DNA of 56,528 nucleotides, filler included, from Sluysia triapertura (taxonomy: Eukaryota), in the NCBI GenBank assembly GCA_046118255.1. It is 4 parts of 4 records of this genome, joined end to end, with 100 filler letters (N's around TTAATTAATTAA, not from the genome) between each part and the next. Parts side by side here need not be neighbours in the genome. Positions count along the whole stretch, not along the records: positions 44,362 to 56,528 come from JBJNIA010133067.1; 3 more parts are not named here. One strand, 5' to 3'. The position numbers and the translations under genes are program-made. The notes beneath the pieces are model-generated. The model was not told where the DNA came from. It made no database searches and saw only the letters and a list, made by a program, of their open reading frames with translations. Shown piece after piece: positions 1-56,528 of the stretch. Each line of letters opens with the position of its first letter. Within the stretch, counting starts at the first letter, position 1.

Positions 1-200
1 GAATGTAGTGGTTTATTGAGTTGTGAGTGTTTGAGATATAGATTATTTCGTTGGTGAATGTGAGTTGGAAAAGTGTTGTGATTATGTATTGTTGTTTTAT
101 GTGATGGATTGTGTGGTGATTATGGTTGCAGAGTATGATTATGATAAATTTAGTTTTGAAGGGGTTGTTTACCATCTTAACTTACAGAGTTGGCCACTAA
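1..200 (-). repeat. GT-skewed (CA-rich on minus) segment of a dispersed family, related to 23850-24250 and 50130-50760
   Basis: Strong strand skew. Shares the motif GTTGGCCACTA (188-199) with 24238-24248. Relationship judged by eye only. Confidence 0.35.
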
Positions 201-399
201 AATGTAGGCAAAAAGATGATGACAATGACGACAATGACGACTATATATGTAATAACGATGATGATGATGATGACATTGACAAGCTAGGTGTGTGTAGTAT
301 ATAAATAATCACACATTGATAAAGGAATTCACAATAACTAATTTTAACAATTTTTGAAATGTTTTTTGAAATATTTTTGTCGAAAATCCAAGGAATATT

Positions 400-1476
400 A
401 TGCCTATGACTGGAATAATGACAGTTAATCCTAGGATGCATGAATCATGTAATGGTACATCGTACGAGTATGTTCAATGTCGACATCATTTCTTTATAGA
501 TGCTGTTCCGAGTAGAGTTAGCGAAATTTTGAATGGTAAAAATGTTCAACAATGTACGACAGACTTCAAGTGTGGTCAACTGATCCTGAAAATTCATGTA
601 GACGCTCCTATATTTAAAATACTTACAACTAATTTGAATTTGATAATGGTTAACAAGGCGACCTATCGAGTAATGAAAGACAGAGACTAAATCGATAGAG
701 TAATTTAAAATTGCTCAACATGAAGATAAAAGCTTAGTCATTTCAGATGTTATTGATAAATTCAGATATAGTTCTTCTCTTTCTTAACAACTTTTAAGAA
801 CATTAAACATCTCATATGTGTTGATAACGTGATGGTTTTTAAAATTAATGATATATTCACGATTAAACGGTATATTGGATACGTTATAGAATACAACTCT
901 TTTCTTTTGTTAACGATTTTTAAGAATATTAAAAAACTTATGTATGTTAATAATGAGATAGAATTTGAAATCAAAAACATATTCATGATGAAGCTATGTA
1001 AATTCAAAATACCGTCAGTTAATTTAAATTTCATATTCGTTAACAATGTTAGATTTTTTTACACTGTTCGGCACCTCCGAACCTGGACTGAATCTCGAAC
1101 AATTCGTCGGCCATCACAATGTCGAGTGGTTAACCATGGAATTCGAAAGTTATTTGTAATGGAGGTGAATTATTGGCATAAAGTCAGAATCTCGTTGAAT
1201 GACTTGAATATTACCCTGATCAATATTGTTGCTGTCCGAGTCAGCGTCGTAAATCCTTTTGAAATACAAGGTTTTCTTATTGATAAAACTAATAGTGTAT
1301 CGAGAATAATAATAAAATTTTCAATTTTGTGGATCTTTAATAAATTCATATTGAACTCTTATGTTTTTAGTAATTATTTTGGATATATGTTACTTAAATG
1401 CCTTAAGCATAACTTGTGTAATGGTAATCAATTAATAGAGTTAATAATAATGTTCATAATGACAATCATTTATTAA
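400..1476 (+). pseudogene. Decayed intronless orphan gene (~360 codons) with an internal 42-aa repeat and hydrophobic C-terminus
   Basis: ORFs 400-690 and 829-1476 are in the same frame, bridged by an open shifted frame (IAQHEDKSLVISDVIDKFRYSS). Repeat with 126-nt period: FLTTFKNIKHLICVDNVMVFKINDIF vs LLTIFKNIKKLMYVNNEIEFEIKNIF. A 215-codon ORF is very unlikely by chance at this AT content. Confidence 0.55.
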
Positions 1477-2636
1477 TAATTAAACATCATAATTTTACAA
1501 ATGTAAAATAACATCCACAATACTTGTATTTTTTGATTTTAGTAGTACCATATTATTATTTGCTTAAAGGCTAAAAATTGAATAACTTTCACTATTTATA
1601 TTCACATTGAGCTTAGGGCTCTTAAAACATTTACAATTACTACAATAGGCTTAAAATCTTTTTAAAGCATGGATAAAATGAAGTTGCGATTTTAAACTTT
1701 AGAAATGAACAGATAACCTTTAAAATTTATATACAAAGGATATGATGCTTATTGTATTACTTATTAATGTTGTACTAGTACCTTCATTACGAACCTGAAT
1801 CAAATACTGACTAGAAATATCGTCATCATCACCGTCATCTGTGTGATTGTTACAAACATCTGTCATTTCACAACAACTAGAAGAATTGATTGTTAATATG
1901 TGATTTATATTATAAATAAATAAATTTGTGTTCTTGGTAGCTTATGTTTAATTTGTGAATTCGATGCTTACGAAAAACTGGGAGAAATACATGACGCGTT
2001 CTAGGAATTGAAAGTTCATTTGAGCAATTTTTAAGTACACTTTTTCATTTTCATAGCAGGCTTTTTGGATAATACGAAAAATTCTGGATTTGCACTGGTA
2101 ATAAGTTCGATTTCTTTTTTGGCCGTTTTCCAAAGCTTCACTAAGAAGGAAAATCTTTTTATCGCACAATAAAACACGTCCAGATAAAACAATTTTTCAT
2201 GAATTACATACATCATCATATTTAAGCAGAACATGATTTACATTGTATTTTTCGTAGACAGCCTTTAAAAACTTTAATCTTTTCTATTGTTTTAAAAATA
2301 ACCTTAACAGAAACACATTGATTAGCGCAGTGGTTTTCACACTTTTGGTGCTACGGCACTTTACGAGTCCACATTTTTTCTCGACCCTAGGGACTAAAAT
2401 AAAAATAAAAAATTTTTTTAACCAAAAAATTAAAATATTTTTAATAATAACGATCTTGCAAATTCTGACATAAAATATCAAATCTTGGCTCTATTTCGGT
2501 AATGGCTGGTCTCAGTACTAATTCCAGATCTTTAAAATTCGATCGACATTTTGTCGCCTAATAATATCAATAAAAGAATAATTGTATTACAAATTATTTA
2601 AAATTAGACTTATATTTAAAGAACTTTGAAATTTCT

Positions 2637-2678
2637 AGCGATCCACTGGTGAGTCGCGACCCATTTTGAAGAACACTG
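2637..2678. mobile_element. hAT (Charlie/Buster-like) terminal remnant
   Basis: GAGTCGCGACCCA...TTGAAGAACACTG; the reverse complement CAGTGTTCTTCAA resembles the CAGTGGTTCTCAA-type hAT TIR with its GGGTCGCGACCC subterminal palindrome. No partner end found. Confidence 0.4.
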
Positions 2679-3517
2679 GTTTAAAGGATATTGTCACTCT
2701 GGTCTTAGAGATAAAAAAACTAATAAAACCATCAACTTCATTTAAATTATTCATTTGTTTAATCTTTAAAAGTTTGGTAATCAAAAAACACCTTTTTAAA
2801 AAAATAAAATTTTTGATAAAATATTGAAAATAAATTTATAGTAATAAAATTAATAATATAATTATAGTAATAAAATTATTATAACAAAAGTAAAATATTT
2901 AATATTATAATATTTGAGATTATATGATTTAGAAAAGTTTTTAAAGATGTGAAAATGAAATAATAATTTGAATTAACAGTTCAATAGTGATGAATTTGGT
3001 TACGAATCATCACTTGATTAAATAAGTTAAGATTGTCGCATATTTGAAGTTGGCATCAAGGTAAATAAAATCGATAAAATGATCTGAAACAATTTAAATA
3101 GTCAATAAAACTGAAATAAATCACTTTACTAGTAAAATTATTCTCGCCTTATTTTTCTTATCTTTTTAATAATCAAATAAAAATAAGAAAATGCTGAAAA
3201 ATAATGAAATGGCCTTCAAGGTCATAAAACGTTTAATGAAAAAAATAATAATAAAAAAGTTGAGAGTTGACTTATTTTTCTGGAATATGGTAAAGTTGAA
3301 AACAGTGAAAACAGTATATACTAAAATTTACAGCGCTTTGTAATTATTTGATGGAAATAGTATTGAAGGTATTTGAAAGTAGTTAACTTGAATGTGCAGA
3401 CTTAATGAACGTATGGTATAATAATTAGGCGTTTGTGTGATTTAATTTTTATGCTAATCATTGCTTTTAAAATGTTACATTCAATATAAATATTTATATA
3501 ACTTTTGTTAATTATAG

Positions 3518-3676
3518 ATTAGTTACGTGATTGCCAGTGGTGCTTACGGAAATGTATTGAAGGCATATGATAGCAAATCAAAAAGAGATGTAGCTATCAA
3601 AGTGATAGATAAATCACGAGTTTTATCCGAAGGTCCTGGAGCTATTCAGCAATGCAAAGATGAAGTATTAATACAA
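3518..3676 (+). CDS. RSKR: Ser/Thr kinase exon (subdomains I-III), RSKR/SGK494-like
   Basis: TATAG acceptor and GTTTGT donor. ISYVIASGAYGNVLKAYDSKSKRDVAIKVIDKSRVLSEGPGAIQQCKDEVLIQ has a Gly loop and VAIK; QCKDEVLIQ matches the SGK494-type QCKEEVSIQ. Confidence 0.8.
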
Positions 3677-4391
3677 GTTTGTATTTTTTTTAAAGTAAAA
3701 ACTCAAATGAATAAAATATTAATGTAAACATTTATTTGTCATTTGGTAGAGTACTAGCTTTACGCTTGTGTATGCTATTTTGTGAAGAAAGAAAAAGAAT
3801 ATTTTAGTTGTATAATTAATGTTACTAAATTAATCTTGGATGTCAGTTCATGACAAGTATGTGATAACAATAATATGCAAATATTATGAATGATTTGAAT
3901 AATCTTACAATGATAATCAAATGCAGGTCTGTAAATTATTTTTAGATAAATATAAGAATGTACTTTTACTTTTTAATGATAGTGAGAGATTTTGACACAA
4001 TATATTTTTGTTTGATAATTTCGTTTGGATTAAAACCTTTTTCTAAAATTGTCTGATTAGACACAAAATTACAATCTTTTCAGTTCAACATTTTATGAAA
4101 TTAAAATGAAGAATCTACTTATGTAGTTATTGGTAACAATATATTTAAACAAGTTTTTGAATGTGTAGGTTTTGACAATTCTGCTGTGCATATAATATTG
4201 ATTAAATCTGATATTGTTTGTTTTGAATTATAAAATAGTTTGAAATAAATTTATTCCGTTTGAGCAAGACATTTCGTTACATAATTGATTTTGAAATTCG
4301 AAAAAAGCCTAAAGTTACTTTATTAAAACTGAAATATTTTTAACAAATATTATTAACAATTTCTCAATATAAAAATTATTCGATATTTCAG

Positions 4392-4464
4392 TCAGATTTG
4401 CCGAAGAATTCATATATTGTTGAGTTGGTCTCATTTTGGCAGACTAGAAATAGATTATATCTAG
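4392..4464 (+). CDS. RSKR: Next exon of the RSKR/SGK494-like kinase (subdomain IV)
   Basis: TTTCAG acceptor, phase 0 matching the previous exon. SDLPKNSYIVELVSFWQTRNRLYL resembles HPFVHSLGDSWQGKRHLFI. GT donor at 4465. Later exons not found. Confidence 0.75.
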
Positions 4465-4467
4465 GTT

Positions 4468-4499
4468 TATTATTATTATTAATATTATTATTATTATTA

Positions 4500-4551
<52 letters not shown>
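4468..4551. repeat. (ATT)n microsatellite
   Basis: Directly visible trinucleotide run. Confidence 0.95.
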
Positions 4552-4552
<1 letters not shown>

Positions 4553-5391
4553 AAGTTTGTCATAATTTGTTCATATAATATAATCCTTCTGTCAAGTAAT
4601 TTAAGCATTATACTAAAACTTAGATTATAATAATAAATTTATTGAATCAGTCTTAACCAATAATCCTTCTTATGAACCTGTTAAGTTGTCATCACAACCC
4701 TCGAAAATCGTATAAAATGATCGAAAATTATTTGTCTTTTAAAACTCTAAAATCACTTAAAAAATGTTTATTTTCCAAAAAGGAAAATAAAATTTTTAAA
4801 AAATAAAATTCGCTTCTAAAAATAGAATAGAAGCTTCTGAAATGTTCTAGAACATTCCATCGATTCCCATTGGCTGATGACTAGTATATAAGTTAGCATC
4901 AGTTTAATGAGAATTGCCATTTTGAAAATTTTTTAGCTTTTAAAAAATTATTATTAGTCTCGATTTTATTCAATTTCCGTCGTCATTGCTTTCGAATTTT
5001 ATTTAATTCTGATGGTATATTGGTTCAAAAGCTGTTTATGTTCCATGTACTCCCTAAGTTATTTTTATTCAGTTATTTAATTTAGTAAAATATTTGTATC
5101 ATAAAATCAACACAAATGTTTCGATTTTAAGTAAATATTTAGTAAGTTTCCCTGATACATTGAGAAGTAAAATCCGCGTAAAATTATTATAAGCACAATT
5201 AAAATCCCTTAGTGGTTTTAATTTGAATTTTTTGTTATTACTTTGTCTCTAAACTTATATTATTAATTAATATAATAATGTTAATTTATTATTAAAATTG
5301 TGTTTTAATACAGCGTAAAATTTGTCATACAGCTATTTATTTTACAAAGAATAACTTTTACAAAGTTTTTTTAAAAGCATATGTTATATTA

Positions 5392-6233
5392 CACTCATAG
5401 ATGCTCAAAAAGTCGTACGTGCACTTCAAGGCAGCGTATTAACCTAGAAATCCAAGTTCATCTAGTGTTTTGAATGGTATCTTGGAGTTATCGTTCAAAG
5501 CATTTGTTGCATGAGCCCTGGCACAATCCAGTTGCCATGTCTATATTTGGTCGTCCATTATATTTCGCATATCGTTGAACATCTTTAGGCACATCTTTTC
5601 ACAATAAACTTGTTGATTAGGACTCTGATAATATCCTTCAAGAAATCGAAGCTCCATTTTGCGATACCATGAAACTGCAGCATAACACAGAACAGATGGA
5701 TGCAAATTGTTGTATTCCACAAGTATATCTTCCTCGGGTATGTCAGTTTTTACACGTACTTCTCGGTAAACGCGATCTTTTTGTGTATTCAAAGGCGGTT
5801 GTAATGAAAACCATATTCTTTTCCAAGCACACTCTGGTTCAAAGCGATTGATCAGTCATACGATTTGTTTTTGCGCAATTTCTGATGTTGCTCAGTGAGG
5901 AAGTTACATTTTATTCGACGATAGTATTTCAGTTCACTTTTTTGAGAATTTCAAACACTGATGTTTTCGATATATTGAGATGTCGAGCGATTTCTCGTTG
6001 AGTGAAATGACTTCTGTTCACTACACCGTGACGCACAGGTGAATGACTAAATATTTTACTGTGGAACGTGCTTCGTACAAAAATTCGTTTCTTTGGACTC
6101 GTTCCTTTATGGAGTGTACGAGCTATATCAGGATATCTCACAAGTTGCCCCTCAAAGTGATACACGAGCTTGGATTTCTAGGTTAAGACGCTGCTTTGAA
6201 GTGCACGGACGACATTTTGAGCATATATGAGTG
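5392..6233 (-). mobile_element. Internally deleted Tc1/mariner element (DD37D/maT-like or related DDxD) with ~70-bp TIRs
   Basis: TA|CACTC...GAGTG|TA ends; TIRs ~5392-5458 and ~6167-6233. Minus-strand transposase remnants: HTH FTQREIARHLNISKTSVFEILKK, NTQKDRVY, SVLCYAAVSW, WQLDCARAH, C-terminus WISRLIRCLEVHVRLFEHL*. Confidence 0.85.
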
Positions 6234-6391
6234 TAATATAACTATTATCATACAATTATAGGTTCAATTTAAGAACCTTATTAAAATCATTTACTGGTTC
6301 CAAGTAAGAACCAAATTAAAATATCAATTAGTTGAAATAAAAAATAATTATCTTTTTAGAAACCTCCAAGAGATTTTTGTAAATTCTTTAT

Positions 6392-6462
6392 AATCCAACG
6401 GTTGGCCATTCTTTAGTAAGCCCAATACGTTGGTGGACTCACCTTTAAGATTACTTTTATTC
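6392..6462 (+). repeat. Short dispersed hairpin-forming repeat, copy 1 of 3
   Basis: AATCCAACGGTTGGCC...GTAAGCCCAATACGTTGGTGGACTCAC...TTTTATTC; similar to 29496-29571 and 28372-28437. Confidence 0.75.
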
Positions 6463-6873
6463 TGTGTATACTTTACGTCACATTTTCTTACATTATTATC
6501 AAATTATTAAGTTCTTTATTAATTAAATTTTCACAAAATTAATATAATTTGTTACTACCATCACCAGTGTTGACATTCCTCATCACAATCATCATTATTG
6601 TGTCAACAATGATGATGGCCAATCATTCATCAATACTAATTCTATAAATAAATTTTAGTAGTCATAACTCTCATCCAATCAGGTCTAATTTTATTAAACT
6701 GTATACTAGAGAATACTGATTGGATGACCAACCACTGGTCAGCAACTAAAAAGTAAAATGTTAAATTAAAAAATCATTACTTTTTACTAGTATTGGACAG
6801 TGTAACAAATAAACCTTTGTAGTTGTTGAATATTTTGTGTTTTATATCATATTAATTGGAGTATTTTCTTGTA

Positions 6874-8051
6874 ATGAAAATGTTTCAACCCAACTATGAA
6901 GATCAATTAATAAAATCTAAATCAGAAATACAATTTATAAACTACCTATAATCGAGAAACAATGAATTACTATCGTGTTCTCCTGATTAATTCCAAAGAA
7001 GTGATTATGTTAAATTCAATAAAAATTCGCCATCGAAAAGGACAACCCGACTGATAAATAATCAAGCATTGAATTTATTTCGTAATCAACCTAAAACCAT
7101 TGCTCTTATCGCAACAACCTGTCATTATGTTGTCTCTAAAGATCATGCGATATTGAAGTCAGTAAATATGTCTTATTCCAACAAGATTAGTGAATTCATG
7201 ATAAATTGAGTTTAATAACTGAACATCCACAACAATCTAACATTATTTGCGAAAATATTGCTACTAATTCGTCATATTTATTATTAGACATAGATAATTC
7301 AATTACATTGTTAAGATCACGATCTATAAAAGTATTTGGCAGATCTAAATCAATACTGATATACCGATATATGTTATACTGATAATATTAAATATAGCAT
7401 GATATTAAATATAGTACAAGTAAATATAGCGCAAACAACATGCTTATTGGATGTCACCGTTTTTACCATAAACTATAAAGAATCCGATTACGTATTACCA
7501 ATGATTTTTGCAAATGAAAATAATAGATTTAATAAATTAAAGTTTATCTCGGTTCGAGTTATTTACATTATTAATAAGATTTCCGGTCATAATAGCTATT
7601 ATGTTTTAGTTCATTTCGTTAAACTTATCATAAAGTGTGGACAGAATAAAGTCGTTACAATATTAGCTTCTAAAGACAGTCTAACTCAAGAATGTATTCA
7701 TAATTTCCTAGTCGATACAAATTTTAGTTTTCTGTCAAATATTAATCTCCGAGGTCCTCAATCCAATCTAACCATTCTACGATCCAAAATGAGATTTAAG
7801 TTGTTATTCGACGTTCCAATTGACCTCAATGATGCAAATAGATTTAACATATATATAAGAAAATTTTACGACTTATATTTTCTTCAAAATAAACATAAGA
7901 ATTATCGTGAAAATTCATCAGTAGTAAATTTTTATTTTTTATATTTATACTTTTATATAAATATTCTATCTTTTTTTAGATTGTTTGCCTTGCACTAGGA
8001 TTCATGATGTACATTGGGATGCAGATCGGAAAACAATATATAAATATGTAA
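6874..8051 (+). pseudogene. Decayed orphan gene, possibly a membrane-anchored protein
   Basis: The frame of ORF 7399-7998 continues upstream to ATG 6874 with a few stops. A possible short intron (~7921-7979) leads to the TM-like end IVCLALGFMMYIGMQIGKQYINM*. CCAAT/ATTGG motifs and TATAAATA lie at 6619-6725. Confidence 0.5.
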
Positions 8052-10445
8052 TAATTAAGAAAATTTTAATATTCAATTTTTTTTATCATAACTCTATATG
8101 TAAATTAATAAAAGTTTGTCTTCATATATCTCTTAAAGACCCTAGTGATAATGTATTATGGAAAAATTTTAATCTTGTAAAATTTTCTTATAAAATAAAA
8201 TATAGTTCCAAGAAAAACCAACTAAATAATCCTAATTTACTCGAATATGTCTAAAAAAATTAAATCCATTAAATTATCTTATCAGAATTTCTTGTTATGT
8301 AATAGATTTAATAAGAATAAAGAATTTATCATAATTTTATTAATGTATTTTAAAGTAACCATTTCGAACCGTTTTTCGGCCATTCAAATTGATGTAAATA
8401 ATTCAAAATAATTTTTCCAAATAAAATCTGTATTTAATTTAATTTTCTCATGCCATTTTAGAATGCCACTTAAAATATTAACCAAAACTTTTTTTACTGT
8501 TCTAAAATATTTATAAAAATAATAAAGTCACTGAAATTCTTTGTTGTAACTTCGATTTCTTATTGCATATTCTTTGTAAATTAATTATTTTAATATAAAA
8601 ATATTACTTAACAATATAGAATCATTAAAAAATTGACACAATTAATTAACTTCTCAAAACTATAAATTTTGTCGCATATATTATGGTCCTATTTTAAGTA
8701 AGGACTTACACTAATTTATATAGTCATAAATTATTAAAATTAATCGAATTTGTATATTTTTGAACGTCATTTGAAGAAGACTGTAAAATTTCATATTTCA
8801 CAACCTATTTTAAAGAAGGATTTAAAATCATTTGTAAAGACTAAAACCATAGTCATTAACGAGTTATGAACTCAAAACGTTGATCAGTATATTTTATAGT
8901 CTTGTTTTAGCAATTATTGTAAACGCATGTATTAACTTGATTTTTCTTTTTTTGATTTTAAATCCCGTGGACAACCCTTAAGGCGAATTCACTAATATGT
9001 ATTTAAAATAAATCTTGATTGCAGTTGCAATTAATGATGTAAGTAAATATGTTAATAATTGTATGCTTAATAATAAATATGCCAAAATAATTGGACATTA
9101 ATTTTTATTTAATAATGCAGATTATAATACTAATACATTATACGTAATTCCATACAGAAAATTGCCATTACAATCGAATATATCAACAAGAATCTGATGT
9201 AAAGATCTAATGTAACACTTTATCTTAAAGAATTACATTATTCTTTATTACAATTATTAAATTATTACAATTAATGTTATGGAAATTTTGAACATCTCTT
9301 AGAAATAAAAAAATTCTGATATCTAAATAAATGTCATTAAGGTATAACAATTTATATAAAATCATAAGTTTCAAAAATATACAACCAGATACGAGAGCAT
9401 ATTAAATTTTTGGAAGATTTTGAAACATTTAATGAGATAACATTTTTCTCTTTAAGAAATATTGTTAGTGATTTATTATAAGTACTTATTTTATTATAAA
9501 TATTAATTGATATTTTTAAATATTTATATACTTCAAAAATAAATAAATTAATTACTGATAATCAATTAGAACAACTTTGACTTAGCAATAGTTATTCAGC
9601 TTAATTTAAATTATTATTTATTTAATGTTTTTAAATAGCAGAAAAATAATTCCAATCTTGATAATATTGTTAAAAATCAAATTAAATTGTTAAGTACTGT
9701 CATATTTTTCATTGTTTTTGATAAAAAAATTAAGATTTAATTGCTGATTTAACTTGTTTACTTTTTCAATTTCTCATTTAATTTTTCATTTGTGAATAAT
9801 ACTTTGGTACTTGTGTCTTATCTATCAAATTATAATTGTTTTTAATAATTTTTGTTTAAACTAGATTATTATTTATTTTTTAGCTTTAGAAATGAAGATT
9901 TTTGATCTTCAAAGAAAGGTGTCATATTGCAAGTAAATTTTATTTATTTATTTATTGCAAAATTAAATATTTTATTAAAAACTACTTATATTATTAGTCA
10001 ATTAGAAATTATAAATAAACATTAAAGAAATAACAAACACATTTTAATTTAAATGAAAATATTTTAAAAGATGCAAATAAAATCAAAGTAATAAACAAAA
10101 TGTAATTTATTTACTAAAACTTTTCAAATATATTTTTTCGATTATAAAATTCGACAATGAGTTGAAATATATTTACATTTTTATTTCTAGTATTCAGTTA
10201 ATTATACCTTGAAATGTTTATTATTGCATTTATTAAAGTTTGGACTAATTAATTGAAATGGATAGTAATTTATTTTTTTATGTAGAAATTTTGATAAATA
10301 CTCATTTTAAAAATAACAAAACAAATCATTCTATAAAGTAGAATTCTATGTAGAACTTAAAAATAAAATATCATTAAATTAACTGCTGAAATAATATATG
10401 TAATTTATCAACATAAACAAAATGTTTAAAAATGATGTTTATAAG

Positions 10446-13400
10446 TTATTTTAATAAAATAAATATCAATTAATTATTAATTTTTATTTGCTAACTAAAA
10501 CATAAACATTCATACATGTACCTATGTAACTAATGAAAGATTTTAATTTATAAACTATGAGTCTCATTGTAAAGCTTAGTTTAGTAAATTACGTTTTTAA
10601 ATTAAAATGCAGCAATAATTTCGAATAAGTGTTAAAATAACCTCTTAATATAAGACTTTCTTTTAGAAAGAAAGAAAATTATAAAAAAGAATATCTTAAA
10701 ATACAAAAGCATTTCTTTTTTCTTATTTTGAAATATTTGATTTTTTTCCATTTTTCCAGCTATAAAATTATAAAACAATTTGTATATCAAATAACTGTAT
10801 TTTTATATTTATTTTAACAGTTACTATTTATATGGAAAACAAAATACTTATAATCAATTTTCGATGTCTTAAATAATGAAACTTTTAAAATACATTCATA
10901 ATAACGTTTTACTTAAAATTATACAAAATTAAAAATTCAAAACTCACAAAAATAATGATTAAATAAATAATCTTTTCAAAAAAGATTTTAACAAATTTTT
11001 CATATTTAAATTACAGAAGTGTTATTTAAATTTAGTTTTACGTATACAATTAAATTTATTAGCATACGTTAATTCAAAAATTTTATCTCTAATAAATTAA
11101 GAACTATTAAAGCTATATTAACATAAACACAAAACATTTTTTCGTTTACCACTTTTTATAATTAATAGCAGGAAAAATCCTAATCTTAAACAGATATCTA
11201 TACGAAATAATAGAGAAATAACAAAAAATATTTCATTAAAATATTAAAACTCGTTTCATTTTAGATAATATTTAATAAACTATATTTTCATTAGTGTCAA
11301 GTTGTACGAGATTAAGAATTATGAAAATTTAAACAATACATATATTGCATAAATTATATAAATTTAAAAGATATAACTATAAATAAATGCATTAAGCTCA
11401 TAAATTTTCAAAATTTCAAAGCTAATTTGTCATCAAAAGTGTACTGATTGAATTAATTTCTGCGTTTATTTTTAAAATTGTATTTTACCTGTAATTCCTA
11501 ATGTAATGAACTTTATATTTCTCGTTGATTCTGAGCAAGAAAAAAATATGAATCTTTTTTTATGAATCTTTTAAATTATTTTAATCACTGAAATAGCAAT
11601 TTTTCTTTTTCTTTCAGATTTGTCACTCTTCACACAACCATTGAAACTTTGAAGTTTCAACACAATGTATTAATGATTTATTATGATTAATTCTTTAAAT
11701 AGATTCTTTAAATAGAATCATTTATTTCCATCAATAAAAATCTCAGCAAGATGGTTGGTCTTTATAAAATGCAGAACTAAACCATGAAAATTTATTTCTG
11801 TTAAAACCAGCATGGAATAGACATTTTTTTATCTATTCAGTGGCTACTATGGTTGTAGATGATTTATGAAAACGAGGAATTCCTTTTGAACTATTTCACA
11901 TTTAGTCGAATTATTTTAAATTATAGAAATCCAGAAGGATACTTCCAATGAAAAATTAATTTTACATTTGGAAGACTTTAATGATTTAATGATTTTTCTG
12001 GTTTCCTTTTACAATAAGTTAATACAAGTAAATACAAGTTTTCAATTTTGATTTCGTCTACAGTATTTTTTAAATCATTAAAAATATAATTTGAATAACT
12101 TGTATTTTTAAATCATCTAAGGCAGGTAATTATAATAATAGAAATAACAATGAATCACCATTCCAGGTTATTAGATTATTTAGTTATTGTCATCGAAACA
12201 TACTGAAGTAGTTAAATAGTTATTAAATTCTTGATAACTTGTATCTCTCAAACAAATTTATTTCTTAAGACATCTAAGCTTGTCCACATAATGACAAATT
12301 ATCTTACTAATTTATTTAATAATATTAAGAAAGAACAAAGAGATACAGATTTTGTTTAATGCCGTATGTAAGATCTATATTAAATCTTCCACTTAACAAA
12401 TTTTGTAGAATTTTGATTATTCTTTAAAGTATCTAATCCAAAAAATTAATTACTCGTTTCTATGATTTTTAATATTTTAATATAGTTAAACAAACAAATA
12501 AAAATAGAATTATCAACCAGAGAAACAAATTGTTCAATCAAATAATGTGCCATTAACTGTAGGATCTATATTTCAATAATCCACGCAATCCAACTTTATT
12601 GCAGCAAACATGTGTGAATTTTATATTTTTTCTGTAAAATTTTGTAATTGATAATAAATGTGCTTAAACATGTATAGGAAAACAAAAGGTGCAAGTACTA
12701 AAATTTTCAACTCACATATCCAATTACATAATGGGAATTAATTGCACATTTTTTGGTATTGTGAATAATTTCTTTTTGTCAGTTTTCTTAAAAGCAAAAC
12801 CAAAATTCACTACAATGAACACTTTTCTGATCAATGCGTTTGTTTTAAATATAAAATTTGATATTTGATATAAAATTGTGTGTCTCATCATGTAGATCCA
12901 CACTAATTTCAGTCAATAGAATATTATAGCAATAATTGTTGGTTTTTCTAAACATATTAAATCTTAACATATTACAATTGTACAAATGTTCCAACCATTT
13001 ATTATTTTAATTTTCCGTTAATGGAGTCTTGATATAATTATTCGTCAATATTAAATTAAGCAATATTTTTAGTATATAATTTATTATTGATTGAAATTTT
13101 ATTAAATTAAATTTAAACTAAAATAAAAGTATTTAAATAAAATTAATTATAAAATTGGAACGAAAGTTTTGTCCGATATAAAATAATATTTATTTAATTA
13201 ATAAAGACAATATGAAGAAATGTTTAGTTAAAATGAATTATTAAATCCTTTTCAAATGTTTAATTTATATCGTATAATTAAATAATTGTTACTGATAGCT
13301 ATCATTTAAAAAATATTATTTTGTGGCTTGTGATGGAGCTTAATCGAGGCGACCTGACGTATTTTTTGTGGAAAGATAGAATGAGTGCTCCAGTAATTGA

Positions 13401-16400
13401 GAAGAGTGTCTGCGAGAAACTACTGACGAATAATTGCAAAATTCACTGTTGGTAATTTTGTCGTTTATGATGAAGATAGAAGTGGGTTAAAGATGATGTC
13501 TTGTTTATATTTTTCAATTTACATGTTTTCTTTATTGGTTAAATAAATATTATTTTCTATGTGACAAGACTTTCGTTGCAATCCTATATAAATGTATTTT
13601 ATAGATAAATAATAATATTATATAATTTATTTACTACACAATATGAAAAATATAATTAAATTTATATAAAAAATACAATCATAAGGCTTTAATTACAAAT
13701 AAAAATAAATCTTAAATAAATTTATTTGTTTATTTTTATATCGTCAAGCAATTAAATTTTTGTTACGAAACGTTACATTAATAATTAAAAACAAAAGCAA
13801 CAATTACATTATAAATTGTGTAATAAATTATAAATTTAATTAAGTTTTACTATTGGGTGATTCAGTTCTACATATCTTTTTAAACAATAAGCAGGTATCA
13901 TTAAATCATAATTTCCATTTAGTTAAACATCGTATGTAAAGTGAAAATATTTCTTGAATTTTTAATCTAATTTTAACAATTTGAATTTCCTCGTTATTCG
14001 ACTAAATATCAACCTTGATATTAAGAATTTCTACGACATTAATTTTACAACAAAAAGTGTGTCTGATAGCACATTGGTCATTCAAGACTTCAATTATGTA
14101 TTGGCTCACCACAAAACATACAATGTTTATTATCTTCAGAAACATAATAGTTAAGTCACAATTCTTAAAACTTCTCATTCCACAGCTTTCATATCTTTTT
14201 ATATATTGTAAACATCAATATACATAATTTCTATTTATCTTAAGCCACAATCATCAATCACTTTCCTGTTTATATTTCTATCATCTTTAGTAGAAGTTTT
14301 AGGTAATTAGTCTCATTTTAGGTTATTTCTATTCAGTTAAAAATCAAAATAGTAATATATTTCTTACAACTTGCTAACCTATTCGGTCAATATCATATTA
14401 CATCCTTCGTATCTTTCTCTACATTTTAAATCGTTTGTGTTTCAAAAATCTACAACCAGAGAATGTCAAATTACTGGAAGATTATAAAATATTTAAGTAA
14501 AAGACAATGTACTGTCTGTATCAGAAATATTATAATGAATGACTTATTTTAAGCGAGTTTGAGTATTTATTTTACAGTAGATATGAGCGCAATATAAATT
14601 AATGTATTATTATTATTACTATTATACATTTCAGAACTAAATATAAAATCAATTACCATAATATCTCGAACTTAAAACAGCTTAAGAAAAATCATTTAAC
14701 ACAAGAAATCTAAAACAGGAAGAATTTTATATTCAATATAGGCATAATTTAACTTTGTCGTAATTCTTTAAGATAATAATAATAAATATAAATATAAAAT
14801 TAATTTATAATAATATTTATAAAATAATATTATTAATTTATAAAATAATATTATTTTATTAAGTAATATTTACGTAATTATTAATGTCATTATTGATATA
14901 ATCATTATATTACAGTCTCTATGAAAATTGTATTTTCTATAACAGTTTCTAAGTAAAGTTTCATTGACAAGAACATAAACAAAAATTTTGTTTGCAGGAT
15001 AATGCTCATTTTTCACTTAATGTTATACATCATTTTATAATTAATAAAACATTTCATCATATCAATAAAGTCAATTAATTTCAGTGAACCACGAAAAATA
15101 ACTCAAATTAGATCTAATAGTTTAATTGTAAAGTTTGATCCTACTTTTATTCAATATGAAAATGGGAGAGAATTAAATTTTTTGTGTTATTTTTATTATT
15201 TTTGTCTATACGTTTCATTATGCAATTCATAATGTATTATTGTTTATTATTGTTTTCTGATTTTACTCAAGGTGGATCTAGGCCCAATTAATTTAAAGTT
15301 TATGATAGGGTGCATTTTATTAAATAAAATGAATTTTATGACACAAAAAATGACAAGATTCCATGAATCTAAGTTTGGAATGAGAGTTGAAATAAAATCT
15401 ACCCGATTTTCATTTTTTGTCTTTGAGATTGAAATAAATCTCAGCCGAAGTTCGAAAATAATTTAAATAATAATTAAATTAATAAATGATAATTTATATA
15501 AAAATCTAAAAGTAATGAACGAGTTATTAACATTGAGACTAAACCTTCTGAAAGTAATAAAATTTCGGTCAAATACAATTAATAAAGAAATGATTGAACA
15601 TAGATTCACTTACAATGAACATTTATGTATAAATAAAATTGGCAGAATAAATATCCGTTATCACGAATAAAATTTAAATATCCCAAATAAATAAATAAAT
15701 TAATTATTAATTAAATTATTAATTATTAATTAATTATTAAATGTTTAAACAAGGAAATTATAAATCTCATAATCGCAAATCAGTAAGCACCTCTCAGAGC
15801 AATTACAACATGAACATTGCGCAATTCAGAAAATTAAACAAGGAACGGAAACTATAACATTAAATCAAAATAATCAATGTAAAAAGAAGTAATAACCAAA
15901 CGTTACGCTATAGTAATGTAACTCTAACCTAAGGCATGGTTTTCTGTTGAATGACTTTAGGTGAAACCTAATTCTTTGCTTAGAATCTCATTAATTTTGT
16001 TGTGGAATTAAAATCAAAATCAGCTCACTTATATAGTCAATTTTTCTCTCTGGTGAACAATTAAAAATAATGCACAAACCCTACAAACATTCAATTCCTT
16101 TGTTGACACAAAACAGACATTCATTTATCAAAGCAAGTAGGATTAAACCTCACAAGTATTGTCAAGTTTGCTAATTAACTTTATGTTATAAGTTCATTTA
16201 TGTTTTTCAATAAACATAAAATATTTTATTTCCTCACAAAATAATCAACTTCACTTTTTATATGATTTACTCTAATTTTAATAACTTCTTTGTATCTACT
16301 ATGTAATACGTTGTACGTTAACACTACGGAGTCCTAGTTATTCACAAATTCACATCAAATTTACCTACAAATATTCCATTCACGCCACAATCTCCCTACA

Positions 16401-16629
16401 CTTTTATACAGAATATTAATTCTTATATTAAGAGATTATTTTAACACTTATCCGAAATTATTACTGCATTTTAATTTAAAAACGTAATTTACTAAACTAA
16501 GCGTTACAATGAGACTCATAGTTTATAAATTAAAATCTTTCATTAGTCACATAGGTACTTGTATGAATGTTTATGTTTTAGCAAACAAATAATAATTAAT
16601 AATTAATTAATATTTATTTATTAAAATAA
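10446..16629. mobile_element. ~6.2-kb segment bounded by ~210-bp inverted repeats; candidate degenerate MULE-type DNA transposon
   Basis: 10446-10655 is the reverse complement of 16421-16629 with few mismatches. Faint minus-strand SWIM-like (CAIN..CNWIC..STCT..FKHIYY, ~12650-12760) and WNEKF..LLCF* (~14130-14185) traces. No TSD identified. Confidence 0.45.
13150..13510 (+). pseudogene. Intronless degenerate Ser/Thr kinase fragment (STE20/PAK-like subdomains I-VII)
   Basis: Open frame 13282-13455: IVTDSYHLKNIILWLVMELNRGDLTYFLWKDRMSAPVIEKSVCEKLL, similar to PAK DSYLVGDELWVVMEY..GSLT..RMNEEQIATVC. Flanking frames give YKIGTK, KCLVKMN and NFVVYDEDRSGLKM. No HRD or DFG. Confidence 0.45.
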
Positions 16630-16725
16630 TAATTTATTTATTGATTTACTTTATTAAATTAATAATAATTAATAATTAAATAATATTTATTTTATTAAAA
16701 TAATAATTTATTTATTTTATTAAAT

Positions 16726-16825
16726 NNNNNNNNNNNNNNNNNNNNNNNNNNNNNNNNNNNNNNNNNNNNTTAATTAATTAANNNNNNNNNNNNNNNNNNN
16801 NNNNNNNNNNNNNNNNNNNNNNNNN
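16726..16825. other. Artificial contig linker
   Basis: 44 N + TTAATTAATTAA (stops in all six frames) + 44 N. Confidence 0.97.
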
Positions 16826-17189
16826 GAAATTATATCAATTCAAACATCCTTATTATAAGTTTGATAACTCAGGTGATATTCGGAATGTTTTCCTTGCTGT
16901 TCGACAAACGAATATAATTTTACTTAACAAAGTATTTTATTCTTTGATTATTCATATATTTTTATTATTATATATTACGTGTTTTAAATTAATATATCGT
17001 GTTTCTCAATATTCGTTATTAATGTTTTTAATGTTAGTTAATTCGGGCCTTAAGCCCCTTTTGTTAATAGTTAAATCGAATAGTTATTTTCGTTTAATTG
17101 TTTTTAAAGTTTTGAAAGAAAAAAAACATAATATTTTAAAAAACTCAAAAATTATAAAAAGTTCGAAAATACCCACAACACTTTAGGAA

Positions 17190-17683
17190 TGATAAGTGGA
17201 ATGTCTGATTTAATACGTAAGATTTAAATTAATGAATTCTCACACCAATGATATGATATTATTGAGGATGTGGAATATTATGAATTGTCGGCATATGAAA
17301 AAGTTTTATGATATTAGACTTTGCACAGATTTAGGATAAATGACATAATTACAAGAAATTGTGTATTTGTACTTCTTGATGTAAAGAAAATATATTTTAA
17401 AATTTTAATGCACCTAGATAATAGAAAATAGTTGGAATTTTGTTTTTTGGCTATTGGCTGGTTTTAATACAAAAGAATCCCGCTTGGAAATGTTTCAAAA
17501 ATGCACGGAACACAATATAGATGGTTTTGGCTGTGCATTATTTATGCATTTGCTCTACATAGAACGATTTATAAAACTTTCTCACATATTTACACATATC
17601 TTCAAACTAAAGTCAAGTTTTCAGTTTATTCAGTTGCCCAAATCTTTGTCAACTTAACCAAATCATTGGAAATTAAATTTTAA
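17190..17683 (+). pseudogene. Decayed intronless orphan ORF
   Basis: Mostly open frame YDIIEDVEYYELSAYEKVL*...RINDIITRNCVFVLLDVKKIYFKILMHL...MHGTQYRWFWLCIIYAF...SLEIKF* with scattered stops. Confidence 0.35.
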
Positions 17684-18597
17684 AATTTTAACTTTTATAA
17701 AAATAAATTATTAAATAAAATAAAATAAACAAAGACAAATAATTTAATAAATTAATTATATCAAATAGTGTTGTTCAAAAATTTTAAAATAATATATAAA
17801 ATTAAAAATTATTTACAAATAATTTATACAAAAAAATGGAAATGAATAACTTTAATGTTATAATTAAATGCAAAAGAGCAAAAACTTGAAAATGTTAGAA
17901 ATAATCTTTTTTTTGTTATAACAAGTTTGTGATAATAATGTGGAAATATTATTAAATAATGAATAATCATTATGTAAATAATTAAATTTATTTTAAAAAC
18001 ATATTTATTTTAATGTTTCAAATTATTTTGGTAAATAATTTTAATTTATTTAATTAAGGAAAGTTAATATATAATAAATAACATTAATTGATTTAGTAAA
18101 AATAATTTATGCAATATTTAAATATTCAGAAATATTATAAATTTAAAATAAAATATTTGAGGTTTATTTTATATATATATTTATTTATTTGTATTTATTT
18201 ATATGTATACATTACAATAATTGCAAAGTATTCAATTTCTAGATAATTATTAAGTAAATTATCAAGAAATGATTAGATTTATTAATATAACCATAAGTTA
18301 ATTCAAAGTAAAAAAATTTAATTTCAGGAAAGCGAATTTCTAATTAAAATTTATTAATTTCATCTTTTTTTTGTTTCTCATTTTGTATTAAAATGAAATC
18401 TTTTGATAAACTTTCATAAATAATTTTATAGTAGGCGAAATGAAAATATCCAAAAGTTTAAGTAAAATTACAATTAGAATATGAAACAATGTCATAAAGC
18501 TTTTTATTTTCAAAATTTTTGATGATATTCTTGATAATAATGTTTTTGTAAAATTATTACAAAGAAGAATAAATAATAAAATATTTGAAAGCGCGAT

Positions 18598-18598
18598 A

Positions 18599-18654
<56 letters not shown>
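18598..18654. repeat. (AAT)n microsatellite
   Basis: Directly visible; it produces the spurious poly-L and poly-Y ORFs. Confidence 0.95.
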
Positions 18655-18657
<3 letters not shown>

Positions 18658-19011
18658 TGAAAAATTATAGTTATAGCTAGTATAAAATTCATTTAATGAA
18701 ATATCGATGAAATATGGAAGCACAGTTGATATAAAAATATTATTATTATCGCATTATTATTATTAATATTAATTTTATTGTTGTTACGGTGGGTTGTACA
18801 CCACTTATAGCATCTTGATAATTAGTGCATCTTTAATAAAGCTTAGAGTTAGTTTCAAGAGTTACATTTGAGGATAAGTCGTTAGAGATTTTTTGAGATG
18901 AATCGAAATGACCAACAATGCTAACTAAAAAGGGAAGGTACATTTATGACATTTTCAATGATGTAATCTCTTGCTATGATTACTGTGGAGAGGTTATTTT
19001 ATTCTTTAGTA

Positions 19012-19610
19012 TTAATAAATTATAATTATTTTTATATTAAAAAAGATTAAGATTTTGTTTAATAAAAAACAATTAAAATTCAACATTAAAAGAATTAAAA
19101 TAATAACAAATTTGTTAATTAATAAACCAGGCTTAAGGCCTTTTAAATATGACAATTTTAACGAAAAAATGACGAAATTTAGAAATTTATTAACACAAAT
19201 AAAATTTAAAAAACATATAACTGTGATTAAAAAATAAATTGTAATTCTCATAGTTAAATCCATTTCATCTATTGCACATATTAAATCTCCATAATTCATA
19301 ATTGTACAAAGTAATGTGCCTCGTTTGATTGAATAGTTTGCACGCATTGATTCATAACACTGTAAACGTGAATCATACAAAACAGTATAATTAAAAGCAT
19401 CAAATATGGCGAGACATGAATTTGGAATTACGAAGTACTTTATAATCACTGGTTTATTTGAATACATGAAATTTTGACAACATTCAATACATTTAACAAA
19501 ATTAATTTTTTAACACAAATAAGGCCTGCATCTCCATATATAGAATAACACAAATTTCGAAATACAATAACAATAAATATAAAATAAACGGTATTTGCTG
19601 TTTTTATCAT
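19012..19610 (-). CDS. Orphan Cys-rich putative surface protein (signal peptide + C-terminal TM); one frameshift
   Basis: ATG 19610 gives MIKTANTVYFIFIVIVFRNLCYS. A shift at the homopolymer near 19505-19511 joins KCIECCQNF and the 151-aa ORF, which carries further Cys and the TM-like ITIYFLITVICFLNFICV. Confidence 0.45.
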
Positions 19611-19859
19611 ATAACTATAGTAAATTATTGATTTTTTGAGTCTTAATAATTTCCTGAGGTATGAATTTATATGATTAAAAAATTATACAACGATCATTTA
19701 AGAATTACTTAACTAAACCAATGCAGATATATAATATTAAAACAAAATAATTTAAACTTTAAAATAATACCAAGTGCATAACTAAATAATGTATCTAAAT
19801 AGATTAGTATTTAAATAATCTAAATACGAAAGTAAGGTCTAGCTATACAAAGCCTTAGG

Positions 19860-20396
19860 CTATAATTTAAGGATTGATATAATTCGGAATGATGAATAGA
19901 TAATTCTATTTGATATGAAGAATAAACATAATCTAGTTTTTATTACCATTTCTGAACATTTCATTTGGCTGAATAATAAATTCATTAGGTGTGTGATATC
20001 GTGCAATTTTAAGATTGTGGCATATTCTCGATTAACGATATCTTTTAAGACAAAATATTTATTAATTGAATAAATATGTCTAATAAGCATTCCAAAAATA
20101 GCGTAATTTGTTAAAACGGTATTTAAAATTGAATTGGAATCTAAAACAAGATTACCACGAGAATATAAGTAAAAATTGCAATTCGGTATAAATTGATATA
20201 GCTGTTTTTTATTCAAATATGACTTCGAAGATTTTAGTTGAACTATATTAAAATCATTTAACTTGAAAGATGACTCTAAAATAACATAATTAAATCTACT
20301 AGCTGAAATATCAAGAGACGCTATCCTTAAAACTGATTCATAGATTATCAATACTAATAAATTTCCTAATTTTACATCAGAAATAGAATAAAACAA
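19860..20396 (-). CDS. Orphan intronless ORF (178 aa), function unknown
   Basis: Long stop-free frame in very AT-rich DNA; no recognised domain; start uncertain. Confidence 0.45.
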   Translation of the reverse strand: MFYSISDVKLGNLLVLIIYESVLRIASLDISASRFNYVILESSFKLNDFNIVQLKSSKSYLNKKQLYQFIPNCNFYLYSRGNLVLDSNSILNTVLTNYAIFGMLIRHIYSINKYFVLKDIVNREYATILKLHDITHLMNLLFSQMKCSEMVIKTRLCLFFISNRIIYSSFRIISILKL

Positions 20397-22344
20397 TAAG
20401 AAAAAAGGTTGAAGGTATTGTTAAGAAAAATAATAATGATAACAATAACGTAATTATTATATGTTTTAAAATAATAGTATTGTTGATGTTAATATGAAAG
20501 TTATTATGTGGCAATCGCGGCAATTATATTATACGACAATAATCCTAATAATTATTATGTACTTTGATACGACTGGAATTTTAATAACGATAGCTGTAGT
20601 TCATGATAATTATGTACAATGGTTATGCTTGTTTTGTGAATGAGTCTAGTAGTTTGTTTAGTGATCTGTATATGTAAGTGATGTATATGTATGTGATGTT
20701 ATGTGATTTCCCTACAACATGTAAAGTGTAAATATTTTTATAAAAATAACATTTATATTTTATGTTAAATAATTTTTATTTTATTTTGATTTTTATATTT
20801 TATGTAACTTTTAAAAATCATTATTTTTAGTATTAAATAAAGGGAAAAATATTTAATTAAAATTAACTAAAAAATAAACAAAAATAAAATAATTAATAAA
20901 TCAAAAAATAAATAACTATTTGATAATAATTAATTTTAAGTTTATTTTAAATTTTTAAAATTTCTTTATTAAATTTTAGATTTTGTTTAGTTAAATTAAT
21001 TAAGAAAAGGTAAATGTAATGTAAATGTAATATATATGCTTAGATAAATTTTAGAAGAATAACAAGAATACGTAGATGTCGTTGTGATAATTTTCATGCG
21101 CAAGTAATTTTTTGATTACATTATTGTAAAATAAATGTATTAATAGACTTAACTTAACTTTGCTTTGTCTAGACCGTAACAGACTAGATCAATTTTAGTA
21201 TAAACTTCAATATCATCAAGGAAATCAATCCTTTTGAGTGGTATTAAAATTATCATCTTTTACTATAGTTATTTTTATAAGTGTGTCAACTTTTATTAGT
21301 GTTTCATATTAATAAACGTATTTTATTTAAATTACTTCTGTTTTAAAAACCAATTTTATTATGAAAAATAGACGGTATCTGGCTAGTTCAGAATATTAAA
21401 ATAATTGATTAGAAGATACTGGAGCGTGCAAAGACTAGTTCAAACTAAATTTTTGAACACTAGATCGTAATACGACTAGTTCAGTATAAAAATAAATTTT
21501 GTGACTAATAAACTTAAGTTATATATCTGATATTCGTTAATTACATAAATAGTACAGGCGACTTGTTTGTACTTTGATTTAAAATCCTAATAACACGTCT
21601 TCTACGTTGATATAAATCGTGTATATTAGGTGGACTCGGATTTCAGTTTTCTTTTTTTGTAAGTGTAAGTTAATACATAAGTATATATGAATATTACAAA
21701 CATTAATATAAGCATTATTATTATTTATGAATTAATTAATTAATGACTATAATTTTAAATATAAATTAATTGTACTATCCATAAATTAAAATAATTATGA
21801 GTAAACTTTGAAATATTGATAGTAATTTGTAATTGAACATTTTATAGAAGTACCGAATATGTTTTGGAATTAGTCGAATGTAAATATTCTAAACGAATAT
21901 ATCTTTGAGGTGCATCTGTTATATGTATTAAAGATATTATATAAAATTGAAATATGATTAAAGATACATAACTTGTTACAACAGAATGTATAATAAATGA
22001 GAAGTTGTAAAGTATTCCAAATGGTGTTTTAATTTATTGTATCTGAGATATAATGGAGTTGGTATGAGTTGATTTGTATATGTATTATTTATATAAATAA
22101 ATGGTAATTATTTAACAAGCTTATACTTTTAGGATATAGTTTAATGTTTTAAGTTTTGCTTTACAAATTTCATTGTTACAGTAATAATTAAAATAATATT
22201 GAAATAATTAAACGATTTAGTTAGTCTAGTTATGGATATATTTAATTTGGTTTTTTAAAATTCAAAATTGATTTTCTTTACAAAATTTTGAAAATAATAA
22301 ATTTATTACAAAAGTTTTTGATCAAAAAATCTAAAAAATATTTA

Positions 22345-23300
22345 TAGTTTGTTAAGTTGGTTAAACCACACAGTTGAAGTTTATATTTCATAAATACTAC
22401 GATCTTGATTACCATAGGATTGCCTCAAGTCTAAGTTCGTTATCATTGTTCTTAATTATCTGGTAATCTAGAATTTGTGTCTTGAATTTGTTGGATTGAA
22501 GATTACAATTGATTGTGTACTTTTTCATGGATAAAATTAGACTATCGTAAATCATATCATCTACCACATTAAGCTTGGAATCATAACTTATCTCGAAAAC
22601 GTTATGGGCATAATGACAAGAAATACCAAACTTGATGCATATTCCAAATTCAACTAATTGTATCGAACATTTTTGTATCTGAACATTTAGACTTAGATTG
22701 ATTGTAATAAACTTACATGGTATGTTGAATCGGTAGTCGTATTATGTTGGTAATTGACTTTATTATCATTAATCGTGTTCTTTCGTGATGGTAAGTATTG
22801 AACATATAAGTTTTGTTGAAATATAGCTGATGATAAACTGAAAAGAAAATCTTTGAAAGCATAACTGAAGGCAACTTCTGTTAATTCAATTTTATTATAA
22901 GCATGATAACTAAGAGATAATTCTTTGTAATCGTCAAATTGTATATTTAGCCTGATTTGGATATACATTTCATCATTGAACTTTAATTTAAAATTAATAC
23001 CTTCATGTTTCTTATAAATTATTGACACCAAGAAAGCCGTTTTTGAAGAACGTTTGTAAACTATCATTTTGAACGAAATTACGCCAGTTTAACATAAAAC
23101 ATGCTCAGGAACATAATTATACAAAAAATTAAACTTAATTTTGATATATCAACTTTCCGTGTGACATCTGAATCAAACGACCACATATTTATCGGGTAAA
23201 AATATGATGAGTTCACGTATTGAACATGTTCACGTAGATAGATTTCATATTCTAATTTATTCACAAAAAACTGTTCATATCGGGTGATTCTGTTATCATT
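22345..23300 (-). pseudogene. Decayed intronless orphan gene (~320 codons)
   Basis: ORFs 23079-23264 and 22693-23067 and the downstream frame SLNVQIQKCSIQLVEFGICIKFGISCHYAHNVFEISYDSKL follow each other across frameshifts. Confidence 0.5.
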
Positions 23301-23518
23301 GAATATTAATCTTCAAAGTATTTCCAGTATAAAAATTTTTGATGATTTCTGTTTTCTTTATCAAAATAATTTTTTATCTATATTAATTATCTAGTACGTT
23401 TTATTTTTAATTTTATTTTTTTTTTATATTTAATTAATGCTGCTTTTTTACCAAATAAATAAAGTTATTTAACCTTTTAAAATAATTGTGTAACAAATGT
23501 GGCATAGAAAATTGATTA

Positions 23519-23694
23519 TGATTGGGCGTCCAATCAAATAAAAGAAATGACATTAAAAAGTAATATTGATTGGAGGTCCAATCAACTGAATTAGTAACAA
23601 AAATTATTTGATGCACTCAGTAGTTGTCATCAGTAGACAGTTACGTAACCAAAATGATTAAATTTATTTAAAAGCTGTCACTGATGACAGACTA
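23519..23694. promoter_or_regulatory. Cluster of palindromic CCAAT boxes, a TTACGTAA bZIP-type palindrome and an inverted repeat
   Basis: TGATTGGgcgtCCAATCA (23519-23536), TTGATTGGaggtCCAATCAA (23566-23585), GTTACGTAAC (23640-23649), TGTCATCAGTAGACAG / CTGTCACTGATGACA arms. Lies upstream of the 22345-23300 pseudogene. Confidence 0.45.
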
Positions 23695-23849
23695 AACTCG
23701 TACAGTAACAATGATAATAATGGATTAAAAATAATGATGAGATGAAAAATAATAATAATATATAAAAGTACATAAATTTTATTCTTTTAAATCTTTACAT
23801 GAACTTTTCTTTTATAAAATTTTCTTAGATTACATAAATAAAAGTCTCT

Positions 23850-24250
23850 ACTAAAATTAATCTAAATGAAGCTCTTTTTGACTCCAATGCTTTAAACTTA
23901 TTCTGGATTGCGACTTTAATGTTTTTCGATGATATACAAGATTGAGTGTTGAAGGATTATGAACTTGAATGTTTTGGATTAGTTTTAAATGTATATTTGA
24001 TAGTGTAAGATTTAAATTGTGATTCTAATGTTATGAAATTGTGAATTAAAATGTTTTGAATGAAATATGAAATGTACGTTGATGGTTTGCATGAAAATAT
24101 AATTTGATGTTGTAAGTTTGTGAATTTAAGATATTTTGAAATGTGAAAAGGTTTTACACATCTGAGAAAACAAAAATGCAAGACATAAAAACATGCGATA
24201 TTCTATATGAAGTGGTAATTTAAATTTTAAGTGAAAGGTTGGCCACTACA
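23850..24250 (-). repeat. CA-rich (minus) dispersed segment with decayed ORF, homologous to 50130-50760
   Basis: Colinear shared words on the minus strand: TTTCAC..AAAATAT.TTAAAT, AATTT(C)ATAACATT..AGAATCAC, AGTCAAAAA..CTTCAT. Confidence 0.45.
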
Positions 24251-25528
24251 ATCATAAACTATCTATATATTTAAGATGACGATGAGATTCTTTATAATGT
24301 ACAAATGTTACGTAAATAAGGTTATGATAACTATAGTGAATGAGAGGTTTTAATAAATGTTGAAAATATATAATTCGTTTAATTTATATGATTTGTAAGT
24401 TATATAATTAGTATTTTAAAATACAAGCAGATTTTAATATGAAAAGTACATCCAAAGTCCATATAAAATATTACATGTAAACTACTTATAAACTATTCTT
24501 TTGGTAATGTTATTTCAAAGGTTGTTTTAAGAAATTCTATAAAATTATCACTTAAAATATTCGAACTTTAGAATTAACTAGTTGTAACTGTATATATTTT
24601 AACTATGAAAGCCTATGATCACAATTGTTCTGAGAAATAAGAGTTCGCCTGTGATCCGAGTCTTACACAATTAAGGGTTCGTCCACACGATTTTGGAATA
24701 TAAAACAGTAAAGTGAGGTCGAATGCTTAAAGGTAGAATTATTAAGACTTCCTAAAGACGGTGTAGTTCTTTGTATCAAGTAAGATTTAATTAACAAAAT
24801 AAGCTGTGAAATTATTGTATGGTTCTATATATGATTCTATTGGAGTTATACCAACTCTTTTTGATTTATTTTCTAAATTCAGCTAGTTTCAATTAAATGA
24901 TATTTGAGTCATTTTTTATGCTAGGACCAAAATAAAATTTTATCGTCTCATTTAAATTGACGTGAAGAGCTTTGAAAAAGCGACTTATTTTACAAAGTTA
25001 AAACTGTATAATTTAATTCATTATGATTCTTTATCCTACTAAAAAGGTTTACAAAAAATGATGTGAGTAGATTTAGTCTTTGACAAAAGAAAATCAATTA
25101 TTATAAATTATAAAAGTAAGCCTATATGATAAGATATTGTAATAAGATGATGTGGATAACAATAAGATATATAAACAGGGTACAAAATTAAAGTTATAAT
25201 TAAAATAAAATTTAACTTTTTTAAAGATTTTACGACGTGTTCAAAACGTTCGGAAACAATTATTGATTTTTCATGCGATTTTAAATGTGTATTAAATTCA
25301 GAAAAACTTAATTAATTAAAACTAACGTCTTATAAAGTTAGTTTGAACAGCAAAATATTGGTCAATAAATCGGTTGGAGTCTTGTATTAGTAGATGATTT
25401 TAAGTAACTGTTTTTTGTTAAGAGATTTCTTAATTTCGTAGTGTTTGAATAAAGGAAATGACATTTTTGAGATTGTGTTTTCTATCTCTTCCAATATCGT
25501 TCTATCCTCTATTCTATTTTCTGTGAAT

Positions 25529-25618
25529 ATTGTTCTGAAGGATCACAATTATCTGAGAAGTAAAACTGGTAATTGTTCTGAAGGGTCACAATTATCTGAG
25601 AAGTAAAACTGGTAATTG
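25529..25618. repeat. 43-bp tandem duplication
   Basis: ATTGTTCTGAAGG(A/G)TCACAATTATCTGAGAAGTAAAACTGGTA twice, one mismatch. Confidence 0.9.
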
Positions 25619-27770
25619 AGATATATAATATTTTTTGTTGTTCTTAAAAAGATTTCGTTGATTTCCAATGTGCATTATAGTGCCTTTAAATTTTTTTAGT
25701 TAATGAATACTTGAGTGTGTTGTATCAAAATCTTTGCAAATTGATGAGTACAAAGTACCTTAATTTTCGCCAACATTTTAATTATTATTATTATTATCAT
25801 TATTATTATTATTATTAAATTTTAATATTATTTTTTATTTTATTTTTAAAATTATGGTTATTATATTTATTATTATTCAGGCGTTAGTTTAAAGTGTTTA
25901 AATAATTAATTTAATAAAAGCACAACCGCCTATTTAATGTAGGACGTAAAATATATGGTTATCATACATTACATAGTTTAAAACTAATAAAATATCGAAC
26001 CATTTAAGAAAGGTTCCTAAAATCATATTTTTAGTTCTGTTTCATTAAAAGATATAAAATTAATCTGTAAATTAACCTCATTAACATGCGAGACAACCAC
26101 TCTTATAGAGTGTTGAATTCTAATTAAATTAATATTCCGAAGAATCCTTTCTATAATAAGATTTCTTTTATTAAATCCCGCAGATGAGCTTTCGCCTATA
26201 AGTATGGGATCAGAGGTTAACTCACTAACTTTATGTAATTTATTTATTCACGACATTAGGTCATTTACAACAGAACCGCAGCAGTATGAAGTGTTTAGGA
26301 TTTGATTTTGGGAATTACGATGACATTAACCTAAATAAAATAACGGAAAAATAAAGTAGAAAACTAATTTAATATCATAATAATATTAAATATTATGAAA
26401 ATTAAAAAAATTAAATAATCAATATAAATATTATACTTTCACTTTAATGTTCTTTGTTATCAGCTTTCGTTTACGGTATTAGTGTAAATCAATAAAAAAC
26501 ATCACAAATTAAACCGACATTGTAATACAAAATTTAAATATTTAACAGAAATAATCTTAAAGAAGCAATTTTATCAGTATTATCAATTAAATTTGGTGAT
26601 AAAGTAACTCTTATTTTTACCGACAATTAGTTTAACGATAGATATAATTGCAGCATGTTAGTAAAACTAATTTTTGATCTTAAAATTTATATTTATTTTA
26701 TTATCGAATATTTTTGTTAGATATTTTATATAATACAATCAAAAAATAAAAATTGTTAATTAACAATTAATATATTAGCTTTTTTCAAAGCTTTCAACAT
26801 ATAAATATGTACACGTGTCATTATTTACATATATATAACTATTTTTTATCGGATAAATCATCAATATAAAATTCATAATTAAATCAGTTATTTTTTAGAA
26901 TTTATCTAAATAAATTTTATTTATATAAATAATCAATATAGTATTTTTTATATCAGAATATGAAAATTATTTTTTAAAACATTTCCTACTAAAATAAAAA
27001 ATATGAAAAGCGAAACATTTGTTATTAATTAATTAATTAATTAGTCTTTGAGAATGCTAAATTTATTCACCCAGTGTTGAAACAACAGTCTAAATTCAGT
27101 TGAATAAAAATTATGCCGTAGCAATAGTATTAAAACTCGAATTGTATTTATATTACATTAATATATATAGTGCGACAAATAAATAGTTAATCTAATCTTT
27201 AAAAAAACTTATTTTATAATATAAATGAATTTAAATTTATTTTATTTTACTTACTTTGTTTGATTACCACGGCATTTTTTAAATTTGATACGTATGTAGT
27301 TAGTTATTTAAAATATACGAAAATCCATCAGTAAAATTTGTAATATAAACGAAATTCATGAAAATGTTAATGTAAACTAGATAAAAGTGGGTACTACAAG
27401 TTAGAAAGCTTAGAAGACATACTAGAGTTCATGATTTATAATATTACAGTAAGAGCATAGATTTATTTTCACATAATTTTCATTAAAGCTATTTCTGAAA
27501 TGGTGACTCTCTGGAAAAAATCTATAACTGTATATTATTGTTATATAATCTATACATATAATCTATACTTGTTTATCTATAATTAGTAAATAATTACTAA
27601 AATTAAAATTGATCGTAAACATTTTAAAATAACTCCACCTAGTATAGTTTCAAACTCAAATTATGTAGAATTACTTTTAAATTGATAGATATTTTAAGTT
27701 ATTTCTTTTATTAAAGGTGAAAATATGAAATTTTTATCAAGCTATGTTTACTGTACTCTTAAAAGAATAA

Positions 27771-27870
27771 NNNNNNNNNNNNNNNNNNNNNNNNNNNNNN
27801 NNNNNNNNNNNNNNTTAATTAATTAANNNNNNNNNNNNNNNNNNNNNNNNNNNNNNNNNNNNNNNNNNNN
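27771..27870. other. Artificial contig linker
   Basis: 44 N + TTAATTAATTAA + 44 N. Confidence 0.97.
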
Positions 27871-28173
27871 ATTTTTTTAATTTTCATTTTTGTGTAGCAT
27901 CCTGGCACTTTTAGATAATTCTCTAAAAATCATGTTGGCACTCAAAGAATTAATCAATTTTATACTCAAACAATTATACTTAAACAATTTCATAATATGC
28001 CTTAGTGAATTATTTTTGAGTGTGATATTTAGTAACAAAAGATTCATTTAACGAATATATCATAAGATTATAAATTATTTTGAATAAAAAGTTTTTCCGA
28101 ATTCGTAAAATCACAACTAATCAAAAATCAATTTAACAGGATTTATCGTAAACTTAACATTTATAAACTTAAC

Positions 28174-28636
28174 ATTGATAATTTTATTTATTGAATTTAT
28201 GAAATTTCTTGGATAAGTTACTTATTATAAAAGTATGTTATTTTGAATTTTTATTTATATTTTATTTTTAATTTGAATTATTTTGTGTTCAATTATTTTT
28301 AAATTCATCTGAGCAATCAAGCCTTAATAATTAAGAAAAATTTTGACATCCATTTAAAGATTTTTCATTCAAATCCAGGGCTACTAACTGGTTAGCTTAG
28401 TACTTTAGTGGACTCACTGTAAGAAAATTTTTTATTCCGTATTCATTGTTGAATGAACTTTATTTGAATTGATAATAATTTATTCATAATAATTGATAAT
28501 TTTATTTTATTCATAATAACTATAAATTGATAATTTTATTTATTGAATTTATGAAATTTCTTGGATTAGTTACTTATTATAAAAGTATGTTATGTTGAAT
28601 TTTTATTTATATTTTATTTTTAATTTGAATTATTTT
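28174..28636. repeat. ~110-bp direct repeats (28174-28284 and 28526-28636) flanking a spacer that holds a hairpin-repeat copy
   Basis: ATTGATAATTTTATTTATTGAATTTATGAAATTTCTTGGAT(A/T)AGTTACTTATTATAAAAGTATGTTAT... occurs twice, nearly identical. Confidence 0.85.
28372..28437 (+). repeat. Short dispersed hairpin repeat, degenerate copy
   Basis: AATCCAGGG...CTGGTTAGCTTAGTACTTTAGTGGACTCAC...TTTTATTC. Confidence 0.6.
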
Positions 28637-29495
28637 TAATTATTAATTTTCAATTTTAAAATCAACGTGACTATATAAAAATTATTTAAAAATTTTAATT
28701 TGTTTTGATAATTTAAATAATTTTTGTTTTAATCTGACCTCTCAAGGCCAGATTAAAACATTATATAAACCAGAACATTTTAACACAAATCACACAACAG
28801 ACAACCAAAAAATTTACTTATAAATTTTATTAACAAAATTTTCAAAGATATTCATTGGTTTAATAACTCTAGGACAATTGGAAATTCGTTTATTAATATC
28901 ACATTTGTCAAAAATAGTCACGTTAGATTGATTTAAATTTAAGCAATCGATATTATTATATCTAAGTAAAATATACGTAAATTTCATTTAATTATTTAGA
29001 CCATATAAAGGTCTCAAGTAAAATTTGATTCTTAAATTATAAAGAGAGTATAGCTAGTTATACCTAGCTATTGTAAAATCATCATAAATCTGTAATTAAT
29101 TTTTATTTATTTTATCTTTGTAAAGACGTTATTTATTTAAATAAATTGTTAGTTAAACTATTATTTATAATTTTTTGATATAAAATTATTTAAAATACAT
29201 TAAAGAAGATTTCCCATACTAGAATATAATTTCTAGAAAGTAAAATTATTGAATTCAATCCTATATAACAGGATTTGGTAATTTTCATCAATAAATATTT
29301 GAGTAATTTATTTTTAAAATTTTGAATAATATTCAACAACATATAAGCGAAACAAACTTAAGACGTACAATTGATATTAAATTTTTCCTTTGATCTTATA
29401 AGTAACAAGATAACAGACAACTCCAGAAGTGAGACAGATAAGTATAAGTTATAGGATTAACGTTAATTAAGCAAATCTTTCATTTTATATAGCAA

Positions 29496-29571
29496 AATCC
29501 AACGGCTGGCCCTCGCTGGTAAGTCCAGTACGTTGGTGAACTCACAATAAGTTTTTCATTTCTTTTTATTC
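29496..29571 (+). repeat. Short dispersed hairpin repeat, best-preserved copy
   Basis: AATCCAACGGCTGGCCCTCGCTGGTAAGTCCAGTACGTTGGTGAACTCAC...TTTTATTC. Confidence 0.75.
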
Positions 29572-29667
29572 TCATTCTCACAAATTCATGATTTATTAAT
29601 TCAAGTGGTTTTATCAATTTTTTAATATAAACGAACGTAAAAATTATGTGTTAGCAAAACAACTAAC

Positions 29668-29827
29668 TTTCAGGATCATCAATGATTTCAGGTTGGTCAA
29701 CACTTGTATTTGCATTTATTTCAAGTAATCCCGCATTATTTTGTGATTCTTTTAATATTATTCTTGAAACTGATTTTTTAAAAAATGTTTTACTGTCAAA
29801 ACTCGAAGGGGACTTGAATTTTTTACT
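29668..29827 (-). CDS. WDFY3: WDFY3/ALFY exon
   Basis: TGTAG acceptor, phase 0; SKKFKSPSSFDSKTFFKK matches WDFY3 AVSYDSKEYY; GTTAGT donor. Confidence 0.7.
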
Positions 29828-31126
29828 CTACAATATATGATATAATGTGTTAAAATAAAAATAATTTATAAAAATTTATAATTTTTCCTTTTAATTCCTT
29901 TTAAAATTGTGACATTATACAATTACAAAAAAATCAAATCTAAATTTCAAATAAACTTAAAACAGCTCAATGATCTTAACTCACAACTGGCCGCTAAAAA
30001 TTCTTAATCGACTGTTTGATGGCAACACAAACAAAGTTATTCTGTCAAAAAACCTACTTCTACGTTAGCGGCTTCTGGGTTTCGAATAAAAAATGTCGTG
30101 TTACTGCGTCAACGTCCAATAATGAGTTGAAGTACATTTATATTTATAAAAAATTACATCCGAAAATATATTAGTGGCCTTAAATTAAACATCACAATAT
30201 AACCTAAAATCAAAAATAAATGAAAAATAAAAGTGAAACTCAAGAAACAAATATGAATGTAATCAATTAGCAAGTCTATAATTTTACGAATCAAATAACA
30301 TCAGAATAATAATAACTTAAAATTTTATTTAAAAGGTAATGGCAAAAAGAAGACAAATAAATAACTTGAAAGTAAATGTGTAAAAGTAAAAGTAATATGG
30401 CCAAAATAGTATAACACAAAATTAAATAATAAATAAATAAAATTAAGATACAAAGAAAAAAAATTAAAAGTATTATTTCTTTAACAAGTGCTTTGTAGGA
30501 TAAATATTTTAAAAATTTATTTATAGTCAATAGTAAATTTGAATATTTATTTTAGACCTGATTTACATAAATTAAAATCTAACCTAAATACAGACAACGA
30601 AAAATGATATATATTTATATTTTATATTTAAAAGTGCAATTAATTTTTTTTGGTGAAAATCTTTATTTTAAAAATCTAAATTTATTTTAGAAAGAAACAA
30701 GTAAACATTATGTGAAAATAAAGTAGATATATAAAATACTATCTTGGCTATAAATCTTGCTTTTATTAAAAAAATGAATGCGCGATTTCATTCAGAACAA
30801 TATATGTAAAAATAGTAATGCTACTTATTTAACTCTTCAACTGCAGGCAACGTGAAATTGATAAAAATTCATATTTTAAAAAATTGTTTCCTTTTTATAT
30901 TTTTATTTTATGTTTGACGAAAGTATGCAATAATGTCCGATTTTATTGAATAATCAACAATTTGCTCATAGTTAGGGGTTAAAAATTAAATTATAGAATG
31001 CATTGCTATTATAGTACAATCATTTACACAAGTAAATAATATTTGTTCAAAATATTTTAATTATTTATATAAAATTTATATAATAATCTTCAAGAATAAT
31101 TAATAAAAAATATTAAAAATACTAAC

Positions 31127-31360
31127 ACTATATGTACAATCACTATTATCTTGAGAATTTCTTCTATAAGGATAATGAGTATAAAAAAGATGATTTGGAA
31201 TCATTTTCTTTCTCATTCGACAAGGTCCTTCTGAAGAATCCAACATCCATTTATTCAAAGGGTTTGAAGTAAGTGGACCCCATATACCTCTTTCTCGTGT
31301 CAATTCAATTTCGACGCGTTTCCATTTATTTTGAAAAAAATGAAGCATGAAAGTACTTTT
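31127..31360 (-). CDS. WDFY3: WDFY3/ALFY exon (conserved block upstream of PH-BEACH)
   Basis: WKRVEIELTRERGIWGPLTSNPLNKWMLDSSEGPCRMRKKMIPNHLFYTHYPY is close to WDFY3 ELLRERGLWGP..LDKWMLEMTEGPCRMRKKM..FYNHYPY; GT-AG boundaries. Confidence 0.92.
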
Positions 31361-31395
31361 CTTAAGTAATTAAATTAAAACAAATTAAATGGTAC

Positions 31396-31473
31396 TTTAA
31401 TAAATTCGTTTTTATAAAACTCTGAAAGTTCTTTAACAACTGAAATATGAGGTGGAATCCACAATTTAGAATC
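31396..31473 (-). CDS. WDFY3: WDFY3/ALFY 78-nt exon between two 35-nt introns
   Basis: DSKLWIPPHISVVKELSEFYKNEFIK matches WMFTHIAVVRDLV. Introns 31474-31508 and 31361-31395 are GT..AG and preserve frame. Confidence 0.85.
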
Positions 31474-31508
31474 CTATTATTTAAGTTATTGTTAATATTT
31501 AATATTAC

Positions 31509-31901
31509 TTCTAATGATACCGAAGAATGAAAGCGCGTAGCACTTATACTAGGAAAAGTTTTTTCAGTGCCTGCTGTTTGAGAACTGCTTAGAGAATTAT
31601 GACTAGATGAGATGCTTCCCAGCTTACCGAGAACAGATACACGCGAAAGTTTATTGAATTTCTGTGAAATTTGTTGCAAACCAATTCCACTTGAATTAGA
31701 ATTACTTATAGAAGAACATATTGGTAAAGAAATACGGCCCCAATTTTGATTATAAATATTTTCAATTATACCAGGACTTGAACCAGTTTTAATTTCAGAT
31801 TCTAAGTAAGTATTCCAAATTCGAGTACAACAATTTTCAATATTATTACTTACAGATAATAAATTCGAAGATAATTGAATCTTTACAACATCTTCTAAAG
31901 T
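31509..31901 (-). CDS. WDFY3: WDFY3/ALFY exon
   Basis: TTTCAG acceptor; TLEDVVKIQL..IENCCTRIWNTYLESE..KLSRVS matches the TLED..K / IEEAALKCWQNHL / KLSRVS blocks. Confidence 0.85.
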
Positions 31902-31911
31902 CTGAAATTAC

Positions 31912-31913
<2 letters not shown>

Positions 31914-31990
<77 letters not shown>
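31914..31990. repeat. (AAT)n microsatellite
   Basis: Directly visible, about 25 units. Confidence 0.95.
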
Positions 31991-31991
<1 letters not shown>

Positions 31992-33298
31992 GTATAATTG
32001 ACCCTAATGAAAATAAATTATTATCATGGGATAATAGCTCAGTAGTAGTCAGAACATCAGATGCACATCAAGAAGATACTAAGTTGGAGTTCCAATCAGT
32101 ATATTTTCTGAAGTCTAATATATTCTAATATTTTGTAGTGAAGTAATGTAGCTTAATTACAAAATGAATATTTATTTAAATTAAATAAGAAACCACTCAA
32201 TAACTCTGATTCTCTCAGAAACGCAAAAAAATATGAAAATTGAAAAAAAACTACCTAAAAGACACTTCAAATAAAAGAAAATGGAGTGGTATAATTAGAA
32301 TGGATATACCATACTTAATTAGCTAGAAAGTGTAACTGAGACACGTAATCTTTGTAGAATAGAATTAAGAACAAGTACTACCATTGTATGGTATAAAGTG
32401 ACCATGCAATTATAATATATAGAATATATTATATAAATTTAATTATAGAGAAAAAATTGGTTATATAGTGAAATTAATTATAAAGAAAAATTAATAAAGT
32501 TGAAAAAATTTTTGGCCTTAGTATAGTGTCCGTGAAAAAAATTATATAAGGTAGTATTTTCTCTCCAATCGCACATCAACAATAACAAAGTATTATAATA
32601 TTTCCTATAAGAAAATTATTATTTCGTGAACAAATGTATTTATAGTTGTGAAGAAACAGAACTTGCCGGGTAAGTATAATATCAATATTAAAATATGTTA
32701 AAGGTTCCTTTTCAAATTTGTGCTTTAAAACTATATATTTTAGGGAATAGAACTTAATTCAACTACGTTTCTATTTTTTTAAGTAATAAATAAATAAATA
32801 AATAATTTTTTAAAAGTAATTTTATTCGCATTTCCATTTCTAACATCAAGAACGAATTAAATTCAGAATTTCACAGATAACGATAATTTAGGATAAAAAG
32901 TAAAAAATATTGTGTATCATTTGAGAAGCTTATATTTGTGCAAATAATTGTAAAGTACGAATAATTGTAAAGTGGTTAAGTATCTTTGATTATTGACAAA
33001 CAAACTAATTTTAAAATTTTATAATTCATAATAATAAAATAATAAGTTAAAATATTTATTACAATTTTAAACAATAAAGATATGGCTAAACTAATTGTTC
33101 ATTGATTGATAAATTAATAATTTAGATTTGAATAATATATTCTACTAAAATATTTTTTAATACAACTTTTTTTGGTTATATTAATTTCTAAAATGCCAGC
33201 ACAAATTATTCTACAACTTCAATCTCACGGCAAACAAGAACCGAAAATCATTATGATTTTTAACAATTCAGTTAAAAAATTAGATCAAAGTAAAGTAC

Positions 33299-33470
33299 CT
33301 TATAATAACAGAATCTGTTAAGCAAAATTCAACAATGAAACCACTAAATGTTATTTGTCTACTTATTATTCCAACATCATTTAACAGTGAAAAACAGTCA
33401 AATATACGATTATCAATTTTAGCAGTTGTAATTACTGTTGCTTCCTCGGTCGGCCTCTGACCAAATAGAG
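33299..33470 (-). CDS. GNPTAB: GNPTAB-like exon 6 (tentative)
   Basis: CTTAG acceptor and GTACTT donor. TEEATVITT..VGIISRQITFSGFIVEFCL loosely parallels YSEASVALL..MTIDGKELTISPAYLLWDL. Confidence 0.5.
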
Positions 33471-34243
33471 CTAAGTGATAAAAACAATATAAATTGCACA
33501 GGGCCTTCAATTCGGATTATAGAAATAATGTCAAAGTATCATATTCAATGTAAATTATATTGTTGCATAAAACTAAGTCATTGCTAACTGTATTCTCCAA
33601 ATAACTAGTGATTATTGTAAATTTCAGAAACATTTTCATAAATACAAAATCAATCTTAACAAGATCACAGTTTTCTTTACATCTTCAATTATCATACTTT
33701 GGAATTTACCAACGAAATAGTATTCAGCACTACATTTATTCATGACTCACCAGCAGATCTTTTACGTGTTGATAACTAATTCCTTTCTCGATCCACGGAC
33801 CCTTTTCTAGAGAATATCTTCTCAACACTAACCGTCCCTCCCAGAAGCCCTGTTTCCAAGTCCATTTCATATTTTTCTATATTTCTTAAATTTTCATATT
33901 TCTTAAATTTTGTTATCTGGCCTACATTTGGGTTTCGGAATGTTAAAGAAAATTGAGAATTATTTAAATAAAAATTTGTTTAATATAAATTATGTATTAT
34001 CCGATCTGTAAACATGTTAAATTTTCTATAAATTGTATATTATCTATAAAAAATAAAAATACATGTATAACGAGAATTATCTCGATAAAATTATATATTT
34101 TATACGTTACCGATGTAAACTATTTACTTATCAAAACAATTATTCTTATTTATCAATTCATTGATAATTTTTGAATAGAAATTTTATCAGTTAATTTTAA
34201 ATTAAAAAATATTTATTATAAAATAATTTATTTTTAATTATTA

Positions 34244-35298
34244 CAAAATATAAAATTTTTGATTAGGAAATATAAAAATAATCTCCGGAACCAAACAATA
34301 TCAAAAAGTTGCCGTAATATTTAAATAAACTGCGATCTGTTGATTCATAGCATCAAATAATCTCTCATCTTGTTATAAAATGGAATTAATTTTCGTTATG
34401 GCTTCTCAACACTTTATCAACAGCATTCTGAATTTCGGTTGCATTTGTTGGACTAGGTCTGATGGCCTTATATCTAATCTTAATTACTCCAAAAATTCCC
34501 TTAATTGGATTCATTTGTGGTGTATAAAGTGAATGAATTTATAAACAATATAACTGGAATAGGCAGTTATCCATAATCAATAAATAGTCATGGTGACTAT
34601 TGAAGAATGGGAGTAGCTTGGATACATTGAAGTGCTTGAACTTAACTCCATCGTAAGCACCGTTTACCATTTCACAGCAGACAACACTTTGACAGCCAAT
34701 AGCATATTTTAGGCTTTGTGATACCCCTTTATTGGCTTTGACTTGTACAAAAGCCTTTGTATTCCTTTGAGAATATCCATAAGATATTAAAACCAGTTTC
34801 ATCAAGAAATATTAATTTCTCGATTGAGAAACTAAGAATATCCCTGCAGTAGTTGTAACGGAAATTCACTGTTCTTTCCGTGTTTCTTTCAATAGAAACT
34901 AGAGACAGCACCTTGATTTCATTACATGAAAAGGATTGACTTCTAATCACGCCATCACTCTCGAGAGCCTTAACAATGCCTCTTTGAGTAATCGCATTAT
35001 CATTGCTGATAATAGATGCGATTTTGGATCTTATCTCAACATTTTTAGTATGTTTCCTTCGTTTTTGCGAGATAATTTCATTACCAGATAGACCCTTATA
35101 CATCTTCATGGCTAAAGACCTTACGCAAGAGATAAAAATGTTCAGAGATGCAGCGATGGACTTGTTGTCGTTGCCTGCATCTAGATGACTCCTTACGACT
35201 TTCAACAGTTGAGTGGTTACAGTCGTATGTGAATTTTGCATTTTTTATATATTTTTATAAAATGTTTTATATTTCCTAATCAAAAATTTCATATTTTG
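34244..35298 (-). mobile_element. IS630-Tc1 family DNA transposon (DDE_3-type), frameshifted, inside a GNPTAB-like intron
   Basis: Inverted repeats 34241-34277 and 35265-35301 (37 bp, one mismatch) with TA at both ends. Transposase motifs LIFLDETGFN, LLIMDNC and YTPQMNPIK; N-terminal HTH NKSIAASLNIFISCV. Confidence 0.9.
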
Positions 35299-35484
35299 TA
35301 AACACAAGTTTTATATTTCGTAATAACACTAATACAAAGTATATTATTTATTGATATATGCTATATATATTATAAATTAAAACAAAAATACATTTTGAAT
35401 AATAATAATAATAAAAATAATATTTGAAACTGCTTAAAATTACTGCACTATAATAACTTATACTAACTACAGTCACATAATAAC

Positions 35485-35611
35485 CCATTTTTATTTGTTT
35501 TTGAATATCATTAATTAAATGATTCTCGGACACACTGTCTCGCATTTCTGGAAAACCGGATACAATTACAGAACTTTTTAACGGAATGCCTATTCGTTCA
35601 GATCCTTCAGT
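35485..35611 (-). CDS. GNPTAB: GNPTAB-like exon 5 (donor position uncertain, ~35464-35485)
   Basis: TTTAG acceptor; TEGSERIGIPFKSSVIVSGFPEM matches [22 protein letters not shown]. Confidence 0.65.
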
Positions 35612-37411
35612 CTAAATAAAACTTAATTTTTGATCGAGTATTTTAACATTTTTATAAACTTAAAATATTCAACATTTGTTTGGTGGTAAATAAAGTAGCA
35701 CTAAATGTTCATGGGTGAACGACTATTATTTTTAAAACAACCTAACAGCTCTAGGATCAATATGATTTTCATTATTCCATAATTTCTATCATTATGTGTT
35801 CGAAAAGCCAATAATTTTACTCAAACTGTTTATTTATAACCAATTGCTGGAAAATTGACACTAAATAATGTGGCTATTATCCGTGAAATAATAAACTTAA
35901 TTTGTTTCGAACAGCACTTATAAATCTTTTATATTTTAAAGATTACTTAACGAATTTCTTTTGAAATCACATATAAATTTTGTGTTCATAGTTCATATTA
36001 TAATATTCAGTTGTATCATGCATCATTTTGGAAAAAATTTTTGGAACATTTCTTCATATCCACATTTATGTTGAAGGTCCTGTTTCTTGAACCTTTGACC
36101 AAAACAAATAAAAGTCCAAAAGAACAAAATCTAAACTCTAATACAGGTATGAAATTAACTCAAATCCATCAAGATTATTTATTGTTCAATTTTTATCGGT
36201 ACTTGAGTTGCTGCTTAATAATTATCGCAAAATCCCGATTATTGGCCGCACATTATAAATTTCTTTAAAACGATCTTTATCCATGGAAACATAAACTTAG
36301 ATATATCAGTTTAATGATTCTTTTTAACTTTATAAAGGTCACCCTATTAAATCTCTATTTAAAAACCATGTTAAACTTCACTTTTCACAAACTAAAGTTG
36401 TTTTTTTCTGTTGTTTAAAATCCTGTGTACAAGCCGCAATAAAGATTTTTTAAAAAACCACTTTTTTCATAGATAATATTTTTCACATTTACAATTTACA
36501 ATCAGGAATCAATTCGAATTTAATTATTTCTTCACAATTTCACTAAAAGTTGACATACCTCACTTTTAACTATTATTTTCCACATTTTTTGTTACGATAA
36601 TATAATCCTTTACAAAAAGTTTATACCATTAGAGTATTCCATGAAATATTTTAAAATATGTAATTTGTATGTAATTGTTTTACCTAACAATTTCAAACTT
36701 TGAAATTCGAACATTTTGAACTAAATTTGTTTCGAAACATATCTTTATAGCATCGTTAGATCAAGATTTTAACTTTGATAGTGTCAGAGCCTTCTACTTC
36801 AATTATTATTCCACATATATTTGCTACTGTGACTCCTTTATTCTAATAATGTTGAAACAATCCACACATTACAGCTTTTAAACCTCCACTTTATTGGAAC
36901 TTTAAAATTTCTATGAAATCAAACAGTTGAAGCATTAAAACAATATGGAACACCGTTCTTAGAATCTTATATTATTTTCAAGACTATTGAATACTTTTTC
37001 ACGTTTTCATATAATACATCCACAATATTTATTATTAAATTTCAGTTTTACATATTTTCAAAAAAATTGAATTATTTATTTTCGGATGTTACTAAATTTT
37101 CTCATTTTTCGTTGCAAAGTTTGTTGAAAGAAGATACGACAAATTTCTCAAATATTGCACTAAAAACTAATTAGATGAATTTTCTTAATTTTGGTTATTT
37201 TTATTTTTATATTTTATGTTATATTTATTTTAGAATAATGGTTTTCCAAAAATTGTAAAAAACTAATAATAATTTTTTAATCAGATGTACCCTTTAGATG
37301 GTACGCAGAATTTATATATGAATATTATATAAGGATTGTTTAATAACTATAAAAAAAGAATATCTCACAATTTTCAAGATTAATTTTATAAGAATTATAT
37401 AAAAATCTAAC

Positions 37412-37488
37412 AATAAAAACTTGAGAAATTGTTATATTTTTTTTATATTTTGTTTCAAATTTCACTTCCGATGTATTGAGAAAAATTT
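37412..37488 (-). CDS. GNPTAB: GNPTAB-like exon 4
   Basis: Follows a 34-nt GT-AG intron (37489-37522). KIFLNTSEVKFETKYKKNITISQVFI ends in phase 0 at GTTAGA, compatible with the next exon. Confidence 0.55.
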
Positions 37489-37522
37489 CTACGAATATTT
37501 AATTTATAAAACCAAAAAATAC

Positions 37523-37719
37523 TTGCAAAATTTCCAGTACAATTAAATATAACACCACTTTTTCTGGAAATGTTTGTTTTTACAATTTTAATTTGCTCTA
37601 AACATTGAACAGTTTCATTGATTTTATTTGACAGATAAGTTTCAATTTCGATTCGATTTCCATTATTTGAAACTAATAAATGATTGATAAAAAAACAATT
37701 TTTCAATGAACATGATTTA
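37523..37719 (-). CDS. GNPTAB: GNPTAB-like exon 3
   Basis: TGTAG acceptor, phase 2 matching exon 2; KSCSLKNCFFINHLLV parallels ECLLTHCIKVPMLV. Confidence 0.65.
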
Positions 37720-37830
37720 CTACAAAAAATATCGATAAATTAAAGTAAACTTTTCTTACATTTTTATGTCATTGTTTTTATTAACAATTCTATAATTTTC
37801 GTAAGACTTCAAATTATAAAAATGTATTAC

Positions 37831-37973
37831 TTATCTAAGTGTAAATTAAGTTTGTAGTAATTAAGTTGATTAATTAAACTTTGGTCCGAACCATTTACCC
37901 ATGTATAAACTATATCAATTGGATATGGATAATTTCTCAGCTTCTTAATATACCTAGACTGATATTGTAAATT
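37831..37973 (-). CDS. GNPTAB: GNPTAB-like exon 2 with Stealth CR1 motif
   Basis: NLQYQSRYIKKLRNYPYPIDIVYTWVNGSDQSLINQL contains the Stealth CR1 signature PIDxVYTWVNGxD; GT-AG boundaries. Missed by the ORF track. Confidence 0.9.
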
Positions 37974-38013
37974 CTAATAATTAAAATATAATTAATAAAT
38001 ATGTATAACTTAC

Positions 38014-38100
38014 ATCTTTTGTAAATAATAAAATCATCAATAAGCATATTAATATGAATGATATTAAATTTAAAACTTTCTTAAATAATTCCGAACTCAT
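38014..38100 (-). CDS. GNPTAB: GNPTAB-like exon 1 (start codon + N-terminal TM)
   Basis: ATG 38100 is preceded by an in-frame stop. MSSELFKKVLNLISFILICLLMILLFTKD, then a GTAAGT donor and a 40-nt intron in frame with the CR1 exon. Confidence 0.8.
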
Positions 38101-38750
38101 GCAATTTGTTTATTCAAAATTATTACTATTATTAATGTAATTACTTTTTCAAAAAATTGAAAAGCTAATAATCAATTTAAATAACAATTAATTAATAGTA
38201 ATGTAACTGATAAATAATAATATCAAATTATTATCTAAATATTTATTAAACTATATTATATGAAATTCAATCTTTTTTATGAAGTATATTTTAAAAAGGA
38301 CAAATGATCTTTAACATTTTTGTTTATAAATTAAAACTACAATGATAAAGAAATTAATATTTTATTTATCTGTGGTATAAACATTTTATTATCAAAGTTT
38401 GGCTATAACCTTTTTATTATTTTTTTTTGTTAATAAATGGCTAATAGTATTAACTTTACAGCTATTTCTTCAGTGATTATTTTTAGTATTTATTATGTTG
38501 TAAACTATAAAGGAAATATTCATTATCCTAGATTTAGATTGTACCATTTCAATTCCTAATTTCGAATTGAATTACTTAATCTCACATTAATTATTTATTA
38601 AAGTAAAATTTTTTGGAAGTATTTTTTAATTCCACAACACAAATTTGAATAAATTGATAGTTTAATCTCTAAATCTTCTAACTTATTAAAATGAAAATTT
38701 CTTATTTTAAATGTTCTGACCGTAATATTATTTTATACACCCTCACTTTA

Positions 38751-39175
38751 ATTGGACTATGTGACGGCAACTGCAATGCAATTTTTAAATAGTTGTGCTT
38801 TTTTGCAATATTAATGTTTGAACTGGGAAGATTTAGTATTGAATTAAGTGAAGACTCATTCAATGTCGGTTATTTCAAAACTCGTTGAATTATCCAAAAT
38901 ATCTAATTTGTAGTGTTATGGCAAAAGTCGGCATAGTGTTACCCTTTTGAAGTGGTCTCAAACTTAACTTATGAAATAAGCTTCTAGGACGGTTAAGATG
39001 CCATGAATAATTTGAATTTCCAGCTTTTAATTTTAAATTTGTTTTTTATATTAAAAAGTAGCACTACATTTGGGGCTCTCGTTCCAAGAATAAAAAATAA
39101 AAATTTGAAATGGGGAACCTTATTCCAAGTCTTTCTGCAAACGCTTGAATGTCTATGCGCCATAAAACAGTGCCA
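38751..39175 (+). mobile_element. PIF/Harbinger transposase remnant
   Basis: Colinear degenerate motifs IGLCDGN, VG(D)S.YP, LMK, NLNFQL and TFGALVPRI resemble DDE_Tnp_4. Requires several indels. Confidence 0.35.
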
Positions 39176-39462
39176 ACAAGACAAAGTTATTATTTTTGTA
39201 AAATATCACTTTAATATGAATAATTAAATTGTACATTTATTGTAAATAAAGTAATTACTAATAATTATTGTAAAGTGTATAAAAATCATATTTCAACAGA
39301 TAAAGAATTGTGTTGATATGTAGTTGTTGTAAAAATATTAATTACTTATATTTGAAAAAATAAAATTGCTATATAGATAAATAATATTGATAATTGCTAT
39401 AATTATTGATGTGAAAAATAATTGCATACGCAAAAGTTCAATAGAATAGAAATGGCACGATC

Positions 39463-39518
39463 TTACATTAAATTTTCTCATTTGTATTGTACTACACAAA
39501 TGAGAAAATTTAATGTAA
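39463..39518. repeat. Perfect 23-bp inverted repeat with 10-nt loop
   Basis: TTACATTAAATTTTCTCATTTGT-attgtactac-ACAAATGAGAAAATTTAATGTAA. Confidence 0.85.
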
Positions 39519-40271
39519 AATCAATTTTACACTTAATTTTTTTAGGATCTGCTTCGTTACCGTACATGGATCATAATGTAAATACTTTATGCGAAAAATG
39601 TTTAAACTCTTATACTTATAAAATACTTGAGAGTCAGTTCGCCTAATATGCACGGTTTATACACGGAGACGTGCTATTAGGATTTTATAAAAGAGCTACT
39701 GTTGTGATTGCCAAACTGTGGGTCTGGAGACAAATGAAAACATATAAAATCATAAAATGAAGGAAAAACTGATATAAAGTAATGGATTGGACATGATAAA
39801 CATTGTTGAAATAAGAATTATGAAAGCAAAAGCATCTATAATAGTCTTACCAGTTGAAGAATAACTTGAAATTTCCAAACACCTCTATAGGGGTTTGAGA
39901 CTTTATGGAAGCTTGAGATTGACTTGGGAAACCTTTGGAAACATTACAGTCATTTTGAAGTTATGAACCTTTAGATTTCGGAAGACCTTATTAACCTTTA
40001 CATATTCTTAGAACATCGATAAGCATTTCACCTCCCTTAGTAATTTTATAAATTATTTAAAAGCTTTAAAATAGTTATCGGTATTAAGAATAAGTTTAGT
40101 ATAGTAATAATTAACATGAAAAAGTAGAAAAATGAGTCAGAGAGGTGAATGTGAAAACATCTAGAGACTCCTGAATGCCTTATAAAATATAAAATAACTT
40201 TAGAACCTCAGTAAAAGCTTTAAACATAGAATAAGATTAAGTCAAAAAATAGATTAACCAATTATAAATCA

Positions 40272-43200
40272 TAATTAACTTAATTGAGAAAAAGTACGCT
40301 TTTGTGAATAACTTTTGAATGCGGAATGCTATGTTAATTTTGAAACTGCGTATGTATTTGTTTTGAAAAGACCTTTCGATGAAGGTATGGTTTGACCGAG
40401 TTCACACAAGAAAAGCCTTAATATTGAGTAAAGTCAAATTTTAATTAATTTTTAATTATGGAATGTTGAATTTTTAATACGTAAAATGATGCAAATGTTA
40501 TGAATGGAATATGAGATGATTGCTATGAAAGAGCAGAATCTGTAAGCGAGTTCGAAATGTTTGTAGAATGGTTTGTTTGAGAATAGGAACCTTAAAACTT
40601 TTTTCATTAGAAAATTTGGTGTGAAAAATCGAAATTCAATTAAACTCTCAAAATTGAAATTAAATTCATTATTTTTATGAATGTTAACAATATTGTTGAT
40701 TGTTATTTTAATGTGAGAAGTAATTTAAGTAAAAATAGATTGAGTGGAGTAAAAAGAAATGATGGTTGATAATAAATCAGATTTCTATGTTTTGTGCTTA
40801 ATAAAGTTTGACAGACCGTACCATGTAATTGTCAGAGTTGTTATTGTCGGTCTGATTCTCAAAGAGGTTTGAATGATTTGTGTGAGAGTGTTTGATTGTG
40901 AGACTAGGAATTGATTGGATGATGAGATAGTATTAAATAAAGATTTCTACATTTTTAACAAAAGTAATAACACAATAACAAAAGTAATCACAATGACGAC
41001 GACAACAACAATGATAATATAAGTAATATAAGTAATTAATCTTATTTGAATAATTTTAATATTGTGTTATTTTTAGTTAATTTTTATGCTGTTTTTAAGG
41101 CGAGTTGATAAGAAACTCCCTACACAATTTTTGCTAAAAACTATTATTAAGATAATTTTCTTGTTAAATATTATATTTAGATTATATTTGATTTTAAGCT
41201 GTATTTAAGGTGAGTTGATAAGAAACTCCTTACGAAATTTTTGATAAAGATTATGTTTGATTTTCAGCCATTTTTATGTAATTTTGTAAGAGACTCCCTA
41301 CGCAATTTTTGTTAAGACTATATTTGATGTTTTGTTATTTTTAAGGTAATTAATTGAAAACATTTCGTGTAATTTTTGTTGAAGATTATATTTAAATTGC
41401 ATTTGATTTTCATTCATTTTTAAGGTGAATTGAATAGAAATTTCTTAAGAAATGTATTCTATCAAAATAATAAGTATTTTATCTTTAGAATTTACTGTTA
41501 AGTTTTTCCTTAAAGTTATTCTTATCGAAGAATTTTATTGTAATCGTAATCACTCTTTGTGACGTTGACCAAAAATATTTAAATAAGATAATTACAATTA
41601 ACTTTCTAGATATTGATATTCTTAGTGTCTGTTGCGTCACTCCTGGTTGTTTTGTCATAATTAGATTGAAATATCATTGATTTTATTGTTATTTTTGTCA
41701 TTTTAGTTCTCATTATTTAGTAAAGATTCTTATTGATAATAAATTATATTTCCATTTTTTATTTAATAGTACATTATTGTCTTAGTTTTGATTTGATTTT
41801 CAAGGACTTAAATTTGGGGTACTAGTTAATATTATAAAAGAAGATTACTGCAAAATTATACTTGATATACTGACTATTTAAATTATTAAGGTTTCTTTAA
41901 GCTAATCAAGTTAATATTATTTTAATTTTATTTTTGATTTTATTAAAGGGAAGATAATTTTAATATAAGTTAATATTGTGCTACTTTTATTGTAAGTGGT
42001 TTGATTTTATTTTCGGCCAGTTTTTAGATACTTTTGTGAGAAACTCTCCACGCAGTTTATTTTATCGAAACACTAAATATTTCTACTTTAGATATTACTG
42101 TTAAGTTTTTGAAAGGATCTCTGCCCAAAAATTTTTATTATAATCGTGATTACTTTTTGTTGGTTAACTAAAAATATTTAAGTAGCATAATAATTATTAA
42201 CTTTCTAAATATTGATATTGTTAGTGTCGGTTGCGTCACTCCTGGTTTTTAGTTAGATTGTAGTATTCTTAATATTATTATTAACGCTATTGTTAATTTT
42301 GCCATTTTAGTCATTTTTAGTATTGTTTAGTGGAGAGTCATTAATAACAATAAATTCTAATTTTATTTTTGTTTAATATTAAAGTATTGCCTTATTTTTG
42401 ATTTGATTCTTAAGAACTTAATTTTGGGGGAATAGTTATTAATAGTATTACTGCAAAATTATACTTGATATAGTGACTACTTAAATTACTGAGATTCTTT
42501 TAAGCTAATCAAGATAATATTGAATTATCATAACTAATAATATTTGAAGACGTAACAATAAGTTAAAATAATTAATTATTTAATTAAAATTTTAATTAAC
42601 TTAATTAAGAAATATTACGTTTGTATGAATAACTTTTGAATGAGGAATGCTATGTTAAAATTGTAATTGTGTATGTATCTGTTTTAAATATATCTTCTGA
42701 TGAAAATCATATTTGATCGAGTTCATAGATTTTAATAAATTTTCATATTTAGAATGAAGAAAAGATGATGAAGTGGGTATAAAGTGATTGCTATGAAATA
42801 GGAGAATCCGAACATGAGGTTGAAATGTTTATAAAATCGTTTGTGTGAGAATGAGAATCTTAAATATTTTCCATTAAAAAACTGAGTGTGAGGAATTGAA
42901 AATTAACTAAACTGTAAAAACCAAAGTTCAGTTAAACATTTTTAAGTATATAAATAATAATTGTTATTTTATTGTAAGAAGTGATTCATGAAAAAATAAG
43001 TCTTTATTGTTAATCGAATTGTTATGTTTTGCTTGACAGGTCATGACATGTAAATTTCAAAGTCGTTTTAGTCGGTGTTGATGATTATGTAAGTGTAATT
43101 CCTGATTGTGAGTTTAAGAGTGATTGGACGACACAAAGATATGAAAGCGAATACTTAAAAATTTTTTAACACAATCGTATCGTACAGTATTGAAACGAAG

Positions 43201-43416
43201 ATCCATGATTATTGTAAATTCATTTTTATTAATATTATTGAACAATGATTTTGGGGGAAGTTTTTATTAAATTTATTTTATTTGATTTTTTGGAGGCTCC
43301 ACATCCAAGTTATTTTGAAGAATTTTTAATTATTTAATTATTATTTTTCAATTAATAATAATAATCGCTCAAATTATTTTACAGTTTTTTCGGCTATTAA
43401 GAGTTATTCGATAAGA

Positions 43417-43471
<55 letters not shown>

Positions 43472-43840
43472 GTTGTTGTTGATTTCAATTTCTTCAGATA
43501 TTGGTATTTTAATTTTTGTCGTTTGTTGCGTCAATTCTGGTTTATTTGGATAGACTTTTGTGGTCTTAATATTGTAATACATTTTATTGTTAACTTTGAA
43601 ATTTAGTTGTGTTTTCATTTAGTTTACTTGTATTATAGCTCAAGAAGAGACTTATGATAGCGATTTGTATTTGATTTTCTAATTATTATATTATTAATTT
43701 AATTATTATGTTATTAATTTAAATTAAGAACGTTATTTTTGGGGTGAATAAATATCATTATAAAAATAATAAAATTTGTGGTAATTGAATATTAAAATCA
43801 TTCGAGATTTTATTTAAGTAAAGTAAATTAATATTGGTTT
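40272..43840 (-). repeat. Tandem segmental duplications: A (40272-41000, 42590-43190), B (41480-41960, 42085-42520, diverged 43480-43840) and a ~70-bp minisatellite (41090-41450)
   Basis: A copies share GAATAACTTTTGAATG.GGAATGCTATGTTAA; B copies share TTAGTGTC.GTTGCGTCACTCCTGGTT; the minisatellite core is TTTAAGG.GAGTTGATAAGAAACTCC.TAC. Confidence 0.8.
43418..43480. repeat. (ATT)n/(GTT)n microsatellite
   Basis: Directly visible. Confidence 0.95.
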
Positions 43841-44261
43841 ATTGTTACTATCGATTTCAAAGATGCAACAAAATAACAAGAGAAGAATAGACAAAGATAG
43901 TAAAGAAACCGAAAACTTTTAGCTTTAGGGATGCTGCTTCAATTCTTCTGTGGAAAACGGTGAAATTGAGGCTAATGTTTTAGCAATCAACTAAAATAAA
44001 CATGTAAGAGGTTTTAAGAAAAAGGTTCGTTATATTTTAGTTAATACATTTATTTTATTTGAGTTCTTCCATCCCTGGTAGTGATTTATTAATATTTTTA
44101 TAATTTTGAAGCTGATATATTAAAGAGTTAAATATTGAAGGCACTTGTTAAAAGAATTTTATTAGTTTTATAATGTTGAGTTGCCTTTCAAAATATTATT
44201 TAAATTAAATAGATATTAATTTAATTAACTACAAAAATAAATCAATTGTTTATATACTCCC

Positions 44262-44361
44262 NNNNNNNNNNNNNNNNNNNNNNNNNNNNNNNNNNNNNNN
44301 NNNNNTTAATTAATTAANNNNNNNNNNNNNNNNNNNNNNNNNNNNNNNNNNNNNNNNNNNN
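44262..44361. other. Artificial contig linker
   Basis: 44 N + TTAATTAATTAA + 44 N. Confidence 0.97.
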
Positions 44362-44484
44362 TATTATTATAATTTATATAATCTGACTGTAGTTTTGATA
44401 TTATATCAAATATACTGAGGTTTTGAGTTTATTCAATTGTTGATTTTTGATTTAATAGTTTGGGAAGATTAAAAAATATTAAAA

Positions 44485-45630
44485 GACACAACATAATGGT
44501 GCTACTAAATCTGGGTTAGTTATTGCTACAGCTAATTTAGTTCTTAATATTTCCTTGTTTAATTGGCAGTCTCTAGCTATCATAGCTTGATAAACTTTTT
44601 CCAACGACATAAGTCCTAAGTGATAGTAAAATCAATTTTATTATTAAAATATGTTTAATTGTAAATTCTTTGTGTCTATTCCTTTCTTGGCTTTAGTATT
44701 GTCTTTTCTGATAAATATATTCCTTGATAGTTAGTTTACGTGATTTCTTGTCCAAATCTAATTACTAATTTCTTTGATACAAATATTAATCCATCTTCTT
44801 CTTTATTTGCCATTAAAATTGTTGGAGATTCAATTTGGTGAAGTCTTTTTCTTTCAGGTATATCTAAATTATCCTTATAAATTTGCTTTTTATTTATTTC
44901 TTCTACAGCTAATTCATCCTCATTTTGATACATAAATACTGAACTTAATTTGTTTTAAGAATATTAATGGACACTGTTATTTTTCCAATTCATATATAAG
45001 TATAGATTCGCCAGTGTCACAAATTGTTTGATCGCTCCTACAAAAAGGTCTAGACATCATAGTACCTTTTTCTAAATTAAAAATTTCATTAAAAGATTTT
45101 AAACTTACTACAAATGTTTCTTGAGCTACAACATTGTGATAAATCTTTCCTTCATATTCTATTGATCCTCTTTCGCAAGTACCGTCGATTAATACATTAC
45201 CAGCTGTTCCAATATTATAAATTAGTTTCTCGTTGTTTTTAATTCTTAATTTATCTCCTTTGTTTAAACTTATGTATCCAGGTTCATATGCATCACGAAA
45301 ATTGTTCGGTGATATTTTAAAATGTTTTAGTATGTTCGATATATCGATAATTGAAGAATGACTGTGATGTCAACAATACCAAATAACCACAGATCTTTTA
45401 ACTAGACATTCTCTAACTAATGTCGTCACCAGAATTCCTTCTTGATATACATTTAATACTTTCATATCTTTTATTTTGACTCTATTTGGACTTGAGTCAG
45501 GAAAATCTTCGGTATCTAATAAAGAGAACATTCTTCCAATTTGGGGTTGGGTACAATCAAAAGCTTGTATAGCATTAGTTTTATTGATTCCGAATAATGC
45601 CAATAAAACAATTATAAATAACATATTATT
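44485..45630 (-). pseudogene. Chuvirus-type (class III/gB-like) viral glycoprotein, decayed and 3'-truncated; endogenous viral element or retrotransposon env
   Basis: Signal peptide MLFIIVLLALFGINKTNA, then IQAFDC..FSLLDTED..VYQ..VRECLVKRSVVIWYC*HHSHSS..DGTCERG..NVVAQ..C..CDTG..VYQAMIARDCQLNKEILRTKLAVAITNPDLVA. This is colinear with chuviral G motifs GYDC/SLLD/CGxHSH/GxCxG/VVVQ/LY..C.LE..L..LA..PD.FA. Confidence 0.8.
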
Positions 45631-46654
45631 TATTAAAGTTCCAAATTGCGGGAATGATCCATTTGTATTTCCTTTATTGTTATTATTAATTAGTCTGGAT
45701 ATCGTATTAAGTGGTTCATTTAAAATATTCTTTTCTTCTTTTTCTTTATCTTTGTCTATTTTTTCTTTAGTTAAGAGTGTTGCTTTATTACATTGAAATA
45801 TTATATAAGCCATTATTATTTTAAGTCTGTCTCTGTTAATTCCAGCGTTAATCTGTTTATTTATTATGTTTTTATATTGACCATTATCTATAAAGTCATT
45901 TAAGTCCGTATTCTTATATTTTTCTTCCATGACTTTAATTATCTTGGTTAATGCAGCTTTGTATTCCTTTAATTCAAGTAAAAGTGTTTTTATACTTATC
46001 AAAGTTAGAAAATTTATTAGATAGTAGAGCGTAAATTATAGTTTTGGTACTTAAAGTTTCTTCTATGTTCTTATAGTTAATTTTTGTTAAATCAATAGGT
46101 TTTCTATGTATTGGGATTGATATTATCGTTTCGTCATCATTATTCTTTCTAGGTCTACCTGACCTTCTTTTAAAAGTATTTGTTTCTTTATCTTCGGTTT
46201 CAATATGTGAATTTTTATTCAAATCTATTATGTATTCAGTATAATCATCATTATCATTTGTAATATATATGATTTTACTTTCATTATGATTATCTATAAC
46301 TTTATTATCTACCATTAATTCTCTTGGTAGTTAACGCGGGGTTCTATCTAAATCAACATCATTATCATCATTTATTAATTCATCTAATTTTCTTAAATCA
46401 TCTGAAGGCTTAGTACAAGCCATTAAAACTGCGGAAGTCATTGATGTTTCCTCATGGCTTCCATTCATTGATGGATAACCGTAATCATTTATGTATTCAT
46501 TAGGTAATAATTTTCTGTCATAAAAATATAAATCAACATCATTAATATCAGAGTCATTTGACTTGAGTAATTCTATAATATCTTAAGTAATTGAAGTAAC
46601 TGGGAGTTCCATAGTAATATTCAAAGCATTATTAATAATTATACTTATTCTCAT
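45631..46654 (-). pseudogene. N-terminal part of the same decayed reading frame: ubiquitin-like domain, acidic linker, AT-hook-like RRSGRPRK, helical region
   Basis: One frame runs from ATG 46654 to ~46000 with two TAA stops. A single frameshift then enters ORF 45370-46002, which runs straight into the glycoprotein. Confidence 0.6.
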
Positions 46655-46862
46655 TACTTCATTAGGGGTTTCTTTTCTTTCCTTTTGTCCTATTTTTCGT
46701 AATAATTTTCACCTATTTTTTTCTGATCAATGACGGTTTTAAAATTTTGAAAATATTAATATAAAAAATAACTCATAAAACTACACAAATATGAAATATT
46801 TTGATAAAATGAGTTTCTATATTATACTCGTAAAATAAAAACAATAATTATTCAAAAAATAC

Positions 46863-47087
46863 CTATAAGTACTATGAAGTCTTAGTAATCCCTGTCCAGC
46901 TCCAGTACCACCAGGATATAATGATCTAAATGCTTGACCTAGTAATTCAGCATTTTGACTTCCTTTTCTAGTCAATTCTCCACCCCATTTTACTATTAGT
47001 AATAATGAGTTTTTATTTTTCTTTATATACCTCATTTGCACTTTACGATTTAGTCCACTAAAATGTCCATATAGTTCAAGAACTGTT
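46863..47087 (-). CDS. PPIP5K: PPIP5K/VIP1 exon (histidine phosphatase domain)
   Basis: [55 protein letters not shown]; phase-2 acceptor matches the upstream exon. Confidence 0.95.
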
Positions 47088-47409
47088 CTAAATTAAAACT
47101 TTAATTTTAAAAATAATCGTTATTAAATTAAATTTTAACATTAATTAATATTACTGAAGCACCAAAAATAATTATACATAATAATATAATATGACGACCA
47201 TACTACAATCATAATAAGAATTTAAGAGGATACACATGTAATAATGACAAAAATATAACCATACAAATATTTTAATAATATTATGGCAGATAATCATAAA
47301 AGTTATCGTTCCACAGGTATAGAAAATCATAAAAATTTGAAAAATACAGAAGTAGATAGTCACAAAAGTTCGCATAATTATAAAACGTATGCCAATCGTT
47401 TAATCGTTT

Positions 47410-47470
47410 AAGCAACACCTAAAGGTTCATTTTCTTAAAGTACTATACCCTTAAGACCACTATCATTAAA
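47410..47470 (+). mobile_element. Penelope-like RT scrap
   Basis: PK(V)H..IPLRPL resembles the Penelope PKIHK..PLRPI motif. Short and frameshifted. Confidence 0.3.
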
Positions 47471-47904
47471 AGAGACTGACATATAAGGACAATGTAGATA
47501 TTGATATTCCAAGAAACTTAAAATGTGACGTAATTATTGCAGGAGCGAAATTTGGTTCATTAAGTTCAAATTTGTCAAATTATTTTAAAAATATAAGAAT
47601 TACATCATGTAAAAGTCAACCACATAAGTATCAGGAAAGCCATTACCTAAAAAACTAAAAAACAGAAAATCATTAACGAGAAAATATAGATTGAAAAAAT
47701 AGGACCTCCACATGACAAATACAAGGACACATAATTTAAGTAAAATACCAAAAAGTTTGTTTTTATTTAAGTGCAATTAATTACTTTTTATTTATCATTA
47801 AACTATAAAAAATAGTCATAATGGACTATTTGTGTTATTAACATAGTGTAATGTTCAAAAGTTCCGGACAAAAATGTATTATTGAAAATGTATTACTGAT
47901 GTCA

Positions 47905-47967
<63 letters not shown>
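47905..47967. repeat. (ATT)n microsatellite
   Basis: Directly visible. Confidence 0.95.
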
Positions 47968-47969
<2 letters not shown>

Positions 47970-48046
47970 AAGACATGTTTTTGATACTATTCATTATTCA
48001 TACTTTAATTTTTGATAAAAATGAAAATGTTTTGTGACAAACAAAA

Positions 48047-48270
48047 ATGGGAGTATCATACGATATAAAATTGATGTAACGTACGATATAACTATGATCA
48101 TGTCAAATATTTGAAACCAAATTAGTATAAATAAAGATAAGAGTTTATTAAAATTTGTTTAATCACGTATAGAACATCTCCATATACTGCTCCTGGATTA
48201 ATTTTGTGGTGCGAGCATTTGGAATACAGTTTTCAAAGGATTACTCGAAAAATTAAAAAAATTGTAGTGA
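48047..48270 (+). mobile_element. CR1/Jockey-like LINE ORF2 C-terminal remnant
   Basis: MGVSYDIKL..DHV, FV*SRIE, ASIWN, LEKI are colinear with LGVxFDxKL..H / FVRPxLEY / IWNP / LEKVQ. Confidence 0.45.
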
Positions 48271-49199
48271 TCCAACTTATTTCACCTAATTTATTCTTTA
48301 TAATATATTTGAGCAGGGTCCGATTACAGTAAGCGTCTTATGTCGTAAAAAGGGCGCTTCTGTCACTATATAAGCTAATAATTTATCTAAACTCAAATGT
48401 TATATGGTTAGGGTCTTACAATCGCTGAAAATTATTACCTTAATACTTTAATAAATAACACAAAAGTATTAAATTTTTTAACAACTAGAGAAAGTAAAAA
48501 TAATTATTTTAGGGATTAACGCTCCGTGGACGATTTTCATTATACTGATAGTAGTTTATATACTGATATATACTGATATATAGTGATATTTTTAAACCCA
48601 AAGGTATCACTTTGAATAAAATAAAATATTAATTAATTGACTAATTTTAAAACGTTACAGTTAAACTAATAAAGTCAAACACGTTAGACAATTAATTTCG
48701 ATTGTGTTGCAACGAAATAAAAAGATGAAATTTGAAAGTAGAATCACAATTTATTACTGTCGAACTTGATGATTGTTTAATCTAGTGTAGCCATATTTAA
48801 TGAATGTTTGACTATAATGCTTATAGATTTGATAAATGAAATATCTAATAAGATACAATTCGCAGTTCGTAATGTTAAAGTTGTTAAATTACATATGTTA
48901 TTGTATTTTTAATTTCAATTTATTTAAACTTTCGGGTGTAGATTTAGCATACTCTTCAAATGTAATCTAAAATAACTTCCTTTAATAAATTTGCATGAAT
49001 ACATTTAAGTTGCATTTACAGTTAGGAATATTATTATAAACGGATATTATCACTCGTTTGTGTATTATTACGATCAATGATTGCCTTTTACAATAGATAG
49101 AGTTCATTTTTTAATATTTTCACATAAATTATTGTTAAATTTCATACAAATTCCATTTCCAAAAATATCAACATTGATTTCATGTGGGCTTGATGCAAC

Positions 49200-49940
49200 C
49201 CCAAACAAATAAAAATATGAGTGTAGATTATGCATAAATGCAACGTTTATTAACAAAACAAAATGATTCCCAGTTTCAAATCTACCAATAAAATTATACT
49301 TACATTTTATATCAACTGAAACGTTTCGAACATTTTCATGAACTAGAACTACCGATGCCGCATTAGTGCGAAGAGATTGAACACGGTGGAAAATAACTTA
49401 TCTTCATTTTTAGTATTAGGTGTTTTAACTCATGTCATTTCTTTATCCAATCGAGAAATTACGCACGAATATCTTCCAAGATATATTTCAGTAACTCTAT
49501 TTGTTAAGGTTTGTGTTGTTAAGACGTTGAAAGGTTCTGAGCCATTCAATATTGAATCAAAGGTAAATAGATTTAAATGGTCGTTTGGACCATGTAGAAG
49601 GTGTATGATTAACATCTTTCAGTTCTTGTCTCATAAGAATCACTCTAATCTGAATTGGCCAAAATTTATTTATATCTTCGTGATATGTGTGCCTCAAACA
49701 AATGATTTAACGATTACTTTCGAAAACTCGTAATTGGTTCTACTTTATTTGATGACATTTTCGATTGAGTTTTTATTCAGAAATGATGACGATAAAGTGA
49801 TCAACTTTAATGAAGGTTTCAGGAACACTAATATCGTAATGAGAATTAATGTGAGCTTTTTTTCTTTTCCTTTTTATAATTGCAACTCACCAGAAAACAA
49901 TTCTATTGTGTGACACTCATCTTTTTTTATATTGCATATT
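49200..49940 (-). pseudogene. Decayed intronless orphan ORF within a PPIP5K intron
   Basis: A mostly open minus frame (HTIELFSGELQL*..MLIIHLLHGPNDHLNLFTFDSILNGSEPF..) with scattered stops; the opposite strand is also open for 118 codons, so the strand is uncertain. Confidence 0.35.
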
Positions 49941-50129
49941 TATTTTTAATTTACAAACATTTTGTCTTATCACATTATTTACACCAATTATTTGCACATG
50001 ATGCAAGATAATTGGCTTGAAGCCATTATAATTTTTGTATATAATTTTAATTAAAGCTTGGAGAACATTTTTATTTACCTAAAACTTAATTAAGATATTT
50101 ATTATTATCATTATTATTGTCACTTAAAT

Positions 50130-50760
50130 TATAACTTTTTGACATAAATTTGCATCTAAGAGTTTAATAAAAATGCATTAAAGTTTGGTATATTTTCGTG
50201 AATATAATGTGTTAAAATTGAGAGGTTCGTGGAGTATTTGAGTGAATAAATTGTGAAAAAGTTGATTTGAAAATATAGAAGTATTATAGTAAAAATGAAG
50301 TATGTGAAACAATTAAAAATAGTGAGTTTATATGATAATCTGGTTTGTTAAGAATTGATATCCCTGTGGAATGATTATGCGATCTGGAATTTTCAAACTT
50401 ATGAGATAAGTGAACGAGCATGAAGTTTTTGACTTGAATTTATGGTCTAACACAATTCTTCTTTGATTCATTTGAAAGGATAAACATATTATTGAGTTGA
50501 AGGGTATAATAATATCATGAATTAAGTAACTATGGTGCCAATGTCGAAAATTAAATGGTTGAAAAAGGTGATTCTTGAATGTTATAAATTACTGAAAGGA
50601 TATATTGAAGTGTTTAATATCAAGTAATGTTCGTGAGTTTCTAAGCTTGGCGGTGTTTTATGAATTGTTTGATGTCATTGTTGATAGTTTCATGTGATGT
50701 ATTTAAATATTTTATATTTGTGTGTGAAAGGTAATTTATGGAGTTGAGTGGCAAAATTAT
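50130..50760 (-). repeat. CA-rich (minus) dispersed segment homologous to 23850-24250
   Basis: Shared colinear words and the same strand skew. Confidence 0.45.
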
Positions 50761-50922
50761 GAATTACGAGTTGGGACACCAAAGCACGCCACACTACAAT
50801 AATTCACAGTTCCTATACTAATACGGCTATATCGAAAAATATCGACAAAAGTATTAATTTTAAAACCTATTACTGAATAAAATGACAATACAAAATTTGA
50901 AATGAAATGGAAATTAATTTAC

Positions 50923-51240
50923 TTAATTTGAAAAAACTTGTCTCTGCTTTCTTTATTCATTGCATCAGTTTTAACTTCTAAATTGGTCACAATTTTATTA
51001 ATAATGTGCAAAAATTCTTGTAATTGATCTGGATGTTTTAATTTAATTTCTTCTTGATTAGGATTAGTTTGATATTTTTTGAATAAATCATGAAAAACTT
51101 TATTTGTTACTTCAATTTTTAATTTTTGTTTCGGAGTACGATTGCCATGTCTTATAATACCGATAACACATCGTAATTCCATAACTCGTCCTATGGTCGT
51201 TGGTGCCAAATTAATAGAATCAGTTGTAGAATCAGTTATT
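50923..51240 (-). CDS. PPIP5K: PPIP5K/VIP1 exon with RHGxRxP phosphatase motif
   Basis: PTTIGRVMELRCVIGIIRHGNRTPKQKLK..IKLKHPDQLQE; TTTCAG acceptor and GTAAAT donor. Confidence 0.95.
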
Positions 51241-51696
51241 CTGAAATCAATTATATAACATTATTAACAATGACTTTCTATTTTACGACAAAATCTTGCA
51301 ATATATTTGAATAAATTATACTGAAGTATTTCATGTGAAGTATTTATCTTTAAATAAATGAAAGATGTGAAAAAATTTGTTATAAAAATAGAACATACAA
51401 TAAATAGAACAAATTTATTAAGTTATTCATCAATTCAGTATTTTTTGTCGTATATTTATCTAATGCTATTTTTATATGAATAATTTTGGATAAATAATAA
51501 AATAATTTTTTACATTTATAATTTAAGAAAAATTTATTGAATTCAATTGTAATATTGATAACGGTATTTAATTTTAACATGACCCATGTTAGTAACTTCA
51601 TTGTATTCGATTTAAAATTCATTAAAATTGTAAGTTTCGTTGAAAATAATAAATTATTTAAAATTTACTTTTATTTTTTATGCATAATTTTTATGC

Positions 51697-51897
51697 CTTG
51701 AAATTATTCCTGATGGTCAGTCTATAAACTCTGACCTGCACTGCAATAATATGAAATGGGTTGTCGCTATTATAAACAATAGGTATTTAGAATTAAACAA
51801 ATAAAATTTTAATGCCGTAGCTCACACGACAAAATCACAAGGACATTATTAAATGATATTGATGGATTTTTGTTAATTCTACATCAAGCATACAGTT
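51697..51897 (+). mobile_element. Mariner (DD34D) transposase fragment
   Basis: LEIIPDGQSINSDLHCNNM..NAVAHT..LHQAYS parallels YELLPPGQTINSDLYCQQL..DNARPHT..HPPYS. Confidence 0.65.
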
Positions 51898-52879
51898 TGT
51901 TACTTGTTTTTTATGTAATGTTGGGGTTTTCAAAATGTAAAGTTTGTGTTTGGATCTTGTGATGCAGTGTAGTCGAAACTGTAAGAGTTTTGTTTAATGT
52001 CGTTTGAAAAGATTTGTTTTACGTTAAACTGTAGTTAAAGATATGACAAATTGCAATTATAAAATGACTTTAAATGGCAACTAAAAGTGACAACAATTAC
52101 ACAGTCAGTTAATCAACATACACATACCTAATTTACATTTCATTGAGTTGACAGCTAAAATTAATGCAAAATCAATTTCGCATTGAATTTTGAATAAAAT
52201 AATTTTTATTACTGCTATGAAATTATTATTCCTATTATAATATTATTCTATTATAATATTATTCTAAACTTGATTTCTTTTATTTTTATTATTATAATGC
52301 TCAATAATAACGTTCGATATTAAAATTTAACTATTGAAATCATAATGTTTTTGTATAGAATAATTATTTTAAATTGAGGTTATATAAAATAAAAATTTAG
52401 TAATAATCATTTTCGATTGAGATTGTATAGAGACAACACGAAATCAAAATTTATAAACTTTAACTTTACTACCATAGCTGATTAAATAAATGAAATCATT
52501 CTAAATTAAGATTAGATAGAAATATGAAATTAAATTTTAAGAGTATAATATTCGATTAAAATCATTTTAAAATGTGATTTAAAATATTCTGTACATAAAT
52601 CAAAATCATATTACATCAAGATTGCATAAAAATAATGAAATTAAAATTTAAAAACATTATGATCGATCAAAATTATTTTAAAATTAGATTTTCTGAATAA
52701 TATGAAAACATTATTATTGAAATAAGGCAAAATTAAAATCATCTTAATTTTCACCGTAATATTCATAAAATAAAATAATATTAAAATAAGAATTAGAAAT
52801 AATAATATTTTGCAATAATAAGCCAAAAACAAAATCATAGTTTGCATATCTTGTTATTACTAGTTTCGTTACTTTGATT

Positions 52880-53282
52880 AATTTTATGATACAATTTTTA
52901 TCTGACTATTAAAACAAACGATTATTATATAATTTTTAATTTAATTTTATGATATACAAACGACTAGCATTATAATTTTTATCACTGACTATTAATACAA
53001 ACGATTATTATTATTATTGATTTATGTCACTTTAAAGTTATGTTATGCAAACGATTATTATTATTAATTGTAACTTATCAGTTTTATAAGCCAAAAAGTA
53101 GATATGAATAGACTATAGAAGAATATAAAAACTCATAAAAACAATATTTTAAACATTGTTGTAAACCTCAACAACCATTGTTCGAGATTAATTGCTGACT
53201 ACATTGTGGTTTTTTATCGAGACTATATGCTGATTACATTGTGGTTACTGATTAAGATTAATTACTGATTATATTGCGGTTA
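52880..53282. repeat. Two degenerate minisatellites
   Basis: CAAACGA(T/C)TA recurs about four times in 52915-53060. CTGA(C/T)TA(C/T)ATTG(T/C)GGTT recurs three times at ~35-bp spacing in 53190-53281. Confidence 0.7.
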
Positions 53283-55279
53283 TTTCTTTTAATAATGTTA
53301 TAAGGTTTATAATTTTTAACTATAAGTAAATATTTTTTGGTTTAATCAGTTAAAGTACAATATTCATTTGTATAAGTTAATCATATTGTTTAAATAAAAT
53401 TAAGTGACTCTTTAATTCATATTAAAATGGATTGAAAAATAGAACTTATAGAATAAAATAAAACCTTTGAGAAGTAATCGAAGTTTCTGCGAAGTGAACA
53501 AAAAGTTATTATGAGATAAACTAAAGTCGTTGTAAGATAAAATAAGGTTGTTAAGATAAAGCAAGGTTGTTACAAAATAAAATAAGGTTTGAAGATAAAC
53601 TAAGGTCTTTGAGAAATTAAGTTCTACAAGAAATAAAATAAAGTGTTTGTGGAGTTTTACGGAACAAGTTATAAAATAAGCCAAAGTTTCATAAAACAAA
53701 ATAAATCTTTACCAAATAAAGAGATAGTCGAAAACAATTCATAAATTAAGATAAATTAAATAAAGTTAAATTGATTCTAGGTAAAAATGGAAAACTTATT
53801 TGTTAAGCACTTCCATCTCGAACAACTGAGACGAATGTAAGATATTAAAGATAAGTATTTAGATTAAGTTAAGCTTTTAAACAAGTTAAATGAATTAATA
53901 GTGGTACATAATTATTGAAACTCGCTATGTAACTAAAAGAACTCAACATAGAGAACAATTTGACTTATTATACGTACATATAAACCGCATACCTAATTTT
54001 GAAATATTAATAAATAAAGCTTTTACTGTTTCTAGAACTTCTGGTAGTTCTTATTCTTTGTTACATTTCTTTATACATCTTTCTTTTATACTTTAAAGTT
54101 TAAACGATTTTAAATGAATCAAAAAAGTTTAAATGTTAAAATAAAATTGAGATCTTTTGTGGTGATCCAACCGATTACAAAATTTTATAGCAAAATTTTA
54201 AAACAAAATTTTATAAAATAAAATGTTCTTCTACAACATAACAAACTAAATCTTAAATTTAAATCGCACAAACATAAGCATTCAACATTTTAAAACACTC
54301 TTATAATTTTAATATAACAATAAATTCGATGACAACAATGATGACAATGAAATTCTCATTTCAATTTGTAATATTTTCTTTCTACTAGAAAACATTATTT
54401 AATTTTTTTTCTTATTCGAATTCTTTGCTGGAACAATTAACAGAAAATGCGACTTAAGTAAGCTTAAGATTTATTAAAATGGAGTTCTGCTTCGAGGTTA
54501 TACTATATGATAAATTTTAAGAGCTTTGATTCATAATCTCTAAATTTTTCAATTATTAAATCTTGATTAAGAAGTAAACGACTCAGTGTCGATATCTGGG
54601 TTTTTGCAATAATGTATTCATTCATTGGGTTTATTTTCTTTTCCTTTTTAGTATTTGATATTTCTACTTCAGAGTACTCATTGAAAATCTAAGTATAAAA
54701 TCTTCTAAAGGCTAATATATTTAACAAATATTAAATCTTTCTCATAATAATTCACAATTTTCACACTTTGGCAGAAAATTGTGAGTTTAAAAATTTTATT
54801 AACATTGTTCTTTATTAATGAATATTTTTCTGATATGATGTCTAGATACCATTTGTCTACTGTATAGTGATATATAACATTTTGAAGTTTGAATAGTGCT
54901 TTGATGTGGGTGTCATGAAGGAAATGAAGTTAAACCAAGTGGATTTTACTAAATTTGAAAGACTCACTTATTTTTCTTAAAAATATCGTAAGACTAATAT
55001 CATTATGAATTATGAAGAAAAATGTAATGTTCTTTATTCTTAGAATATACTCGTGAAAATATTCTTGGTATGAAATAAAATAACATTTTATAGTTTCGTG
55101 ATATAAAATTTTGTTCATACATGAGTGTATATCTATTTTCAGTCATTTCTTTATCAAATGAACTTATAACTTTCATGATTTTTAGTTTTAAACTTAAGGA
55201 GTAAAATTTATTACTTATTAATTTCATTACAATATAAATCAGTTTCAAATTTCGGTTAAGTTTTATTCTGAATCCAAAA

Positions 55280-56380
55280 TCAGAAACTTGACATTAATGG
55301 GATCTTGGTTTATCCTAAATATATCAAAAGAATAATAAATAACTTGATCGATTATAATACATAATTACATTAAACTAAAACGGTAAAAATAAAGCATAAT
55401 ACAAAAATATCGAAATTGTTATAGATTCTTCATAGTACTATGGAAATTTTCAGTATTCTCATTAAATATCTAACTTCATTGTCAAATAAAGACCGACTTG
55501 TAAATTGGTTTTTTTACTATTTACATATCGAGCATAAGAAATTAAATATTGTTTATTATAAATGTTAAATTGTAATGTTTTTTCTTCCCCTTCATTCACT
55601 AAGTAGGCTTTTCTTTTTTATGAGTTTCCGGAGACTAGCGTTGATCTTCTTCATCGTCTAACTCATAATTAAGCATTCTTGCTTGCGTCAGAAAATGTCA
55701 TCTCACCATTAAGTAAATTAATATAAAAGTTCCGCACATATTTTGTGAAGTAAAATTGAATTTATTGTTTAGGGAGATATGAGAATTATCAATTTGATTT
55801 AATATTGTTCATATATTATCAACTGTACTTTAAAATTCGGAAAAGGAATTTTCCTCACCAAATTATTAACTATTAAAAGTATCTGTGTATTTTCAATAGC
55901 TTCCGGTATATGTATGTAGATTCCTCAGCAGACACTCACATTATTCGCGTAAAGTATTCGTTTTATTAAAATTAGTTAAATATAAATCTTTTAATTAATT
56001 TACACTTTCCAAGCACGATTTTGCTTCATGGAGTGTGTTAGTACATACACAGAATTTAGCTTTCATCAGAACAATGACATTATTATTCATAAATTCTTCA
56101 TAAATCATATCAATTTCGTGTTCATCTCGTTCAACCAATTATGCAATGAATTTTACCATTAAACTTCGTTTATTTTCTTAAATTATTAAATTTATTTGAC
56201 TCAAGTGTTCAAAATTTCGAATTAAATTCATAACTACCTTATCATCCAAAACAGTAGGACTCCAGACACCTTCAAAAATGAAACTCTGTCGCAAAATATT
56301 CATAAATGTATTATTAATTTAAATTTTTTGCTCCATTGAAATATGAATTATCAGCTAATGAAGGCAATGCATATTGCATT
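55280..56380 (-). mobile_element. Possible highly decayed hAT transposase
   Basis: Faint colinear motifs MHCLH*L, IYEYFA, TR*(TRW) and IIDQVI in different frames. Confidence 0.25.
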
Positions 56381-56481
56381 GGTTTGACATACATAATTTT
56401 AATTTGATCAATTGATAATGGTGAGGCCTAGATTTATTTATTTATGCTAATTTATTAATATTAATATTAATATTAATATTA

Positions 56482-56482
56482 A

Positions 56483-56528
<46 letters not shown>
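56482..56528. repeat. (ATT)n microsatellite
   Basis: Directly visible at the window end. Confidence 0.95.

Follow-up and report, generated by a model that had tools for sequence, protein, structure and literature searches.

A decayed, probably Burro-like Ty3/gypsy fragment with ubiquitin-like and AT-hook elements ahead of a gB-type env in a PPIP5K intron of Sluysia triapertura

The Burro/GYPSM1 elements of planarians are giant Ty3/gypsy LTR retrotransposons, with copy numbers in the thousands, in which Ubi/SUMO-like, BCL2-like and env regions are located in frame between gag and pol (PMC6431247, Arkhipova and Yushenova 2019, citing Grohme 2018 and Jurka 2007 for Burro/GYPSM1). Their env is similar to mononegavirus fusion proteins, and decaying Burro fragments with stops and frameshifts are present in Dugesia japonica (PMC6431247). 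Burro1 is described from land and freshwater planarians in the available part of PMC13465017, which also refers to an anti-apoptotic IAP region in this element (Lee et al. 2026, as cited there), and the accessible text of PMC8532177 describes Burro1 as expressed and PIWI-controlled. A related arrangement is found in the GAG-ENV-POL errantiviruses of Platyhelminthes, Nematoda and Bryozoa, which have an HSV/gB-type ENV and do not form one clade; in the available portions of that study, ubiquitin, Bcl-2 and AT-hook are not mentioned in either main text or supplements (PMC13524379, Chary and Hayashi 2026).

Glycoproteins of the same class are present in the Jingchuvirales and as endogenous copies (PMC7642597, available part), where the viral G stands alone as a protein of some 650 residues and has its signal peptide at the N-terminus (PMC10084718, available part). 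They are also found in the Anakin BEL/Pao retrotransposons of mosquitoes, which share a chuvirus-like glycoprotein with the family studied here and differ from it in having a BEL/Pao pol. Troyka was considered and set aside as not relevant, judging from the available part of PMC12440569.

The window, a 56,528-nucleotide stretch of Sluysia triapertura DNA, contains three spacers of the same format (16726-16825, 27771-27870 and 44262-44361) and is likely made up of four artificially joined contigs, so sequences on either side of a spacer may not be true neighbours. The minus strand of the region of interest was read in all three frames. The env-bearing fragment lies inside the intron that follows a host PPIP5K exon and has the same orientation as the gene: the splice donor GT at 46862 comes directly after the exon (47092-46863), and the fragment begins about 115 bases from this donor site. 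A second PPIP5K exon was found by Pfam and tblastn at 51245-50976 on the minus strand, and the exon expected next after the first is absent from the window. The first exon is at best 55% identical to any protein found. As a single contig of public run X1 covers 46669-47850 with zero differences (depth 14), the junction of exon, intron and element is real in that run. At the other end, the sequence between the env break and the contig end has no env similarity by tblastn, and its bin (44381-44496) has the highest summed depth in X1. Since the contig joint at 44361-44262 adjoins it, the absence of pol beside the fragment says little.

Table 1. Coordinates of the features in and around the env fragment, as positions in the window.
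Feature	Position	Strand	Basis or remark
End of helical domain and ubiquitin-like domain of the gag-env spacer	46475..46747	-	profile from relatives
AT-hook-like motif, basic residues around GRP, in low-complexity linker	46145..46171	-	pattern search
Likely Bcl-2-like domain remnant (middle helices)	45763..45972	-	weak profile match; position as in relatives
Internal env signal peptide	45571..45639	-	hydropathy; putative cleavage site
gB-type (class III) fusion glycoprotein, N-terminal part	44494..45570	-	PF24664; tblastn of relatives
High-copy non-env sequence	44362..44493	.	between env break and contig end at 44362
N44 - 12 bases - N44 spacer	44262..44361	.	read as artificial contig joint
PPIP5K (Vip1-type kinase/phosphatase) exon, host	46863..47092	-	PF00328; tblastn with PPIP5K proteins

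Several other features were observed elsewhere in the window. Host exons are a neurobeachin/WDFY-like exon at 31100-31369 on the minus strand (DUF4800, E 6e-7) and one at 3518-3727 on the plus strand that is protein-kinase-like by eye. A minus-strand ORF at 34729-35244 ends in an FLDETG motif and in this resembles a Tc1/IS630 transposase remnant; Pfam gave no transposase match for it. The non-coding stretch 40200-42900, on the far side of the contig joint from the env fragment, contains imperfect direct repeats spaced by about 600 and 2300 bases and has a GC skew.

The fragment consists of a single minus-strand coding track of about 2.3 kb (46747-44494), split into four frame pieces that were translated separately with stops read as X. 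This agrees with the preliminary description, made from the sequence alone, of one minus-strand frame broken by stops and frameshifts. In order, it encodes a ubiquitin-like domain (Ubl), an AT-hook motif and a weakly matching Bcl-2-like remnant, followed by an internal signal peptide that leads into the N-terminal half of a gB-type env. In-frame stops are located in the Ubl part (46741, 46729, 46711 and 46585), upstream of the AT-hook-like motif (46333) and in the env part (45372, 44979 and 44738), and a frameshift is found near 45987, just upstream of the Bcl-2-like remnant. The env part itself falls into frame pieces at about 45570-44935, 44880-44628 and 44631-44494. The feature had been placed at 44485..46654; it is real, and the similarity to relatives runs from about 46747 to 44494, where tblastn matches to env cease. 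Because the similarity continues upstream of the ATG at 46654, this codon is not the start, and the fragment begins mid-polyprotein without a start codon of its own.

As had been noted at the outset, gag, pol and LTRs are missing beside the fragment: two rounds of tblastn, using first 17 and then 9 related proteins, detected neither gag nor pol nor a further piece of env in the window, and no LTR was found there. This is expected of a copy that begins mid-polyprotein, breaks off mid-env about 130 bases before the contig joint and belongs to an abundant family. The copy lacks a start, gag, pol and an env anchor and has at least eight in-frame stops and several frameshifts; we infer that it is dead, a truncated and mutated leftover within the intron.

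Read data place this stretch within a repeat family. Four public runs contain part of it, three of which (X2-X4) have the repeat without the PPIP5K exon and were left out of the evidence; 9341 contigs of X1 map to it. In X1, the 19 element bins between 44497 and 46700 have a summed depth, which is not a copy count, of 1.6e4 to 3.1e5 (median 1.1e5), and the two exon bins one of 21-25; the step falls in bin 46701-46816. The element depth exceeds that of the neighbouring exon by a factor of hundreds to thousands, which marks the stretch as part of a repeat family that is diverged and very abundant. Contigs of X1 depart from the window sequence at 44494 (29 contigs) and 45755 (19 contigs), so other copies differ at the env break and at the missing end of the Bcl-2-like domain.

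Neither the leader nor the third frame piece has a Pfam match, and when the leader was compared pairwise with relatives, the best scores (1.6 and 7.3 bits) fell short of significance; only profiles reached it. A Ubl profile built from four relatives, with the window excluded, matches the leader at 14.4 bits, a score reached in 0 of 1000 shuffles. A second profile, also excluding the window, has its best match in all six frames at 46747-46475 (13.2 bits), with the next unrelated place in the window at 3.8 bits, and its score of 15.0 bits for the leader was reached in 0 of 2000 shuffles. That lesser match, at 8142-8270 (E 0.029; 3.8 bits), was rejected as compositional. Both profiles also recover sequences that were not used to build them: the four-relative profile finds the metagenome loci L001 and L002 (E 7e-20 and 9e-9), and the second finds the relative P0007 (E 2e-5).

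The identity of this domain is addressed by database comparisons of the relatives. The Ubl segment of L002 matches PF00240 (E 0.0016, under the curated cut-off) and, in the PDB, gives 45 of 46 rows that are ubiquitin-like by name (best E 0.0022); for profile A7, all 24 rows are (best E 0.015). Although each of the L002 matches is below curated cut-offs, they are consistent with a ubiquitin-like domain. The model of the P0015 spacer predicts a strand-strand-helix-strand arrangement at this position with low confidence (pLDDT about 55-64), and fold searches with this model left the Ubl part uncovered. A conserved three-helix domain of no clear family is located directly before the Ubl in P0014 (415-470), P0015 (399-460), P0019 (967-1025) and L002 (1732-1935). 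The AT-hook-like motif, without a Pfam match of its own, recurs at the equivalent position in P0009, P0012, P0014, P0015, P0098 and L002. The Ubl and AT-hook leader proposed earlier was thus borne out by the profile match and by the motif at 46171-46145; the same account missed the Bcl-2-like remnant located between the AT-hook and the signal peptide.

In the window this remnant gives a weak match. The Bcl-2-like profile finds its best place in the window there, yet at only 5.1 bits, and the 6.7 bits scored by the piece on its own were reached by 20 of 2000 shuffles (69 of 1000 with the first profile). The BH2-like W..GGW end of the relatives is absent from it. In the relatives themselves, Pfam Bcl-2 gives weak matches in 3 of 27 proteins, and a seven-sequence profile matches Bcl-xL over BH1-BH2 (E 7.7e-5). 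The helical bundle predicted in the spacer model (pLDDT 55 overall, 70-86 in the Bcl-2-like domain) was compared with known folds: all 40 Foldseek matches listed belong to the Bcl-2 family, the best at E 0.026, and a VIA comparison with canarypox CNP058 gave Z 7.4 (rmsd 3.6 over 114 aligned residues). Unrelated helical proteins score alike in VIA for another part of the same model, and both the Foldseek E of 0.026 and a Z under 8 are below the usual thresholds for a fold match taken alone; a protein atlas gave no usable match for the Bcl-2-like part of P0015. A Bcl-2-like domain directly before env is nevertheless supported in the relatives, with the BH2-like end 48-81 residues before the mature env start in nine of nine, and the window likely retains a weak remnant of it at the expected place. 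NWGR is the canonical BH1 motif. It is not kept in the alignment of the relatives' domains, so BH3 binding does not necessarily follow from a Bcl-2 fold.

The signal peptide was expected some 340 codons in, and a hydrophobic segment is indeed located about 344 codons behind the ATG at 46654. Its best 15-residue Kyte-Doolittle mean is 2.6 and it precedes the AFDC motif (which starts at 45564) by 24 residues, similar to the hydrophobic segments (1.1-2.8) found 21-32 residues before AFDC in all nine relatives examined. The glycoprotein family that had been recognised from motifs is the one found by Pfam: the env piece matches PF24664 (Monjiviricetes_fusion) over profile positions 3-207 of 653 (E 3e-18), and the fourth, last frame piece matches positions 296-360 (E 8e-5). 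In tblastn, relatives are 25-72% identical to the window env per piece, and seven of the nine cysteines invariant in ten relatives over this stretch are present, two being absent. The env breaks off in the central helix region and has no transmembrane anchor. Its nearest relative, P0005, is about 37-38% identical over the env piece. The model of P0005 (mean pLDDT 63) matches chuvirus G at E 2e-35 and herpesvirus gB at E 2.3e-11, the latter with TM-scores of only 0.2-0.35; as modelled, the P0005 env is a class III fusion protein with the herpesvirus gB fold. The window env thus shares the PF24664 family with the Jingchuvirales glycoproteins, and, as far as the P0005 model indicates, the gB-like class III fold.

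When 1.84 billion representatives were searched with the env piece, 93 relatives had E<=0.001, the best of them at 2e-43. Gag or pol domains are present in 7 of the 11 best. Among 27 scanned relatives, env is followed by protease (PR), RT, RNase H (RH) and integrase (IN) in four, as is also the case in P0098 and L001, and a gag domain or zinc knuckle precedes env in four. Env before pol in one polyprotein is seen in P0007, P0009, P0028, P0030, P0098 and L001, and gag before env in P0014, P0015, P0030, P0034 and L002. The relatives' order is gag, Ubl, AT-hook, Bcl-2-like, env, PR, RT, RH, IN, mostly in one reading frame. The RT motifs of the polyproteins examined are of what we take to be the Ty3/gypsy kind in 7 of 7. 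The nearest relatives are thus Ty3/gypsy polyproteins, of which the window itself contains only the part from spacer to env, and the link to pol in this organism is indirect. Accessory domains were sought in the 24 of 94 relatives with at least 60 residues before env: Ubl was found in five, the hook in four and the Bcl-2-like domain in eight, most of these positives being members of the profiles. All three occur together only in P0015 among the 24, and also in L002.

The two metagenome loci were found with alignment A5, which gave none in viral contigs and none in genome contigs. Searches with P0006 (metagenome contigs) and P0007 (genome contigs) found no loci; among longer proteins, word-seeded searching gave no match to the env piece, and the P0015 spacer recovered only P0015 itself in a search of this kind. 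L001 has one frame of at least 3426 codons that is open at its 5' end and encodes Ubl, Bcl-2-like and env regions, proteases, and RT, RH and IN, as well as other membrane segments. In L002, a gag that has a CCHC knuckle is followed by Ubl, AT-hook and Bcl-2-like domains; beyond a TGA, the same frame continues into env. Both contigs are cut, and no LTR pair was found in either.

These relatives have some features of their own. The TGA at L002:3058-3060, which parts the gag-Ubl-Bcl-2-like frame from env and is absent in the tree sister P0006, may act as a leaky stop or have arisen by simple mutation. In L001, a separate ORF after pol (10617-12107) matches RNase_T, a DEDD exonuclease (E 1.4e-5), and is followed by a short coiled-coil ORF. 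In the polyproteins of L001 (2-10282), P0009, P0014 and P0098, aspartic-protease-like repeats occur several times. Additional signal-peptide/membrane segments are present as well, with one pair located between env and pol and another behind the integrase, which suggests further small membrane proteins. The gag-env-pol polyprotein P0007 is filed under a Flavobacteriaceae metagenome bin, likely owing to eukaryotic contamination.

The env tree has 66 rows, namely the window and 65 of 95 candidates, the other 30 having been dropped for covering fewer than 170 profile positions. A set of 21 rows (97/94) includes the window together with nine unlabelled and 11 retroelement-labelled rows, two of the latter (P0005 and P0019) having no Pfam gag or pol match of their own. 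The place of the window within this set is not resolved, with an end branch of 1.11. Three named chuvirus G proteins are located in a separate set of 31 rows (99/91). Judged by sequence, the closest relatives of the window env are Ty3/gypsy polyproteins and not chuvirus G proteins.

The stretch is a broken internal piece of a highly repeated element, very probably a Ty3/gypsy LTR retrotransposon of the Burro-like kind with env in frame between gag and pol. Because its Ubl, fusion protein and likely Bcl-2-like remnant follow the Burro layout, a dead copy of a known kind is likely. Both have a Ubl ahead of env and a high copy number; between the two regions, where Burro has its BCL2-like domain, the window has a weak and likely remnant. 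The ankyrin repeats of Burro1 are also found in the relative P0098 (4844 aa). The two differ in that the window contains only a 2.3 kb internal piece, with no MATH, BIR, ankyrin, dUTPase or LTRs in view, and in the AT-hook, which is present in the window and its relatives and is named 0 times in PMC6431247. With the GAG-ENV-POL errantiviruses, the relatives share env between gag and pol, the gB fold and a gypsy pol. The rows Smed_errantivirus_1-6 of Platyhelminthes_C1a share by eye the motif series VYQE, RECxV, CGxHS, GxCxG, GES, TPT and TNY with the window env, and a search of the accessible supplement for five short motifs found only these six Schmidtea rows and one mosquito BEL row; the bryozoan env rows available there look different by eye (PMC13524379). 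Membership of Burro proper is probable, a placement that draws on architecture and on the by-eye Schmidtea comparison rather than on alignment to a named Burro sequence.

The preliminary description proposed the env polyprotein of an undescribed enveloped retroelement, with an architecture it did not recognise. The gypsy relatives uphold the env polyprotein, whereas the architecture is already described, in Burro/GYPSM1 (PMC6431247) and in the GAG-ENV-POL errantiviruses (PMC13524379).

An alternative that we regard as unlikely, and as the strongest of those considered, is that a gag-env-pol gypsy lineage other than Burro acquired or retained these accessory domains in a host outside the planarians. 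Its mode of action would be unchanged, and the known range of the architecture would become wider. The low identity of the PPIP5K exon to anything found, the 37% identity of the window env to its nearest relative, its end branch in an unresolved set, and the account of GAG-ENV-POL elements as not one clade in the available part of PMC13524379 all point in this direction. They are set against the succession of Ubl, Bcl-2-like domain and env, which is that of Burro (PMC6431247), the by-eye motif series in the six Schmidtea env rows (PMC13524379, available part) and the reported presence of Burro1 in both land and freshwater planarians (PMC13465017, available part).

Far less probable is a piece of a stand-alone endogenous chuvirus-like negative-strand RNA virus, its leader joined by chance or by host capture. 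The PF24664 match, the named chuvirus G proteins among the 93 relatives, the match of the P0005 model to the chuvirus G fold and the lack of pol in the window are all compatible with such an origin. The named G proteins, however, have a best E of 1.6e-9 compared with 2e-43 for the top relative, begin with a signal peptide where the window env is internal, and group apart in the tree; the leader has a Ubl that matches the gypsy polyprotein spacer, the stretch is repeated many times, and no relative was found in viral contigs. The novel endogenous virus offered earlier as an option is accordingly disfavoured, since chuvirus G falls in a separate tree set and the relatives have a gypsy pol.

Similarly improbable is the env of an Anakin-type BEL/Pao element or the gB-like fusogen of a Maverick/Polinton. 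Mavericks carry gB-type fusogens. BEL/Pao elements do so too, according to the available part of PMC13524379, but the nearest relatives here have env upstream of a gypsy-type PR-RT-RH-IN, unlike Anakin, and no BEL or Maverick domain was found in the 27 proteins scanned; the tree is without BEL or Maverick sequences. The pol of these relatives points to Ty3/gypsy rather than to Anakin, which had been named beforehand as a case of such captured env genes. A domesticated host gene or alternative PPIP5K exon, to which the shared strand and the mere 115 or so bases behind the donor site might point, has next to no probability given the many stops and frameshifts, the two absent and otherwise invariant cysteines, the missing start and the high copy number.

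For a Burro-like fragment, the layout suggests how an intact element could work. One long RNA would be read into a giant polyprotein, of which the Gag-Ubl-AT-hook-Bcl-2-like part would stay cytosolic, while the internal signal peptide would direct the env ectodomain into the ER. The env membrane anchor (at residue 1028 in L001) would bring the chain back into the cytosol, where protease, RT, RNase H and integrase would lie; host signal peptidase together with the element's proteases would release the parts. Env would then supply enveloped particles with a fusion protein, and the accessory domains may influence cell death, ubiquitin and chromatin pathways of the host. Since the BH2-like end is so close to env, the signal peptide could stay on the Bcl-2-like product as its tail anchor. 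That the env signal peptide serves in this double role, so that env synthesis would leave a captured Bcl-2-fold protein bound to the membrane on the cytosolic side together with Gag, Ubl and AT-hook, and that the module extends beyond planarians, including to this AT-rich genome, is a tentative and rather doubtful proposal.

The window brings further support, in sequence and fold, for Ubl and Bcl-2-like domains in Burro-like elements, ties the Ubl/Bcl-2-like spacer to the gB-type class of env and adds an AT-hook, in a module that is present in several metagenome contigs. A question of cell death has already been opened for the Burro1 IAP region (Lee et al. 2026, via the available part of PMC13465017). 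If the host were not a planarian, or if the Bcl-2-like domain were membrane-anchored and active, the finding would bear on the manipulation of host cell death by enveloped retrotransposons.
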